Source: Clostridia bacterium (GTDB taxonomy: Bacteria > Bacillota > Clostridia > UBA1381 > UMGS1253). Taken from it: a stretch of 64,000 nucleotides of DNA. The position numbers and the translations under genes are program-made. Each line of letters begins with the position of its first letter. Position 1 is the stretch's first letter. Location of the stretch: positions 24,054-88,053 of the forward strand of contig JAZNLB010000017.1 in assembly GCA_045578865.1 (NCBI GenBank). The letters are read 5' to 3'. Of this stretch, positions 1-64,000 are shown one piece after another. Under the pieces are notes generated by a model. That model made no database searches. It saw nothing but the letters and a program-made list of their open reading frames with translations, and was not told where the DNA came from.

Positions 1-1117
1 CATTTTTGAGCATCGAAAGAAGTTCGGATTTAATCTTTTTCTTTAGGTTTGCGGCAATCGCCTTTAACTGACGGTCGTGCTGGAGCATCTCGCGCGAAAT
101 ATTTAAAGACAAGTCCGCCGAGTCAACAAGACCACGCACAAAGCCGAAGCAATCCGGCAACAAATCCTCACACTTGTCCATGATAAGTACGCCGTTGGAG
201 TAAAGTTCCAAACCTTTTTTAAACTCTTTGGTATAGTAGTCAAACGGTGCATGCTTGGGGATGAACAAAAGTGCGGTGTAACTTACCAAACCGTCTGCAC
301 TTGTGTGCACAATCTTTGCCGGCGCATCAAAATCGAAAAACTTATCTTTGTAAAAACCTTGATACTCCTCGTCCGTTATTTCGCTTTTGGACTTTTTCCA
401 AAGCGGCACGCGGCTGTTTAGGACCTCAAGTTCTCTGTATGTTTCATACTCGTCCTCGCTGCCTTCTTTTTTGCGCGACTTTTCCACTTCCATCTGAATC
501 GGATGCTTGATGTAGTCGGAATATTTTTTCACCAAAGAACGCAGAGTATAGGCTTCCAAATAATTGCTGTACTTTTCGTCCTCGGTATCCGCTTTTATGG
601 ACAGCGTAATCTGCGTACCGCACTCTGCCTTTTCGCACGGGCGGATTTCGTAGCCGTCTGCGCCGGTGGATTGCCACATAAATGCCTGGTCACTGCCGTA
701 CTTTTTCGTAACCACACTTACGCAATCTGCCACCATAAACGCAGAGTAAAAGCCGACGCCAAACTGACCGATGATGTCCACATTTTCCTCTGTTTCGTTT
801 TCCTTTTTAAAGGCAAGCGAACCGCTTTTTGCAATCGTACCGAGGTTTTCTTCGAGTTCCTTTTCGTCCATACCGATACCAGTATCCGTAATCACAAGCA
901 ATTTCTTTTCCTTGTCTGCATCTATACGGATATAAAAATCCTCACGGTTAAATTCAATATTTTCATCCTTTAAAGATAAATAATACAATTTGTCAATCGC
1001 ATCGTTTGCATTGGAAATCAATTCACGCAGAAAAATTTCCTTATGCGTGTAAATCGAGTTAATCATCATATCCAAAAGCCTTTTCGACTCGGATTTAAAC
1101 TGTTTTTTCGCCATCAT
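1..1117 (-). CDS. htpG: Molecular chaperone HtpG (Hsp90 family), N-terminal part; gene continues past the left edge
   Basis: Absent from the ORF track because there is no stop in the window. The reverse complement from ATGATG at 1117-1112 reads [44 protein letters not shown], the Hsp90 N-terminal ATPase signature. A GGAG lies 6 nt upstream. Confidence 0.9.
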
Positions 1118-1134
1118 TTCCATCTCCTTTATTT

Positions 1135-1161
1135 TTAGCACTCGCCAAACCGGAGTGCTAA
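1135..1161. promoter_or_regulatory. CIRCE element (HrcA operator), TTAGCACTC-N9-GAGTGCTAA
   Basis: ttagcactc gccaaaccg gagtgctaa is a perfect 9-N9-9 match to the CIRCE consensus. It sits between the predicted htpG promoter and the htpG RBS. Confidence 0.85.
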
Positions 1162-1166
1162 AATGT

Positions 1167-1194
1167 ATTATACACCATTGCGAAAAAAAGTCAA
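1167..1194 (-). promoter_or_regulatory. Sigma-A type promoter for htpG (TTGACT-16 nt-TATAAT on the minus strand)
   Basis: The reverse complement of 1189-1194 is TTGACT and of 1167-1172 is TATAAT, with a 16-nt spacer. It lies immediately upstream of CIRCE. Confidence 0.55.
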
Positions 1195-1278
1195 CCAAAT
1201 CTTGAAATGTTAAAAAATTCTTAAAAAGTAATTTTTCTGTTTTCTTTTGGACAAATTTATTGTATGATATAATATGTA

Positions 1279-2022
1279 ATGATGAAAGCGAGGCGCGTTG
1301 AAACTTTGAAAAAAATAAGTATTATTTTTCTGCTTTTCGTGTTGCTGCTTTCCTGCGCCTGCACAAAGCCACCGCAGGAAGCCCCAGTAAGCATACCGCA
1401 GACCGATATAAAAAAAGCCCCCAACTACGGCAGCATTTTTGCGCGCACCCCTGACGGCGATTTTTATAGCCGTACCGACGGCGAAAAAACTTATCTCACC
1501 TGCCGAAGCGGTCATGGTGCAACCGAAGTTGCCGTTTTGGACGGTACCTGGCGTTTTTCCCTCTGCAAGCCGACCGAAGCATATGATTACTTGCTCTTTG
1601 ACGGCTACCGTGAAAGCGAGCAAGGTTATCGCGGCAGCGTATTCATGTATGTAAAAAAAACCCAAACCTTTACGGCATTCTTTGATGCTCCGACAAGCAA
1701 CGCCATCATTTTACCGACAGACGATGAAAATCATGCGGATTTGGCGTGGGTGCTGTTGCAAGCAGACGAAGGCGCTTCCCTTGTGCCGATAAATTTGCGT
1801 GATGGTACTACGCAGATGGGACAAATTGTATCTTTTGCCCAAACGGATTATGCCGCCGAAAGCGAAAATATACTGCCCGTTTTAAAAATATCGGACGACA
1901 CGCCGCTTCAAATCCGAATTGAAAATAAAACCTACGAGGGCAGCAGCGTTCTGTCCACCGTTTCGTATATCTATGATTTTGAGGAAAACAAACTGACAAA
2001 AATGACCGAGGAGGAAGAATAA
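1279..2022 (+). CDS. Putative lipoprotein, unknown function
   Basis: ORF track entry. The N-terminus [18 protein letters not shown] is a signal peptide with a lipobox (LLSC). The true start may be TTG at 1306. TGATATAAT at 1266-1273 looks like an extended -10. Confidence 0.7.
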
Positions 2023-2024
2023 TC

Positions 2025-2678
2025 ATGCAACTGAGCAAAACCATTGACCATACCCTATTGAAAGCGGATGCAACCACCGCAGATGTGTTGCGCCTGTGCG
2101 CTGAGGCAAAGCAGTATAACTTTGCTTCCGTCTGTGTAAATGCGTGCCACGCAAAAACCGTAGCTGAATCCCTTTCAGACAGCGATGTGAAAACTTGCTG
2201 TGTTGTAGGCTTTCCGCTTGGTGCGATGACGAGTGCGGCAAAAGCATTTGAGGCAAAAGAGGCCGTAGCCAACGGAGCGCAGGAAATTGATATGGTTATA
2301 AACATCGGCGCACTCAAAGAGAAAAATGATGCCTTTGTCGAGGCAGACATCCGCGCCGTTGTCGAGGCATCGAAACCCGCCATCGTCAAGGTGATTATTG
2401 AAACCTGCTATCTGACAGAGGAAGAAAAAAAGCGCGCATGTGCGCTTGCAGTACAAGCGGGCGCGGCGTTCGTAAAAACCTCCACAGGCTTTGGAGGCGG
2501 CGGCGCAACCGCAAAAGATGTCGCTTTGATGAAATCATGCGTAAGCGGTAAAGCACTGGTCAAAGCCTCGGGCGGCATCCGCACAAACGAAGATGCACAT
2601 AAAATGCTTGCAGCCGGCGCAGACCGTATAGGTGCAAGCGCAGGCATTGCAATCGTATCGGAGGAGGACTACATATGA
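2025..2678 (+). CDS. deoC: Deoxyribose-phosphate aldolase
   Basis: The 217-aa translation has [16 protein letters not shown] and [14 protein letters not shown], typical of class I DeoC aldolases. Confidence 0.9.
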
Positions 2679-3319
2679 AAACCAGAGTTTATGTTGTGCG
2701 CCACGGCGAAAGCCTGGGCAATGTAGAAGATAAATTTAATGGCCACATCAATTTTGATTTAACCGAGCGCGGACACGCGCAGGCGGAATGTACTGCAAAA
2801 TTTTTAGATGATTATCCGATTGATGTGATTTACGCAAGTGATTTAAACCGTGCTTTCGATACCGCCATGCATACGGCAAAACGAAAAGGCCTTGAAGTCA
2901 TACCGAGCGAGGGACTGCGTGAAATCAACGGCGGCGCATACGAGGGCATGCTCTATAAAAGCATCATCGACCACTATCCGAAAGAGTTTTATACATGGCT
3001 CCACGACATCGGCAACAGCCATTGCCCCGACGGCGAAAGCATTGCTCAACTTGCCGAGCGTATCACAACCGAAGTTAAGCGCATCGTTGCCGAAAATCGC
3101 GGCAAAAACATCTTAATTGCCACCCATGCTACACCGGTACGCGTGCTGACCTGCAACTGGTTGGGCATCCCAATTACCGAAATGAGCAAAACGGACTGGG
3201 TAAATAATGCTTCCGTCTGCATCGTCGATTATGATGAAAATGGCCACGCAGAAATTATCGCCTACAACCTGCACGAACACATTGGCGAGTTGAATACATT
3301 TTTACCAAAAGATATTTAA
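2675..3319 (+). CDS. Histidine phosphatase family protein (phosphoglycerate mutase-like)
   Basis: The N-terminal RHGES..GN motif, ERG and HATP motifs are present. The start overlaps the deoC stop by 4 nt. Confidence 0.85.
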
Positions 3320-3356
3320 AAGAGAGCGAGGAATACATTATTCCTCGCTCTCTTTT
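3318..3356. terminator. Bidirectional rho-independent terminator
   Basis: A 14-bp perfect stem (agagagcgaggaat / attcctcgctctct) with a 5-nt loop is flanked by A and T runs. It lies between convergent genes and overlaps the spoIVA stop. Confidence 0.8.
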
Positions 3357-4824
3357 AAAGTATTATGCAAATCAAGCCGCCTGAGCCTTCGTTTATAATC
3401 CTCGAAAGGGTTTCTTGCAGTTTAATTTGTGCATCATCCGGCATATGTCCAAGTTTCGTTCGCAGTCCTTCATTCACAAGCTCGTGCAGGGATTTTCCGA
3501 AAATATTAGACTCCCATATCTTTTTCGGGTCGGCATCAAATTCGCTGAGCAAATACGATACGAGTTCCTCCGATTGTTTTTCCGAGCCGACAATCGGGCT
3601 AACCTCGGTTTCAATGTCTGCACGAATCATATGGATAGATGGTGCACTTGCGCGCAATTTAACGCCGAAACGGTTACCCTGGCGCACAATTTCCGGCTCC
3701 TCCAAGGTTAACTCATCAATCGTCGGCGTGACAATCCCATAGCCTTTTTGGCTGACCTCCTGCATTGCGGCTGCAACACGGTCATAATTTTTCTTTGCTT
3801 CCGCCAAAGTGCATATCGTTGAAATCAACGCCGCTTCTCCCTCAATTTGCAAACCCGTCAACTGCCCAAGCACATCATAGAGCAAGTTTTCGGGCGTAGT
3901 AAGCGAAATCACCGCACTGCCGTCACCTAAATCAATTCTGCTCGCCTCTGCCTCGCTGACAAAGTCATACATCTCCAGTTTTTCCGCTGCTGCGCGGATG
4001 TCACCGATAAATCGAATGTCCTGCGTTGCGGCAAGGGCGGCATCATACATCTGCGTTTTGAGAGGATGCTCTGTTTCCAATCCTTCAATCCAACGCGGAA
4101 CTTTAATTAAAATTTCACTAACCGGAAAACGATAGAGCACTTGCTCTAAAATGCGCGTAATATCTCCCTTCGTCAGCTCGGAGCAGTTTACGGGCAACAC
4201 CGGCTCGCCGTATTTTTCACTAAGTGATTGTGCAAGCGCAAGCGTGGATGGTGCATCCGGATTTTCGCAATTCAAAAGCACGGCAAAGGGTTTGCCAATA
4301 TGCTTTAACTCGCCGATTACTCGCTCCTCCGCCTCCACATACGCCTCTCGTTCAAGTTCAGAAAAACTTGCATCCGTCGTTACCACAAGACCGATGGTTG
4401 CATGTTCAAATATCACCTTTTGCGTACCGATTTCTGCCGCGCGGTCAAACGGAATTTCATAATCGTACCACGGTGTCTGCACCATGCGCGCCTGCCCGTC
4501 CTCCGTATGTCCGACTGCGCCGTCCACCATATAACCGACACAGTCAATCATGCGTACACGCATCGTCAAACCGTCAGCATATGTCAGTTCCACGGCCTTA
4601 TTAGGAACAAATTTCGGTTCCGTAGTCATAATGGTTTTACCTGCCGCACTCTGCGGCAGTTCGTCACGCGCTCGAGCTGCCGCAAATGCATCGCTCATTT
4701 CCGGCAGCACCAGCGTATCCATAAACTTCTTAATTAAGGTCGATTTTCCCGTACGCACGGGACCGACCACGCCGATGTAAATGTCGCCCTGCGTACGCTG
4801 AGCAATATCCTGATAGATGTTCAT
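3355..4824 (-). CDS. spoIVA: Stage IV sporulation protein A (spore coat basement-layer ATPase)
   Basis: 489 aa. The start MNIYQDIAQRTQGDIYIGVVGPVRTGKSTLIKKFM (Walker A) and the overall length are characteristic of SpoIVA. Confidence 0.9.
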   Translation of the reverse strand: MNIYQDIAQRTQGDIYIGVVGPVRTGKSTLIKKFMDTLVLPEMSDAFAAARARDELPQSAAGKTIMTTEPKFVPNKAVELTYADGLTMRVRMIDCVGYMVDGAVGHTEDGQARMVQTPWYDYEIPFDRAAEIGTQKVIFEHATIGLVVTTDASFSELEREAYVEAEERVIGELKHIGKPFAVLLNCENPDAPSTLALAQSLSEKYGEPVLPVNCSELTKGDITRILEQVLYRFPVSEILIKVPRWIEGLETEHPLKTQMYDAALAATQDIRFIGDIRAAAEKLEMYDFVSEAEASRIDLGDGSAVISLTTPENLLYDVLGQLTGLQIEGEAALISTICTLAEAKKNYDRVAAAMQEVSQKGYGIVTPTIDELTLEEPEIVRQGNRFGVKLRASAPSIHMIRADIETEVSPIVGSEKQSEELVSYLLSEFDADPKKIWESNIFGKSLHELVNEGLRTKLGHMPDDAQIKLQETLSRIINEGSGGLICIIL

Positions 4825-4918
4825 AACCCTCCGACCTTTCCGTTTGCAAATTCTAAGCGCTGTTGCTTTTGTACATATATATTTTGCCTGTCCCCGGATT
4901 ATGAATTTTTTACATAAA

Positions 4919-4943
4919 AAAAGAAGAGCCTCAGCTCTTCTTT
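4919..4943 (-). terminator. Terminator of pgsA, overlapping its stop codon
   Basis: On the minus strand, aagaagagc-tgag-gctcttctt is followed by TTTTTAT. Confidence 0.6.
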
Positions 4944-5476
4944 AACTGTTTCTGATATTTTATGTATGCGGCGATGTAAGAAACCAACGCCATATAGTTC
5001 ACGCCGACAATCGAAACCGCCACCCAAAAGGCATGAAACTCGCCAAGCGGAATTACACGAGGAAACAATAAAATCAAAGTGCAGGTGAAACTCACAAAAC
5101 AAGCAATCTTGCCAAACCAATTTGCCTGCGTAATGATACCGCTTTTATAAAGCACCAGCGCACCGATGCCCAGCAAAAGTTCCTTAATGCCGACCAAAAT
5201 CACAACCCAAGCCAGAGAGTAGTGTGTGTGAAATGCCAAACAAATGAGCGCCGTAAGTTGCATAGCTTTGTCTGCAATCGGGTCAAGCGCTTTGCCCAAA
5301 TTTGTAACCATATTAAATCTTCTGGCGATAAACCCGTCGAGCACATCCGTAACAAAGGCGACAACCAAAACCGCCATAGCATAATACTGCGCTCCTACAA
5401 CCGGCATCATATACACCAGCAAAAATACAGGCATCAGACAAAGTCTTATACAGGTCAGTATGTTTGGTATGCTCAT
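4931..5476 (-). CDS. pgsA: CDP-diacylglycerol--glycerol-3-phosphate 3-phosphatidyltransferase
   Basis: CDP-alcohol phosphatidyltransferase motif DVLDGFIARR...G..LDPIADK; multi-TM protein of 181 aa. Confidence 0.85.
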   Translation of the reverse strand: MSIPNILTCIRLCLMPVFLLVYMMPVVGAQYYAMAVLVVAFVTDVLDGFIARRFNMVTNLGKALDPIADKAMQLTALICLAFHTHYSLAWVVILVGIKELLLGIGALVLYKSGIITQANWFGKIACFVSFTCTLILLFPRVIPLGEFHAFWVAVSIVGVNYMALVSYIAAYIKYQKQLKKS

Positions 5477-5498
5477 ACCAATCCCTCCCCAAAAAGAT

Positions 5499-6470
5499 TT
5501 ACCAACTCATTACCTTGCAAAGACGAATTAAATCCGGATTTAACTCCTTCTTCATAGCAAGACCTTCATCAATATCCACATCACAGACTCTGTGATTTTT
5601 CACGACAATGACACGATTGGATTTTCCCTCCATCAACGCCTCAACAGCCTTTAAGCCCATTTCACTTGCACGCACACGATCTTCTACCGTCGGCGAGCCG
5701 CCGCGCTGCATGTGTCCCAAAATCGTTGCGGTGGTTTTAATGCCCGTGCGGTTTTCAATCTCTGCCGCCATTTCCATCGCACCGCCGACACCCTCGGCAA
5801 CAATCACAAGATAATGCGTTTTCCCGCGGTTTTTGCCTTCGATAATCGGGCGCAATACATCTTCGTCAAAATCAAATTTCTTTTCCGGAATAATTACGGC
5901 TTCCGCCCCGCAGGCAATGCCGGCATGCACGGCAATGTAGCCCGCATCACGCCCCATAACCTCGATAACGGAACTGCGCTCATGGCTCGTTGCCGTATCA
6001 CGAATTTTGTCAATCGCATCCTTGGCGGTATTGAGCGCCGTATCGTAACCGATGCAATACTCCGTACAACCGATGTCATTGTCAATCGTTGCCGGGATAC
6101 CAACAGTTTTCACGCCGGCTTTTGCCAGGTCACGCGCACCGCGAAAAGAACCGTCTCCTCCGATAACCACCAGACCGTCGAGTCCAAAGATTTTCGCAAT
6201 CTCCGCACCGCGTTGTACACCCTCCGGCGAAGAAAATTCCGGACATCTTGCCGTTTGCAGAATTGTACCGCCGCGCTGGAGCGTTTCCGATACACTTCTC
6301 GCATTCATTTCAAATATATCACCGTTAATCAGACCTTTATAGCCTTTGCGAATACCCATGACCTGAATACCGTTGTACACTGCGGTTCGCACAACACTTC
6401 GCACGGCTGCATTCATACCCGGCGCATCACCGCCGCTGGTAAGCACACCGATTTTCTTTATCGTTGCCAC
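5499..6470 (-). CDS. pfkA: ATP-dependent 6-phosphofructokinase
   Basis: IGVLTSGGDAPGMNAA, GGDGS and MGR motifs are present. I place the start at GTG 6470, 8 nt after AAGGAGG. The ORF track extends to 6500. Confidence 0.9.
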   Translation of the reverse strand: MATIKKIGVLTSGGDAPGMNAAVRSVVRTAVYNGIQVMGIRKGYKGLINGDIFEMNARSVSETLQRGGTILQTARCPEFSSPEGVQRGAEIAKIFGLDGLVVIGGDGSFRGARDLAKAGVKTVGIPATIDNDIGCTEYCIGYDTALNTAKDAIDKIRDTATSHERSSVIEVMGRDAGYIAVHAGIACGAEAVIIPEKKFDFDEDVLRPIIEGKNRGKTHYLVIVAEGVGGAMEMAAEIENRTGIKTTATILGHMQRGGSPTVEDRVRASEMGLKAVEALMEGKSNRVIVVKNHRVCDVDIDEGLAMKKELNPDLIRLCKVMSW

Positions 6471-6483
6471 TCGTATCTCCTCC

Positions 6484-6681
6484 TTAAAAGTCCGTATCAA
6501 TAATCACTTCGTGCGCTTGTGCAACCTCAGCTTCCGGCACGAGCACCTCAATGCTCCCGTCCTCTGCGGTGGCCGCATCGTATAACGGATGCAAACGCGC
6601 AATAATGCCTTTATCTTCCAAAAGTTCTTTGAGTCGTTTTGCAACTGCTTTGCTTCTGGCAATATAAATCACTGTCCACAT
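6484..6681 (-). CDS. Small conserved hypothetical protein (about 65 aa; possibly DUF2007-like)
   Basis: ORF track entry, with the start moved to ATG 6681 downstream of a GGAGG. It sits between dnaE and pfkA. The family assignment is from memory only. Confidence 0.45.
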   Translation of the reverse strand: MWTVIYIARSKAVAKRLKELLEDKGIIARLHPLYDAATAEDGSIEVLVPEAEVAQAHEVIIDTDF

Positions 6682-6764
6682 GGATAAAATCTCCTCCAAG
6701 ATAAGAGATAAACTCAAACTTATCTACCATTTTACACCAAATTATCGCAAAATGCAACTTTTAA

Positions 6765-9700
6765 TTATTTATACTTTACGCAATCTTCTCCCAAAATGGC
6801 GGAAAGTTCCTGCGTCAGCGCAGCAGAGGCATCGCACCAAAGTTCCCGGCTCGTATATTTAATTTCGCTTGTTTTTTCGAAAAATATACATACCGGCGTT
6901 TCGCCGCCATGTGCCGAAATCACCTTTTTAACCGCACGCCACGCCGCCTCGTTGCCCGCTTTGATTTTGATGAAAAGTTTTTGCGTTTTTTGCGTGCCGA
7001 GCACCTGCTCCATCGGTGTAATGTTTTCTAAAATCAATTTCGGTGCCTCGTCTTCACGCAGGCTGACACGCGCTTTGATAAACACGATTTCATCCTCATT
7101 CATCATTGCGGCGCACGCCTCATATTTTTTAGGGAATACAATTACATCCAGACTTCCGTACAAATCTTCAAACCGCAAAAACGCCATCATGGTTGCGCTC
7201 TTCGTGGTTTTATTGCGGCGCGCGGTAATGATGCCGCCGACCGTAACCATATCGCCGTCTTTAAAACGCCCGTCCTGTGCAATGACATAATCTCCACTCT
7301 CATCCTGTGTGGCGAGCGCATTGATTTCGCCTAAGTTTGCATTGGAAAATCGCAAAATGATATCTTTGTAATCATCGAGCGGATGCCCCGACAAATACAG
7401 ACCTATGGTTTCCTTTTCCATCGCCAAAAGGTCGCGCTTTTCATATTCCGGCAGCGGCGCAAACGCATCGTCTGCCTTTGCTTGTGCCGGCTCATCATCA
7501 AAGAGGGAAAGTTGACCCTCCAGCACATCTTTATTGCCTGCACTGATGGTGCCCACCAGATGCTCGTAGGTGCCCATCAAAGTAGCACGGGTATGCCCAA
7601 GCGAGTCAAACGCACCACACCGAATTAAGTTTTCAAGCGAACGCTTATTTAAGTCGCTTTGCGCCATGCGCTCGGCAAAATCCGTAAATCCCTTAAATTC
7701 ACCGCGCACTTCACGCTCCTCGGCAATCTGCACCAAGAGTCTGTGGCCGACATTTTTTACCGCCTCTAATCCGAAGCGGAGATTGCCGTCCTCTACAGTA
7801 AAACCATAAAAACTCTTGTTGATATCCGGCGGCAGAATAGAAATGCCCATGCGTTCACATTCAAAAATATAGCCCACCGTTTTGTCGGTATCGCTCATGG
7901 TAGAACTAATGAGCGCCGCCATATATTCCGCCGGATAAAATGCCTTTAAATATGCCGTCTGATAAGCAACCACCGCATATGCCGCCGCATGCGACTTGTT
8001 AAATGCGTAACTTGCAAAGTCCATAATTTCATCAAAAATGCTCTTTGCTACCTCTTCCGAGATGCCTCGTGCAATCGCACCTTCGATGACAACATTTCCG
8101 TCCGCATCCTTTAAGCCGTAAATAAAATTCTGTCGCTCAATTTCCATTACATCGTGCTTTTTCTTGCTCATCGCTCGGCGCAAAAGGTCTGCCTTGCCCA
8201 AAGAGTATCCCGCAAGTTTCTGCACAATTTGTAATACCTGCTCCTGATAAATAATACAGCCGTAGGTTACATCTAAAATGGATTCAAGCATTGGATGCTT
8301 ATAGGTGATTTTATCCGGATGGTTTTTATTTTTGATATAACGCGGAATCTGCTCCATCGGACCGGGACGGTACAAAGAAATTCCTGCAATAATATCTTCA
8401 AGCGATGCCGGCCGAAGTTCCTTCATAAAGTCACGCATGCCGGCACTTTCCAACTGGAAAACACCCGAGGTTTCGCCCGAGGAAATCAGTTCAAATACCT
8501 CTTTATCCATATAGTCAAGTTTAGAAAGGTCCGGTGCACTGCCGCGCGTTTTTTTAATATTTTCAAGCGCGTTGGCAATCACGGTTAAGTTGCGAAGCCC
8601 CAGAAAGTCCATTTTCAGAAGGCCCAGATCGCTTAAATTGTCCATGTGATACTGCGTAGTAATCACATCTTTTGCAAATTGAAGCGGTACCTGATGTGAA
8701 ACAGGCTCGCCTGCGATTACGACACCCGCCGCATGTACGCCGCTGTGGCGAGGCAACCCTTCTATCGCCTTCGCAGTATCTAAAAGTTCGTGTATACTTT
8801 CTTCTTGCTCATAAAGTTCATGCAATTCCGGATTGATATCAACGGCTTTTTCAATGGTCATCTTCAAGTCAAACGGCACCAGTTTTGCCACACGGTCCAC
8901 CGTTGCAAGCGGTACATTTAACGCTCTGCCCACATCGCGAATGGCAGCGCGCGCTTTGAGCGTACCAAAGGTGATAATCTGCGCCACACGGTCAGCACCA
9001 TACTTACGATTTACATAATCAATCACTTCACCGCGGCGCTCAATGCAAAAGTCGGTATCAATATCCGGCATACTAACACGCTCCGGATTTAAGAACCGCT
9101 CAAAAAGCAGATTATAGCGCAGCGGGTCAATGGTTGTAATATCAAGCGTATATGCAACGATACTGCCCGCACCCGAGCCTCTGCCCGGACCGACTGCGAT
9201 GCCGTTATCCTTGGCATATTTGATAAAATCCCATACAATTAAGAAGTAGTCCACATAGCCCATCGACGAAATTACACCGAGTTCATACTCCAAGCGGTCT
9301 GTGTGCACCTTCGTCACTTCGCCGTACCGCTTTGCAAGCCCCTCTCGACACAATTTTTCCAGATAGGACTGCGAGGTATAGCCTTCCGGCACATTAAATT
9401 TTGGCAGATGCACCTGCGTAAAATCAAAATCATAATTGCAGCGTTCGGCAATTTTGTTTGTGTTCTCCACTGCCTCAGGCACCCAAGAAAACAGCTGGGC
9501 CATTTCAACGCCGCTCTTCAAATAAAACTCGTCAGAACCAAACCGCATGCGGTCAGGGTCCTCAACGGTTTTTCCCATCTGGATACACATCAGCACATCC
9601 TGATACTTTGCATCCTCTCTGCGGATATAATGCAAGTCGTTTGTACACACAAGCGGCGCATCAATTTCGCGCGCCAGGCGCACAAGCGCAGGATTGGTTT

Positions 9701-10262
9701 TCTTTTGCTCCTCCAGCCCGTGATCCTGTAATTCTATATAATAATTTTCCTTGCCGAAAATGCGCTGATAGTAAAGCGCCGTCTGTCTGGCACCTTCATA
9801 ATCTCCGTCTAAAAGCATGCTCGGAAGCTCGCCCGCCAGACACGCAGACAGACAAATAAGCCCCTCACTGTGCCTCTCTAATAGTTCTTTGTCCACGCGC
9901 GGCTTATAGTAAAAACCTTCCGTATACGCATCCGATACCATTTGGATTAAATTTTTGTAACCAATCTCATTTTTGCATAGTAAAACAAGATGGTGGTTGC
10001 GCGCATCCATCTCATGTGCTTTATCAAAGCGCGTGCGCGAACATACATAGACTTCACAACCGATAATTGGTTTAATGCCCGCTGCCTTTGCTGCCTTGTA
10101 AAAATCAACAGCGCCGTACATCACACCATGGTCGGTAATGGCAATGGCATCCATATTCATCTGCTTGGCGGTCTCCACCAGTTTTTTTACCGGCGCAGCA
10201 CCGTCCAAGAGCGAATACTCCGTATGTACATGTAAATGTGTAAATTTTACGGTTTCCATCAT
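6765..10262 (-). CDS. dnaE: DNA polymerase III alpha subunit (DnaE type)
   Basis: 1165 aa. It has an N-terminal PHP domain (HLHVHTEYSLLDG), a polymerase core and a C-terminal OB region. Confidence 0.95.
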   Translation of the reverse strand: MMETVKFTHLHVHTEYSLLDGAAPVKKLVETAKQMNMDAIAITDHGVMYGAVDFYKAAKAAGIKPIIGCEVYVCSRTRFDKAHEMDARNHHLVLLCKNEIGYKNLIQMVSDAYTEGFYYKPRVDKELLERHSEGLICLSACLAGELPSMLLDGDYEGARQTALYYQRIFGKENYYIELQDHGLEEQKKTNPALVRLAREIDAPLVCTNDLHYIRREDAKYQDVLMCIQMGKTVEDPDRMRFGSDEFYLKSGVEMAQLFSWVPEAVENTNKIAERCNYDFDFTQVHLPKFNVPEGYTSQSYLEKLCREGLAKRYGEVTKVHTDRLEYELGVISSMGYVDYFLIVWDFIKYAKDNGIAVGPGRGSGAGSIVAYTLDITTIDPLRYNLLFERFLNPERVSMPDIDTDFCIERRGEVIDYVNRKYGADRVAQIITFGTLKARAAIRDVGRALNVPLATVDRVAKLVPFDLKMTIEKAVDINPELHELYEQEESIHELLDTAKAIEGLPRHSGVHAAGVVIAGEPVSHQVPLQFAKDVITTQYHMDNLSDLGLLKMDFLGLRNLTVIANALENIKKTRGSAPDLSKLDYMDKEVFELISSGETSGVFQLESAGMRDFMKELRPASLEDIIAGISLYRPGPMEQIPRYIKNKNHPDKITYKHPMLESILDVTYGCIIYQEQVLQIVQKLAGYSLGKADLLRRAMSKKKHDVMEIERQNFIYGLKDADGNVVIEGAIARGISEEVAKSIFDEIMDFASYAFNKSHAAAYAVVAYQTAYLKAFYPAEYMAALISSTMSDTDKTVGYIFECERMGISILPPDINKSFYGFTVEDGNLRFGLEAVKNVGHRLLVQIAEEREVRGEFKGFTDFAERMAQSDLNKRSLENLIRCGAFDSLGHTRATLMGTYEHLVGTISAGNKDVLEGQLSLFDDEPAQAKADDAFAPLPEYEKRDLLAMEKETIGLYLSGHPLDDYKDIILRFSNANLGEINALATQDESGDYVIAQDGRFKDGDMVTVGGIITARRNKTTKSATMMAFLRFEDLYGSLDVIVFPKKYEACAAMMNEDEIVFIKARVSLREDEAPKLILENITPMEQVLGTQKTQKLFIKIKAGNEAAWRAVKKVISAHGGETPVCIFFEKTSEIKYTSRELWCDASAALTQELSAILGEDCVKYK

Positions 10263-10277
10263 AGCGTTTTTCCTTTG

Positions 10278-11165
10278 TTACAAACTTTCTCCGATTTCAA
10301 TAAGTTTAGCCAGTCGGTGATTTGCACCCGATTTTCCAATCGGCGGCGACAAAAGGCCCGCCAATTCCGATAACGGCAGTTCTGGATTTTCCATACGCAC
10401 CTGTGCCATCTGTGCAAGTTGCGGCGGTAAGGCCTCCAGTCCGATAACACGCTCAATTTTTGCAATCGCTGCCAGTTGGCGCTGCGCCGCATTCATCGTT
10501 TTTGCGATGTTTGCACTGTCGCAGTTGAGTTGACGGTTAACGCGATTTCGTACCTCGCGTTCGATTTTAATGTTGTAATAATCCATCATCGTCAGCCCTG
10601 CACCGATTAAGCCCAAAAGTTCAGCAATCGCTTCGCTGTCCTTTATATACACCACAAAATGATTTTTCCGAACGGTCATGCCGGCGAGGTAACCCTGCGC
10701 TGCCAGAAGTTGCATTAAATCCTCTGCCAACTTCGCCTGGGCGGTCGTAAACTCCATATGATAATTCTTTTCCGGGTCTGCTACTGAACCGCCGCCTAAA
10801 AAAGCGCCGCGCAAAAACGATGCCACACAACAAGCAGTCTGTCTACCCGCTTTTTCCGGTATCAGCGCATCGCTGATGCCAACCGTGCGTAAAAACTGTT
10901 GTGCATTCTCTGCTTCCACTACCACGCCAAACAGACCGCCTGCTTTTTGAGGCGGTTCCATAGTGACTACCTTCGTCAAAGTCACCTCACGGATGAGCGC
11001 ACATATTCTGTCTGCTATATTTTTATTTTCAATGGCAAAACGAATGCGCCCTTTGCGCTTTGCGCCTGCAAAGCAAACGAGGGCTGCAAGCTCGCTTTGC
11101 TTGCAGCACCATGTCTCCGCTTCTACCTTGCACAATGCATTTTTCGTTTCAGTCGAAAAGGTCAT
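10278..11165 (-). CDS. whiA: DNA-binding protein WhiA
   Basis: 295 aa. It starts with FSTETKNAL, the typical WhiA opening. The LAGLIDADG-like core and C-terminal HTH are inferred from family knowledge, not read from the sequence. It is adjacent to rapZ. Confidence 0.85.
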   Translation of the reverse strand: MTFSTETKNALCKVEAETWCCKQSELAALVCFAGAKRKGRIRFAIENKNIADRICALIREVTLTKVVTMEPPQKAGGLFGVVVEAENAQQFLRTVGISDALIPEKAGRQTACCVASFLRGAFLGGGSVADPEKNYHMEFTTAQAKLAEDLMQLLAAQGYLAGMTVRKNHFVVYIKDSEAIAELLGLIGAGLTMMDYYNIKIEREVRNRVNRQLNCDSANIAKTMNAAQRQLAAIAKIERVIGLEALPPQLAQMAQVRMENPELPLSELAGLLSPPIGKSGANHRLAKLIEIGESL

Positions 11166-11168
11166 TTT

Positions 11169-12029
11169 TTAAACCTCTCTTTGAATATCGCGATGTGTGA
11201 CTACCGCATTATAACCGTTTTCTTTTAAGTATTTATAAAGCTCCATCGCCAGCGTAACACTTCGATGATGCCCACCTGTACAACCAATACCGATAACCAG
11301 TTGGCTCTTTCCCTCTTCAATATAATACGGAATCAGATAGGTTACCATATCCTTTAATTTTTCCAAAAAGGTTTGTGTTTGCTCAAATTTCAAAACATAC
11401 GAAGACACATTTTCCTCCAACCCCGTATGATTCTTTAAACTGTCCTTATAGTACGGGTTTGGCAAAAAGCGCACATCAAACACGAGGTCGCCGTCGATGA
11501 CAATGCCGTATTTAAAACCAAACGATGTGACATTGATGACCAGCGAACGCGCTTCGCTATCCTCGGATACAATTTCACGAACGGTCTCTTTGAGCTGAAT
11601 TGTACTTAAATTGGAGGTGTCGATAATGTGGTTGGCCTTGTTTTTGACATAATCCAAAATTTCTCGCTCTCTGCGGATACCCTCTATGAGCCTGCCGTCT
11701 CGTGCGAGCGGATGCATTCTGCGGCTTTCTTTATAGCGCTTCACAAGCACATCGTCCTTGGCATCCAAAAACAAAATATCATAGGTGTAGCCCGATGCTT
11801 TTAAGTTATTTAATTCATTAAACAGTTCGGAAAACATATCGCCGCCACGAATATCAATAACCATGGCCACTTTATCGATTTTACCATTCGAGGCATAGAA
11901 AATCTCCGCCAGCTTCGGAATCAACGCCGGCGGCATATTGTCGATGCAATAATAATCCATATCCTCCAGGCAACGAATGACTTGCGTTTTGCCCGCACCG
12001 GACAATCCTGTTATAATAATAAACCGCAT
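11169..12029 (-). CDS. rapZ: RNase adapter / nucleotide-binding protein RapZ (YvcJ)
   Basis: MRFIIITGLSGAGKT (P-loop) and C-terminal GCTGGHHRSV are characteristic. Confidence 0.9.
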   Translation of the reverse strand: MRFIIITGLSGAGKTQVIRCLEDMDYYCIDNMPPALIPKLAEIFYASNGKIDKVAMVIDIRGGDMFSELFNELNNLKASGYTYDILFLDAKDDVLVKRYKESRRMHPLARDGRLIEGIRREREILDYVKNKANHIIDTSNLSTIQLKETVREIVSEDSEARSLVINVTSFGFKYGIVIDGDLVFDVRFLPNPYYKDSLKNHTGLEENVSSYVLKFEQTQTFLEKLKDMVTYLIPYYIEEGKSQLVIGIGCTGGHHRSVTLAMELYKYLKENGYNAVVTHRDIQREV

Positions 12030-12059
12030 TGTCTGCTCCTCCTTAGTTTTTCTTCCTTC

Positions 12060-12971
12060 TTAAAATCCTAACATCCGGACTTCACACTCTAAATCCACAC
12101 CAAAATTTTCTTTTACTGTTTTTTGTATATGTGCAATCACCGCACAAACATCTTTCGCCGTTGCGCCGCCCTTGTTGACAATAAAACCTGCGTGCTTTTC
12201 CGACACGCTTGCGCCACCGACCGTATAACCTTTCAGGCCGGACTGCTCAATGAGCGCACCGGCAAAATGCCCCTCAGGCCGTTTGAACACCGAGCCGCAA
12301 CTTGGATATTCCAGCGGTTGCTTATCGTTTCTTTTCTTCGCAAATACCGCCATCGCCTCACGAATGGCAGCTTTATCGCCCGGCGTTAAACTAAACACTG
12401 CCTCCAATACGATATAGCCGCGTTTTAAATAGATACTGCTCCGATAACCATACTCGCTTTCCTGCGGCGTCAAACAAAGCACTTCTTCCGTTAGCGGATC
12501 GTAACATGTTACACATTCGAGCACTTCTGCAATCTCGCCGCCGTACGCGCCTGCATTCATCGCCACAGCACCGCCAACATTACCGAAAATGCCCGAAATC
12601 GGCTCCATGCCGCCGAGCGCATTTTCCGCCGCAAACGCCGCCGCCCGAGAAAGCGCCACGCCTGCGCCCGCAATAATACGATTGTCCTCTACTCGAAGCG
12701 CACGCATATTTTTGCCACAGATAAGCACTACGCCCCGAATGCCGGCATCACTTACCAAAAGATTGCTGCCACCACCAATAACCGTATACGGTATGTTGTC
12801 ACGCTTGCATGCTGCAATTACTGTCCGGATTTGCTGCACACCGTTCGGAAAAACCGCGCAATCCGCATTGCCGCCAATCTGATAAGCGGTATGCAAGCGC
12901 ATCGGTTCATCGTAACACGCTTCAATATTTTCTTTTGCAAGTGCGTCTTTGAAAGCCTGACTTAAAGACAT
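12060..12971 (-). CDS. murB: UDP-N-acetylenolpyruvoylglucosamine reductase
   Basis: FAD-binding pattern GGGSNLL with a C-terminal MurB domain; 303 aa. Confidence 0.9.
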   Translation of the reverse strand: MSLSQAFKDALAKENIEACYDEPMRLHTAYQIGGNADCAVFPNGVQQIRTVIAACKRDNIPYTVIGGGSNLLVSDAGIRGVVLICGKNMRALRVEDNRIIAGAGVALSRAAAFAAENALGGMEPISGIFGNVGGAVAMNAGAYGGEIAEVLECVTCYDPLTEEVLCLTPQESEYGYRSSIYLKRGYIVLEAVFSLTPGDKAAIREAMAVFAKKRNDKQPLEYPSCGSVFKRPEGHFAGALIEQSGLKGYTVGGASVSEKHAGFIVNKGGATAKDVCAVIAHIQKTVKENFGVDLECEVRMLGF

Positions 12972-12988
12972 AGCTGCCTCCTTAAAAA

Positions 12989-13930
12989 TTATTCACCCAA
13001 AAGTGCCGCACCGATAATACCGGCATCATTACCAAGTTGTGCCGCCGCAATGCGTGTATGTACGCCGTTGTGCTTATAGGTTTCCGTTTCGCAGAGCTTG
13101 CGAATCGGATTGAGCAGATAGTCGCCTTCTTTGCTGATTGCACCGCCGATTAACACTACCTCCGGTTGGAAGATATTTATCATGGACGCCACACCTTCAC
13201 CAACAGCACGGATGAACGCATCCACAACCGCCTGCGCGACCGGATCACCTGCTTTTGCCGCCTCAAACGATGTGCGTCCGTTCACAAGCTGTAAATCCCC
13301 ACCGACTGCCTTTGCCATCTCGCAATCCGGATTTTCTTTGATTGCCTTTTTTGTTTCACGAATCAGTGCGGAAACGGAAGCCTCGGTTTCCCAACAACCG
13401 TATCTGCCGCAACCACACTTGTTTTTGCTGTTTTTATCTACCTGAATATGCCCGATTTCCGCACCGACACCATTAAATCCCTCGTAAATTTTACCGTTTA
13501 AAATGATGCCGCCGCCAACACCCGTACCGAGCGTTACAAAGAGCATGCTCTCCATCTCTTCGCCAATAACCTTGTATTCACCGAACGCCGCTACATTGGC
13601 ATCATTGCCGAGGTATGCCGGCACACCGGTTTCGTTTGTAATGATTTCACAAATGTGCGTATCGTTAAAATTGATGTTCGCAGAAAAGGCGCAAATGCCT
13701 GTTTTTGAATTACAAGAACCCGGACATCCGACTCCGATACCCTTGATATCTTTTATATCATAGCCGTTTTCTTTCGCAAGGGCGCTGGCAAGTTGCGCCA
13801 TCGACTTTGCAATTTCATCGCCCGGACGCTGTGCATCCGTAGGCGCAGTCTTTGTTGCCACAATTTTATAACTTTCATCTACAAGACCTGCCTTAATCGA
13901 CATGCCTCCCAGGTCAATGCCTATATACAT
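12989..13930 (-). CDS. ROK family glucokinase
   Basis: IGIDLGG start, ROK signature and the CGCGRYGCWE zinc motif. Confidence 0.85.
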   Translation of the reverse strand: MYIGIDLGGMSIKAGLVDESYKIVATKTAPTDAQRPGDEIAKSMAQLASALAKENGYDIKDIKGIGVGCPGSCNSKTGICAFSANINFNDTHICEIITNETGVPAYLGNDANVAAFGEYKVIGEEMESMLFVTLGTGVGGGIILNGKIYEGFNGVGAEIGHIQVDKNSKNKCGCGRYGCWETEASVSALIRETKKAIKENPDCEMAKAVGGDLQLVNGRTSFEAAKAGDPVAQAVVDAFIRAVGEGVASMINIFQPEVVLIGGAISKEGDYLLNPIRKLCETETYKHNGVHTRIAAAQLGNDAGIIGAALLGE

Positions 13931-13950
13931 TTTACTATCCTCCCGTTTTT

Positions 13951-14901
13951 CTATTCCTCCTGCGGCTGATTTCGTTCAAGCTCAGCCATCAGTCGGTCAT
14001 CCATTTCTTTTGCTGCGTTGTAACCCATCTTCTTTTGACGGTTGTTCATCGCCGCAACCTCTACAATCACCGCCAGATTTCTGCCCGGTCGAACCGGAAC
14101 GGTAAGCGAAGGAACATTGATACCTAAAATATTGGTGTATTCCTCTTCAAGTCCCAAACGGTCATACTGCTTTCCATCCTCCCAAGGCTCTAACTGAATG
14201 ACCAAATCGATTTTCTCCGTTACCTTGACTGCGCCCATACCATATAAGCGGCGAATGTCTACAATGCCGATACCTCGAAGTTCGATAAAATAGCGGATAA
14301 TATCCGGCGCAGACCCTACAAGCGTTTTATCAGACACGCGTTTAATTTCTACTGCGTCATCTGCAACAAAGCGATGTCCGCGTTTTACAAGCTCCACGGC
14401 ACATTCACTTTTGCCGACGCCGCTTTCGCCCAAAATCAATACGCCTTCGCCGTGCACCTCCACAAGCACACCATGACGCGTGATGCGCGGTGCGAGATTT
14501 AAATTCAAATAACTGATCAGTGCCGCCGTAAAGCCCGAAGTGCTCATCTCTGTGCGACACACTGTCACATCATGTATGCGCGCCGCCTCCATAAGTTCGG
14601 GAAACATTTCCATACCGCGCGTAACCACGAGCAACGGGATGCCCGTCGATAAAAGTTTGTCAAAACATTCCTGTCTCGCCTGTGGCGCAAATTCCTCCAA
14701 ATACGACATTTCCACTTTTCCGAGAATCTGTATGCGCGACGGCTCAAAATAATCATAAAAGCCTACGATCTGCATGCCCGGTCGGTTAACCTCACTGCTG
14801 ATAATCTTGACTTGTGCCGCATTGGTCGCACGATAACAGGTTTCCAGGTGAAACTCCTCAATCAACGATTCAAGTCCGATGGAATATCCGGAATTGTGCA
14901 T
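13951..14901 (-). CDS. hprK: HPr kinase/phosphorylase
   Basis: The P-loop GESGVGKSE, LVADD and ELRGLGI-like IELRGIGIV motifs are present. Confidence 0.9.
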   Translation of the reverse strand: MHNSGYSIGLESLIEEFHLETCYRATNAAQVKIISSEVNRPGMQIVGFYDYFEPSRIQILGKVEMSYLEEFAPQARQECFDKLLSTGIPLLVVTRGMEMFPELMEAARIHDVTVCRTEMSTSGFTAALISYLNLNLAPRITRHGVLVEVHGEGVLILGESGVGKSECAVELVKRGHRFVADDAVEIKRVSDKTLVGSAPDIIRYFIELRGIGIVDIRRLYGMGAVKVTEKIDLVIQLEPWEDGKQYDRLGLEEEYTNILGINVPSLTVPVRPGRNLAVIVEVAAMNNRQKKMGYNAAKEMDDRLMAELERNQPQEE

Positions 14902-15032
14902 CTTCGTCGCCTCCAGTACTTCATAATAAAATATCTATACTTATACAATTTTATTATATACGATTTTTTCTGTTTTTTCAACGAAAAAATCAATTTTTTA
15001 CAGAAAGATTCTATTGCAATTTTGCACACAAG

Positions 15033-15064
15033 AAAACGGATGCAAGCAATCTTGCATCCGTTTT
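15033..15064 (-). terminator. Terminator after the SLH-domain gene
   Basis: aaaacggatgcaag-caat-cttgcatccgtttt forms a 14-bp stem with a U-run on the minus strand. Confidence 0.8.
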
Positions 15065-15079
15065 GAAATTAAAGATATT

Positions 15080-17971
15080 CTACGGCTGAGTACGCTCGTC
15101 CACAACCACAATTAAATTTTTGAGTGTGCCCAGATACATGTGTGCAAATACGCGCGATGCATTTGCATTTGCATGCTCACCGAATTCCGCCAGTAAATTC
15201 AAATCACTCAAAAGCGAGACAGTCGTGCCGTTGTCCGTCAACTGTACATAGTACTTATACACACTTGAACCCACCTTCAACTGCAGTGCATCGGTTATAT
15301 CCAGCGTCGGTGTCGCACCGGTTGTATCTACGAATTTCGGTGCAATAAAGATATATCCATCCTCTGTTACCTTTGATACTGTACCATAGATGGTCTTAAA
15401 GTAATGAACACCGCCTTCATTTTTTATCTCGTTATTGTTTTCGATGTATTTATCTACTTTTGTGCCTTCAACCAGATTTGCTACATCCAACTCATGTGTG
15501 CCTGTATTTGCACGACCAAGTTTGCAAATGCGTCCGTCACTATCGAAACCGAAACGCAGCACATCACCCGGCTTTATTGTATTATACGGCGCTCCCACAT
15601 TTTCGGTTTCATAAGTCTTTAACTGACCGTTTTCATAAACTTCAATCTCAAAGACAATCGTTTCTTCCTCAAACTTTGTGCTGATTTTTTCTTTCACACT
15701 CTTGACAACACGCAACGATGTTGCTGTATCTACCGTAGTTTCCGCAGAAACCGCTGCTGCATTATAAACCAATATAACCTTTGCCACATTCGAATCGTTC
15801 ATATCGTATGCAGCGATTTTGTACTTCGTATTGTTCTTAAAGTAGGATGTCGCAGTCGAACGCTTGTACTCAGTTTCACTTCCACGGTTGTCCGGAACGA
15901 CCAGCACAAGCGTAGAACTATTCACATATACCTTTCCTTCAAAGCCATTGGCCGTATTGTATTTATACTCTGTTTTCTCTAAGCCGGTAACCAATGCATC
16001 CGTTGATATGTTTTTTCCGATTTTTATGCTTCCGTCACCTGATAGGGAAACTGTTGTAATGGCAGTGATTTCGCCTGCGCTGTTTTTCACATAACGAATC
16101 AACTGTGCATATTCTGCACCGCTGGCATCTTCATTGGCTTTAATTTTGGGCGCAGTTGTTGCGAGTGCATCAAGCACAGCGCTCCCGTCCGTCTTCGTGC
16201 TACCGTTTACCTTAACGGTTCTTGCACAGTTTACCTTTGTCGGTTTGGACGGCGTGCCACTCAAATTCAACAATTTTAAAACTGCACGGTCGTTATCAAT
16301 CCCTGCCAGTGTAACATAGGCGTAGGCACCCGCATCTTCTACGGTAATTTTCGCCGCACATATGCGGCCATTTTTATCCAGATAGAAGGTGCCTTCCGCA
16401 CCGATTTTCGGTGCAACAGTTCCTTTTGCAACCTGCGCTTCAAATACATCCGTCGTCGGATATGCCTTTCCGTCAATCACATAACTGCCGTTGCTACCGC
16501 GTTCTTTAATTTTTCCCTTCACGGTTTTTGAACTGATATAGACTTTAAACTTCTTGCCTGTTTTGTCAGCCGCAACAGAAACCACCTGCATTGCCTTGAT
16601 GTCCTCTATTGTCACCTCTGCACCGGTTTGTGCATTGTAAAACTCTGCCGTGACATTGCGCGCATACGGATCAATGCGTACTGACTTGCCGGAAACATAA
16701 TTATCATAGATAATATAATTATTTGCATCTACCGCATCCGAAGTCTGCACAGCACTTTTTACAACATAAATATCATAATCTTCTATGAAAATCGAGTCAA
16801 ACTTTCTGTCGCCCGTGCTTTCAACTAAGCGCACTTCACCGTCAACAAAGGCATCGCTGTCCGGATCTAACCAAGCAGACAAATCACGCTCATCCGCCGA
16901 GCCGGATTTATAGTCGTAGAGCGAGCCGTTATACATCAAAAGTGCATCGGAGTCAATTTCATATTTTTCGGTGTCTGATTTGCCTTTTTGCACATAGGCT
17001 TCCACTTCTAAACTGCGAAAATCTACGATATCTTCAGACAAAAGGACAATTTCTTCACTCTTGGCTGCAACTTCCTTTGCATACACCAGAGCGTTTGTTT
17101 CGTCCTCCGAACCGATTTTGTAAAATCCGGATACATATTTTCCGAGCAAGTCTTTCGCTTCCGCCTTCGTCAGAAGATTATTATACGAAAAAACTTCATT
17201 TACCTGTGCAAAAGCCAGCTGGCCTGCACGCACACGAAGGGAGCTTTCAGCAAGGGCATCCGTTCCGTCTACTTGCGTCACCATATAGTTTTTAAACTGT
17301 GCATAGCCGAGTTTGTCTTTTAAAAGTGTCTTTTCCGTCCTCTTGATACTATCCTCGCCACTTTTTTCCGCAAGCTTCACTTCCAGGGAATTAAACAAAA
17401 TCTGTGCAACCATCGCACGCGTTGCCGGTGCGCTGGTTTCGCTGACACTGATATTCTTCGTCAATTCCAATTCCGCCGCCTGTGCAAGATAACCGTCCGG
17501 CCAACTGCCCAACGACAATGCCGCCAACTCATAACCGAGCGCACAAACCATCATTTTGATCGCCTGTTCATAAGTTACCGGATTGTCCGGTGCGAAAGTG
17601 CCGTCACCCATACCTAAAATAATGCCCAGATTATAAGCAATTTTGATATAGCCGGAGGCCCAATGTTCACTTCCGCCGGCAGTCATATCCGTGAATATAT
17701 CCTTCGCGCTTGCACTGACGGCCACGCTCTCCATACCGAGCATGCGCGCAACCACCGTTGCAAACTCTGCACGGGTAATTGTGTTTTCCGGACGAAAAGA
17801 TCCATCTTCATAGCCTTTGAGCATTTTAAGTGCCACCAAAACTTCAATCGCCTCATTGTGCTCTACGCTTTCATTGACATCGATAAATCCCGCTGATGCC
17901 GGCACGGCAATCATGCCGATTAAAAGCACTGCGGAAAGTATCAACGAAAGAAGCTTCCTTGCATATTTCAT
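15080..17971 (-). CDS. Large secreted SLH-domain cell-wall protein
   Basis: Signal peptide (..VPASA), then SLH repeats (LKGYEDGSFRPENTITRAEFATVVARML and others). The 963-aa body is rich in beta-strand-type sequence. Confidence 0.85.
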   Translation of the reverse strand: MKYARKLLSLILSAVLLIGMIAVPASAGFIDVNESVEHNEAIEVLVALKMLKGYEDGSFRPENTITRAEFATVVARMLGMESVAVSASAKDIFTDMTAGGSEHWASGYIKIAYNLGIILGMGDGTFAPDNPVTYEQAIKMMVCALGYELAALSLGSWPDGYLAQAAELELTKNISVSETSAPATRAMVAQILFNSLEVKLAEKSGEDSIKRTEKTLLKDKLGYAQFKNYMVTQVDGTDALAESSLRVRAGQLAFAQVNEVFSYNNLLTKAEAKDLLGKYVSGFYKIGSEDETNALVYAKEVAAKSEEIVLLSEDIVDFRSLEVEAYVQKGKSDTEKYEIDSDALLMYNGSLYDYKSGSADERDLSAWLDPDSDAFVDGEVRLVESTGDRKFDSIFIEDYDIYVVKSAVQTSDAVDANNYIIYDNYVSGKSVRIDPYARNVTAEFYNAQTGAEVTIEDIKAMQVVSVAADKTGKKFKVYISSKTVKGKIKERGSNGSYVIDGKAYPTTDVFEAQVAKGTVAPKIGAEGTFYLDKNGRICAAKITVEDAGAYAYVTLAGIDNDRAVLKLLNLSGTPSKPTKVNCARTVKVNGSTKTDGSAVLDALATTAPKIKANEDASGAEYAQLIRYVKNSAGEITAITTVSLSGDGSIKIGKNISTDALVTGLEKTEYKYNTANGFEGKVYVNSSTLVLVVPDNRGSETEYKRSTATSYFKNNTKYKIAAYDMNDSNVAKVILVYNAAAVSAETTVDTATSLRVVKSVKEKISTKFEEETIVFEIEVYENGQLKTYETENVGAPYNTIKPGDVLRFGFDSDGRICKLGRANTGTHELDVANLVEGTKVDKYIENNNEIKNEGGVHYFKTIYGTVSKVTEDGYIFIAPKFVDTTGATPTLDITDALQLKVGSSVYKYYVQLTDNGTTVSLLSDLNLLAEFGEHANANASRVFAHMYLGTLKNLIVVVDERTQP

Positions 17972-18065
17972 ATGTATTCCTCCTTCATGGGTACAATATC
18001 ATAATTGTATCTTAACACGAGCCCCTTTGCACGGTCAATTACAATTATTTTACAATTTCATAATA

Positions 18066-18102
18066 AAAAGGATGTAAAAAGATTTTTTTACATCCTTTTT
18101 TC
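18066..18102. terminator. Bidirectional terminator, GGATGTAAA hairpin family copy 1
   Basis: aaaaaggatgtaaaaa-gat-tttttacatccttttt lies directly after the stop of the DMT transporter gene. Confidence 0.8.
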
Positions 18103-19002
18103 TTAAATCTTCTTTTTCTCCGGCATTTGCACCAGCAAAATCGCTGCAAACATTAAAATACATCCCAGAATTTCCATGCCGTTCATTCGTTCATGTAACA
18201 AAACTGCACCCGCCAAAACGGCAAATACGGACTCTAAACTCATCAAAATCGAAGCGGAGGTCGGGTCGGTATACTTTTGCCCGACAATCTGCAGGGTATA
18301 TGCCACGCCACACGACATCACGCCCGAATACAAAATTGCCGTTGCACATTGCAAAATGAGCGAAAGCCTAGGTGTTTCAAGCACAAGCATCAAGACAATA
18401 TTGATTGCACCGGAAACAAAAAATTGCAAACACGCCAGTTTTACACCGTCGACCTGCGGCGAAAAATAATCAATCACCAATATATGAAATGCGAAAACAA
18501 GCGCGCAAATCAGGGTAAGTACATCACCGAAGTTGATTTTTTGCATATCGCCACCCGTCAGACACAAAAGGCTTAATCCGCCGAGCGCAACCACGGCGCT
18601 GAACACTGCAATCAAACTCGGTCGTTTTTTGAAAAATAAGCCGAGAAAAGGCACCAAAATCATATACATCGCCGTAATAAAACCGCTCTTTCCCGCCGTT
18701 GTGTATTTCATGCCATAGGTCTGCAAAGTACTTGCAAGGCACAAAAGACATCCACACACAATACCGCCGAAAAGCAAGGCCTTTCCCTTTTGCTGCTCCG
18801 CCACCTTCGCTTCCGTACTCTTTGTGCGCTCTCGCACCAGTATAAACGGAATAAGCACCGCACAGCCGAGCCATGTGCGGATACCGTTAAATGTGTTTGG
18901 CTCTATGTATTCCATACCCGTGCGCTGGGATACAAAAGAAATACCCCAGATAATCGCCGTCATCATCAAAATAAGATTGCCCTTTAATTTCGTTTTGTTC
19001 AT
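18103..19002 (-). CDS. DMT (EamA-like) family transporter
   Basis: About ten predicted TM segments with two EamA-like halves; 299 aa. Confidence 0.8.
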   Translation of the reverse strand: MNKTKLKGNLILMMTAIIWGISFVSQRTGMEYIEPNTFNGIRTWLGCAVLIPFILVRERTKSTEAKVAEQQKGKALLFGGIVCGCLLCLASTLQTYGMKYTTAGKSGFITAMYMILVPFLGLFFKKRPSLIAVFSAVVALGGLSLLCLTGGDMQKINFGDVLTLICALVFAFHILVIDYFSPQVDGVKLACLQFFVSGAINIVLMLVLETPRLSLILQCATAILYSGVMSCGVAYTLQIVGQKYTDPTSASILMSLESVFAVLAGAVLLHERMNGMEILGCILMFAAILLVQMPEKKKI

Positions 19003-19086
19003 AAAATCAGCCCTTTTGAAATCATGCCTGTATATACATCCTATGCAAATTTTGTTTGCAAGAGATTTGTTTTTTCATTTTTATAT

Positions 19087-19752
19087 TTACTTTGTCATCT
19101 TCTCCTGTTTTACCTTATGGTCAATCACATGACGGCTTGCAAGTTCACGGTGAATGTCCTCGAGCGAAATGCCCATTTCAATCATCAAAACCATTACATG
19201 ATAAGCAAGGTCTGCAATTTCGTAAATCGTTTCCTTTTTGTCGTCTGCCTTTCCGGCAATGATAACCTCCGTACATTCCTCGCCGACTTTCTTTAAAATC
19301 TTGTCGATGCCCTTTTCAAACAGATAGGTTGTATATGAGCCTTCCTTTTTCTCTATCTTTCTGCCGACAAGCATTTCCATCAAACCTTCCAGCGAAAATT
19401 CGTGCAAATCCTCGCTTTCCCATACCGGATTGGTAAAGCACGAATCCGTACCCTTATGGCAAGCAGGCCCCTGTTTTTCTACAACCACAACGAGCGCATC
19501 GTTATCGCAGTCGGCAATGATGGAAACAATATTTTGCACATTACCGCTCGTTTCTCCCTTGCGCCACAATTCCTGACGGGAACGGCTCCAAAAACAAGTT
19601 CTGCCTTCTTTTATCGAAATTTCAAGGCTTTCTTTATTCATATATGCCACCGTAAGCACCTTTTTGGTTACGGCGTCTACTACAACGGCAGGAATTAAGC
19701 CTTTTTCATCAAATTTTAATTCGTTAATATTTAACATTTCTCTATGCCTCAC
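19087..19752 (-). CDS. hisI: Bifunctional phosphoribosyl-AMP cyclohydrolase / phosphoribosyl-ATP diphosphatase
   Basis: HisI region (FWSRSRQELWRKGETSGN, CDNDALV) fused to a HisE region (YTTYLF..KVGEE..E). Confidence 0.9.
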   Translation of the reverse strand: MRHREMLNINELKFDEKGLIPAVVVDAVTKKVLTVAYMNKESLEISIKEGRTCFWSRSRQELWRKGETSGNVQNIVSIIADCDNDALVVVVEKQGPACHKGTDSCFTNPVWESEDLHEFSLEGLMEMLVGRKIEKKEGSYTTYLFEKGIDKILKKVGEECTEVIIAGKADDKKETIYEIADLAYHVMVLMIEMGISLEDIHRELASRHVIDHKVKQEKMTK

Positions 19753-20507
19753 AATCTCATATTTACACCGCTTGCTTGCAGTTTTTCTTTTAAATCCGAA
19801 ATTTTCACTTCACCGAAATGGAAAATAGAAGCCGCCAAACCGGCATCTACCTTCGGCAACGCATGAAACAGTTTCACAAAATCATCTATGCAACCTGCAC
19901 CGCCCGAAGCGATGACAGGTACATCCACCGCATTGCACACGGCATCGAGCATTTCCAAGTCAAAGCCCTGTTTTACGCCGTCGGTGTCAATGGAGTTGAG
20001 CACCACCTCACCTGCGCCATTCGCAACGCACCGTTTTATCCACTCAATCGCTTCCATGCCCGTGTTTTCACGGCCGCCCTTGGCAAACACGCGGAATACA
20101 CCTTCCACACGCTTTACATCGGCGGAGATGACCACGCACTGGTCGCCGTAGCGTTTTGCCGCCTCATAAATCAAATCCGGATTTTTGATTGCGCCGGAAT
20201 TAACACTGACTTTATCCGCACCGCATTTGAGTACCCGGTCAAAATCTTCAACCGTATTGATCCCCCCGCCAACAGTGAGCGGAATAAATATCGTGCGCGC
20301 CACCTCGCAGAGAATGTCGGTAAATAATGCTCTGCCCTCGGCAGATGCCGTGATATCATAAAACACCAACTCGTCTGCGCCGTTGTCGCTGTAATATTTT
20401 GCAAGGCTGACCGGACCCGAAACATCATTTAAGCCTTCAAAATTCACGCCCTTGACCACACGGCCGTTTTTTACATCCAGACAAGGGATAATTCTCTTGG
20501 TTATCAT
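19749..20507 (-). CDS. hisF: Imidazole glycerol phosphate synthase cyclase subunit
   Basis: RIIPCLDVKNGRVVKG start; 252 aa. The stop overlaps the hisI start. Confidence 0.95.
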   Translation of the reverse strand: MITKRIIPCLDVKNGRVVKGVNFEGLNDVSGPVSLAKYYSDNGADELVFYDITASAEGRALFTDILCEVARTIFIPLTVGGGINTVEDFDRVLKCGADKVSVNSGAIKNPDLIYEAAKRYGDQCVVISADVKRVEGVFRVFAKGGRENTGMEAIEWIKRCVANGAGEVVLNSIDTDGVKQGFDLEMLDAVCNAVDVPVIASGGAGCIDDFVKLFHALPKVDAGLAASIFHFGEVKISDLKEKLQASGVNMRL

Positions 20508-21217
20508 TTTGCCACCTCGATTGCCTCTTTTAAATCTATCGCTTGCGTATAATAGGCTTTGCCGATAATTGCGCCGTAAATATCTAACGCCGCAAGACGC
20601 TCTACATCCTCTATGCTCGACACCCCGCCCGATGCCACAATCTGCATAGCAAAACGCGCACTGAGTTCTTTATACAACTCGTGGTTTGTACCCTGCATTG
20701 CGCCGTCTTTGGAAATGTCAGTACAAATCAAGGTTTTTATACCGATTTGCTGCATTTTTTCGCAAAATGCAAAACATTCATAGTCGCTTTTTTCAATCCA
20801 ACCTTTAATGGCGACATAGCCATCTTTGATGTCTGCACCAACTGCTATTTTATCGCCGTATTTTTCTACCGCCGCACACAAAAACGCTTCGTCCTGCACC
20901 GCCGCCGTACCCAAAATCACACGGTTGATGCCGGCATCTATGTATCTCTCAATCGTTTCCATACTCCGAATACCGCCGCCGATTTCGGAAAACAAATCTG
21001 TGGTTTGTATAATCTTTTTTACAATTTCCAGATTCGGTGTATCAGCGTTTTTTGCGCCCTCCAAATCCACAATATGGATATGCGTTGCGCCCTGCGCCGC
21101 AAAATCCTGTGCAATCTCCCACGGCTTATCGCTGTAAACGGTCATTTGTGCATAATCGCCTTTGAACAGACGCACCGCCTTGCCGTCATATAAATCTATC
21201 GCCGGAAAAATATGCAT
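20504..21217 (-). CDS. hisA: ProFAR isomerase
   Basis: IFPAIDLYDGKAVRL start; 237 aa. Confidence 0.9.
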   Translation of the reverse strand: MHIFPAIDLYDGKAVRLFKGDYAQMTVYSDKPWEIAQDFAAQGATHIHIVDLEGAKNADTPNLEIVKKIIQTTDLFSEIGGGIRSMETIERYIDAGINRVILGTAAVQDEAFLCAAVEKYGDKIAVGADIKDGYVAIKGWIEKSDYECFAFCEKMQQIGIKTLICTDISKDGAMQGTNHELYKELSARFAMQIVASGGVSSIEDVERLAALDIYGAIIGKAYYTQAIDLKEAIEVAK

Positions 21218-21220
21218 ACC

Positions 21221-21835
21221 TTACGCCTCCGTTTCGCAAAAAGCCTTCAGAATATTGAGCCCCACCTTACCGCTCTTTTCCGGATGGAACTGGCAGCCAT
21301 ACACATTTTTATTGGCAACCGCTGCCGTTAAATCTGCGCCGTATTCCGCCGTTGCTATCACGCTTTCTTCGCAGTTTGCCCCATAAAACGAATGAACAAA
21401 ATATACACTGTCGCCGTCTTTTAAATAGCGAAACAACTCATTTTTCTTCGTAAATTTCAGCCCATTCCAACCAATGTGCGGCACCTTTAAATCCGCACCG
21501 ATGACATCGCGAATCGGGCGGATTTCCCCCGAAATCAGACCGAGACCTTCGTGCTCCCCGTACTCAAAACTTTTGTCAAACAAAAGTTGCATACCCAAGC
21601 AGATACCAAGCAAAGGCTTACCCTTTTTTGCTTCGGCAATCACGACTTTATCCAAACCGCTCTCTCGCAGTTTTGCCGCCGCATCGCCGAAGGCACCTAC
21701 ACCGGGTAATATAATTTTGTCTGCGGCGCAAATCACATCTGCATTCCCCGTAACAACCGCCTCGGCCCCGATGGCCGCAAGCGAACTTTTTAAGGAAAAC
21801 AGGTTGCCCACGCCGTAATCTATAATTGCTACCAA
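21221..21835 (-). CDS. hisH: Imidazole glycerol phosphate synthase glutamine amidotransferase subunit
   Basis: VAIIDYGVGNL, GICLGMQ and HSF motifs. I place the start at TTG 21835, in the arrangement TAATTTG with the hisB stop. The ORF track extends to 21886, inside hisB. Confidence 0.9.
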   Translation of the reverse strand: MVAIIDYGVGNLFSLKSSLAAIGAEAVVTGNADVICAADKIILPGVGAFGDAAAKLRESGLDKVVIAEAKKGKPLLGICLGMQLLFDKSFEYGEHEGLGLISGEIRPIRDVIGADLKVPHIGWNGLKFTKKNELFRYLKDGDSVYFVHSFYGANCEESVIATAEYGADLTAAVANKNVYGCQFHPEKSGKVGLNILKAFCETEA

Positions 21836-21836
21836 A

Positions 21837-22427
21837 TTAAAGCACTCCTTTAGTGGACGGAATTTCATCTGCCGCATCTTCATCAATTTTTACCGCAGCG
21901 CGCAGACTGCGCGCCACCGACTTAAACGCACCCTCGATAATGTGGTGCGTGTTCGTACCCGCCATCTGCTTAATGTGCAGTGTCACCTGTGCGTTGCGAA
22001 CAAAGCCGAGCCAGAACTCTTCAACTAGTTCGGTATCAAAAGCGCCAACCTTTGCCGTAGCAAGTTCAAGGCCGTACGCCAGATAACTTCTGCCCGAAAA
22101 ATCCACCGCAGATAAAATCAGCGCCTCATCCATCGGAAGCATCATACTTCCGTAACGCACAATACCGCGCTTTTCACCGAGCGCCTCATAAAAAGCCGCA
22201 CCAAGACAAATGCCGATATCCTCTGCCGTGTGGTGGTCATCAACATAGGTATCCCCCTTGCAGACAAGCGTCAAATCAAAACGACCATGTTTGGCAAACA
22301 AAGTCAGCATATGGTCTAAAAATCCGCAACCTGTGTCGATTTCACTTTTACCCGTGCCGTCAATATTAAGTTTCAGGGTAATGTCGGTTTCCGCCGTTTT
22401 GCGGTTTATCTCACTTGTACGAAGCAT
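21837..22427 (-). CDS. hisB: Imidazoleglycerol-phosphate dehydratase
   Basis: RKTAETDI, GFLDHML and DDHHTAEDIGI motifs are present. Confidence 0.95.
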   Translation of the reverse strand: MLRTSEINRKTAETDITLKLNIDGTGKSEIDTGCGFLDHMLTLFAKHGRFDLTLVCKGDTYVDDHHTAEDIGICLGAAFYEALGEKRGIVRYGSMMLPMDEALILSAVDFSGRSYLAYGLELATAKVGAFDTELVEEFWLGFVRNAQVTLHIKQMAGTNTHHIIEGAFKSVARSLRAAVKIDEDAADEIPSTKGVL

Positions 22428-23500
22428 TGTAATCCCTCCAAAATTTTTGTAATTTCCGAAATCAGACTTTCCATTTGTTCTTTTGTTCCGATACTGATGC
22501 GGTTAAACGCACAAATCTCCGCTTTTTTAAAATGGCGTACCAAGATGCCGGCTTCCTTTAATTTTAAATATAACTCCTCGCCGCCGATTTTATCGTGCTT
22601 GGCAAATACAAAATTCGTCTTACTGTCGAGCACCGTAAAACCGAGTCCGCGAAGCGCCTTAGTGGTATATTGGCGGTTTTCGATAATCGTTTGGCAGTTT
22701 TTGATATTGTATGCATCATCTTCGATACAACCCAGACCTGCCGCCTGCGTGCAGGAATTGACATTGTAGGGATTGGTCGAATACTTAATTGTATTTAAAT
22801 CCGCAATCAACGCCTTGCAACCCACGCCGAAGCCCAGTCGTGCGCCCGCCATTGAACGGGATTTGGAAAATGTCTGTGTAACGAGCAGGTTGTCGTATTT
22901 GTGAATTAAATCTACACAACTTTCACCGCCGAAATCGACATACGCTTCATCGACAATGACGACATTTTCCGGATTGCTTTCGATGATTTTTATAATGTCA
23001 GACTTTGCAAGCGCAATCCCTGTTGGTGCATTCGGATTGGCAATCACAATGGTTTTGTTTATGCCGATGTAATCATTTACATCTATAGTAAAATCGCTTT
23101 TGAGCGGGATTTCTTCATAGGGGATACAATTTAACTGTGCAAAAACCGGATAAAAACCATAGGTGATATTTGCAAACACTACCGGATGCGTTTCATCGCA
23201 AAACGCCATGAAGGCGAAATTTAAAATTTCATCCGAGCCGTTGGTTAAAAGCACCTCATCAGAATCGACACCCAACCGCTCTGCTACCGCTTGCGTTAAT
23301 TTTTTTGCAGTCGGGTCACAGTAAAGTTGCAGTTGCTTTGCCGCCTCGGCAGCATATGCCTGCGCCTTTTTGCTCGGCGGAAACGGCGACTCATTCGTAT
23401 TTAATTTTATATAACTTTTTCGTTGCGTCGGTTGCTCTCCCGGCGTATATGCCTCCAGAGAATTCAAACGCGCGCTGAAAAATCTGCTCATATATTTCAC
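22406..23500 (-). CDS. hisC: Histidinol-phosphate aminotransferase
   Basis: Class II aminotransferase pattern (LNTNESP, TFSKSRSMAG with the PLP lysine); 364 aa. Confidence 0.9.
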   Translation of the reverse strand: MKYMSRFFSARLNSLEAYTPGEQPTQRKSYIKLNTNESPFPPSKKAQAYAAEAAKQLQLYCDPTAKKLTQAVAERLGVDSDEVLLTNGSDEILNFAFMAFCDETHPVVFANITYGFYPVFAQLNCIPYEEIPLKSDFTIDVNDYIGINKTIVIANPNAPTGIALAKSDIIKIIESNPENVVIVDEAYVDFGGESCVDLIHKYDNLLVTQTFSKSRSMAGARLGFGVGCKALIADLNTIKYSTNPYNVNSCTQAAGLGCIEDDAYNIKNCQTIIENRQYTTKALRGLGFTVLDSKTNFVFAKHDKIGGEELYLKLKEAGILVRHFKKAEICAFNRISIGTKEQMESLISEITKILEGLQCFVQVR

Positions 23501-24771
23501 TCCTCAAAGCGAACGGTTGCGCTCTTGGCGTGCGCCGTCAGCCCCTCTTTTTCAGCAAAGTAGGCAACATCATCTGCCACGCGCGAAAGTGCCTCCTTTG
23601 TGTAGTATGTGTATTGTGTCTTTTTTACAAAATCATCTACCGAAAGCGGACTGGAGAATTTCGCCGTGCCGCAAGTCGGCAATGTGTGATTCGGTCCGGC
23701 AAAATAATCGCCGAGCGCCTCGGGGCAATTTCGGCCCATAAAAATCGAGCCTGCATGACGAATGGCATCTAAGTAATCAAACGGATTTCCCACGCAGAGT
23801 TCCAGATGCTCCGGCGCAATATCGTTTGCAATTTCAATCGCACGCATCAAGGTGTCCGCAACAATGATTTTACCGTTTGTATCAATGGAGGCTCTTGCAA
23901 TATCCGCACGCGAAAGTTGCGGTATCTGCACTTCAAGTTCATCACGGACCGCTCTGGCAAGGTCCATGCTGTCCGTCACCAATACTGCGCTCGCCATTTT
24001 ATCATGTTCCGCCTGAGAAAGCAAGTCAGCGGCAACATGTTTCGGGTTCGCCGCGCCATCCGCAAGCACTAAAATTTCGCTTGGGCCGGCAATCATGTCA
24101 ATGGATACCGCACCGAATACCTGCTTTTTCGCTTCGGCAACATAAGCATTGCCCGGACCGACAATCTTGTCCACCTTCGGCACACTTTCCGTGCCGTAAG
24201 CAAGTGCGGCAATCGCCTGTGCACCACCCAATTTAAAGATTCTATCCACGCCGGCAATGGATGCCGCCGCCAGAATTACGGGATTGATTTTTCCGTCCTT
24301 GCCCGGAGGCGATACCATAACCACTTCGCGTACACCTGCAATTTTGGCAGGCACGGCATCCATCAAAACTGTGGACGGGTAAGCCGCTGTGCCACCCGGC
24401 ACATACAACCCCGCACGGTCAACGGGCGTGACTTTTTGTCCAATGATGATGCCTTCTTCGTCCTGAATGACAAAACCTGTACGCACCTGCTTTTCATGAA
24501 ATTTACGAATATTTGCCGCCGCTTTTTCTAAGATGTCCAGAAATTTCGGCTCCACGGATGCGCGCGCCTCTTCTATTTCCGCTTTGGTAACTGCAAGCGC
24601 AGAAAGTTTCGCACCGTCAAATTTTTCACAGTACTTAAACAAAGCCTTATCTTTGTTTTTGCGTACATCCTCTATAATTTCACTGACCGTTTTTTCTACA
24701 CCTTCGCTCGAAGTCGAACGGATAAAAATTTCGCTGTGGTCTATTTCGGCATATTTTAAAATTCGAATCAT
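23497..24771 (-). CDS. hisD: Histidinol dehydrogenase
   Basis: LYVPGG.AAYPS, QAEHD and GDY..GPNHTLPT motifs are present. Confidence 0.95.
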   Translation of the reverse strand: MIRILKYAEIDHSEIFIRSTSSEGVEKTVSEIIEDVRKNKDKALFKYCEKFDGAKLSALAVTKAEIEEARASVEPKFLDILEKAAANIRKFHEKQVRTGFVIQDEEGIIIGQKVTPVDRAGLYVPGGTAAYPSTVLMDAVPAKIAGVREVVMVSPPGKDGKINPVILAAASIAGVDRIFKLGGAQAIAALAYGTESVPKVDKIVGPGNAYVAEAKKQVFGAVSIDMIAGPSEILVLADGAANPKHVAADLLSQAEHDKMASAVLVTDSMDLARAVRDELEVQIPQLSRADIARASIDTNGKIIVADTLMRAIEIANDIAPEHLELCVGNPFDYLDAIRHAGSIFMGRNCPEALGDYFAGPNHTLPTCGTAKFSSPLSVDDFVKKTQYTYYTKEALSRVADDVAYFAEKEGLTAHAKSATVRFEE

Positions 24772-25406
24772 TTTTCTGCCTCCACCTGCGCGCCAAGGCT
24801 GTCAATAATCTGCTGCATCAGCGCATTTTTAAACTTAAAACTCGGTTTGTTTGCAATCAGCCTTGCACTGATGGGCATAATGGTTTCAAACACTTCCAAA
24901 TCATTTTCCTTTAAGGTTGTGCCCGTTTCCACAATATCCACAATCACATCGGAAAGGCCTAAAATCGGCGCAATTTCAATCGAGCCGTTTAAGTGAATGA
25001 TGTCAATATCTCTGCCCTGTGCGGCATAGTATACTTTTGCAATATTGGTAAACTTTGTTGCTACACGCAAGGTCTTTTCCGTATTGTCACGAAAACCCTT
25101 TTTCGCGGCGACTGCCATACGGCACTTGCCCAAATTCAAATCCAGAAGTTCGTACACATCCGGCGCATACTCTGCCAAAATATCCTTGCCCGCCACGCCG
25201 ATATCCGCCGCACCGCGCTCTACATAAATGGCTACATCAGATGGCTTTACCCAAAAGTAGCGCACCTGCTTTTCCTCATTTTCAAAAATCAACTTGCGCC
25301 CCGGCTCATGGATTGCGGGACATTCAAAGCCTGCCTTTTCAAACATGGCGTATACCTTTTCGCCAAGTCTGCCCTTCGGCAAGGCGATATTAAGCATTGT
25401 TTTCAA
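24768..25406 (-). CDS. hisG: ATP phosphoribosyltransferase, short (HisZ-dependent) form
   Basis: LNIALPKGRL start; about 210 aa with no C-terminal regulatory domain. It is paired with hisZ upstream. Confidence 0.9.
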   Translation of the reverse strand: MKTMLNIALPKGRLGEKVYAMFEKAGFECPAIHEPGRKLIFENEEKQVRYFWVKPSDVAIYVERGAADIGVAGKDILAEYAPDVYELLDLNLGKCRMAVAAKKGFRDNTEKTLRVATKFTNIAKVYYAAQGRDIDIIHLNGSIEIAPILGLSDVIVDIVETGTTLKENDLEVFETIMPISARLIANKPSFKFKNALMQQIIDSLGAQVEAEK

Positions 25407-26508
25407 GAATCTCCAGTCCCTTCTCCTGCAATTTTAAAAGTTGTTTATACTGCAATTTTTCCGGAAGCGCCGCCGTTGCCAATACACGCTTGCCTCCTGC
25501 GGTCATCAGGCGCACCGCCGCACTGATGGCACCTACATCCGCGCCTTCGTCGTATAAAATCACGGCATCCACATCGTATTTTTTTTCCTCTGCGGTCAAG
25601 CGCTCAAGCAAGTCTAGATACACCGCAAAGCCGATGGCGTGCGATTTTCTGCCCATTTTCTGCATCAACTTGTCATACGCACCGCCCGACAAAATACCCG
25701 TCGGTATGCCTTTCACAAAACCGCAAAACACAATGCCGTTATAGTAGTTTTGGTTGTTGAGTACAGAAAAGTCTACATAAACATTTTTTTCACAGCCGTT
25801 ATCCTTTAAAAACTCTGCCATGCGTGAAAGCTGTGCAATCGCCGCACTCATTTTTTCGCTCACGGAAAGCGGTTTTAAATCTTCCAGCACATCCGCAAGT
25901 TTTCCGTAAGTGGAGGCAAGTGTTTTTAAAAGCGTGCCGTCTGCCCCAAGCTCAGCGCATAGCGCATCAATGCCGTGCAAATTTTTTTCGCCGATTTTCT
26001 CCAAAAGCGCCTTTTGCCTCTCGGCATCCGCACCGATGGCCAAAATCGCCTCGGACACAATGTCCATGTGCGATACATCTAAAATATAATCCGGCGAAAT
26101 ATGCGCCAGACTTTGCGCCGCCAGCATCACGGTTTCAAAAATGCAATAGTCGTCAATATCGCCGATGCATTCCAAGCCCACCTGCATAATTTCCTGAAAG
26201 GCATTGTTTTTCTTGGAAACACGGTATACATTTTCATTGTAGTACACCTTCTGCACGCCGCCTGGCACATCCTTGCCGTTTTTGATAATCGACAAAGTTA
26301 CATCCGGCTTTAATGCAAGCAGTTTGCCGTCCGTGTCCGTAAAAGTAATAATGTTGTCGGATACGAGGTAATCTTTATTTCGCACATACAAATCGTACGC
26401 CTCAAACTTGCTCATCTTATACTGCGTATAGCCGTACAGACTATATAATGCGCGCAAATCAAAAATCGCCTTTTCTTCATTTTTCAATACATTGCGATTC
26501 AAGTCCAT
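25390..26508 (-). CDS. hisZ: ATP phosphoribosyltransferase regulatory subunit
   Basis: A class II aaRS-like (HisRS paralogue) 372-aa protein directly upstream of the short hisG. Confidence 0.85.
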   Translation of the reverse strand: MDLNRNVLKNEEKAIFDLRALYSLYGYTQYKMSKFEAYDLYVRNKDYLVSDNIITFTDTDGKLLALKPDVTLSIIKNGKDVPGGVQKVYYNENVYRVSKKNNAFQEIMQVGLECIGDIDDYCIFETVMLAAQSLAHISPDYILDVSHMDIVSEAILAIGADAERQKALLEKIGEKNLHGIDALCAELGADGTLLKTLASTYGKLADVLEDLKPLSVSEKMSAAIAQLSRMAEFLKDNGCEKNVYVDFSVLNNQNYYNGIVFCGFVKGIPTGILSGGAYDKLMQKMGRKSHAIGFAVYLDLLERLTAEEKKYDVDAVILYDEGADVGAISAAVRLMTAGGKRVLATAALPEKLQYKQLLKLQEKGLEILENNA

Positions 26509-26509
26509 C

Positions 26510-26800
26510 TCAGTTGTCCTCCTTTAAGCGCTCCAATGCGGTCTTGTACCCGTCGTTGCCGTAAATAAGGCATTTGTTGACACGGCTGATGGTCGCCGTG
26601 CTTGCGCCGGTCTTTTTGGAAATCTCCAGATAACTGATGTTCTGACTTAAAAGTTCCGCAACCTCCAAACGCTGAGAAATATCCTGAATTTCCTTAATGG
26701 TGCAGATATCTTCAAAAAAATTATAGCACTCGTCCAAATCCTTTAAATTCAAAATCGCTTGAAACAGGCGTTTCGTTGCCTCTGTGTCCAAATGTTTCAT
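26510..26800 (-). CDS. TrpR-like YerC/YecD family DNA-binding protein (HisR-type candidate regulator)
   Basis: 96 aa. LFQAILNLKDLDECYNFFEDICTIKEIQDISQRLEVAELL...SYLEISKKTGASTATISRVNKCL matches the YerC/YecD pattern as I remember it. Its stop is 1 nt from the hisZ start. Confidence 0.8.
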   Translation of the reverse strand: MKHLDTEATKRLFQAILNLKDLDECYNFFEDICTIKEIQDISQRLEVAELLSQNISYLEISKKTGASTATISRVNKCLIYGNDGYKTALERLKEDN

Positions 26801-26833
26801 CTCCGTACATCTCCTTCAATTTAACATATTAGT

Positions 26834-26849
26834 ATTTTAGCACGCTAAA
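26834..26849 (-). promoter_or_regulatory. Extended -10 (TGCTAAAAT, minus strand) overlapped by the palindrome TTTAGC-AC-GCTAAA
   Basis: The reverse complement of 26834-26839 is TAAAAT, preceded by TGC. A perfect 6-2-6 inverted repeat lies at 26836-26849, 36-49 nt upstream of the yerC-like ATG. Confidence 0.45.
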
Positions 26850-26902
26850 CTGTGAAAGTAAAGTCTTTTTCAAAAAAAGAAGAGATTTTTGTGGGAATGT
26901 AT

Positions 26903-26945
26903 AAAAAAAGCAACCGAAAACACCTGTCTTTCGGTTGCTTTTTTA
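26903..26945. terminator. Bidirectional terminator
   Basis: aaaaaagcaaccgaaa-acacctgtc-tttcggttgctttttt lies downstream of the minus-strand membrane protein gene. Confidence 0.8.
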
Positions 26946-26960
26946 TAAAGGGCATCCTTT

Positions 26961-27398
26961 TTATTTCTTTTTTCGCTTATGCTTTTTCTTTTTTTCGGGT
27001 GCGTTTTTGCCCAGATTTGCGCCGATACCGCCCGTCAATGCGCCGATGACAAGCAAAGCAAGTGCGCGCAAAGAAAAACCGTCCGCACCCATCAGCACGG
27101 AAACCAAATGCAAAAGAAGATAATACAAAGCGCCGCTAAGCGCGCCCGTCAAGAAGCTTCCGCCCACCTTATGTACCAAAAAACGCACGGCAGAAAACAA
27201 CGAAAGCAATGAAAGCACTGTTACCACAGGCGCAATCCATTTTTCCGAAACATTTCCCCAGTGCATCACCGCCGCAAAAACGCTCAGAAACAAAAATGTC
27301 AACGCCAAAGCACCAACCAGCGCCACGCCTGTCCATAATGCGTGCCTGCCCAACCGGCCCGTCTCCGTTTCCGATTGCACCTTCTGAAAAACTGACAT
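26961..27398 (-). CDS. Small multi-TM membrane protein with a lysine-rich tail (YrzE/TIGR04086-like)
   Basis: Four hydrophobic segments and a C-terminal KKKKHKRKKK. It lies downstream of yajC, as yrzE does in Bacillus (from memory). Confidence 0.6.
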   Translation of the reverse strand: MSVFQKVQSETETGRLGRHALWTGVALVGALALTFLFLSVFAAVMHWGNVSEKWIAPVVTVLSLLSLFSAVRFLVHKVGGSFLTGALSGALYYLLLHLVSVLMGADGFSLRALALLVIGALTGGIGANLGKNAPEKKKKHKRKKK

Positions 27399-27399
27399 A

Positions 27400-27440
27400 A
27401 AAAAACCTCCGAATACAAGATACTATACTGTATTCGAAGG
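27400..27440 (-). terminator. Terminator of yajC
   Basis: On the minus strand, ccttcgaataca-N11-tgtattcggagg is followed by TTTTTT. Confidence 0.7.
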
Positions 27441-27449
27441 CGTTTTCAA

Positions 27450-27803
27450 TTATGCCTCTGTTGTTTCATCCGAAGCTTCGGTTTCTGCAACCGGAGCTGC
27501 TTCTTCCTTCACTTCTGCCTTTTTCACAACATCGCGCACGGCCCACTTGTTAAAGCGGATAACGCTCTGCTCATTTGCATTGCCCGTCTTACCGGTTTGC
27601 AAGTAAATTTCATCTTCCTTTACCTTTACAATCTTACCTACGATACCGCCGATGGTAGTAATCACATCACCAACTGCGAGCGCCGCAAGCATCTGCTTGG
27701 TTTCCTTTTCCTTTTTCTTCTGCGGGCGAATCATCAAAAAGTACATGATTGCAAAAAATACAACCAGCATAACAATCGGGGAAACTGCATTCGGATCTAA
27801 CAT
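27450..27803 (-). CDS. yajC: Preprotein translocase subunit YajC
   Basis: MLDPN..IVMLVVFFAIMYFLMIRPQKKK..GD.V.T.GGI.G.I is the YajC signature. The start is at ATG 27803, 5 nt after GGAGAGG. The ORF track uses an upstream TTG. Confidence 0.9.
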   Translation of the reverse strand: MLDPNAVSPIVMLVVFFAIMYFLMIRPQKKKEKETKQMLAALAVGDVITTIGGIVGKIVKVKEDEIYLQTGKTGNANEQSVIRFNKWAVRDVVKKAEVKEEAAPVAETEASDETTEA

Positions 27804-27927
27804 GTTAACCTCTCCATTCTTTGCCAAAAACGGCCATTTATTCTATGTTTTGCACATATTGCTATAATTATACAACACCTTGTAATGTTTTGCAAGATAA
27901 AAAGCGAAAAAAGCCGATGCTTTCAAA

Positions 27928-27956
27928 TTGACACAAGCACGCAGGCATGTTACAAT
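27928..27956 (+). promoter_or_regulatory. Sigma-A promoter TTGACA-17 nt-TACAAT
   Basis: ttgaca caagcacgcaggcatgt tacaat lies inside the track ORF's N-terminus. This argues for a downstream start. Confidence 0.65.
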
Positions 27957-27983
27957 AATGTCGTAGTTAGGGGGCTGACAACT

Positions 27984-29354
27984 TTGAAAAAACTGTTCTG
28001 TATGTTTTTAGTATTTGTGTTGCTTTTTGTACCGCAAGCGCAGGCGGAAGACTATATGTACTTTTCCTCAGGGGAAATGACGCTGACAGATGGTATAGAC
28101 ACGGACCGCATGGCGCATCTCGGCGGCGTATATTATGCAGCCGACCGTCAGGGCAAACTTTGGATGACACAAATTTTCACAGATTGGATTTTAGTAAATA
28201 CCGCTCCGCAGGGGTGCCGTCTTATTGCGGGCAACCCCAAGGCGGACAAGTTGGTGATTTATGCACAAAATACGCTTTTTATCAGTTATGACGGCGTGAA
28301 ATTTACGCCGATAAAAGAACTCACACAAGATACTGTCGTACTCTACAACTGCGGTTTATATACCGCGATGCACAAAACTGAGAGCGGATTTGCGCTCGAA
28401 TACAGTTTCGATGCGCTAAACTGGTATGTTTTCCCTGCCGAGCTGACCGCATCGACTTTTACCGTGCTTTGGGTAAATGAAAATCAGATCGTGCTCAAAG
28501 GTATGCAGACGGCAGATGGTACTTTTGATACAATTTTAGATGTAACGAAGCCGGAAGCGGTAGGCAAATTTGCAAACCTCGTTTACGATGTCCTCTCCGA
28601 CACCCTCGTAGACAATGCCGCCTACACCGGCGCAAAGTTAATCTATGCCGATGCCCCGAAAAATCACTTTATATATGTTTTTTGCGAAGATGCGCCCGGC
28701 GGTTACCGCTACCAGATTGTGCGTAAGACAAGCGGGCAAATCAACGCTGTCAGCGCTGTAATCGCAAGCAAAGATTTAGAACTTTGTATCAGCGCAGATA
28801 CCCTCTTTTTTGCAAAAGACGGCAAAAGCGTAGATTTGGTTTGCCCGACCGGTCCGTGGATGCAGTTAAATGACGAAACGGCATTTCCCGTATTGCGTAG
28901 CGCCTGCTCCGTAAGCGAAGATGTTTTCTTTGACAGTGGCTTTTCCACTGCGTACTACTGTAAAAATACTATTCCACTGCCCCTCGACCGCGCCGGCGTA
29001 GAGGTGCTTTTAAACGGCTGCTACCTCGCTTTTGACAGCGCGCCTCAAATTATAAATGACCGCACAATGGTACCGCTTCGCGCCATTGCAGAAGCGCTTG
29101 GTTGCAGTGTGGAATTTAACGATGCAACCTACGAAATTACCATCCGCCGCACAGACGGCGTAGTTCTGACGATGACCCTCGGCGTTTTATCGGCAACCAA
29201 AACCTGGGCAGACGGAATGCAATCCACAACAACATTGGATGCCGCACCCGTAATTGTCAATGACCGCACACTGGTGCCGCTTCGTTTTATCAGCGAAAGT
29301 CTGGACCTGACCACCGAATGGGTGGCAGATACCAAAACAGTTGTCTTGAAATGA
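27984..29354 (+). CDS. Secreted protein with two C-terminal copper amine oxidase N-terminal-like (stalk) domains
   Basis: The signal peptide is LKKLFCMFLVFVLLFVPQAQA. The motif NDRTMVPLRAIAEALG / NDRTLVPLRFISESL is repeated. The start is moved to TTG 27984 (AGGGGG RBS). Confidence 0.75.
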   Translation: MKKLFCMFLVFVLLFVPQAQAEDYMYFSSGEMTLTDGIDTDRMAHLGGVYYAADRQGKLWMTQIFTDWILVNTAPQGCRLIAGNPKADKLVIYAQNTLFISYDGVKFTPIKELTQDTVVLYNCGLYTAMHKTESGFALEYSFDALNWYVFPAELTASTFTVLWVNENQIVLKGMQTADGTFDTILDVTKPEAVGKFANLVYDVLSDTLVDNAAYTGAKLIYADAPKNHFIYVFCEDAPGGYRYQIVRKTSGQINAVSAVIASKDLELCISADTLFFAKDGKSVDLVCPTGPWMQLNDETAFPVLRSACSVSEDVFFDSGFSTAYYCKNTIPLPLDRAGVEVLLNGCYLAFDSAPQIINDRTMVPLRAIAEALGCSVEFNDATYEITIRRTDGVVLTMTLGVLSATKTWADGMQSTTTLDAAPVIVNDRTLVPLRFISESLDLTTEWVADTKTVVLK

Positions 29355-29394
29355 TGTAAATTAAACGGGCAATTCTTTTTAATAAAAGACACAA

Positions 29395-29427
29395 AAAGGT
29401 CGTAGCGCATTACACGCTACGACCTTT
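29395..29427 (-). terminator. Terminator of rpoC
   Basis: aaaggtcgtagcg-cattaca-cgctacgaccttt. The minus strand reads the stem followed by TTTTTG. Confidence 0.8.
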
Positions 29428-29433
29428 ATTGCA

Positions 29434-32400
29434 TTAACCGATTAATTCGCTGTTTCTCGCAAAGGCTGCATCAAACGCATCGCTCATCGCGGTGCTTTCG
29501 CCCTCGGCACGAACATCAATGTCACGGTAGATGCTCATACCGGTACCTGCCGGCACGAGTTTACCGATAATAACATTTTCCTTGAGACCGAGCAGCGGGT
29601 CAACCTTACCTTTGATTGCGGCTTCGGTCAGGACACGGGTGGTCTCCTGGAAGGAAGCGGCAGACAGGAAGGAATCCGTTGCCAAAGATGCCTTGGTGAT
29701 ACCGAGCAGAACAACGCTTGCAGTTGCCTCTGCCTTACCTTCCGCTCTTGCCTTTTCATTGGCAGCTTCCAGCTCGAACATATCAATCAGACTGCCCATC
29801 AGAAGGTCTGTCTGACCTGCATCTTCTACCTTTACCTTACGCATCATCTGACGCGCGATAACTTCGATATGCTTATCGGAAATATCAACACCCTGCAAAC
29901 GATATACTCTCTGTACCTCCTGCGTCAGATAACTCTGAACGGCATCCGCGCCCTTGATTTTGAGAATATCGTGCGGGTTGATGGAACCGGAGGTCAGCGG
30001 TTCGCCCGCTTCAATTTCCTGTCCCTCTGCAACTTTAATTCTTGCATCATACGGAATCACATAGGTCTGCGTTTCCGCAATCGTGTCGTTGGTTACCGTA
30101 ATTTCGCGGCGCTTCTTATTCTCGGAAATGCTTACCTTACCTGCAATTTCGGAAACAATCGCTACGCCCTTCGGCTTTCTTGCTTCAAACAATTCCTCGA
30201 CACGCGGCAGACCCTGCGTAATATCGTCACCGGCAACACCGCCGCTGTGGAATGTACGCATCGTAAGCTGTGTACCAGGCTCACCAATGGACTGCGCTGC
30301 AATGATACCAACGGCTTCACCCACCGGAACCGGATCGCCGGTTGCAAGGTTTGCACCGTAACAGTGTGCACATACACCAACCGGAGCCTTACAGGTAAGA
30401 ATCGAACGGATGCATACCTCGGTCACGCCCGCTGCCAAAATCTTAGCAACTTCATCGTCACCCATGAGTACGCCCTTGTCCACGATAACCTCACCCGTTT
30501 CCGGATGACATACTGCCTCGTGGGTATATCTGCCCAACAGTCTGTCCTTAAGCGGTTCGATTTCTTCTTTGCCGTCTACGATTGCGCTTACAATCATACC
30601 CTTGGTTGTACCGCAGTCTTCCTGACGGATGATAACATCCTGGCTGACATCAACCAAACGACGGGTAAGATAACCGGAGTCAGCCGTACGAAGCGCTGTA
30701 TCGGCAAGACCTTTACGCGCACCGTGCGTAGAAATGAAGTACTCAAGTACATTTAAGCCCTCGCGGAAGTTTGCACGAATCGGAATTTCGACCGCCTTAC
30801 CGGAGGTGTTCGCCATAAGACCACGCATACCTGCAAGCTGACGAATCTGGTTTACGCTACCGCGGGCACCGGAATGCGCCATCATGTAAATCGGGTTGAG
30901 GGCATCAAGGTTATCCATGAGTGCCTTCGTTACCTTATCACTGGTCTCTGTCCATATCTTGATAATCGCTTCATATCTTTCTTCATCGGTAAGTTTACCG
31001 CGACGGTACTGCTTGATAATGTTATCAACTTGCTCTTCTGCTTCTGCAAGGTACTGTTTCTTTTCTTCCGGTACCTTGATGTCGTCTACGCTGACGGTGA
31101 TTGCACCCTGCGTCGAGAACTTAAAGCCGAGCGACTTAATATCGTCAAGCACGGTTGCCGTCTCGGTAAAGCCGTGTACACGGATACATCTGTCGATGAT
31201 AATACCGAGTTGCTTTTTCGTTGCAAGTTTTGTAAATTCAAGTTCAAACGCATTGTCCGGGTTGCTTCTGTCCACAAAACCGAGGTCCTGCGGCAACTTT
31301 TCATTGAAAATAAGTTGACCTACCGTTGCGTTGATTGTCTTGTGTTTCTTTTCGCCGTCGATTTCCTTTTCAACACGCACTTTAATCTTTGCGTGCAGGG
31401 AAATGATGCCGTTTCTGTAAGCCATCAGGGCTTCATCCATGCCGGAAAATACCTTGCCTTCACCCGGTTCGCCGTCCTTTACCAAAGTCAGGTAGTAACT
31501 ACCGAGGACCATATCCTGTGTCGGTACGGTTACCGGTTTACCATCCTGCGGCTTTAACAGGTTGTTTGCAGAAAGCATCAGGAAACGCGCCTCTGCTTGT
31601 GCCTCCGGCGAAAGCGGTACATGCACCGCCATCTGGTCACCGTCAAAGTCGGCATTGTACGCTGTACATACGAGCGGATGAAGTTTTAACGCTCTGCCAT
31701 CCACGAGTACCGGCTCAAATGCCTGAATACCGAGTCTGTGCAGTGTCGGCGCACGGTTTAAGAGCACCGGATGTTCTTTGATTACCTCTTCAAGCACATC
31801 CCAGATTTCCGGACGGAGTCTTTCTACCATACGCTTTGCACTCTTAATGTTATGTGCAAGACCGTCACCTACAAGGCGCTTCATTACAAACGGCTTGAAC
31901 AGTTCGATTGCCATTTCCTTCGGCAAACCGCACTGGTAAAGTTTGAGTTCCGGACCTACGACGATAACCGAACGGCCGGAGTAGTCAACACGCTTACCCA
32001 AAAGGTTCTGACGGAAACGACCCTGCTTACCTTTAAGCATATCGGAAAGCGATTTAAGCGCTCGGTTGCCCGGACCCGTTACCGGACGGCCTCTGCGACC
32101 GTTATCGATAAGTGCATCTACGGCTTCCTGAAGCATTCTTTTCTCGTTTCTTACAATAATGTCCGGTGCGTGCAGATCCAACAAACGCTTTAAGCGATTG
32201 TTTCTGTTGATAACACGGCGGTACAAATCATTTAAGTCACTCGTTGCAAAACGACCACCGTCGAGCTGTACCATCGGGCGCAGCTCCGGCGGAATTACCG
32301 GAACGGCATCCATAATCATCCATTCCGGCTTGTTGCCGGAAAGACGAAATGCTTCTACAGCTTCCAAACGCTTTGCAATACGAATTTTCTTTTGGCCTTG

Positions 32401-32994
32401 TGCAGTTTCGAGTTCCTCTTTGAGCTGAACGGAAAGTTCTTCGAGGTCGATTTTTTGCAAAAGTTCTTTTACAGCTTCCGCACCCATACCTGCCTTAAAG
32501 CTATCACCGTACTTTTCTACGCATTCTCTGTAGTCCTTTTCGGAAAGAATAGACTTTTCAAGAAGCCCTGTTTCGCCCGCTTCAATGACAACATATGCTG
32601 CAAAGTAAAGCACCTGCTCCAATACCTTTGGAGACATATCCAGCATCAGGCCCATACGGGACGGGATGCCCTTAAAGTACCAGATGTGCGATACCGGTGT
32701 AGCCAACTCAATGTGACCCATTCTTTCACGGCGCACCTTGGAGCGAGTTACCTCAACACCGCACTTGTCGCATACGATACCCTTATAACGAATCTTCTTA
32801 TATTTACCGCAGTGACATTCCCAGTCACGCTGAGGTCCGAAGATCTTTTCACAAAACAGACCATCGCGCTCCGGTTTTAATGTTCTGTAGTTGATTGTTT
32901 CCGGCTTTTTCACTTCACCGTAAGACCATTCTCTGATTTTCTCCGGCGAGGCCAAGCCAATTTTTATCGCTTCAAATGTTGTAAATTCCAACAC
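29434..32994 (-). CDS. rpoC: DNA-directed RNA polymerase beta' subunit
   Basis: 1186 aa. It has the zinc-binding [23 protein letters not shown] and the catalytic NADFDGDQM motif. Confidence 0.97.
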
Positions 32995-33047
32995 AAAAAC
33001 CTCCTTAACAAAATTTGGATTTCATTTAGCAAATGGACTGCAAATTT

Positions 33048-36000
33048 TTAATTGTCATCATCTGCGAGCGCGTCTAAGTCTTCAACGATATCATCGTCAA
33101 ATTCTTCTACCGGCTCCGACTCGAGAACATCATCATCGAGGTCGTCTAATAAATCCAAATCGTCATCGTCTAAATCGAGCGGGCTTACACCATCATCGTC
33201 TGCTTCTTCAAACTCAAATGCTGCTTCTTCGTCTAAGTCTGCGCTCTCCGAATTGTATGCGGAAGAAGAAGCCGCATTCGGATTTGCACTGTCCTCATTG
33301 CCCTCGATATTAACGGAGAGCGGCGCTACGCCGTCTTCATCATCGGAGTACTGTCCAAGGTCAACTTCATTGCCGTCTCTGTCCAATACATTGACATCGA
33401 GTGCAAGGCTCTGCAACTCCTTGATGAGCACCTTAAAGGATTCCGGAATGCCCGGCTCCGGCACATTTTCGCCCTTGACAATCGATTCGTAAGTCTTAAC
33501 GCGGCCGACAACATCGTCCGACTTCACGGTCAGGATTTCCTGAAGCGTGTATGCCGCACCGTATGCTTCGAGCGCCCAAACTTCCATTTCACCGAATCTC
33601 TGACCGCCGAACTGTGCTTTACCGCCGAGCGGCTGCTGCGTTACAAGCGAGTACGGACCGGTGGAACGGGCATGAATCTTATCGTCTACCAAGTGATGAA
33701 GTTTCAAATAATACATATAGCCAACCGTTACGCGGTTGTCAAACGGTTCACCCGTACGGCCATCATAAAGCACGGTCTTACCATCAGCATCATAACCTGC
33801 ATCAATGAGGCACTTGCGGATATCTTCCTCGTTTGCACCGTCAAATACAGGTGTTGCAATCTTCGAGCCAAGTTGCTTTGCCGCATAACCCAAATGCACT
33901 TCAAGCACCTGACCAATGTTCATACGCGAAGGTACGCCGAGCGGATTTAATACGATATCGAGCGGTGTACCATCCGGCAAGAACGGCATATCCTCTTCCG
34001 GAAGAATACGGGAAATAACACCCTTATTACCATGACGACCTGCCATCTTGTCACCGACAGAGATCTTTCTTCTCTGTGCAATGTAGCAACGCACGAGTTC
34101 ATTTACACCCGGCGGCAATTCGTCGCAGTTATCACGGGTAAATACCTTAACATCTACAATGATACCTGCCTCACCATGCGGTACACGCAAAGAGGTATCA
34201 CGAACTTCTCTTGCTTTTTCGCCGAAAATAGCACGAAGAAGTCTCTCCTCCGCCGTCAGTTCGGTTTCACCCTTCGGTGTAACCTTGCCGACCAAAATAT
34301 CTCCGGCGCGCACCTCTGCACCGATACGAATGATACCACGCTCATCCAGGTCGCGGAGTGCATCTTCGCCGACATTCGGGATGTCGCGTGTGATTTCTTC
34401 CGGTCCGAGTTTTGTATCTCTTGCATCTGCTTCATACTCTTCAATATGAATAGATGTGTATACATCTTCTCTTACCAATCTTTCATTTAAGAGAACAGCA
34501 TCCTCGTAGTTGTAACCTTCCCAAGTCATAAAGCCGATGAGGGCATTCTTACCTAAGGAAATTTCACCGTTGGATGTGGACGGACCGTCCGCAATAATAT
34601 CGCCCTTCTTCACCTTTTCGCCTTCACAAACAATCGGGCGTTGGTTGATACAAGTACCCTGATTGGAACGCAGGAATTTGAGCAGTTTGTGGCGTTCAAG
34701 TTCGCCGTCTTTTGTCTTGATAACAATTTCCTGTGCGCTAACCTTTTCAACAACACCATCGTTGTTTGCAAGTACAACTACACCGGAATCCTTGGCAGCC
34801 TTGTACTCCATACCCGTGCCGACAATCGGGGACTCGGTACGGATTAAAGGCACAGCCTGACGCTGCATGTTCGAACCCATGAGCGCACGGTTCGCGTCGT
34901 CGTTTTCCAAAAACGGTATCATCGATGTCGCAATAGATACGAGCTGTCTCGGGGATACATCCATGTAATCGATTTCGGACGCAGATACTTCTACGAAGTC
35001 GTGCAAATATCTTGCTGTAATCTTTTTATCAACAAACTTGCCGTTTTCATCCAGCGGCTCGTTTGCCTGTGCGATAACTAACCCATCCTCCATATCCGCA
35101 GTCATGTAAACAACTTCATCGGATACTACGCCGGTCTTCTTGTCTACATAGCGATACGGCGACTCAATAAAGCCATACTCGTTGATGCGTGCAAACGAAG
35201 ACAGCGAAGAAATAAGACCGATATTCGGACCTTCCGGGGACTCAATCGGACACATACGACCATAGTGCGTATAGTGTACGTCACGCACTTCGAAGCCCGC
35301 TCTTTCTCTGGAAAGACCGCCCGGACCGAGCGCAGAAAGTCTTCTTTTATGTGTCAGTTCAGCAAGCGGATTTGTCTGGTCCATAAACTGGGACAACTGG
35401 GAAGAACCGAAGAACTCTTTAATCGTAGACGATACCGGACGGATATTGATAAGCGTCTGCGGCGTCACAACATCCAGATCCTGAATGTTCATACGCTCAC
35501 GAACCACTCTCTCCATTCTGGAAAGACCGATTCTGAACTGATTTTGCAAAAGTTCACCTACACAACGCAGACGACGGTTGCCCAAGTGGTCGATATCATC
35601 GAGACCGCCGATGCCGTTGCAAAGGTTGTTAAAATAGTTGATAGATGCAAACATATCATCTACCAAAATATGCTTCGGCATAAGCTCTGCGCGGCGTGCA
35701 ACAAGCGCTTCTTCCATCGCCTTCTTGTCTTTTGCCTTGCCTTCTGCTTCCAAAGCAGCAAAAATCTCATCGAGTACCGGCTTGTAAACTGTCGTATGGA
35801 AACCGAGATTTTTAAGATAACCTTCGTTATCCTTCTTGTCGAGTTTCACATAATTTCCGAGTTTTACCATGTTGTTGCCAAATACAACAACCTGCTTGCC
35901 GTCCAAATCGAGGATAACGCGGTTTACACCCGCATCTTCGATAGCCAATGCAGTCTCGCCGCTCAGCACATCGCCTGCACTTGCCAAAAGTTCGCCATCT

Positions 36001-36890
36001 TCACTGACAACATTTTCAGCAAGCCTCTGTCCCTTGATACGCTTTGCAAGCGCAACCTTCTGGTTGAACTTGAAACGACCGACTTTTGCCAAATCGTAAC
36101 GCTTCGGGTCAAAAAACATATTCATAATCAGCGATGTAGCACTCTCAACATTTGCCGGTTCGCCCGGACGCAGTTTCTTATAAATTTCAATAAGCGCTTC
36201 CTCTTTGTTGGTTACATCCTTTTCCATCGTAACCTTCAATCGCTCATCGTCGCCGAAAAGTTCTAAAATCTGGGTGTTGGTTTCCAGCCCCATTGCGCGC
36301 AAAAGTGTGGTTACCGGCAATTTTCTCGTTCTGTCAATACGAACGGAGAATACATCATTTACATCAATGTCATACTCAAGCCATGCACCGCGGTACGGAA
36401 TAATCGTGGAGTTAAAAAGCTCCTTACCGGACTTATCATGTTCCATGCCGTAATACATGCCTGGAGAACGAACAAGCTGGCTGACAACGACGCGCTCTGC
36501 ACCATTGATAATAAATGTGCCCTGATCGGTCATGAGCGGAAACTCACCCATATAGATGTCCTGCTCTTTTACTTCGCCCGTTTCCTTGTTAATCAGGCGA
36601 ACTTTTACACGAAGCGGCGCGGAATAGTTGGTATCGCGCTCCTTGCACTCCTCTACGGAGTACTTCGGTGTGGGATCGAGGGTATAGTCGATAAATTCAA
36701 GCACCAGATTTCCGGTATAATCGGTAATCGGGGAAACATCCTCAAAGACTTCCTTGAGGCCCTCTGCAAAGAACCAGTCATACGAATTTTTCTGAATCTC
36801 AATTAGATTCGGCATTTCGATCGGCTCTTTGATTTTTGAAAAACTCATGCGTTTGTTTTTACCAAGAGTTATTTCATGTGGCATCTGCAT
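33048..36890 (-). CDS. rpoB: DNA-directed RNA polymerase beta subunit with an extended acidic C-terminal tail
   Basis: 1280 aa with conserved beta-subunit blocks throughout. The start may be the second ATG at 36884. Confidence 0.97.
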
Positions 36891-37138
36891 ATCACCTCAT
36901 CGTAAATTTTTGCAGAAATTTTGCCTAAATAGAACAGAAAGGCAATTTGCCTGCTTAATCGCGCGGGCTCGTCTGTCAGGAGTGAAAGGGGCCTGAGCTC
37001 AGCTTCCGTCGCAAATCGCAGACACACAACCAACCGCGCATCTGCGAACCGCGCCGTCGGAGTGCTTTGCTTTCACAATTTACAAATTTCGCTTAGAAAA
37101 ACACAACATTTTGTGGAAAAAATTTTTTCACATACTAC

Positions 37139-37167
37139 TTGCATTTTTCTGTTTGCTGTGTTATAAT
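37139..37167 (+). promoter_or_regulatory. Sigma-A promoter TTGCAT-17 nt-TATAAT with a TG extension
   Basis: ttgcat ttttctgtttgctgtgt tataat. An A6T6 tract immediately upstream could act as an UP element. Confidence 0.6.
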
Positions 37168-37230
37168 GCAAACAAGCTGAAAAGTCCAAGGGGCATTTTT
37201 CGCTCATTTTACCTTATAATACAACATATG

Positions 37231-37259
37231 ATTATATAATAAACAAATGGCGAAGTCAA
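37231..37259 (-). promoter_or_regulatory. Sigma-A promoter TTGACT-17 nt-TATAAT (minus strand), candidate rpoB promoter
   Basis: The reverse complement reads ttgact tcgccatttgtttatta tataat. It would give a 5' UTR of about 335 nt before rpoB. Confidence 0.6.
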
Positions 37260-37300
37260 GGGGTTTTCTAAAATTTTTTCCTTGACTTTTTTATGTTTTT
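37253..37300 (+). terminator. Terminator-like hairpin in the leader of the HAD gene
   Basis: aagtcaagg-N18-ccttgactt (9 bp) is followed by TTTTATGTTTTT. It lies 17 nt before the GGAGGGG RBS of the HAD gene. Confidence 0.45.
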
Positions 37301-37316
37301 CCGGAGGGGTTAGTAA

Positions 37317-37964
37317 ATGAACAAAGCAATTATTTTTGATCTGGATGGCACGCTTTCCAACACCATTGATACCATCGCCTACTTTTGCAATCTGACACTC
37401 GAACATTTCGGATTTGAACCGATTGAAACAGAGAAATATAAATACCTTGTCGGCGACGGTGCCAAGGTGCTCGTTGAGCGCATGCTCAAAACCACCGGCG
37501 CACCGGCAGAAAAGTTTGACGAGGTCTTTCCTTTCTATGTAGAAGCATACGACAAGGATTTTATGTTTTTAACCCGTCCGTATGACGGCATCACCCAGAT
37601 GCTTGATACGCTCAAAACAAAAGGCATCAAAACGGCGGTGCTGACCAATAAACCCCACGCAACCGCCTGCAAGATTATCGAGGACTTGTTTGGCGACCGC
37701 ATCTTGTTGTGCCGCGGCGTAAAAGATGATGGGGTTTGTAAGCCGGCACCGGACGGGGTATATGAAATTTTGGAAACCTTCGGCTTGGACAAAGACGATG
37801 TTCTCTATGTCGGTGATAGCGGCACGGATATGCAAACCGGAAAAAACGCCGGCCTGTTTACCATCGGTGTAAGCTGGGGTTTTCGTAAAAGAGATGAATT
37901 GGAAGAAAACGGCGCCGACGCCATCATTGACAAACCGGCAGAGTTGCTTAATTTTGTTAAATAA
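37317..37964 (+). CDS. HAD-IA family hydrolase (phosphoglycolate phosphatase/PpaX-like)
   Basis: The FDLDGTL, LTNK and GDSGTDMQTGKNAG motifs are present. Confidence 0.85.
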   Translation: MNKAIIFDLDGTLSNTIDTIAYFCNLTLEHFGFEPIETEKYKYLVGDGAKVLVERMLKTTGAPAEKFDEVFPFYVEAYDKDFMFLTRPYDGITQMLDTLKTKGIKTAVLTNKPHATACKIIEDLFGDRILLCRGVKDDGVCKPAPDGVYEILETFGLDKDDVLYVGDSGTDMQTGKNAGLFTIGVSWGFRKRDELEENGADAIIDKPAELLNFVK

Positions 37965-38106
37965 GATAAGCCTCCGCCAAAAATATACGGACGGTAGTAT
38001 CCGCACTAAAAAAACAGACAGCACCATCGTATATTTGAATGAAGAATTGTGTGACGATGCGTTGAATACTATGCAAAGGCAAGCAAAAATTCCAACAAAT
38101 AATACC

Positions 38107-38139
38107 AAAAGCGAAGTCAATTTTTTTGACTTCGCTTTT
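38107..38139. terminator. Bidirectional terminator
   Basis: aaaagcgaagtcaa-ttttt-ttgacttcgctttt forms a 14-bp stem, 3 nt from the hydF stop. Confidence 0.8.
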
Positions 38140-38142
38140 GAT

Positions 38143-39339
38143 TTAATCCAACAACCTTTCTATCTCTGCCATCAGCGCAAGCGAGCGCTTTAAGATGCCG
38201 TGCATATATGCAATCGCCGTACCGTAATTGGTAAACGGTACGCCCATATCTTCGGCGCACTTTCGTCTGTAAGTTACTTCGCGTTCATTTAGCATACATC
38301 CGCCACAATGAATGACGAGTGCATATTTGGACAAATCCTCCGGAAAAGACATGCCCGAAGAGGTTTCAATATTTAAATTTGCTCCTGTCGTCTTTTTTAG
38401 CCACGCCGGTAGTTTCACCGATCCGATGTCGCCGCACTGTCTATGATGCGTGCACCCCTCCGAAATCAAAACAGTGTCTCCGTCTTTTAATTTTCCGATG
38501 GCTGCCGCGCCACGCACCGCCGTTTCCAAAAAACCTTTATATCTTGCCATCAAAATGGAAAAAGAAGTCAATTTCACCGACGGCGATACAATCTTGCTTA
38601 CAAAATCGAACACCTGCGAATCCGTCACCACCAACGCAGGCGGCGCAGACAGTTTCAAAAGGGCTTGCTCCAATTCGGTTTCTTTGCATACCACCGCAAT
38701 CGCGCCCGCATCTAAAATATCACGAATCGCCATCTGCTGCGGTAGGATGAGCCTGCCTTTCGGCGCAGAGGCATCTATGGGCGTAACCAACACTACCACA
38801 TCACCCGAACGGATAAAATCCGCCACCAAAGATTTATGTGGCGCATCGGTTTTAAGAATGGTCGCTAAGCGGTTTTTCAGCTCTTCCGTATTTTCTTTTT
38901 TGAGCGCACTGACACAAATTTCATTTTCCGCACAAACCCGCACGGCAAGGTCTGTTTTGTTATACACCGTCAGATACGGAATGTTTTTTTCTTCAAACAG
39001 CGAAATCAACTGCACATCCGCTTTAGTTTTTCCCTCAGTAGCATCGACCACCAGCACCGCGATATCCACACGATTTAAAACCTGCTTGGTTTTTTGTATA
39101 CGCTTTTCGCCCAAGACTCCCGCATCGTCAAAGCCCGGCGTATCAATAATAACCACCGGACCGAGCGGCAAAAGCTCCATCGCCTTGGACACAGGGTCCG
39201 TAGTTGTTCCTTTCACTTCGGACACTACGGAAAGCTCCTGATTGGTAATGGCATTCACGAGACTCGACTTGCCTGCATTCGTTCTGCCAAAAAATCCGAT
39301 ATGCACTCTCTCGCCCGAAGGCGTACTTTGTAAACTCAT
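38143..39339 (-). CDS. hydF: [FeFe] hydrogenase H-cluster maturation GTPase HydF
   Basis: The GTPase motifs are GRTNAGKSSLVN and DTPG. The C-terminal cluster motif is CTHHRQC...HCGGC. Confidence 0.9.
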   Translation of the reverse strand: MSLQSTPSGERVHIGFFGRTNAGKSSLVNAITNQELSVVSEVKGTTTDPVSKAMELLPLGPVVIIDTPGFDDAGVLGEKRIQKTKQVLNRVDIAVLVVDATEGKTKADVQLISLFEEKNIPYLTVYNKTDLAVRVCAENEICVSALKKENTEELKNRLATILKTDAPHKSLVADFIRSGDVVVLVTPIDASAPKGRLILPQQMAIRDILDAGAIAVVCKETELEQALLKLSAPPALVVTDSQVFDFVSKIVSPSVKLTSFSILMARYKGFLETAVRGAAAIGKLKDGDTVLISEGCTHHRQCGDIGSVKLPAWLKKTTGANLNIETSSGMSFPEDLSKYALVIHCGGCMLNEREVTYRRKCAEDMGVPFTNYGTAIAYMHGILKRSLALMAEIERLLD

Positions 39340-39351
39340 AAAACCGCCTCC

Positions 39352-40770
39352 CTAAAAGCGGAAATCTCTGCTTCCGTTTTTGATTTTTTCCAGATTGGTG
39401 ATGGCAATCTCTCGAACCTTATCGCTCGCAACATTATGGATTTCTTTCGCAATCAACGCTTCGCCGATTTTTTTAGTTTCATCACTTGCATAGTCCTGCA
39501 AATATTCCATCAGCGTCATCAGCGCATTCGGATGACAACAATTTTGAATCTGCCCGTCTTTAAGCAAGGTCATAAAACGGTCGCCCGTTCTGCCCTCACG
39601 ATAACAAGCCGTACAGAAACTCGGAATATATCCAATCTCCATCAGCCAGCGCACAACTTCGTCTAGTGTACGCTTGTCGCTGACATCAAACTGTTCGGAG
39701 TTTTCATCCTCCGGCTCCGGCTCACAATAACCGCCCACACTGGTACGGGATGCACCGCTGATTTGCGAAACGCCGAGGCGGATTACTTTTTCCCGCACTT
39801 CTTTGCTTTCGCGCGTGGAAATAATCATACCCGTATACGGGACACTTATACGGATAAGCGCACACAACTTTGCAAAAATCTCATCGCTAATACCATTGTC
39901 AAACTGTGTCGGGTCGATATCGTCCGCCTTTTTAAGCCTCGGTACGCTGATGGTGTGCGGTCCTACACCATGCACAGCCTCCAGATGTTCGGCGTGCATC
40001 AAAAGACCTGCAAACTCGTACTTATATAATTCCAGACCGAACAGAACACCAAGACCAACATCGTCAATTCCGCCCTGCATTGCACGATCCATCGCCTCGG
40101 TATGATATGCATAATCGTGCTTCGGTCCCGTCGGATGCAGTTGTTCGTAACTTTCTTTGTGATATGTTTCCTGAAACAATATATATGTGCCGATTCCCGC
40201 TTGCTTTAACTTGCGGTAGTTTTCCACCGTAGTCGCCGCAATATTGACATTCACACGGCGAATTGCACCATTTTTATGCTGGATGGAATATATCGTTTTG
40301 ATGCTCTCTAAAATATATTCAATCGGATTGTTCACCGGGTCTTCTCCGGCCTCAATCGCCAGGCGTTTGTGCCCCATATCCTGTAGGGCAATGACCTCAC
40401 GGCGCACTTCCTCCTGCGTAAGTTTTTTTCTGGCTATGTGCTTGTTTTTTAAGTGATACGGACAGTACACACAGCCGTTCACACAGTAATTGGACAGATA
40501 CAGCGGCGCAAACATAACGATTCGGTTGCCATAAAAATCCTTTTTAATCTGTTCCGCCAAATCGTAAATTCTACGGATACGGCTCTCATCCTCACACGCC
40601 AGAAGCACACTCGCTTCCTCGTGCGTAAGTCCCTTTCTTTGTTCTGCCTTGGCAATAATTTTATCTACCAACTCTAAATTGTCTTTGTTTTCTTCCGCAT
40701 ACGCAAGTGTACGCAAAATTTCCTCATGGGAAATAAACTCTTCCGCTTTTAATGATTTCGGATTATACAT
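39352..40770 (-). CDS. hydG: [FeFe] hydrogenase H-cluster radical SAM maturase HydG
   Basis: The radical SAM motif is CVNGCVYCPY. The C-terminal motif is CTACYR..GRTGDRFM; 472 aa. Confidence 0.9.
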   Translation of the reverse strand: MYNPKSLKAEEFISHEEILRTLAYAEENKDNLELVDKIIAKAEQRKGLTHEEASVLLACEDESRIRRIYDLAEQIKKDFYGNRIVMFAPLYLSNYCVNGCVYCPYHLKNKHIARKKLTQEEVRREVIALQDMGHKRLAIEAGEDPVNNPIEYILESIKTIYSIQHKNGAIRRVNVNIAATTVENYRKLKQAGIGTYILFQETYHKESYEQLHPTGPKHDYAYHTEAMDRAMQGGIDDVGLGVLFGLELYKYEFAGLLMHAEHLEAVHGVGPHTISVPRLKKADDIDPTQFDNGISDEIFAKLCALIRISVPYTGMIISTRESKEVREKVIRLGVSQISGASRTSVGGYCEPEPEDENSEQFDVSDKRTLDEVVRWLMEIGYIPSFCTACYREGRTGDRFMTLLKDGQIQNCCHPNALMTLMEYLQDYASDETKKIGEALIAKEIHNVASDKVREIAITNLEKIKNGSRDFRF

Positions 40771-40849
40771 TTCTATTCCTCCTTAGTCCCTATACTTGCT
40801 AAATTAGCGCCCTTTGTCATTGTCGTTCTCGCAAGACTGTCGTATTCGC

Positions 40850-41095
40850 TTATGCCTTTGCGTAAGCCGTTTTCGAACTTACGCCGTCGAGTTTACCTAT
40901 TTTCCCCGTCAACGCACTGATGGCATCCGCCGGCGCATCCATTGCAATGCTGATGATGCTCATGTTCTTTGCACGATACGGGATACCCATGCGCCCGATT
41001 ATATAATCGCGGTACTGGTGCAAAACCTCATTGAGCCGCTCTACCGAAGCTTCATTTTCCACCACAATACCGATGACCGCAATTCTTGTTTCCAT
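40850..41095 (-). CDS. TM1266-family putative iron-only hydrogenase system regulator (small ACT/NikR-C-like protein)
   Basis: METRIAVIGIVVEN...RMGIPYR...ISI matches the TIGR03959-type pattern as I remember it. The start is moved to ATG 41095, after GGGGAG. The track start lies within a hairpin. Confidence 0.7.
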   Translation of the reverse strand: METRIAVIGIVVENEASVERLNEVLHQYRDYIIGRMGIPYRAKNMSIISIAMDAPADAISALTGKIGKLDGVSSKTAYAKA

Positions 41096-41125
41096 TTTCC
41101 ATCTTCTCCCCGTATAAAATGAAAG

Positions 41126-41145
41126 GCCGCACCCGAAGGTGCGGC
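41126..41145 (-). terminator. GC-rich hairpin (gccgcacc-ttcg-ggtgcggc) between the SLOG-like gene and the hyd genes
   Basis: An 8-bp GC stem with a UUCG loop is followed on the minus strand by CTTTCATTTTAT. Confidence 0.5.
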
Positions 41146-41260
41146 AAAACAAAGCCTTTGCAGGCCTATCTTACATTTATGCCGAACCTTCCGTCTCAAA
41201 ACGCATTTTCAACGTCAGGATGCTTTTGTGCTTTTATTTTACACCGTGTTTTTGTTTTTG

Positions 41261-41755
41261 TCAACCTTGCTCTTTTTTCGCAACTCTGTCTACGGAATAC
41301 AGTTTCACTCCTTGCGAAAGAGCATACCGAACCGTATACCCCGTACCGCCACCGTTTTTTCGAAAAAACACGACCCCGCAGGCACTTGCATCGACCATAG
41401 CGCGATTGCGCGCATGCATGCAATACGGCGTATAGGCCTCCGATACATATTCCACAATATCGGCAGCAGATAAAATTTCCTCATACACCGTGCGGTCCGT
41501 TGCTGACCACTTTGTCGCCTGAGCCTTGCAGGGCAGGCACAGGTGCAGGCACACATCGGCGCGTTTTTTACGCAATGCCAGCACCGCGCGCGCCGCCAGC
41601 GTATCAAATCCGAGTGCGCCGCCGCAAATAAAGGTGCGTATATTTAATTTTTCTGCAAGGCTTTCACAAAGCAAGAGCGTCTTTTCATAAATCTGTGCCG
41701 CCTCCGCTTCGGGAATCTGCCTGTGCCCCGTAAAAAAACATGTTTGCTCTCTCAT
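41261..41755 (-). CDS. SLOG/YpsA-like (DUF1273) family protein
   Basis: The CFFTGHR start motif, GGALGFD and about 160 aa are typical of DUF1273 as I remember it. Confidence 0.7.
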   Translation of the reverse strand: MREQTCFFTGHRQIPEAEAAQIYEKTLLLCESLAEKLNIRTFICGGALGFDTLAARAVLALRKKRADVCLHLCLPCKAQATKWSATDRTVYEEILSAADIVEYVSEAYTPYCMHARNRAMVDASACGVVFFRKNGGGTGYTVRYALSQGVKLYSVDRVAKKEQG

Positions 41756-41770
41756 AATTTCTCCGAAAAC

Positions 41771-41793
41771 AAAAGCCGCCCATGGCGGCTTTT
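41771..41793 (-). terminator. Terminator after the second SLH-domain gene
   Basis: aaaagccgcc-cat-ggcggctttt, followed on the minus strand by TTTTGTTTT. Confidence 0.7.
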
Positions 41794-41806
41794 GTTGTTT
41801 GTTTTA

Positions 41807-43636
41807 TTATCTGTTAATCACCAGAATCGTTGCAGCGGTATACGCTCCGTTCTTCTCCGTTATGGTTGCAAAAAGTTCTTCGCCAACTTCAATGTTTTCA
41901 AACTTCACAAGCAATCCCGTTGAGCCTGCACGAATATTGGTCTTGTCCGTCAAATGAATTTTCTTTTCTTCACGCGTACCATCTTCATTACGGACGCTAA
42001 GCATAATGTAGCCAAGCGCCTCATTCTTCTCCGTAATTATACCGCTCAAATTGGTTGCCTTCGGCGCACTGGTTACAGAAATTCTGTTTGCCGCACTGCT
42101 CTCTGCAGAAACTTTTACATCATAGCCAAGTTCCAAATCGTAAATTGTACCCTCAATCGTATCGAGCATAATCACGGTATCCAGCGTCAGATATAGTTTT
42201 TTAATCTCGCCGTCCATCGCCTTAATTGCAATATACGAATCTGTTCGAGAAATATGAATTTCGGTGATCGTACCCATCAAGGTTTCCGTTTTGGATGTCG
42301 CTGTAATTCTGGTGATTTCGCCATAAACAATCGTAAGCTTCACCGTATCGCCGACAAGCAAGTCCGCCGGAGTTGCTTCCTCCTTGTTTCGCATTACAAC
42401 CACCTTTTCGGAAAGCGGCCACTGCTTTCCGTCAAACTTTTTATCGCTGTGTGCAACCGTCAGAAGATTGATGCCGTTTTCATAGGCAATCGCTTCAACG
42501 CTTGCAGCTTCTACTGTCAGCGTTTTCGTTTCAGCCACGATGCCGACAACTTCATCTCCCTCAAAAGTAAGATATACATAGTCAGTTGCCTTAATAGAGG
42601 TCAGTGACGGCTTTGTTTCTTCATTTACAATATAGGAAACCTTGCCTGCCAGTTTGTAGGATTGAACAGTTGCAATGCCGCCGTTTTTGTCATACACCTT
42701 AATGTATGTGCCGTCCTCTTGGGTAACGGAGCCGCTGTAAATACCCTCTACCACTTTTGTTTCAGGCACTTTTTCGCTCGCATCAGTCGTTACGGCATCC
42801 AGCGCCAAAAGGCCTTTGTATGTCATCGTTGCAAGTACATCATCGCCATCTTTGATATCTGCGAGTGTTGCAGCTGCGCCGTCTTTGTGGATAATCGTCT
42901 TTTCGCTAACATTGTAAGCCTCACCGTTTACGCTCAGTCCGGTTTCGGTCACAGCCGAAGCCTCGCCGCTAACCGTCTTTATTGCAAGCATATTGATGGT
43001 GCGTTTGAGCATAATGGCAATCTGTGCACGGGTTACACCCATATCCGGCGAAAATGTACCATCTCCCATACCGGTCATGATACCCTTTTCAGTCACATAA
43101 GAGATATAGCCCTTTGCGGAATTCAAAAATGTATCTGTATCCGTATAGTCAAATACGAACATCACCGCATCGGCAACTTCCTGCTCACCGTCTAAAATCT
43201 TGGTAATCAGTTTTGCCGCCTCATGGCGCTTCATCGGTACATCCTGCACATCCGTTGCCAGATATTCATCTAGGTCTTCTGTATCCAAAATTCCTCTGTA
43301 TAACAGAAAGCACAATTCTTTTACCGCATAAGTTTCATATTTTTCTGCTACATCCGCATACAGCTTCTGTGCATCTAAAACCGCTTGTGCATTTTTTGTA
43401 TCATTTACACCAATCACTCGCGCAAACAATGTAAATGCTTCCTCGTTGGTCACGGAGTTTTCCGGCTTATATGTACCATCACTATAGCCCTTGATAATGC
43501 CCTCGCCGACCAATTCCTCTACGGTTTCACGCGCCCAATCCCAACGCGCGTCCTCCATGTCCGGAAAAGATGCCGCCTGTGCAACCACCGCAAATGCCAT
43601 CAGCATAGCAAGCATTGCCAACAAAACTTTTTTCAT
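41807..43636 (-). CDS. Secreted SLH-domain cell-wall protein
   Basis: Signal peptide (..AVVAQA) and SLH repeats (IIKGYSDGTYKPENSVTNEEAFTLFARV, GIMTGMGDGTFSPDMGVTRAQIAIML). Confidence 0.85.
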   Translation of the reverse strand: MKKVLLAMLAMLMAFAVVAQAASFPDMEDARWDWARETVEELVGEGIIKGYSDGTYKPENSVTNEEAFTLFARVIGVNDTKNAQAVLDAQKLYADVAEKYETYAVKELCFLLYRGILDTEDLDEYLATDVQDVPMKRHEAAKLITKILDGEQEVADAVMFVFDYTDTDTFLNSAKGYISYVTEKGIMTGMGDGTFSPDMGVTRAQIAIMLKRTINMLAIKTVSGEASAVTETGLSVNGEAYNVSEKTIIHKDGAAATLADIKDGDDVLATMTYKGLLALDAVTTDASEKVPETKVVEGIYSGSVTQEDGTYIKVYDKNGGIATVQSYKLAGKVSYIVNEETKPSLTSIKATDYVYLTFEGDEVVGIVAETKTLTVEAASVEAIAYENGINLLTVAHSDKKFDGKQWPLSEKVVVMRNKEEATPADLLVGDTVKLTIVYGEITRITATSKTETLMGTITEIHISRTDSYIAIKAMDGEIKKLYLTLDTVIMLDTIEGTIYDLELGYDVKVSAESSAANRISVTSAPKATNLSGIITEKNEALGYIMLSVRNEDGTREEKKIHLTDKTNIRAGSTGLLVKFENIEVGEELFATITEKNGAYTAATILVINR

Positions 43637-43759
43637 CGCTTTCTGCCTCCTTGTTAAAATCTCTATATGGTGTTTTCTCTTTGTTTTATTGATTTTTTAT
43701 ACCATAAGTAAAAATGCTTTCTTGCAAGGGCATTTTTACGCAGCCGTCAATATTACAGA

Positions 43760-43810
43760 ATGTACTTCGTACATTTGCGACGAAGTCGCAAAGCCTTGCC
43801 ACGCAAGGCT
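43760..43810 (-). other. Three abutting perfect triloop hairpins at the predicted 5' end of the SLH mRNA
   Basis: The three hairpins are atgtac-ttc-gtacat, ttgcgac-gaa-gtcgcaa and agccttgc-cac-gcaaggct. They are back to back. Confidence 0.6.
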
Positions 43811-43820
43811 TGCTATATTT

Positions 43821-43848
43821 ATTATACCATAAAATGTTTGTATGTAAA
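43821..43848 (-). promoter_or_regulatory. Promoter TTTACA-16 nt-TGGTATAAT (minus strand) for the SLH gene
   Basis: The reverse complement reads tttaca tacaaacattttatgg tataat. This implies a 5' UTR of about 180 nt. Confidence 0.55.
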
Positions 43849-43950
43849 TAGGTTTTTTGTTAAGTCTGTATGACAAATTTTGCATTTTTTGCATCTGAAA
43901 AGCACACGGCGCATACGATAAAACAGATAGTTTGGACGGGAGGTGACACT

Positions 43951-44199
43951 ATGCCGGATAAAAACAAACCCAACCTGTCGGGCATTGAAGAAAAAACTCT
44001 GCGTGAAATGCGTGACTTTGCCGCTACGCGGGAAGGCGTTTCCCTACGCAAAAAACTGGCAGGTCTTGACCCGAATAAATTGATGAAGGCATTTTCTTCG
44101 CTGGATAAAGCCACCGTGGAAGCACGCCTCAAAAACCTCGATGCTAAGCAAATACGCAAGGCCATGGAAAACAACGACTTTCTAGACAAACTCAAATAA
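43951..44199 (+). CDS. Small hypothetical protein (82 aa), first gene of a probable spoIID operon
   Basis: ATG 43951 follows GGGAGGTG. The protein is charged and helical-looking, with no motif I recognise. Confidence 0.55.
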   Translation: MPDKNKPNLSGIEEKTLREMRDFAATREGVSLRKKLAGLDPNKLMKAFSSLDKATVEARLKNLDAKQIRKAMENNDFLDKLK

Positions 44200-44212
44200 A
44201 GGGGTGAACAGT

Positions 44213-44539
44213 ATGGCAGACGGATTAGACAGCGCAATCGATACATTAAAAGAAATCTTAAACAGTCCGGATGCGGCGCAAAACATATCTGCCATGCTCT
44301 CCGGCTTTGGACTGCCGGGCGCAGAAAAACAAGAAGAGGATACACTGGGTTTTTCACCGCAAATGCTCGCTAAGGTTATGGATGCATACAAATCTCTCGG
44401 CAAAGAAGACGACCGCCGTGTAACACTTCTGCGTGCGGTGCGCCCGTTTATGCGCGAAACACGCAAAGGCGAAGTGGATTTGGCCATCCGCCTTCTGACA
44501 ATTTTAAAATTGATGCCGCTATTAAAGGAACTGAACTGA
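44213..44539 (+). CDS. Small hypothetical protein (108 aa)
   Basis: ATG 44213 follows AAGGGGTG. The C-terminus is LLRAVRPFMRETRKGEVDLAIRLLTILKLMPLL. Confidence 0.55.
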   Translation: MADGLDSAIDTLKEILNSPDAAQNISAMLSGFGLPGAEKQEEDTLGFSPQMLAKVMDAYKSLGKEDDRRVTLLRAVRPFMRETRKGEVDLAIRLLTILKLMPLLKELN

Positions 44540-44540
44540 T

Positions 44541-44789
44541 ATGTACAGACGCTACTACAAATACAACGACCCTACGCCGGGACAACGGCGCATACCACCG
44601 CAACCACCCGCGCCGCCGCCAAAGCCGCAACCTCCGCTGCCTGCCATTGCACAGGATTTTCTGTCCGGCATGGCAAAAGATGACCTGATACTGGCAGGCC
44701 TTTTGCTGCTTTTGCTGCTCGGCGAGGAAAAAGAAAACATCGACTTGCCGCTTGCGGCGTCGCTTTTATATTTACTACTCAAAAAATGA
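44541..44789 (+). CDS. Small proline-rich / leucine-rich hypothetical protein (82 aa)
   Basis: It contains PPQPPAPPPKPQPPLP followed by DDLILAGLLLLLLLGEE and LLYLLL. Its start is 1 nt after the previous stop. Confidence 0.5.
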   Translation: MYRRYYKYNDPTPGQRRIPPQPPAPPPKPQPPLPAIAQDFLSGMAKDDLILAGLLLLLLLGEEKENIDLPLAASLLYLLLKK

Positions 44790-44798
44790 GGGCTTCCG

Positions 44799-45773
44799 AT
44801 GAAAAAACTGCTTGGCCTGTTTTTACTTTATACCTTTATTGTGCTCGGCGTACCGATTTTGCTTGTGCTTTTGCTGCGCGCAAAGCCGGAAATCAAAAAA
44901 AGCACCGAGCCGCTGGATTCCATTACCACCTATGTCGCTGCAGAAGACGCAGTGCAAACACTCGACTTTTCCGAATATTTAAAGGGTGTTGTCGCCGCAG
45001 AAATGCCGGCTTCATTTCATACGGAGGCCCTGCGTGCACAAGCGGTCGCCGCACGCAGTTATGTCCTGTACCGCCGCAACGGATACTTGCGTGACGGCAT
45101 CCCCGAAGCACACCATGGTGCATTGGCGTGCACCGACAGTGCCCACTGCAAAGCGTGGAAAAGCCCGGACGAGCTTCGCAACGCCTGGGGCGCTGACTAC
45201 GAAGTGCATATGCAAAAAATTGCTGCCGCAGTAGAAGATACCGCCGGTATCGTACTTACTTATGACGGTGAACTGGTCAACGCCGTGTTTCACTCCACTT
45301 CTTCCGGTCGAACAGAAAGCGCCAAGGATGTGTGGGGCGGCGATGTGCCCTATCTCGTCAGCGTTGCCAGTTACGGAGACGAGCTGTCCCCTCGATTTTC
45401 CTCCAAGGTATCCTTAAGCGCGGAAGAATATAAACAAAAGCTGCAAAGTGTATACCCCGAAGCACAGTTTGCCGACGGCGATGCGCTCGTCGGAGAAATT
45501 CTGCGTTCTGCCGCAGGCGGTATCAAAGAAATTCAGACGGGCGGAGTCCGTTTGACCGGCACACAGTTTCGCAATCTCTATGGCCTGTGCAGTACCAATA
45601 TTGAGTTTACGCAAAGTGCAAACTCCATTACCATGACCGTCACGGGTAACGGACACGGCGTAGGCCTGAGCCAGTACGGCGCAAACTATCTTGCAAATCA
45701 GGGAAAAACCTACGAAGAAATTTTAAAAACATATTATACGGGAGTTTCGGTGGAAACCTATAAAGAAAAATGA
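44799..45773 (+). CDS. spoIID: Stage II sporulation protein D (SpoIID/LytB domain lytic transglycosylase)
   Basis: N-terminal TM segment, then AVFHSTSSGRTESAKDVWG and GNGHGVGLSQYGANYLA motifs. Confidence 0.9.
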   Translation: MKKLLGLFLLYTFIVLGVPILLVLLLRAKPEIKKSTEPLDSITTYVAAEDAVQTLDFSEYLKGVVAAEMPASFHTEALRAQAVAARSYVLYRRNGYLRDGIPEAHHGALACTDSAHCKAWKSPDELRNAWGADYEVHMQKIAAAVEDTAGIVLTYDGELVNAVFHSTSSGRTESAKDVWGGDVPYLVSVASYGDELSPRFSSKVSLSAEEYKQKLQSVYPEAQFADGDALVGEILRSAAGGIKEIQTGGVRLTGTQFRNLYGLCSTNIEFTQSANSITMTVTGNGHGVGLSQYGANYLANQGKTYEEILKTYYTGVSVETYKEK

Positions 45774-45887
45774 TGTTTTCTGCCGCATAGATTTACACAC
45801 ATCGCACATATCGCAAAATATACTTTTCATTTTTAAAATATATACCATATATTGTGGTCAAAGGTCGAATTGTGCGCTCGCTTTTGC

Positions 45888-45916
45888 TTGGCAAATCCAC
45901 TATTTTGTGCTAAAAT
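45888..45916 (+). promoter_or_regulatory. Promoter TTGGCA-17 nt-TAAAAT
   Basis: ttggca aatccactattttgtgc taaaat lies about 40 nt upstream of ATG 45955. Confidence 0.5.
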
Positions 45917-45954
45917 TTAATCATAGAAAACACATAGGAAGAAAAGGTGACATC

Positions 45955-46302
45955 ATGGACAAAGAATTGTATACGACAAAAAAAGTAACAGCCGAAGAAG
46001 ACGAAAAAACCTTTCTGCTTGAATACTACATAACAGAGGATGAAATGCCGCTCGGCGACAGCCTTTCGGTAATTTCCTACGGCGTGGAGATTGTGCTTAA
46101 AAGCCGTTTGCAAATCGAAGCCTCCCGCGCAAGTTTTTTGTTTACGGACAAGCAGCAGGCACTTTCGTTTGCCGAACTTTTGGCAAACACACACACATTT
46201 CCGGTATCGCTTTCCGGCATCGTGGAGGATTTAACCGCCGGAGAAGAGATCCCAAAAACCTCGCCTGCGCCAAAGGTGCAATGCTTTACGGCAACGGCAT
46301 AA
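45955..46302 (+). CDS. Hypothetical protein (115 aa; possibly DUF6514-like)
   Basis: ATG 45955 follows AAAGGTGA. It has its own promoter and terminator. The family guess is from memory only. Confidence 0.55.
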   Translation: MDKELYTTKKVTAEEDEKTFLLEYYITEDEMPLGDSLSVISYGVEIVLKSRLQIEASRASFLFTDKQQALSFAELLANTHTFPVSLSGIVEDLTAGEEIPKTSPAPKVQCFTATA

Positions 46303-46324
46303 TTGAATTAAACCAAGCTTGTAT

Positions 46325-46356
46325 GGGTGTAAAATTTAGATTTTACACCCTTTTTT
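46325..46356 (+). terminator. Terminator, variant of the GGATGTAAA hairpin family
   Basis: gggtgtaaaat-ttag-attttacaccc followed by TTTTTT. Confidence 0.8.
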
Positions 46357-46373
46357 CATTTTCCATTTTTAAA

Positions 46374-46394
46374 TCATGCCGCAAGGCAAATCAT
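46374..46394 (+). repeat. Left direct repeat bracketing the AT-rich islet
   Basis: tcatgccgcaaggcaaatcat matches 49509-49528 (tcatgccgaaggcaaatcat) at 20 of 21 positions, with one extra C. Confidence 0.8.
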
Positions 46395-46457
46395 TCGTCG
46401 CAACAAGCGACCTATGTGTCGCTTACGAAAAGTTGATAGTCGTAGCCCTTTTTTCCT

Positions 46458-46466
46458 TGGTATAAT
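46458..46466 (+). promoter_or_regulatory. Extended -10 element TGGTATAAT upstream of the islet's first gene
   Basis: It lies 48 nt upstream of ATG 46514. The RBS GGGAGG is at 46501-46506. Confidence 0.5.
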
Positions 46467-46513
46467 ATAAACATTCGCAAAAGCGAAAATTTATATTAAC
46501 GGGAGGAACAATT

Positions 46514-47749
46514 ATGTATCAGAAAAATTATTATACCGAATCCGCAAAAACGCGGCTAATGCTGGACAAAAATGCGAGAAAAGAGTATAATGAGAAAAAA
46601 GGAAGTATTTTCGATGAGGACGACATTGCAGACTCTGCGCTTAGTTATCTCTACAACGATGCAAACAAAATAAAAACGCAAGACTTTCTTAAAAGCAACG
46701 GATTTCCAACGGCGCAGCAACGAGCACAAAATCAACAGTTGTATGGTGCAGCGAAAGAACAAAAACAAATCCGAGATTTGCTGAAAAGCACCGCGAAAAA
46801 CACATTAAATCCCAATGTTACCAAACTCGACCTTGGATTTTTGCAAGGTATATACGGCGACGAAGAAGGCGATCGCGAATACCAAAAGATGTTGGCTAAT
46901 GCAAGCCAAAGACAGAGCGATTTGTATAATGCGTTCCAAGGCTCGCCGTTCGAGAGCGGGCTAAAATCAGTCTTGCCAATCAGCAAAAGCACAGAGGAGA
47001 TAAAGCCGGCTGTCCGCCGCTTTGCGGATACTACAAATGATGAAATTGGACATACTGCCATTCAAGATTTCGATAAGGAATACGACAGACCAAAGTATGC
47101 CGACAGCAAAACGGTTGCTTCAACATTAAAAGTTGGTGCGTATAGCACAAATAAGCCGGAAAACTCATTGCCGGCTATTGGTTCTGGGCCTGATGGCACA
47201 TGGAAAAAAACCGGTTTTTGGCCATGGCAACGCACATACGAAGTTGCACCGCCGAGATGGGAAGATCGTTATTATTGGAATAATAGTTTTTATCAGGAAA
47301 GAACAAATTGTTATGCATATGCTTTGAATTTAAGAGTAAATCCAAGGACGGATAAGAATTTTGGCAATGGGATAACAGCGGACTTTGGTTTGCCGGTCGG
47401 TATGATTTGTGCGGGAGTTTTGAAAGAAAATCAAATCTCAAGAGGAAACACCTTAGCATTGGTGCGATATGATGTTGAAGAACTTGGATGGACGATGGAA
47501 AGTGCAACACTTGATACACCTGTGCCTGAAGGCAAATGGAAAATTGCAATTGCAATTGCCCCTGGACAACAATATCATTTCTACAGACAAGACCTTGATG
47601 GAACATGGTCGCATAAACCTGGTCATAATCAAGCAACACAACTTGACGCATCCGGAAATATTATAACAAATCCGGAAACTGCCGATAGAAAGTATAAGGG
47701 TGTAAATTATAATGTATTCTGCGGATATTTCATTATCGGTCCTAAATAA
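46514..47749 (+). CDS. Hypothetical 411-aa protein with a C-terminal papain-fold (NlpC/P60-like) Cys/His signature; candidate toxin/amidase
   Basis: There is no signal peptide or TM segment. The C-terminal 140 aa or so contain ERTNCYAYALN and QYHFYRQDLDGTWSHKPG (His-x11-His), arranged like a Cys-His-His/Asp hydrolase. Confidence 0.5.
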   Translation: MYQKNYYTESAKTRLMLDKNARKEYNEKKGSIFDEDDIADSALSYLYNDANKIKTQDFLKSNGFPTAQQRAQNQQLYGAAKEQKQIRDLLKSTAKNTLNPNVTKLDLGFLQGIYGDEEGDREYQKMLANASQRQSDLYNAFQGSPFESGLKSVLPISKSTEEIKPAVRRFADTTNDEIGHTAIQDFDKEYDRPKYADSKTVASTLKVGAYSTNKPENSLPAIGSGPDGTWKKTGFWPWQRTYEVAPPRWEDRYYWNNSFYQERTNCYAYALNLRVNPRTDKNFGNGITADFGLPVGMICAGVLKENQISRGNTLALVRYDVEELGWTMESATLDTPVPEGKWKIAIAIAPGQQYHFYRQDLDGTWSHKPGHNQATQLDASGNIITNPETADRKYKGVNYNVFCGYFIIGPK

Positions 47750-47905
47750 AAACGAAAGGTGATTTGCAATGAAACGCATTGTTTGCTACTGTTTAATTTT
47801 ATGTATGACTATCCTGGGTTTATCGGCATGTGCACCGCAGGAACCAACGGCGGATGTGCATGCAATACAGCTTGGTGATACGGAAAAACAAGTCATTGCA
47901 AAAGC
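47750..47905 (+). repeat. Copy 1 of a duplicated 5' cassette of about 155 nt (RBS + lipoprotein signal peptide + first 40 or so codons)
   Basis: By-eye alignment with 48832-48987 gives about 90% identity. Both copies start with aaacgaaaggtgatttgcaatgaa. Confidence 0.85.
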
Positions 47906-48359
47906 CGGTTATCCGGACGGGTATGTTGGTTCAGAGGAAGATGTTTATTTTTACCATACGAATGAACAACCGACACAATATAAGTTTTTGTGGTTTTGCG
48001 AGGGTAAAGTATGCATTATTGCCTCTATGAGCGACGGTGTATTTACGCAGTGGTCAGTTTCGCCGACATATTCTTTCAAATCGCTTGCGGAAGTGCAAAA
48101 TTTTTCTTTCTGGAATGAGAAGATGGCCCCTTATGACTTAATAAGTTATTTAGGATTTGTCTACGATTCGGTTGAACACTCCGGCTTCGGTATTATGAAT
48201 ACAACTTACACTTATGCCCTGGAAAACGAAAGCTGGTTGAAGGTTACATTTTCGGCTATGCAACTGGAAAGTGCTATATTCGTAAATAGAAATGGTGAAG
48301 AATCGATTTTATGGCAAACGGGCGTGTTAAAGAAAGATGGGACACGCGTTTTAGAATAA
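47769..48359 (+). CDS. Lipoprotein, paralogue A (candidate immunity/inhibitor protein)
   Basis: The signal peptide MKRIVCYCLILCMTILGLSAC has the lipobox LSAC. It is followed by IQLGDTEKQVIAKAGYP, a BamE/BLIP-like opening motif. Confidence 0.7.
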   Translation: MKRIVCYCLILCMTILGLSACAPQEPTADVHAIQLGDTEKQVIAKAGYPDGYVGSEEDVYFYHTNEQPTQYKFLWFCEGKVCIIASMSDGVFTQWSVSPTYSFKSLAEVQNFSFWNEKMAPYDLISYLGFVYDSVEHSGFGIMNTTYTYALENESWLKVTFSAMQLESAIFVNRNGEESILWQTGVLKKDGTRVLE

Positions 48360-48418
48360 CGCGCCATTCGGATACATATCTTTCGGTTGCCAATTCACAA
48401 TTTTTAGGAGGTATTTAT

Positions 48419-48844
48419 ATGTATTATCTGTTGAATTTTACACCGTTTTTAATAAACATTCTTGCCTTGCCGTTACTTTGCAATTATGGGCACGAAATTG
48501 CAATATGTAAATTTGATTTATACGACATACAGTTTACATTTATCGTATTTTTCGTGCCGATTTATTTGCTTGTTTTGAACATAATTGCAGTCAACAAAAA
48601 AAAGAAAAAAATCGGCACTTGCATTTTAACTATGTGTCTGGTTATTTTTTCTAATGCTTTGCTGAGATATATTGATTGGGGATTAAGCTCCGGACTGTTA
48701 TTGAATCCGGACAGCGAAACCATCATGGCTGCTATATATGAAGGGACAGTTTTCCCCATGCTTATAGCGACATTGGGCATGTTGATTTTTTATTGCATCC
48801 GAAGATGTTTCTTAAAACGAAAGCAAAGCTTAAACGAAAGGTGA
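48419..48844 (+). CDS. Small 4-TM membrane protein (141 aa)
   Basis: ATG 48419 lies 8 nt after AGGAGG. It has four hydrophobic segments and a KKKKK loop encoded by an A8GA7 tract. The track start at 48311 overlaps the previous gene. Confidence 0.65.
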   Translation: MYYLLNFTPFLINILALPLLCNYGHEIAICKFDLYDIQFTFIVFFVPIYLLVLNIIAVNKKKKKIGTCILTMCLVIFSNALLRYIDWGLSSGLLLNPDSETIMAAIYEGTVFPMLIATLGMLIFYCIRRCFLKRKQSLNER

Positions 48845-48987
48845 TTTGCAATGAAGCGCTTTGTTTGCTACTATTTAATTTTATGTATGACTATCCTGGG
48901 TTTATCGGCGTGTGCACCGCAGGAACCCACAGCGGATGTGTATGCAATACAGCTTGGTGACACGGAAAAGCAAGTGGTAGAAAAGGC
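48832..48987 (+). repeat. Copy 2 of the duplicated 5' cassette
   Basis: See 47750-47905. Downstream of about codon 45 the two genes diverge strongly at the nucleotide level. Confidence 0.85.
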
Positions 48988-49408
48988 GGGAAAACCACAT
49001 TACAAACTGGGCCTTGGCTATGACATCTTTGGTTATTTAGTCAATCAACTCGAAGCAGAGGAGAAGTTCATTTGGATTCGTGATAACAAAGTTGTCATGA
49101 TGGCAACTTGTATAAATCTCGAGTTTTTAGAGTGGGAAATTGATGATTCCTATGTATTTGAACCCATAAAACAACCCAAGGATATTTCGGTGTGGGAACC
49201 CGGACTGGACTTGTTTGATATTATCGGTTATTTCGGTCCGGAGTTTTCATATGATCATGGTTTGCCAACAAGTTTTCTTACATATGAACTTGCGGATGGC
49301 GGGAGTTTGAAAATAAGATTTTGGTCTGATTTAATTCGAGATGCAATTTACATTGAAAAAGACGGCACCGAAACTGTGCTGTGGGACCTAGACAACTATA
49401 CGCATTAA
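48851..49408 (+). CDS. Lipoprotein, paralogue B (candidate immunity/inhibitor protein)
   Basis: It starts MKRFVCYYLILCMTILGLSACAPQEPTADVYAIQLGDTEKQV. It is collinear with paralogue A along its whole length, but the body is divergent. Confidence 0.7.
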   Translation: MKRFVCYYLILCMTILGLSACAPQEPTADVYAIQLGDTEKQVVEKAGKPHYKLGLGYDIFGYLVNQLEAEEKFIWIRDNKVVMMATCINLEFLEWEIDDSYVFEPIKQPKDISVWEPGLDLFDIIGYFGPEFSYDHGLPTSFLTYELADGGSLKIRFWSDLIRDAIYIEKDGTETVLWDLDNYTH

Positions 49409-49411
49409 AGT

Positions 49412-49446
49412 AAAGAGGCAGTTTGAGTAAACTGCCTCTTTTTTTA
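49412..49446 (+). terminator. Terminator of the islet operon
   Basis: aaagaggcagttt-gagt-aaactgcctcttt followed by TTTTT. Confidence 0.85.
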
Positions 49447-49508
49447 TAAATTGCAACCTTGTTTGCATGAAATGGCGGTATTTAAATTGAAAATGCAAAT
49501 TACAGAAT

Positions 49509-49528
49509 TCATGCCGAAGGCAAATCAT
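49509..49528 (+). repeat. Right direct repeat bracketing the AT-rich islet
   Basis: tcatgccgaaggcaaatcat; see 46374-46394. Confidence 0.8.
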
Positions 49529-49616
49529 ATGTTTCACTCTGAACAATAAATCAAAAAACAGGTATACCGAAATCACACGAGTTTGTTAAAATTTGCAATG
49601 GATGCACACAACACAC

Positions 49617-49654
49617 AAAAGGGATGTAAATTAAAAAATTTACATCCCTTTTTT
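49617..49654. terminator. Bidirectional terminator, GGATGTAAA hairpin family copy 2
   Basis: aaaagggatgtaaatt-aaaa-aatttacatcccttttt lies directly after the stop of the DUF1846 gene. Confidence 0.8.
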
Positions 49655-49655
49655 C

Positions 49656-51122
49656 TTATTTATAGGTTGCCTCGCATGTTAAATGCATGCCGAGTTTTTT
49701 AAACACACGCTCGTCCACCGGCGACAAAAGTACAGTAGAATGTGCTTGCGCGTCACGCAGAGCGGAAAGCCCTTCCAATGCTTTTTTCGCAACGGCATCA
49801 CTTGCCGCGCAAATCGAAAGCGCAATTAAGGTTTCGTCCATGTGCAAACGCGGATTTTTACTGCCGAAATGGTTGAGCTTCAATCCTTGTAACGGCTCAA
49901 TAACCTCAGGCGAAATTAAGTGGATTTCATCGGCAATACCGGTAACCTCTTTGAGCGCATTTAAAAGTGCCGCACTCGATGCACCGAGCAAATCGGAGGT
50001 CTTTCCCGTCACCATACGCCCATCCGATAACTGAATGGCGCAAGCCGTATGTCCCGTATGCTTCGATTTTTCCAGTGCTGCGCCGACAACCGCACGATGC
50101 TGTGCGTCCACACCCGCCTGCTTCATAATCAGTTGCATCTTCAAAAGGACATCTTCGTCACACTTGCCATTCATTTTGTCTTTTAATACCTGATAGTAAC
50201 GGCGCACGATTTCCTCTTTCGATGCCTGAACACAAACCGCATCATTCACAATGCAGTTGCCCGCCATATTCACGCCCATATCCGTCGGCGATTTATACGG
50301 ACTTTCGCCCAAAATTTTACCCAGAATCGCATTGAGCACAGGGAACACTTCGATATCTCGGTTATAGTTAACCGCCATTTCGCCATGCGCTTCCAGATGG
50401 AACGGGTCTATCATATTTACATCATTTAAATCCACCGTTGCCGCCTCGTAGGCGAGGTTAACATGGTGCTTTAAAGGCAAATTCCAGATCGGGAAGGTTT
50501 CAAATTTTGCATAACCGGCTTTGATGCCTCGTTTGTTTTCGTGATAAAGTTGGGAAAGGCAAGTCGCCATTTTGCCGCTGCCCGGACCCGGTGCGGTTAC
50601 AACTACAATTTGTTTTTCCGTTTCAATATAATCGTTTTTACCAAAGCCCTCATCGCTCACGATATATTCTACATTCGATGGATACCCCGGAATCGGATAG
50701 TGCAAAAACACCTTGATACCCATATTTTCCAGACGCTTTTTAAATGTGTCCGCCGCCGGCTGCCCGCTATACTGCGTAATTACAATGCTGCCGACCAAAA
50801 GCCCCAAATCACGGAAGGCATTGATTAAACGGATGGTGTCCAAATCATAGGTGAGGTTGTGGTTGCTGTTGACTTTGTTTTTTACGATGTCAATGGCGCT
50901 GATGGCAATCACGATTTCGAGTTTGTCTTTTAAAGACATCAACATCTTGATCTTACTGTCCGGCTCAAAACCCGGCAGCACACGGGAGGCGTGATGGTCG
51001 TCAAAAAGTTTGCCGCCAAGCTCTAAATACAACTTGTCGCCAAATTCCAATACGCGCTCGCCGATATATTTCGACTGCATCTGTATATACTTTTCATTAT
51101 CAAAGCCAATTTTCCCAATCAT
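49656..51122 (-). CDS. DUF1846 / UPF0371 family protein, function unknown
   Basis: 488 aa. GFDNEKYIQMQS..I.ER...F.DKLYLELGGKLFDDHHASRVLPGF is the family's typical N-terminus as I remember it. Confidence 0.8.
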   Translation of the reverse strand: MIGKIGFDNEKYIQMQSKYIGERVLEFGDKLYLELGGKLFDDHHASRVLPGFEPDSKIKMLMSLKDKLEIVIAISAIDIVKNKVNSNHNLTYDLDTIRLINAFRDLGLLVGSIVITQYSGQPAADTFKKRLENMGIKVFLHYPIPGYPSNVEYIVSDEGFGKNDYIETEKQIVVVTAPGPGSGKMATCLSQLYHENKRGIKAGYAKFETFPIWNLPLKHHVNLAYEAATVDLNDVNMIDPFHLEAHGEMAVNYNRDIEVFPVLNAILGKILGESPYKSPTDMGVNMAGNCIVNDAVCVQASKEEIVRRYYQVLKDKMNGKCDEDVLLKMQLIMKQAGVDAQHRAVVGAALEKSKHTGHTACAIQLSDGRMVTGKTSDLLGASSAALLNALKEVTGIADEIHLISPEVIEPLQGLKLNHFGSKNPRLHMDETLIALSICAASDAVAKKALEGLSALRDAQAHSTVLLSPVDERVFKKLGMHLTCEATYK

Positions 51123-51193
51123 AATGCAACAACCCCCCAGTACCTTCTTATTATACTACTGATTTTTTCCGATTTCAACCCAAATTATTACAA

Positions 51194-51231
51194 AACCGCA
51201 GGGAAGGCAAATCTTTGCCTTCCCTGCGGTT
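51194..51231 (-). terminator. Terminator after the radical SAM gene
   Basis: aaccgcagggaaggcaa-atc-ttgccttccctgcggtt, followed on the minus strand by TTTTGTAAT. Confidence 0.8.
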
Positions 51232-51858
51232 TTAATTTTCTACAAAGTGTCTCACGCGCAGGGTACAACCCACTTGCGCGGCAAGTTTTCTGCAACGCTC
51301 AATATCCTCATCCGGCATAATATCCACGATGCTTAAAAGTACCTGTGGCACATGCTTTGTTGCCAGGCGTGCAAAATCCAGCATATAATCAAAGCCGCTC
51401 TCTCCATAACAACACTTGCAAATCTCATTGTACGATTTTGCATCGGGGGCATTCAAACTGATGGACAAAGTATCAATCACGCCCGCAAGTCGCGGCGTAA
51501 TATCCGCTTTATAAATGGCATTTGCATGCCCATTAGTATTGATACGCACACTGCAAGTATGATTTGCTTTTACATAGGTCGCAATTTCCAAAAGCGTGTC
51601 TAGACGCATTGTCGGCTCGCCGTAACCGCAAAATACCAGCTCTTTGTAACTGTCCACATCAAAACGCTCCAGCGCCGAAATCACCTCTGCCGCTGTCGGC
51701 TCATGGTCAAGCCACAAATCCGCATCGCCACCGACACCGTTTTCGTTGTTGCGGATACAAAATGTACAACGGTTGGTGCATTTGTTTGTTAAGTTTACAT
51801 ACAAAAAACCTTCGTGATTTTCCTCTGCAAAATATTCATATACATATACATTTGCCAT
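51232..51858 (-). CDS. Small radical SAM protein (TatD-family-associated type, TIGR04038-like)
   Basis: The motif CTNRCTFC (CX3CX2C) lies at residues 27-34. At 208 aa it is the size of an activase. The start is 2 nt after the UPF0210 stop. Confidence 0.75.
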   Translation of the reverse strand: MANVYVYEYFAEENHEGFLYVNLTNKCTNRCTFCIRNNENGVGGDADLWLDHEPTAAEVISALERFDVDSYKELVFCGYGEPTMRLDTLLEIATYVKANHTCSVRINTNGHANAIYKADITPRLAGVIDTLSISLNAPDAKSYNEICKCCYGESGFDYMLDFARLATKHVPQVLLSIVDIMPDEDIERCRKLAAQVGCTLRVRHFVEN

Positions 51859-51860
51859 AA

Positions 51861-53225
51861 TCAGTTCCTCAAGCTATGCAGCGGTGCCGGAATGCGTCCG
51901 CCACGATTTACAAATCCTTCCGAGCCGTACGGGTTGACCGATTGTACCGGACCACTGCCTAAAAGACCGCCGAACTCTACCGTGTCACCAACTTTTTTGT
52001 CCGGCGCAGGAATTATACGCACCGCCGTCGTTTTGTTGTTTACAACGCCGATGGCAGACTCATCTGCAATAATTGCTGAAATTGTCGCCGCACTCGTTTC
52101 GCCCGGCACAACAATCATATCTAGACCAACCGAGCATACGCATGTCATTGCTTCAAGTTTTTCCAAGGTAAGCGCACCGCATTTTACTGCCGCGATCATA
52201 CCTGCATCCTCGCTGACCGGAATAAACGCACCCGAAAGACCTCCGACATAGCCCGATGCCATAACGCCGCCTTTTTTAACCGCATCATTGAGCATCGCAA
52301 GCGCAGCAGTGGTGCCGTGCGTTCCGCACTTTTCCACGCCCATTTCTTCCAAAATATAAGCCACCGAGTCGCCAACCGCCGGCGTCGGTGCCAAAGACAA
52401 ATCCACAATGCCGTACGGTACACTCAGACGCCTGGAAGCCTCCTGCGCTACAAGTTGTCCCATACGGGTGATTTTAAATGCTGTCTTTTTGATGGTTTCC
52501 GCCACCAGACCGAAATCTGCCTGCGGACCGATTTTCTCAAGTGCACATTTTACAACACCCGGGCCGCTTACGCCGACATTGATAACACACTCGCCCTCGC
52601 CGATACCGTGAAACGCACCCGCCATAAACGGATTATCCTCTACGGCGTTGGCGAATACAACCAGTTTCGCACACGCAAAACCGCCGCTGTCCTTGGTTAA
52701 CTCTGCCGCTTCCTTTATAATCTCACCCATCTGCTTTACAGCATCCATATTGATGCCCGCACGCGTGGTTGCCACATTGACAGATGCACACACTCTCTGC
52801 GTACGCGCGAGTGCTTGCCCAATGGATTTGATGAGCATTTCATCTCCCTTGGTATAGTGCTTATGTACCAATGCGCTGTAACCGCCGATAAAGTTTACGC
52901 CAGTAGCAATCGCTGCGCGGTCTAACGCCTCTGCAATCTTTACGCAGTCCTCCACGGAATTTGCATGCTCACACAAAATCGAAATCGGTGTAACAGAGAT
53001 ACGCTTGTTGATAATCGGAATACCATACTCCATTTCAATCTCTTCGCCTACACGCACCAAATCTTTTGCATAGGTGGTAATCTTGGTATACACCTTTTCG
53101 CACATTTTATCTATATCCGGATCGGAGCAGTCACGCAGAGAAATACCCATTGTAATGGTACGAATATCCAGATGCTCACGGTCGAGCATTTTTATAGTTT
53201 CTATAATCTCAAAAGGATTTAACAT
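51861..53225 (-). CDS. UPF0210 / DUF711 family protein (annotated in databases as 'PFL family protein'), function unknown
   Basis: 454 aa. The start [30 protein letters not shown] and the end [13 protein letters not shown] are characteristic of the family as I remember it. Confidence 0.8.
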
Positions 53226-53237
53226 TGTTTTCTCTCC

Positions 53238-53507
53238 TTAAATTCTGTGCATGGAATTGAAGATGTCCTCATGTTGAATACGGATGGAAACGCCGAGTTC
53301 GGCGCCGATTTCATCGAGCGCTTTGGACACTTCGCCAAACGGTACTTTCGCCGCACTGACATCCACAAGCATAACCATGGTAAAAATTTTTTCCATAATG
53401 GTCTGTGAAATATCGAGGATGTTTACATTCGCCTTTGCAAGCACATTTGTAACGGCCGCAATAATACCGATTCTATCAGAACCAAGAACTGTAATCACTG
53501 CTTTCAT
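53238..53507 (-). CDS. ACT domain protein (UPF0237)
   Basis: MKAVITVLGSDRIGIIAAVTNVLAKANVNILDISQT. ATG 53507 follows GAGGTGA. It is the usual partner of UPF0210. Confidence 0.85.
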   Translation of the reverse strand: MKAVITVLGSDRIGIIAAVTNVLAKANVNILDISQTIMEKIFTMVMLVDVSAAKVPFGEVSKALDEIGAELGVSIRIQHEDIFNSMHRI

Positions 53508-53533
53508 TTTTGTCACCTCATTGTTATATGTAA

Positions 53534-53557
53534 GAAAAACCGATACGCATCATCGGT
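53534..53557 (-). terminator. Short terminator/attenuator-like hairpin about 20 nt upstream of the ACT gene RBS
   Basis: On the minus strand, accgat-gatgcgt-atcggt is followed by TTTTTC. The stem is only 6 bp, so it is weak. Confidence 0.35.
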
Positions 53558-53600
53558 ATTTCTTTAGATGTAAATATTTCTTTCCTGCCGCCTGCAACAA

Positions 53601-53690
53601 GTGAAAATTTAGATGAAGTGCAAGGCGACTTTTGCGCCCTAATACGCGTGTATACTCCATTAAAACAACGATGTTTTCTCCGAATTCGCC
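53601..53690. repeat. Leader repeat copy A
   Basis: The 55-nt core at 53601-53655 matches 53704-53758 at 48 of 55 positions. A shared ..aacaacga..ttcgcc tail follows. Confidence 0.8.
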
Positions 53691-53703
53691 TTGTCTGCTA
53701 AAA

Positions 53704-53791
53704 GTGGAAATTTGGATGAAGTGCGAGGCGGCTTTTGTGGCGTAATACGCGTGTATACGCCACAAAAACAACGAAGCAATTCGCCAAATTT
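53704..53791. repeat. Leader repeat copy B, foldable into an imperfect hairpin of about 84 nt
   Basis: The inner 12-bp stem is ttttgtggcgta / tacgccacaaaa (53733-53767). The outer 8-bp stem is aaatttgg / ccaaattt (53708-53715 / 53784-53791). Confidence 0.75.
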
Positions 53792-53796
53792 ACCTT

Positions 53797-55572
53797 TTAG
53801 ATGCCGTCAGGGATTTGAAGTTCATCATATATCTCCTGTGCACTGCCGGCATCTCCTTCGATGATGACAACATCGCCGCTGGTGGCGGCAGACGGGTCGG
53901 TTATGGTCGGAATGCTCGGGTCAAGAGGTGCGTTCGGGTCTGCGAGCGCAGGGCCAACACGCAAGATGCGATTCACCATGCGGTAGACACTCTTGTGGAG
54001 GAGTTTGTTGGAAATTTCTTTGCCGTTTTCGGTAATCTTTTTGTAGGTGTTGACGATAGCGCCGTTAAATCCTTCGCCATCTTGAATCTCCGTACCCGGC
54101 TCTAAGTTTTCATCATTTATAATGGTGGTACCATACGGGGTATAACTGATGCGGTCGCAGATGATTTCCACTTTCTTATTCGGATTGGTGTTTGTGCCGA
54201 GAATCTGCACATCCACTTTGCCTGCCGCCGCTTTTGTTACGATTTTCACCGGAGCATCGGTGTTGTTTTTGAAACGGAAGTCCAAAGAACCGTAGGCTAC
54301 GGTTGCATCCATACCGAGCGGGGCATAGTGTACCTCCAACATATGCTCATGGCGCTCCGTCACCTCTAAATCCGCATAAAGCACAGCGGCGTAAATGGTC
54401 GAACTCGTCTGACAGATACCGCCGCCGAGACCGTCAACCATTTTATTGTTTTCGTATACGGATGCTGCCTTGAAGCCACGCTCATAGGTGCGCTCTCCGA
54501 CAATTTTGTTATAGGAAAACTCATCGCCCGGGAGCAGAATTGTGCCGTCTACGAATTTCGCAGAAAGTTCTACATTGTTTGAGCGCGGACGATTCGAAGT
54601 CGCATACTTGGTTTGATATTTGCCGAGCACATCTGCAAACAGCGTTTTACTGATATCCTCTGCCTTGATCTGCGGCTGGGTAAGCATGAGCGCAATCGTT
54701 ACCGGCTCACTGTCTGCACCAAAGCCCGCCAAAGCGCGCGCAGCCTCATTTTTATCAAAGTCTTTCCCGATAATTTCAGGCGTGATAATTACCTCTTTGC
54801 CTTCGATGGAGTAGTGTGCATCTGCAGGCTCGCAATGCACCGATGCATATAACTCTTCAATATCAATCTGCGCCGGCTGGGTTTTTACCATGGAAAGTTT
54901 ATAACTGCCCCCGCCATTTACAATGGCTTCTTCAAAATATTTTCGCATCTGCTCATACTCTACACCCGTACCTGCGCTGCCGGCACTGATGCGGATTTGT
55001 GCATCCTCTACTTTCACTTCGTGCTGCTTTAAACTGCCGCCGCACTGCTCGGAAAGCGCAACCGAAATATCGGAGAGCGCCAGTCGGTCATAGGTGTATA
55101 CCGGCACAATGTCTTTGCCGGAAAACAGCGAGGTAAACGCGGAAAACAAATTGCTTCTGCCGTGTACCGCCGCTTTGTGCGCCGTCTTTTCCACATCCAC
55201 CTGCAAAGACACATCCTGCGCCGTCACGGTTTTGGTTACACCCTCACAGGTGTAGGTCACGGCAAATGTTTTTAATGTGCTCCCTTCGGCAAGCAAACTT
55301 GCAATTTCCTGCTGTGTTTTACCGCCAACCTCTATGCCCATTACCGTAATACCGTCTTTGGATAAGTTGCGGTTGCCCGCATACATCGTCACGCTCGACA
55401 CCGCTAAAAAGAGCACCAAAATTACTGCTACAATGCCGCCGACAAGCAACCCTGTCTTCTGCGATGCAGCCGCCTCCTTTTTCGCGCTTTTTTGCACCTT
55501 TGTATTTTCACCTGCCGCCGCGCGCTTTCTGCGCGGAGAGGTATTTCTTCTGTCTGAATTTCTTTCAGCCAC
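53797..55572 (-). CDS. VanW family protein (membrane-anchored, cell-envelope associated)
   Basis: It has a basic N-terminal tail, one TM segment and the VanW core GGGICQTSSTIYAAVLYADLEV. Confidence 0.8.
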   Translation of the reverse strand: MAERNSDRRNTSPRRKRAAAGENTKVQKSAKKEAAASQKTGLLVGGIVAVILVLFLAVSSVTMYAGNRNLSKDGITVMGIEVGGKTQQEIASLLAEGSTLKTFAVTYTCEGVTKTVTAQDVSLQVDVEKTAHKAAVHGRSNLFSAFTSLFSGKDIVPVYTYDRLALSDISVALSEQCGGSLKQHEVKVEDAQIRISAGSAGTGVEYEQMRKYFEEAIVNGGGSYKLSMVKTQPAQIDIEELYASVHCEPADAHYSIEGKEVIITPEIIGKDFDKNEAARALAGFGADSEPVTIALMLTQPQIKAEDISKTLFADVLGKYQTKYATSNRPRSNNVELSAKFVDGTILLPGDEFSYNKIVGERTYERGFKAASVYENNKMVDGLGGGICQTSSTIYAAVLYADLEVTERHEHMLEVHYAPLGMDATVAYGSLDFRFKNNTDAPVKIVTKAAAGKVDVQILGTNTNPNKKVEIICDRISYTPYGTTIINDENLEPGTEIQDGEGFNGAIVNTYKKITENGKEISNKLLHKSVYRMVNRILRVGPALADPNAPLDPSIPTITDPSAATSGDVVIIEGDAGSAQEIYDELQIPDGI

Positions 55573-55880
55573 GCTTATTCTCCTTTTTGCCTTTTATTTA
55601 TAAACACATATCTAGGCTACCTTTAATTTTACTACATTTAAAGTCCCTTTGTAAAGCGGATTACCTAACAAAAAGATTACAATTTCAGTCTGTTTTATAG
55701 GCATTTTTTCCATTGCAGGCATAAATTATGAGATTTCGGATAAAATATTATTAACATCCTTGTAATAATTTTTTCTCGCAAAATGTAAATACTTTTATTT
55801 GTTTTTGTTAAAAACGGCCTTGCTATGCGCTCAATTGTCATTTCTTTATGTTTAATTATTACAAAATTATTAAAAAAGTA

Positions 55881-55909
55881 TTGACAAATATGCCGGCTGC
55901 CGTTAAAAT
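55881..55909 (+). promoter_or_regulatory. Sigma-A promoter TTGACA-17 nt-TAAAAT
   Basis: ttgaca aatatgccggctgccgt taaaat lies about 24 nt upstream of ATG 55933. Confidence 0.65.
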
Positions 55910-55932
55910 AATGCAACGAGGAGATGAAAATC

Positions 55933-56790
55933 ATGAACGCTGTAAAGAAATTCTTTCAGCCGAGACCGAAACTGTTTGTAACCGTCGGACTTCTTGCATT
56001 TACAATCGCCCTGGCTGTAACCGCCTATTTTTATACGGTTGTTTTTGCATCAAGTGCACAAATTTCCATTTTAGACGGAAACAATGTCGTTTTGGTCAAC
56101 ACCTCACAAACAAATGTGCAGGCCATTTTGGATGAAGCGGATATCAAATTAAACCCATTCGATACCGTAACACCTGCGCCAAACGAATCTGTTTTTGAAA
56201 ACGGTCAAATTGTAATTACAAGAGTTGTATATGAAAAGGTTTTAGAAGAAATTCCGATTCCCTATGCAACCGATGAGGTGAAATCGGCTGCCCTGCTTTG
56301 GGGCGAACGCGCGGTGGCGACCGCCGGCATCAATGGTGCCGAAACCGCAACATACTCCGTTAAGAAAATTAACGGTGCCGAAACAGAACGCACAGAGATT
56401 TTTCGCGAAGTTACGCGCAAGCCCGTTACTGAGGTCGTACATGTCGGCACAAAGGTAAACGCCGCGGCCTTAAAAGCATCCGGCGCTAGATACATTACCT
56501 GTACGGCAACTGCCTACGACGGCTCGTATCAGACGCTCGGCTACCACAACCCAAAAACCGCGCTCGGCAAAACACCGACGGTCGGCACGGTTGCAGTAGA
56601 CCCACGCGTCATACCGCTTGGCACAAAACTCTACATTGAAACCGCCGACGGCAGCTATATCTACGGCGAAAGTTTTGCCGGTGACACCGGAGGCGCTATC
56701 AAAGGCAATCGCGTAGATTTGTTTATGAGTTCGCGGGCAGAAGCGCTTGCTTTCGGCAGAAGACAGGTGAAAGTGTATATTTTAAATTGA
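55933..56790 (+). CDS. DUF348/G5/3D-domain cell-wall protein (YabE/RpfB-like)
   Basis: It has a TM anchor and a G5-like middle region. The C-terminal 3D domain is TATAYDGS...VAVDPRVIPLGTKLYIE...DTGGAIKGNRVDLF. Confidence 0.8.
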   Translation: MNAVKKFFQPRPKLFVTVGLLAFTIALAVTAYFYTVVFASSAQISILDGNNVVLVNTSQTNVQAILDEADIKLNPFDTVTPAPNESVFENGQIVITRVVYEKVLEEIPIPYATDEVKSAALLWGERAVATAGINGAETATYSVKKINGAETERTEIFREVTRKPVTEVVHVGTKVNAAALKASGARYITCTATAYDGSYQTLGYHNPKTALGKTPTVGTVAVDPRVIPLGTKLYIETADGSYIYGESFAGDTGGAIKGNRVDLFMSSRAEALAFGRRQVKVYILN

Positions 56791-56870
56791 AAATAGGAAG
56801 TGGAAGGTGAGGAAATGGGCATGTGCTGGGCACACACACTCGGCCGCTCTATATTCTTTCTGCTTCACTC

Positions 56871-56902
56871 AAAAAGGTGAACTCAATCGAGTTCACCTTT
56901 TT
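56871..56902. terminator. Bidirectional terminator overlapping the 3' end of the SSB-like gene
   Basis: aaaaaggtgaactc-aatc-gagttcaccttttt. Confidence 0.75.
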
Positions 56903-57530
56903 GACTTTCTTCCTCTACCACTTCCAACTTGCCGACAGATACCTCATAAGCGATTTTGGTCACGCTCGTTTCTTCATCTATGCGCTTTATGTACGCACGC
57001 GACTGAATTCGCCCTTCAATGCGGATGCGCGTGCCGACCGGCAATTCCTTGCAATAGCGAGCATTTCTGCCCCATGCGATTGCAGGAATATAGTCGGATT
57101 TATTGTACGCACGATTAACCGCCACCAAAATATCGGTGATTTCCCTGCCGAATGGCGTAGTGCGGTAAACCGGCGGTTTGCAGATGTAGCCGTCCAGATA
57201 TATATAATTGGGTTGCGCCAAATCGCTCGCTTCGGCGCCTGCAAGTGTTTTGGCAAACACTGTCAACACCAGGCGATTTCCCTCGCCCGTGTAGTTATTG
57301 TACGACCGAAACTGTCCCGACACCGTTAGGTTCTGTCCCTCTTCTACCGCCGGTCCGGTATCTAAAAGCCGTTCAGAGACCAGAATGTTTACCTCGTCGT
57401 CCGTTTCGCTCAGGCGCGAAATGAGCATCGTAAATACATAAAATCGCTCCGCATAGACCGTATGGCTGTAAGACGGAGCACGCAAAACCGTCCCCGAAAC
57501 TTTTACCTGATTATTTTCTTTGCATTCCAT
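56883..57530 (-). CDS. SSB-like protein with two OB-fold-like halves
   Basis: Both halves show the pattern N.v.l.G.v...P...........f.l......D.i....wg..A......G..i...G.. typical of SSB OB folds. The start is at ATG 57530, after AGAGGGG. Confidence 0.6.
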   Translation of the reverse strand: MECKENNQVKVSGTVLRAPSYSHTVYAERFYVFTMLISRLSETDDEVNILVSERLLDTGPAVEEGQNLTVSGQFRSYNNYTGEGNRLVLTVFAKTLAGAEASDLAQPNYIYLDGYICKPPVYRTTPFGREITDILVAVNRAYNKSDYIPAIAWGRNARYCKELPVGTRIRIEGRIQSRAYIKRIDEETSVTKIAYEVSVGKLEVVEEESQKGELD

Positions 57531-57663
57531 TTTTGTATCGCCCCTCTTTAGCATAGTTGTTAAACTTTATTCCGGTCCTTATAACTATATGCCTAATAAT
57601 TATCTGCGTTACTCCGGTTTTTTTGTCTGGAATGCAGAAAAACCGTCGAAGCGAGCAAAACGG

Positions 57664-57692
57664 TTGACGGTTTTGCGCTTTTTTGCTATAAT
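57664..57692 (+). promoter_or_regulatory. Sigma-A promoter TTGACG-17 nt-TATAAT for pflB
   Basis: ttgacg gttttgcgcttttttgc tataat lies about 55 nt upstream of ATG 57746. Confidence 0.65.
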
Positions 57693-57745
57693 GTTTTATA
57701 GTTCACAGTCTTTGACTGGTTGCACTGAAGAAAGAGGCGATATGT

Positions 57746-59944
57746 ATGACAGAATTTAAAAAAATTGATGTGCGTGGTTTTATCCACGAAAACTATACCC
57801 CCTACGACGGCGATGAGTCCTTTCTCGCACCGCCGACGGAAGCAACAAAAAAACTGTGGTCAATCCTTTGCGAAGATATGAAAGAAGAAAAGGCGCGCGG
57901 CGGCGTTTACGATGTGGACACGAGCACCATTTCCACCGTTTCTTCGCACGAGGCAGGCTACATCGACAAGGAACTAGAAACCATCGTCGGTCTGCAAACA
58001 GACCGCGCTCTCAAACGAGCAATCATGCCGTTCGGTGGCATTCGCATGGTCAACACATCCCTTGCCGCTTACAACCGCGAACTCGATCCACAGGTGCAAA
58101 ATGTATTTAAATACCGCAAAACACACAATGATGGTGTTTTTGATGTGTACACCGATGAAATGAAGGCCGCACGCCACACCGGCATCATAACAGGCCTTCC
58201 GGATGCTTACGGACGCGGTCGCATCATCGGCGACTATCGCCGTGTTGCGCTCTACGGTGCAGATTACCTGATTGAGCAAAAAAAGGAAGCAAAAAAGGCA
58301 ATGGAATGTCGCACCATGAGCGAAGAGGTGATGCGCCAGCGTGAAGAACTCTCCGAGCAGATTCGTGCCCTTGAAGAATTGAAAGTGATGGCCGCAAAAT
58401 ACGGCTTCGACATTTCAAATCCGGCAACCGATACAAAACAGGCCATCCAGTGGCTCTATTTCGGTTACCTCGGCGCAGTAAAAGAACAAAACGGCGCTGC
58501 AATGTCTATCGGCAGAATTTCTACATTTTTAGATATCTACGCAACTAAGGATTTGGAAGACGGCAAATACACGGAAAGCGAAATTCAGGAAATGGTGGAC
58601 CATTTCGTTATGAAACTGCGTATTGTGCGCTTTTTGCGTACACCGGCCTATGATGAACTCTTCTCCGGCGATCCGACTTGGGTAACCGAATCCATTGGCG
58701 GTATCGGCGAGGACGGCAGACATATGGTTACCAAGATGTCGTTTCGCTTCCTGCACACCTTAACCAATCTCGGTCCGGCTCCGGAACCGAATATGACGGT
58801 GCTTTGGAGCATCAAGCTTCCGGATAACTTCAAACGCTACTGTGCACGCGTTTCTGCCAAAACAAGCGCCATACAGTATGAAAACGACGATTTGATGCGC
58901 GAAAAATTCGGCGATGATTACGGCATTGCCTGCTGCGTATCCCCGATGCGTATCGGCAAGCAAATGCAGTTCTTTGGCGCACGCGCCAATCTGGCAAAAG
59001 CGCTTTTGTATGCCATCAACGGCGGAAAAGACGAACGCTACGGCACACAGACCGCACCGAAAACGGACTTGCCCCAAGGCGAATACCTCAACTACGAAGA
59101 TGTATATAAAAAGTTCGTGCAGACCTGCGACTGGCTGGCAAGACTGTATGTAAATACGCTCAGTGTCATTCACTATATGCACGACAAATATTGCTACGAA
59201 AAACTCGAAATGGCACTTCACGATGAAGAAATCGTACGCACCTGTGCGGGCGGTATTGCAGGCCTGTCCGTTGTGGCAGACAGCCTTTCCGCCATTAAAT
59301 ACGCAAAGGTACGCCCGATTCGCAACGAAGAAGGCATTGCCATTGATTTTGAAATCGAAGGCGATTTCCCGAAATATGGTAATGACGATGCTCGTGTAGA
59401 TGATATCGCTGTCGGCGTTGTGAAGATGTTTATGGAGAAACTCGGCGCACAGCAGACTTACAGAAAGAGTATCCCGACGATGTCGATTCTGACGATTACC
59501 TCCAATGTGGTATACGGTAAAAAGACCGGCGCTACACCGGACGGCAGAAAGCTCGGAGAACCGTTTGCCCCGGGCGCAAACCCGATGCACGGCCGCGATA
59601 CGAACGGCTGCGTAGCATCTATGATGTCCGTATCCAAACTGCCGTTTGATGATTCCGAGGACGGCATTTCCTATACCTTCTCCATCATTCCGGATGCACT
59701 CGGAAAGACGGTAGGAGAGCAAGAAGATAACTTAATCAGCCTTTTAGACGGCTATTTCGTGGAAAAAGGACATCATATCAATGTCAATGTGTTAAACCGT
59801 GAAACACTCTACGATGCGATGGAGCATCCGGAATTGTATCCGCAGTTGACCATCCGCGTTTCCGGTTATGCCGTAAACTTTGTAAAACTGACACGCGAAC
59901 AACAGTTGGAAGTCATCAGCAGAACATTCCACGACCGTTTCTAA
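57746..59944 (+). CDS. pflB: Formate C-acetyltransferase (pyruvate formate-lyase)
   Basis: 732 aa. It has the active-site cysteine pair in GIACCVSPM and the C-terminal glycyl-radical motif [11 protein letters not shown]. Confidence 0.95.
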
Positions 59945-60014
59945 AAAACAAAAGGGGATGCAATGCATCCCCTTGTACTTTTCCAACCTGAGTATTTTTC
60001 GGGAGGTGACAGAC

Positions 60015-60737
60015 TTGGAAAACATCATAGGTTATATGCACCAACGCGAAACCTTCGGCGCGGTGGACGGTCCGGGTGTACGCTATGTGCTGTTTTTGCA
60101 GGGCTGTCCCTTGCGATGTGTATACTGCCACAATCCAGACTCCATCCAGACGGGTGGCGGCAAGGCCATCACCGTAAGCAAAGCGATGGAGGATATTTTG
60201 CATTATAAAAGCTTTATCAAAGACGGCGGCGTAACGATTTCGGGTGGCGAACCGCTTTTGCAGCACGAGTTTACACATGCCTTGCTTAATGCCTGCCGTG
60301 AAGCAGGATTGCACACAGCGGTAGACACTTCGGGTTTTGCCTCCAAGCAGGTGCAAAGAAAAATTGCAGATGCCGCGGATTTAATTATGCTGGATATTAA
60401 ATCCATAGACGAGGAAATGTGCAGACAAATTACGGGCCATTCCAATACGCGCGCACTTGCCATGCTGGATTACTGCGAAATCAGCGGCAAAAGCGTATGG
60501 CTGCGCCATGTGGTTGTGCCCGGTCTTACCTTAGATACGGAGGCGCTGACCGCACTCGCCGACCATATTAAGCACTACTCTTGCATCCAATGTGTGGAGC
60601 TTTTGCCGTTTCATAAAATGGGCGAACACAAATGGGATAAAGACAAATATTCTCTTGCGGATACGCCGACGCCGACAGCATCACAAATGGCTGCGGCAAA
60701 GCAAATCTTTGCCCAGCGTGGCATGGTATTGCATTAA
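60015..60737 (+). CDS. pflA: Pyruvate formate-lyase activating enzyme
   Basis: ETFGAVDGPGVRYVLFLQGCPLRCVYCHNPD (radical SAM). I place the start at TTG 60015, 6 nt after GGGAGGTG. The track ORF starts at 59958. Confidence 0.9.
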   Translation: MENIIGYMHQRETFGAVDGPGVRYVLFLQGCPLRCVYCHNPDSIQTGGGKAITVSKAMEDILHYKSFIKDGGVTISGGEPLLQHEFTHALLNACREAGLHTAVDTSGFASKQVQRKIADAADLIMLDIKSIDEEMCRQITGHSNTRALAMLDYCEISGKSVWLRHVVVPGLTLDTEALTALADHIKHYSCIQCVELLPFHKMGEHKWDKDKYSLADTPTPTASQMAAAKQIFAQRGMVLH

Positions 60738-60772
60738 AAAAGGATGTAAAAATAAATTTTACATCCTTTTTT
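60736..60772. terminator. Bidirectional terminator, GGATGTAAA hairpin family copy 3
   Basis: aaaaaaggatgtaaaa-ataa-attttacatcctttttt lies between the convergent pflA and greA genes. Confidence 0.85.
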
Positions 60773-60774
60773 GT

Positions 60775-61254
60775 TTATTTGTGAATTTCAAGTATCTTGA
60801 ACTGTACGATGCCGCCCGGTGTTTGCACATCCACGGTATCGCCAACTTTCTTGCCGATGAGCGCCTTGCCAATCGGGGATTCATAGGAAAGTTTGTTTTG
60901 AGAAGGATTTGCTTCTGTCGGACCGACAATGCTGTATTCTTCCTCTTCCTCAAATTCAATATCCAAAAGTTTTACCTTTGCGCCGACACCAACGGCATCC
61001 GTTGCTATTGCACCTTCATCGACCACGCGAGCAATTTTGAGCATACCTTCCACTTGGGCAATTCTTGCCTCCACTTGCGCCTGCTCATTCTTCGCTTCAT
61101 CGTATTCGGAGTTTTCCGAAAGGTCGCCGAATGCGAGCGCTTGCTTGATTTTTTCTGCTACTTCCTTACGGCGTACCAGTTTTAATTCATCGAGTTCAGC
61201 CTCCAGTTTTGCCAAACCCTCCGCTGTCATAAACAGCTCTTTTGCCTCTGCCAT
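60775..61254 (-). CDS. greA: Transcription elongation factor GreA
   Basis: [28 protein letters not shown]...I..A...[13 protein letters not shown]. The start is at ATG 61254, after GGAGG. Confidence 0.9.
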
Positions 61255-61379
61255 TTCTATATAGCCTCCAATAATTATTTCAAAATCCGCGGTCAAAAGT
61301 TACAAATGCGATACAACTACAAGTTTAATTCTTGTGGATTTTTTACACCTCTTTTATTATACCATTGTTTTTTGTAATG

Positions 61380-62180
61380 TCAAGCCTTTTTCCATCCGAC
61401 AGACAAAAGCGCAGCGCAAATGTCTTTTTTGTGCTCCAACTTATAACAATTCAGTATAAATTCCGCACTTTTGCAGGCGGCACGCCCGAAATCATCTAAT
61501 AAGGGCGCATATCCGAATGCCGTTTCAAAATACACCTCTCGCCGCGCAGAATAAGGATATTTTCCGCTAAAATCCAGCACCAGACCGGGCGTGCAAATTT
61601 CGGTTTGCGGCGGCGATAGCAAAAGTACAATTTCCGCACGGTTTAACTGTTTTTCATTTTCCGTCGTACTGACGGTTAATCCGAATTCTGTAAACAACGA
61701 CTCTGCTGCGCGCTGCGCCGATGGCACATCAGCGCTCACCAGACAGAGCCGATTGGTGTAGCCCGTCATATACTGCACCGCCGCGAGTGCATTTTCATCA
61801 AATGAATTTGCATATACGCATACGCGCGCCGTTTGCGGCGTAAATGAAAATGCATCATAATGCCTTTTTATTATTTGTCCTGCAAACGCACAAAATATGC
61901 GCCTGCCGTCGGGCAGGAAAAATTTGTCGGACAAAAATTTTTCCAGCGGTGCACTTGCATAGATACATTCGACACCAAATTTCAACAATCGGTGCTCCAG
62001 GCGTTTTATCAACCGGTGCTGCGCTGAAGAGGATTTCTTTTCAAAAGTCTTTTGTGTACACGGTAAAGTAAACCGCAGACAATACGCATCGTGCATCGGC
62101 AAATTCACACGCTCGGCCGTAATGCGCCTTCTGCCCGGCACGCGCTCCTGCTTAGCAAAAACAATAATGCCACCCAGCAT
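61380..62180 (-). CDS. Hypothetical protein (266 aa), no recognisable motif
   Basis: ORF track entry. The start is moved to ATG 62180, 7 nt after GGAGGG. It is divergent from comM. Confidence 0.5.
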   Translation of the reverse strand: MLGGIIVFAKQERVPGRRRITAERVNLPMHDAYCLRFTLPCTQKTFEKKSSSAQHRLIKRLEHRLLKFGVECIYASAPLEKFLSDKFFLPDGRRIFCAFAGQIIKRHYDAFSFTPQTARVCVYANSFDENALAAVQYMTGYTNRLCLVSADVPSAQRAAESLFTEFGLTVSTTENEKQLNRAEIVLLLSPPQTEICTPGLVLDFSGKYPYSARREVYFETAFGYAPLLDDFGRAACKSAEFILNCYKLEHKKDICAALLSVGWKKA

Positions 62181-62300
62181 CGCTCGTCCCTCCTTTGTTC
62201 TTATATATACCTTAACGCACAAAAAAATTACAGTTTTTATATATTTAGTTGTACACAAACAAAAAAATAGTGTATAATGAAAGACAAAGGTGGTGGAAGT

Positions 62301-63836
62301 ATGATCGCTAAAATAAAATCAGCCGGACTTGAAGGTCTTTCGGGTTTTGTTGTGGAGGTAGAGGCGGACATTTCGGGCGGTCTGCCGGCCTTTGATATTG
62401 TCGGTTTGCCCGACACAGCCGTTAAAGAAGCGCGCGAGCGTGTACGCTCTGCCGTAAACAACAGTGGCTTTCAGATGTTGCCCAAACGAGTGATTTTAAA
62501 TCTTGCTCCGGCAGATGTCAAAAAAGAAGGCAGTGTGTACGATTTGCCGATTTGCGTTGCCTATCTTTGTGCAACCGGCCAGTTAAATATCGGCAACGCC
62601 GAGGAAAGTATGTTTTTCGGCGAACTGTCTTTGGACGGTGCCGTGCGCCCGGTTACAGGGATTTTGCCGATGGTACTGACCGCACGCGAACACGGCATCA
62701 AAAATGTATTTGTCCCCGCCGTCAACGCAGCAGAGGCCGCTGTTGCAGAGGGCGTAACCGTCTATGGGGTTCAAACTCTTTCGGCACTCAAATCACATTT
62801 CGCAGGGGAGGCTCCCATCGAAAGCACCTCCGTTGATTTGGAAGGCATCTTCCGATATACAGAGGCGCATGCTCCGGATTTTTCGGATGTAAAAGGGCAG
62901 GAGGGCGTAAAACGCGCCCTTGAGATTGCGGCCGCAGGCAATCATAACATTTTAATGATTGGTACACCGGGCAGTGGTAAAACCATGCTGGCAAAACGCC
63001 TGCCGACCATCTTGCCCGATATGACTTTTGAGGAAGCCTTAGAGGTAACCAAAATACATTCCGTGGCAGGGATACTGCCGTCGGACAAGCCACTTGTAAC
63101 GCGCAGACCTTTCCGCAGCCCTCACCACACCATTTCCGCCATCGGTCTCGCAGGCGGCGGGCGTATTCCCCGTCCGGGCGAAATCAGTCTGGCGCACAAC
63201 GGCGTATTGTTTTTAGACGAACTTCCGGAATTTAATAAATCAGCTTTGGAGGTCCTTCGCCAACCGCTTGAAGACGGCGATGTGACTATTGCGCGTGTAA
63301 GCGCAACCGTAAATTATGCTTCTAATGTCATGTTTGTAGCGGCAATGAATCCTTGCAAATGTGGATATTACGGCGATCCATCCGGTCGTTGCACTTGCAC
63401 ACCGAATATGGTAGAGCAGTATATGGGGCGCATCAGCGGACCGCTACTTGACCGCATAGATATGCACATCAGCGTAGCGCCTGTTGCCTATGAATCTTTC
63501 CGCGAAGATGCACCGACACAAACCTCCAAGGATATTAAAAACCGCGTGGATGCGGCAAGAGCCATTCAGCAAAAACGCTATGCGGATTATCCGAATGTGT
63601 ATTCTAATGCACAACTAAGTGCGGCAATGATAGAAAAATTCTGTGTGCTCGGCGAAGCGGAGCACGCCTTGATGAAAAATGCCTTTGACCGATTGGGCCT
63701 GAGCGCAAGAGCGCACCACGGCATCTTAAAAGTGGCACGCACGATTGCCGATTTGGACGGCAGCGAGGCTATAACCGTCAAACATCTGGCAGAAGCTATA
63801 CAGTATCGCAGTTTAGACAGAAGCAAGAAAGGATAA
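62301..63836 (+). CDS. comM: YifB/ComM family Mg-chelatase-like AAA+ ATPase
   Basis: It has a Lon-protease-like N-terminal domain. The Walker A motif is GTPGSGKTMLAKRLP. GVLFLDELPEF and a C-terminal ChlI-like region are also present. Confidence 0.9.
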   Translation: MIAKIKSAGLEGLSGFVVEVEADISGGLPAFDIVGLPDTAVKEARERVRSAVNNSGFQMLPKRVILNLAPADVKKEGSVYDLPICVAYLCATGQLNIGNAEESMFFGELSLDGAVRPVTGILPMVLTAREHGIKNVFVPAVNAAEAAVAEGVTVYGVQTLSALKSHFAGEAPIESTSVDLEGIFRYTEAHAPDFSDVKGQEGVKRALEIAAAGNHNILMIGTPGSGKTMLAKRLPTILPDMTFEEALEVTKIHSVAGILPSDKPLVTRRPFRSPHHTISAIGLAGGGRIPRPGEISLAHNGVLFLDELPEFNKSALEVLRQPLEDGDVTIARVSATVNYASNVMFVAAMNPCKCGYYGDPSGRCTCTPNMVEQYMGRISGPLLDRIDMHISVAPVAYESFREDAPTQTSKDIKNRVDAARAIQQKRYADYPNVYSNAQLSAAMIEKFCVLGEAEHALMKNAFDRLGLSARAHHGILKVARTIADLDGSEAITVKHLAEAIQYRSLDRSKKG

Positions 63837-63907
63837 TTTTACAAAGCCGCGTACACAACAATTTATGCCGTGGCGGCACTATAACAGAGTGTTTTTCTTT
63901 ATACAAA

Positions 63908-63936
63908 ACAAAAAAACAGAGTCCCGAGGGACTCTG
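63908..63936 (-). terminator. Strong terminator of tuf (minus strand); it also caps comM
   Basis: cagagtccc-ga-gggactctg is followed on the minus strand by a T9 run. Confidence 0.85.
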
Positions 63937-63957
63937 TTTCATTATTTAGGGTTATAA

Positions 63958-64000
63958 TTACGCTTCAATAGCGGATACAACGCCCGAACCTACGGTTCTA
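63958..64000 (-). CDS. tuf: Elongation factor Tu, last 14 codons only (gene continues past the right edge)
   Basis: The reverse complement reads ..RTVGSGVVSAIEA-stop, matching the conserved EF-Tu C-terminus GGRTVGAGVV. The fragment is very short, so the call is tentative. Confidence 0.5.
   Translation of the reverse strand, partial: RTVGSGVVSAIEA

Follow-up and report, generated by a model that had tools for sequence, protein, structure and literature searches.

Polymorphic toxins shape competition in gut and environmental communities, and newly defined toxin domains have tended to reveal new enzymatic ways of killing bacteria. The catalytic residues of the Escherichia coli enzyme MepS, which belongs to the NlpC/P60 group, are Cys68, His119 and His131. 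NlpC/P60 enzymes with the catalytic residues in canonical order are peptidoglycan peptidases, permuted ones act on lipids, and toxins of the superfamily with phospholipase activity exist (PMC12994826). For other toxin domains of the papain fold the published signatures are NC-H-DxQ (Tox-PL1), C-NxxH-DN (Tox-PL-2) and C-[DE]H-[DE]-R (Tox-PL3) (PMC3482391). Polymorphic toxins are recognised by the occurrence of one toxin domain on diverse N-terminal architectures (Zhang et al. 2012), by alternative C-terminal toxin domains behind one N-terminal region, by an immunity-type gene directly downstream together with orphan immunity genes and toxin remnants, and by a secretion signal or trafficking domain. 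Here we describe a protein of 411 aa encoded in a 64-kb window (the whole stretch of DNA that was analysed). On balance we regard it as a polymorphic toxin that is encoded, together with its immunity genes, in a small mobile cassette, and that acts outside the cytoplasm, most plausibly against peptidoglycan.

Organisation and relatives of the cassette

The open reading frame lies exactly where a preliminary description of this DNA had placed it, with an ATG start and a ribosome binding site (Table 1). The extended -10-like element upstream is a promoter candidate only, because it lacks a good -35 sequence. Together with three downstream genes the toxin gene forms a cassette of about 46.35-49.44 kb, bounded by terminators at both ends and inserted in a housekeeping region of a Clostridia chromosome. 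The G+C content of the cassette is 0.39-0.42 vs about 0.46-0.49 in the flanks, and its strand bias is opposite to theirs. Neighbouring genes encode SpoIID (44799..45773), an SLH protein, VanW and 3D/G5 wall-associated proteins. No secretion system genes, including ess/esx/T7SS genes, were found within the 64-kb window.

Table 1. Features of the proposed toxin-immunity cassette and its boundaries (positions in the window)
Feature	Position	Strand	Basis
Intrinsic-terminator-like hairpin, 11-bp stem and T-run, ends upstream DUF6514 gene; left cassette boundary	46325..46350	+	
Extended -10-like element TGgTATAAT, 5' of toxin gene	46458..46466	+	by eye; absent from consensus-scan list
Shine-Dalgarno sequence GGGAGG, 7 nt 5' of ATG	46501..46506	+	sequence
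Toxin gene (411 aa), composed of the three parts that follow	46514..47749	+	ORF list, homologue alignment, AF2
Helical N-terminal module, aa 1-155 (predicted helices 9-29, 38-61, 67-97, 117-142)	46514..46978	+	AF2, comparison
Polar linker, aa 156-245, predicted disordered (pLDDT 33-49)	46979..47248	+	AF2
Papain-fold Cys-His-His domain, aa 246-411 (~166 aa), family-defining	47249..47746	+	alignment, AF2, Foldseek
Direct repeat, 159 nt, copy 1	47750..47908	+	91% identity to copy 2
Lipoprotein 1, 196 aa, lipobox LSAC, probable cognate immunity protein	47769..48359	+	ORF, lipobox, L093 ortholog
Small membrane protein, 141 aa, four hydrophobic segments, basic C-terminal tail	48416..48844	+	internal ATG
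Direct repeat, 159 nt, copy 2 (5' end of lipoprotein 2 gene)	48832..48990	+	repeat comparison
Lipoprotein 2, 185 aa, second or orphan immunity candidate	48851..49408	+	43% identity to paralogue lipoprotein 1
Intrinsic-terminator-like hairpin, 13-bp stem and T-run, right after lipoprotein 2; right cassette boundary	49412..49441	+	

Four related loci illustrate the fate of the cassette elsewhere. In L093, an independent sample, the order toxin, lipoprotein 1, membrane protein is kept and the toxin ortholog is 78% identical overall; over the catalytic domain identity rises to 91.5% with a dN/dS of 0.19. The toxin copy of L011 has an internal deletion which removed the Cys266 region, and in L092 only an N-terminal stub of 113 aa is left of the toxin; the lipoprotein genes of both loci are intact. 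L091 possesses a lipoprotein homologue as an extra gene. The flanking genes differ entirely in L011, L091 and L092. As judged from these comparisons, the cassette is under purifying selection and is mobile.

The C-terminal domain

Cys266 is part of ERTNCYAYALN, and His355 and His367 fall within QYHFYRQDLDGTWSHKPG. The order Cys, His, His, with the second His 12 residues after the first, had been noticed before and proved to be near-invariant: among 120 homologues Cys266 was kept in 117, His355 in all and His367 in 119. Asp320 (119/120) and Asp378 (118/120) were conserved to a similar degree, and Arg358, Lys368, Gly370 and Pro387 were retained as well. In this alignment the Cys266/His355/His367 pattern is far beyond chance, and the three residues are of a catalytic type. 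The distance from Cys266 to His355, given earlier as about 80 residues, is in fact 89. The domain is indeed C-terminal and comprises about 166 residues rather than the 140 first estimated. Its family consensus can be written NCYxYA...DYH[WF]YR...WSHKPG...D, from which the window protein departs at two positions (QPG to PVG, and Asp353 to Gln); both changes are shared by the L093 ortholog.

An AF2 model of aa 240-411 (pLDDT 90.2) confidently predicts a papain-like alpha+beta fold. As had been suspected from the sequence, Cys266 is placed at the N-terminus of a helix, where it opens helix 266-270. His355 lies in strand 353-359 and His367 in the adjacent strand 365-367. The Cys-His geometry is deduced from secondary structure only. 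When the model was compared with the PDB by Foldseek, nearly all matches were papain-fold thiol hydrolases (C39, USPL1, CHAP, IdeC, NlpC/P60 and AvrRpt2). The top solved match, the C39 peptidase domain, was itself weak (E 3e-3, probability 0.92, TM 0.29-0.33). Solved NlpC/P60 and CHAP structures followed with E 0.13-1.4 and TM 0.2-0.3, among them the NlpC/P60 proteins 2hbw, 3h41, 4xcm, SagA, MepS and LytE (E 0.24-1.4, TM 0.2-0.29), and no Tae entry was named among the 50 best matches listed. It may be added that the C39 domain is a leader peptidase and not a cell-wall enzyme, an observation that speaks against a peptidoglycan substrate.

Scans of the 411-aa protein with Pfam, NCBIfam, PADLOC and PHROGs returned no meaningful match, and a PDB sequence search had none for this protein or for a profile of 104 family members. 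A weak Pfam match to 2C_adapt was discarded as spurious; it falls on the NCYAYA segment itself. The NlpC/P60 profile (PF00877, MEROPS C40) did not match the window protein at E<=1, and NLPC_P60, CHAP and C39 were absent from the 25 most-matched of 65 Pfam families when the 104 members were scanned. Toxin models of Pfam were likewise missing from the matches of the window protein (E<=1) and from the same 25 families. Alignment of the family with E. coli MepS by hhalign gave a probability of 0.06%, and a phmmer search with MepS revealed no NlpC/P60 protein in any locus examined. Thus Pfam, PDB, NCBIfam and hhalign provided no link by sequence or profile to characterised hydrolase families. The layout of NlpC/P60 enzymes is nevertheless there: a Cys at a helix N-terminus, a His in a strand and a third polar residue on the next strand, in canonical order. 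Since there is no profile match and all structural matches are weak, the domain is, as far as sequence and model indicate, one of the papain fold that is NlpC/P60-like in layout only and not a demonstrated NlpC/P60 member. The original suggestion therefore stands with respect to fold, residue order and spacing but not with respect to membership.

DUF7689 gave a sub-threshold match over the HWYRQ..WSHKPG region in 10 of the 104 members (best E 1e-3) and may be a distant relative; no mention of it was found in the literature. None of the motifs WSHKPG, NCYAYA, NCYNYA and HWYRQD turned up in a paper when the full texts of the literature were searched.

Size and distribution of the domain family

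The family comprises 5,779 clusters at 50% identity, 1,530 of which are found at E<=1e-30. Neither Pfam nor NCBIfam offers a model of it, and none of its structures has been solved. Besides bacteria, an Asgard MAG, a rotifer and giant viruses contain members. In 12 of the 104 scanned members the domain sits C-terminal to an RHS core; it is also fused to PAAR and VgrG and is present on Big_2/Ricin secreted proteins and on secreted Firmicute proteins. Genomes, too, were scanned, with an alignment of 16 sequences. Orphan copies of the domain follow complete RHS toxin genes and also occur beside vgrG. LysM, SH3b and other wall-binding domains were not seen among the 25 most-matched of 65 Pfam families in the 104 members. 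One toxin domain is thus carried by diverse N-terminal architectures, as in the systems of Zhang et al. (2012). The idea of an effector or toxin, already put forward in the preliminary description, is strongly backed by the RHS, PAAR and VgrG fusions and by the adjacent immunity-type genes.

The N-terminal module

What had been taken for a single N-terminal region of 270 aa is helical and polar, as stated then, and can now be divided into a modular helical domain of about 155 aa and a linker predicted to be disordered. In a full-length AF2 model aa 1-245 reached a pLDDT of only 33-68, too uncertain for a fold search. The linker diverges fast; between aa 188 and 245 identity with L093 is 60% and dN/dS 0.37. 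In agreement with the earlier finding of no export signal, the protein has no signal peptide or transmembrane segment (maximal 19-residue Kyte-Doolittle mean 1.31), and neither Pfam at E<=1 nor further family scans detected an LXG, WXG, RHS, PAAR, MuF or similar delivery domain. A recognisable secretion signal or trafficking domain was therefore not found on the 411-aa protein.

The module is shared with a 493-aa protein of L091 (38% identity over window aa 3-204, E 3e-37), the C-terminal half of which is unrelated to the papain-fold domain. One N-terminal module can thus be seen to carry alternative C-terminal domains, in a single example. Its conservation on a second full-length protein is as expected of a functional trafficking domain. 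The 493-aa protein of L091 contains an ES...GIGQV motif in its C-terminal domain, but assignment as a lytic transglycosylase is not claimed, there being no Pfam match at E<=1. Remnants of the module are present in L011 and L092. A database of 5.8 billion proteins contained no homologue of the N-terminal region, and JGI metagenomes gave no relatives with either the protein or a 3-sequence alignment as query; relatives surfaced solely through the gene contexts of lipoprotein homologues. On this sequence evidence the module is lineage-restricted and modular, being confined to a few Clostridia MAGs.

Downstream genes and probable immunity

The gene for lipoprotein 1 starts 20 nt past the toxin stop codon. 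Its product has a weakly BamE-like N-terminal domain and is 86% identical (dN/dS 0.20) to its L093 ortholog, which there too follows the toxin gene. For the small membrane protein the mechanically called ORF begins at 48311 and the length in Table 1 is counted from an internal ATG; Pfam, NCBIfam, PADLOC and PHROGs assigned it to no family, and a homologue follows the lipoprotein gene in L093. A relative of lipoprotein 2, 65% identical, follows the toxin remnant in L011. The two lipoprotein genes share the 159-nt direct repeat, which spans the ribosome binding site, signal peptide, lipobox and first ~46 codons.

In Bacillota the next gene after the toxin almost always codes for a lipoprotein or a signal-anchored protein, and the window fits this pattern. 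Of 37 Bacillota-type loci, 34 have an ORF that begins no more than 60 nt past the toxin stop codon, and the 34 products had a hydrophobic N-terminus in 31 cases and a lipobox-like motif in 23. At non-Bacillota loci about half of the partner proteins are without a signal peptide. An HMM of the FSGRPNP partner family did not match the two lipoproteins of the window, which leaves the immunity families separate. The locus and its relatives combine a putatively protective immunity-type gene directly downstream of the toxin with orphan immunity genes and toxin remnants. From gene order and sequence, the adjoining lipoproteins most likely protect the producer, and lipoprotein 1 is the probable cognate immunity protein. 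Lipoprotein immunity is compatible with a peptidoglycan and a non-peptidoglycan substrate alike.

Proposed function

Because the partner proteins would be tethered on the outer face of the membrane, the toxin should act outside the cytoplasm of the target cell. We consider that it probably acts outside the membrane, with the cell wall as the most plausible target. Cys266 would be the nucleophile, activated by His355, and His367 would orient His355 from the neighbouring strand. Such an enzyme would cleave an amide or peptide bond. By analogy with NlpC/P60, CHAP and Tae enzymes of canonical order, its likeliest target is the stem peptide or the cross-link of peptidoglycan. Direct binding of lipoprotein 1, and perhaps also of lipoprotein 2, to the toxin would block the active site. 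The leaderless protein would be exported by way of its N-terminal module and a further pathway.

The strongest competitor, though an unlikely one in our view, retains the toxin-immunity system and changes the substrate: the enzyme might be a protease acting on an exposed protein or lipoprotein, or an esterase or acyltransferase reaching membrane lipids or lipid-linked precursors from outside. The top solved structural matches cleave peptides (the C39 leader peptidase, the SUMO protease USPL1 and IdeC), phospholipase toxins are known in the NlpC/P60 superfamily (PMC12994826), and wall-binding domains do not co-occur with the domain in the Pfam families considered above. The giant-virus homologues and the signal-less partners argue for a target beyond bacterial walls, so that the family as a whole need not be directed against peptidoglycan. 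However, lipid-acting NlpC/P60 enzymes have the permuted order His-then-Cys, and the present family is canonical.

Considerably less probable is a transient, non-exported or decaying orphan toxin module, next to which the lipoproteins would protect on their own against the toxins of neighbours. The protein does lack a signal peptide and a known trafficking domain, secretion genes are missing from the window, two family-conserved positions are altered, and the damaged toxins of L011 and L092 stand beside intact lipoprotein genes. Yet the reading frame is intact, with a strong ribosome binding site in its own terminator-bounded unit; the similarity to the L093 ortholog, low dN/dS and common PVG and Gln353 included, and the conservation of the N-terminal module in L091 also stand against decay. 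A housekeeping or sporulation-associated autolysin, which spoIID and the SLH, VanW and 3D/G5 genes nearby might suggest, is very improbable given the lower G+C content and opposite strand bias of the cassette, its wholly different neighbours in L011, L091 and L092, its absence from almost all genomes (the N-terminus having no database homologue) and the occurrence of the catalytic domain otherwise on RHS, PAAR and VgrG toxins.

Whether cell wall or another structure is the target, a toxin with its immunity proteins is the reading we prefer. It is possible, and we put it forward tentatively, that the domain represents a previously undescribed, very large papain-fold family with a substrate specificity unlike that of NlpC/P60, CHAP or C39 and with dedicated BamE-like lipoprotein and FSGRPNP partner or inhibitor families, and that the ~155-aa module is the hallmark of a new export route, specific to this lineage, for leaderless polymorphic toxins of Clostridia. 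In Gram-negatives the family is tied to RHS/T6SS delivery, in Firmicutes to secreted proteins and to immunity by lipoproteins; it is also linked to giant viruses. Once its substrate is defined, thousands of proteins now called 'hypothetical' would gain an annotation. The N-terminal module, which has no leader, may lead to a mechanism of toxin export in Clostridia that is so far uncharacterised, and the BamE-like lipoproteins and the FSGRPNP domain are candidates for new folds of protease or amidase inhibitors.

Comparison with known systems

With NlpC/P60 (C40), CHAP and Tae1-4 enzymes the domain shares the fold, the order Cys-then-His and a third polar residue 12 positions on. Related enzymes serve as interbacterial toxins with extracytoplasmic immunity proteins. 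In contrast to the known enzymes, where Cys and His are about 50 residues apart, the spacing here is 89 residues, a stretch that includes an extra helix and strands, and the invariant Asp320, Asp378, Arg358 and Lys368 are additional. Neither a PDB sequence search nor the 50 best Foldseek matches listed showed similarity to Tae1-Tae4. In the C39 domains of bacteriocin ABC exporters (PCAT1, PDB 7n87) the Cys...His spacing is similar, at about 80-90 residues, but their third residue is an Asp 16 residues past the His, whereas here it is a His with a conserved Asp further on. There was no Pfam match to C39, and no ABC transporter is fused to the toxin or adjoins it.

LXG/T7SSb toxins and the present protein are built alike: they have no leader, begin with a helical module, continue with a flexible linker and end in a variable toxin domain, and an immunity gene comes next. 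In both, one N-terminal module carries alternative toxin domains. They differ in that no LXG/WXG100 Pfam match was obtained here at E<=1 and the module is shorter, about 155 aa.

Tox-PL1, Tox-PL-2, Tox-PL3 and Tox-PLC39 are likewise C-terminal papain-fold domains on RHS/T6SS-linked toxins with dedicated downstream immunity, and the NC dipeptide at the nucleophile is common to the present family and Tox-PL1. None of the signatures of Tox-PL1, Tox-PL-2 and Tox-PL3 fits the family pattern; for Tox-PL1 (PF15644) NC and H are present, DxQ is absent and there was no Pfam match. Immunity differs as well, with lipoproteins and FSGRPNP proteins in place of the Imm35 and Imm73 of Tox-PL systems. The domain represents an unnamed and new family, and the toxin-immunity system of which it is part is of a familiar kind.

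Gene and surrounding cassette

The toxin ORF begins at the first start codon following a stop and is flanked by the signals listed in the table below. The preliminary description of this ORF was accurate in its coordinates, its length, its Cys and His motifs and its His spacing, all of which were found again: Cys266 sits within ERTNCYAYALN, while QYHFYRQDLDGTWSHKPG holds His355 and His367, 12 residues apart. Its claim that an export signal is absent also held, as no hydrophobic segment was present (highest 19-residue Kyte-Doolittle mean, 1.31). The Pfam search that it proposed matched no family, nor did searches of NCBIfam, PADLOC and PHROGs, and no sequence match was found in the PDB. The cassette has a GC content of 0.39-0.42, below that of its rpoB/rpoC-hydF/G-spoIID-DUF1846 neighbourhood in the window. 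Upstream of spoIID are three short ORFs for products of 109, 111 and 82 aa, of which the 82-aa one is rich in Pro and has a hydrophobic tail. Between spoIID and the cassette comes a DUF6514 gene, which has a terminator to itself; all these genes seem to be part of the host chromosome and not of the cassette.

Features of the toxin cassette and of related loci
Locus	Feature	Position	Remarks
Window	Small ORFs and DUF6514 gene	43870-44789 and 45907-46302	Near spoIID
Window	Terminator hairpin	46325-46350	Clean; ends preceding DUF6514 gene
Window	Extended -10-like element TGgTATAAT	~50 nt 5' of toxin gene	Read from sequence
Window	Ribosome-binding site GGGAGG	7 nt 5' of toxin start	Read from sequence
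Window	Toxin	46514..47749 (+)	411 aa
Window	Lipoprotein 1	47769..48359	Directly after toxin
Window	Membrane ORF	48416-48844	Four hydrophobic segments; between lipoproteins 1 and 2; mechanical ORF from 48311
Window	Lipoprotein 2	48851..49408	After membrane ORF
Window	Terminator	49412-49441	After lipoprotein 2
Window	159-nt direct repeat	47750-47908 / 48832-48990	RBS, signal peptide, lipobox, first ~46 codons
L091	Gene for 493-aa protein	3823-5304	
L091	Gene for 223-aa TM-anchored protein	5304-5975	
L011	Degraded toxin copies	5843-6348 (+); 2-410 (-)	
L092	113-aa stub	4213-4554	
L054, L078, L052	FSGRPNP domain (examples)	6431..; 6427..; 6442..	

A large family of papain-fold domains

The C-terminal domain defines a genuine family that is both conserved and very large. 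Searched against 5.8 billion proteins, the toxin had 122 matches, nearly all confined to residues ~246-411. When 1.84 billion cluster representatives were searched with a profile, 5,779 clusters were recovered at E<=1e-3, and 1,530 clusters at the stricter E<=1e-30. The Cys...His-x11-His residues singled out by the preliminary description proved to be conserved in an alignment of 120 of these homologues (Cys266 in 117, His355 in 120, His367 in 119). Asp320 (119/120) and Asp378 (118/120) were kept as well, and Arg358, Lys368, Gly370 and Pro387 were invariant. From the consensus, NCYAYA ... QPG ... D ... DYH[WF]YRQD.DG.WSHKPG ... D ... P ... R, the toxin deviates by having PVG for QPG and Gln for Asp353. 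In ~70% of members Cys residues co-occur at positions 310, 337, 403 and 407 (with column 288, three to five together in C-C-C(-C) patterns), an arrangement suggestive of disulfides or of a metal site. The Firmicute clade of the window is without most of them, the toxin keeping Cys403 alone of the four.

An AlphaFold2 model of residues 240-411, built on a 104-sequence alignment, reached a pLDDT of 90.2 and a pTM of 0.86. In this model Cys266 is the first residue of helix 266-270; strand 353-359 contains His355 and, beyond a DLDG turn, the next strand (365-367) contains His367. Such a layout of helix-borne Cys and strand-borne His is, as modelled, the papain-like arrangement. In the structural comparison proposed beforehand, Foldseek found nothing in the PDB at E<=1e-3, yet among the matches listed the ranking consisted almost entirely of papain-fold thiol hydrolases. 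PCAT1 came first, with its C39 domain (E 3e-3, probability 0.92, TM 0.29-0.33); USPL1, CHAP endolysin domains, IdeC and AvrRpt2 were also matched, as were several NlpC/P60 enzymes at E 0.24-1.4. True relatives were present among viral predicted structures (BFVD), namely the giant-virus proteins F2Y2U4 (E 4e-14, TM 0.78), M1HB16 and A0A1V0SF80, a Hokovirus protein among them.

The assignment of the domain as NlpC/P60-like therefore stands for the predicted papain fold and for the Cys...His-x11-His layout in canonical order, and is not supported for family membership, since no profile matched and a profile comparison of the domain family with E. coli MepS was negative. The toxin failed the profile tests for NlpC/P60, C39, Tox-PL1, Tae and LXG. 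Nor could the domain be shown to belong to NlpC/P60, CHAP or C39, or to any Tae family of solved structure. When 104 members were scanned against Pfam and NCBIfam, no model among the matches listed covered the domain except DUF7689, which was sub-threshold in 10/104.

Association with delivery systems

The C-terminal domain is a toxin domain. RHS-associated cores lie N-terminal to it in 12/104 members, and PAAR domains and one VgrG also precede it. Two homologues (P0009 and P0025) are orphan C-terminal modules 3' of complete RHS toxins, P0007 is a PAAR protein adjoining vgrG, and P0114, with a faint VgrG-type (Phage_GPD) match, lies ~1.9 kb downstream of another Phage_GPD gene.

Scanning a single genome for each species yielded 79 loci spread over many lineages, among them Clostridia, Bacilli, Erysipelotrichaceae, Treponema, Acidobacteriota, Planctomycetota, Bacteroidota, Pseudoalteromonas, Thiomargarita and a Hodarchaeota (Asgard) MAG. 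For this last (L049), and for a match annotated as the rotifer Rotaria magnacalcarata (P0120), contamination is possible. In Bacillota the domain mostly ends RHS proteins or signal-peptide proteins of 740-810 aa, the latter in Bacilli, Erysipelotrichaceae and Mollicutes (L015, L021, L023, L028, L029 and others). The one scanned, from L015, had a weak Peptidase_C10 (streptopain-like) match at E 0.017 in its N-terminal half, possibly a second papain-fold domain. Many short homologues begin with a Cys-rich CQCxxxCxxxPxxxSxFCxxH (P0023, P0024, P0030, P0035, P0038, P0071 and others). Other homologues (P0059, P0072, P0086, P0112, P0115 and others; L059) form a subgroup ~285-300 aa in length, to which Candidatus Thiomargarita nelsonii belongs; they have in common a distinct N-terminal region of ~90 aa, ..AEVDDAFYKSYGEGT.KGLDP.L....GRRKLTL.

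N-terminal module and related loci

The N-terminal 245 aa had no homologue in the protein database or in JGI metagenomes and matched no known trafficking domain in Pfam. In the full-length AlphaFold2 model, four long helices are predicted with low confidence for residues 9-142, and residues 143-245 are disordered. Relatives of this region were found only via the few homologues of the lipoprotein. One Clostridia locus, L093, carries a toxin ortholog (78% identical), lipoprotein 1 (86% identical) and a homologue of the membrane ORF. Purifying selection was evident in this comparison, with dN/dS 0.19 for the catalytic domain (91.5% identical), 0.20 for lipoprotein 1 and 0.37 for the aligned linker (aa 188-245).

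At a second Clostridia locus, L091, the first ~230 aa of a 493-aa protein align with toxin residues 3-204 at 38% identity (E 3e-37), and its C-terminal half is unrelated to that of the toxin. This half had no Pfam match; its ES...GIGQV motif bears a possible resemblance to lytic transglycosylases. The gene is followed by one for a TM-anchored protein and then by a lipoprotein-1-like gene. In the Clostridia MAG that contributed L011 and L092, one toxin copy is internally deleted, joining residues 15-59 to 302-411 with loss of Cys266, and a frameshifted N-terminal copy and a short stub also occur. Each degraded copy adjoins an intact lipoprotein gene, a pattern that reads as toxin remnant plus orphan immunity.

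Partner genes

In 34 of the 37 Bacillota-type loci an ORF starts <=60 nt past the toxin stop; 31 of these 34 products have a hydrophobic N-terminus and 23 a lipobox-like motif. They represent several unrelated families, and weak BamE-like matches were found for some of them and for the window's lipoproteins. The genes of lipoproteins 1 and 2 are 91% identical over their 159-nt 5' ends, the remainder having diverged (43% protein identity overall), which suggests recombination or gene conversion of the 5' ends. In L093 the homologue of the membrane ORF follows the lipoprotein gene. The membrane ORF of the window has a basic C-terminal tail and matched no family; it resembles holins in a generic sense only and may serve in toxin release, in immunity or in something unrelated.

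In non-Bacillota loci (L046-L089) the toxin domain goes together with a second domain, ~115-150 aa long, that opens with '..hhhFSGRPNPxW' and had no Pfam match. An HMM of this FSGRPNP domain identified 22 downstream proteins and 15 toxin polypeptides in which it is fused to the peptidase (L074, L075, L078, L085, L086, L089 and others). Signal peptides occur on some copies and are missing from many. The FSGRPNP domain might act as an inhibitor or as a pro-domain, or it might represent an immunity family.

Proposed mode of action

Cys266 and His355 would form a catalytic dyad, oriented by His367, and the enzyme would cleave an amide or peptide bond. Because its putative protectors are tethered to the membrane, the toxin is likely to act outside the cytoplasmic membrane, where lipoprotein 1 would inhibit it. 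Peptidoglycan is the most plausible substrate: the canonical residue order favours it (PMC12994826), and so does the parallel to toxins of the Tae, NlpC/P60 and CHAP types. We propose it only tentatively, since the best-matching solved structure is that of a leader peptidase, wall-binding domains were not found together with the domain, giant viruses have members of the family, and some partner proteins lack a signal peptide.

Relationship to known toxin systems

The N-terminal module is conserved, the linker varies, the C-terminal toxins are exchangeable, and orphan immunity genes lie beside toxin remnants; together these features are the signature of polymorphic toxins. The flanking genes were unlike in every locus. 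The system probably behaves as a polymorphic toxin-immunity pair. It shows the architecture of that class with the exception of a recognisable secretion signal, and the 64-kb window held no secretion genes. The published signatures of Tox-PL1, Tox-PL-2 and Tox-PL3 are unlike the motif pattern of the toxin, and no paper in the literature searched by full text contained its domain motifs. The system is an unnamed papain-fold toxin family joined to a new N-terminal module within an established paradigm. It is of use in annotation and might open the way to an enzymatic activity or an export route not yet described.
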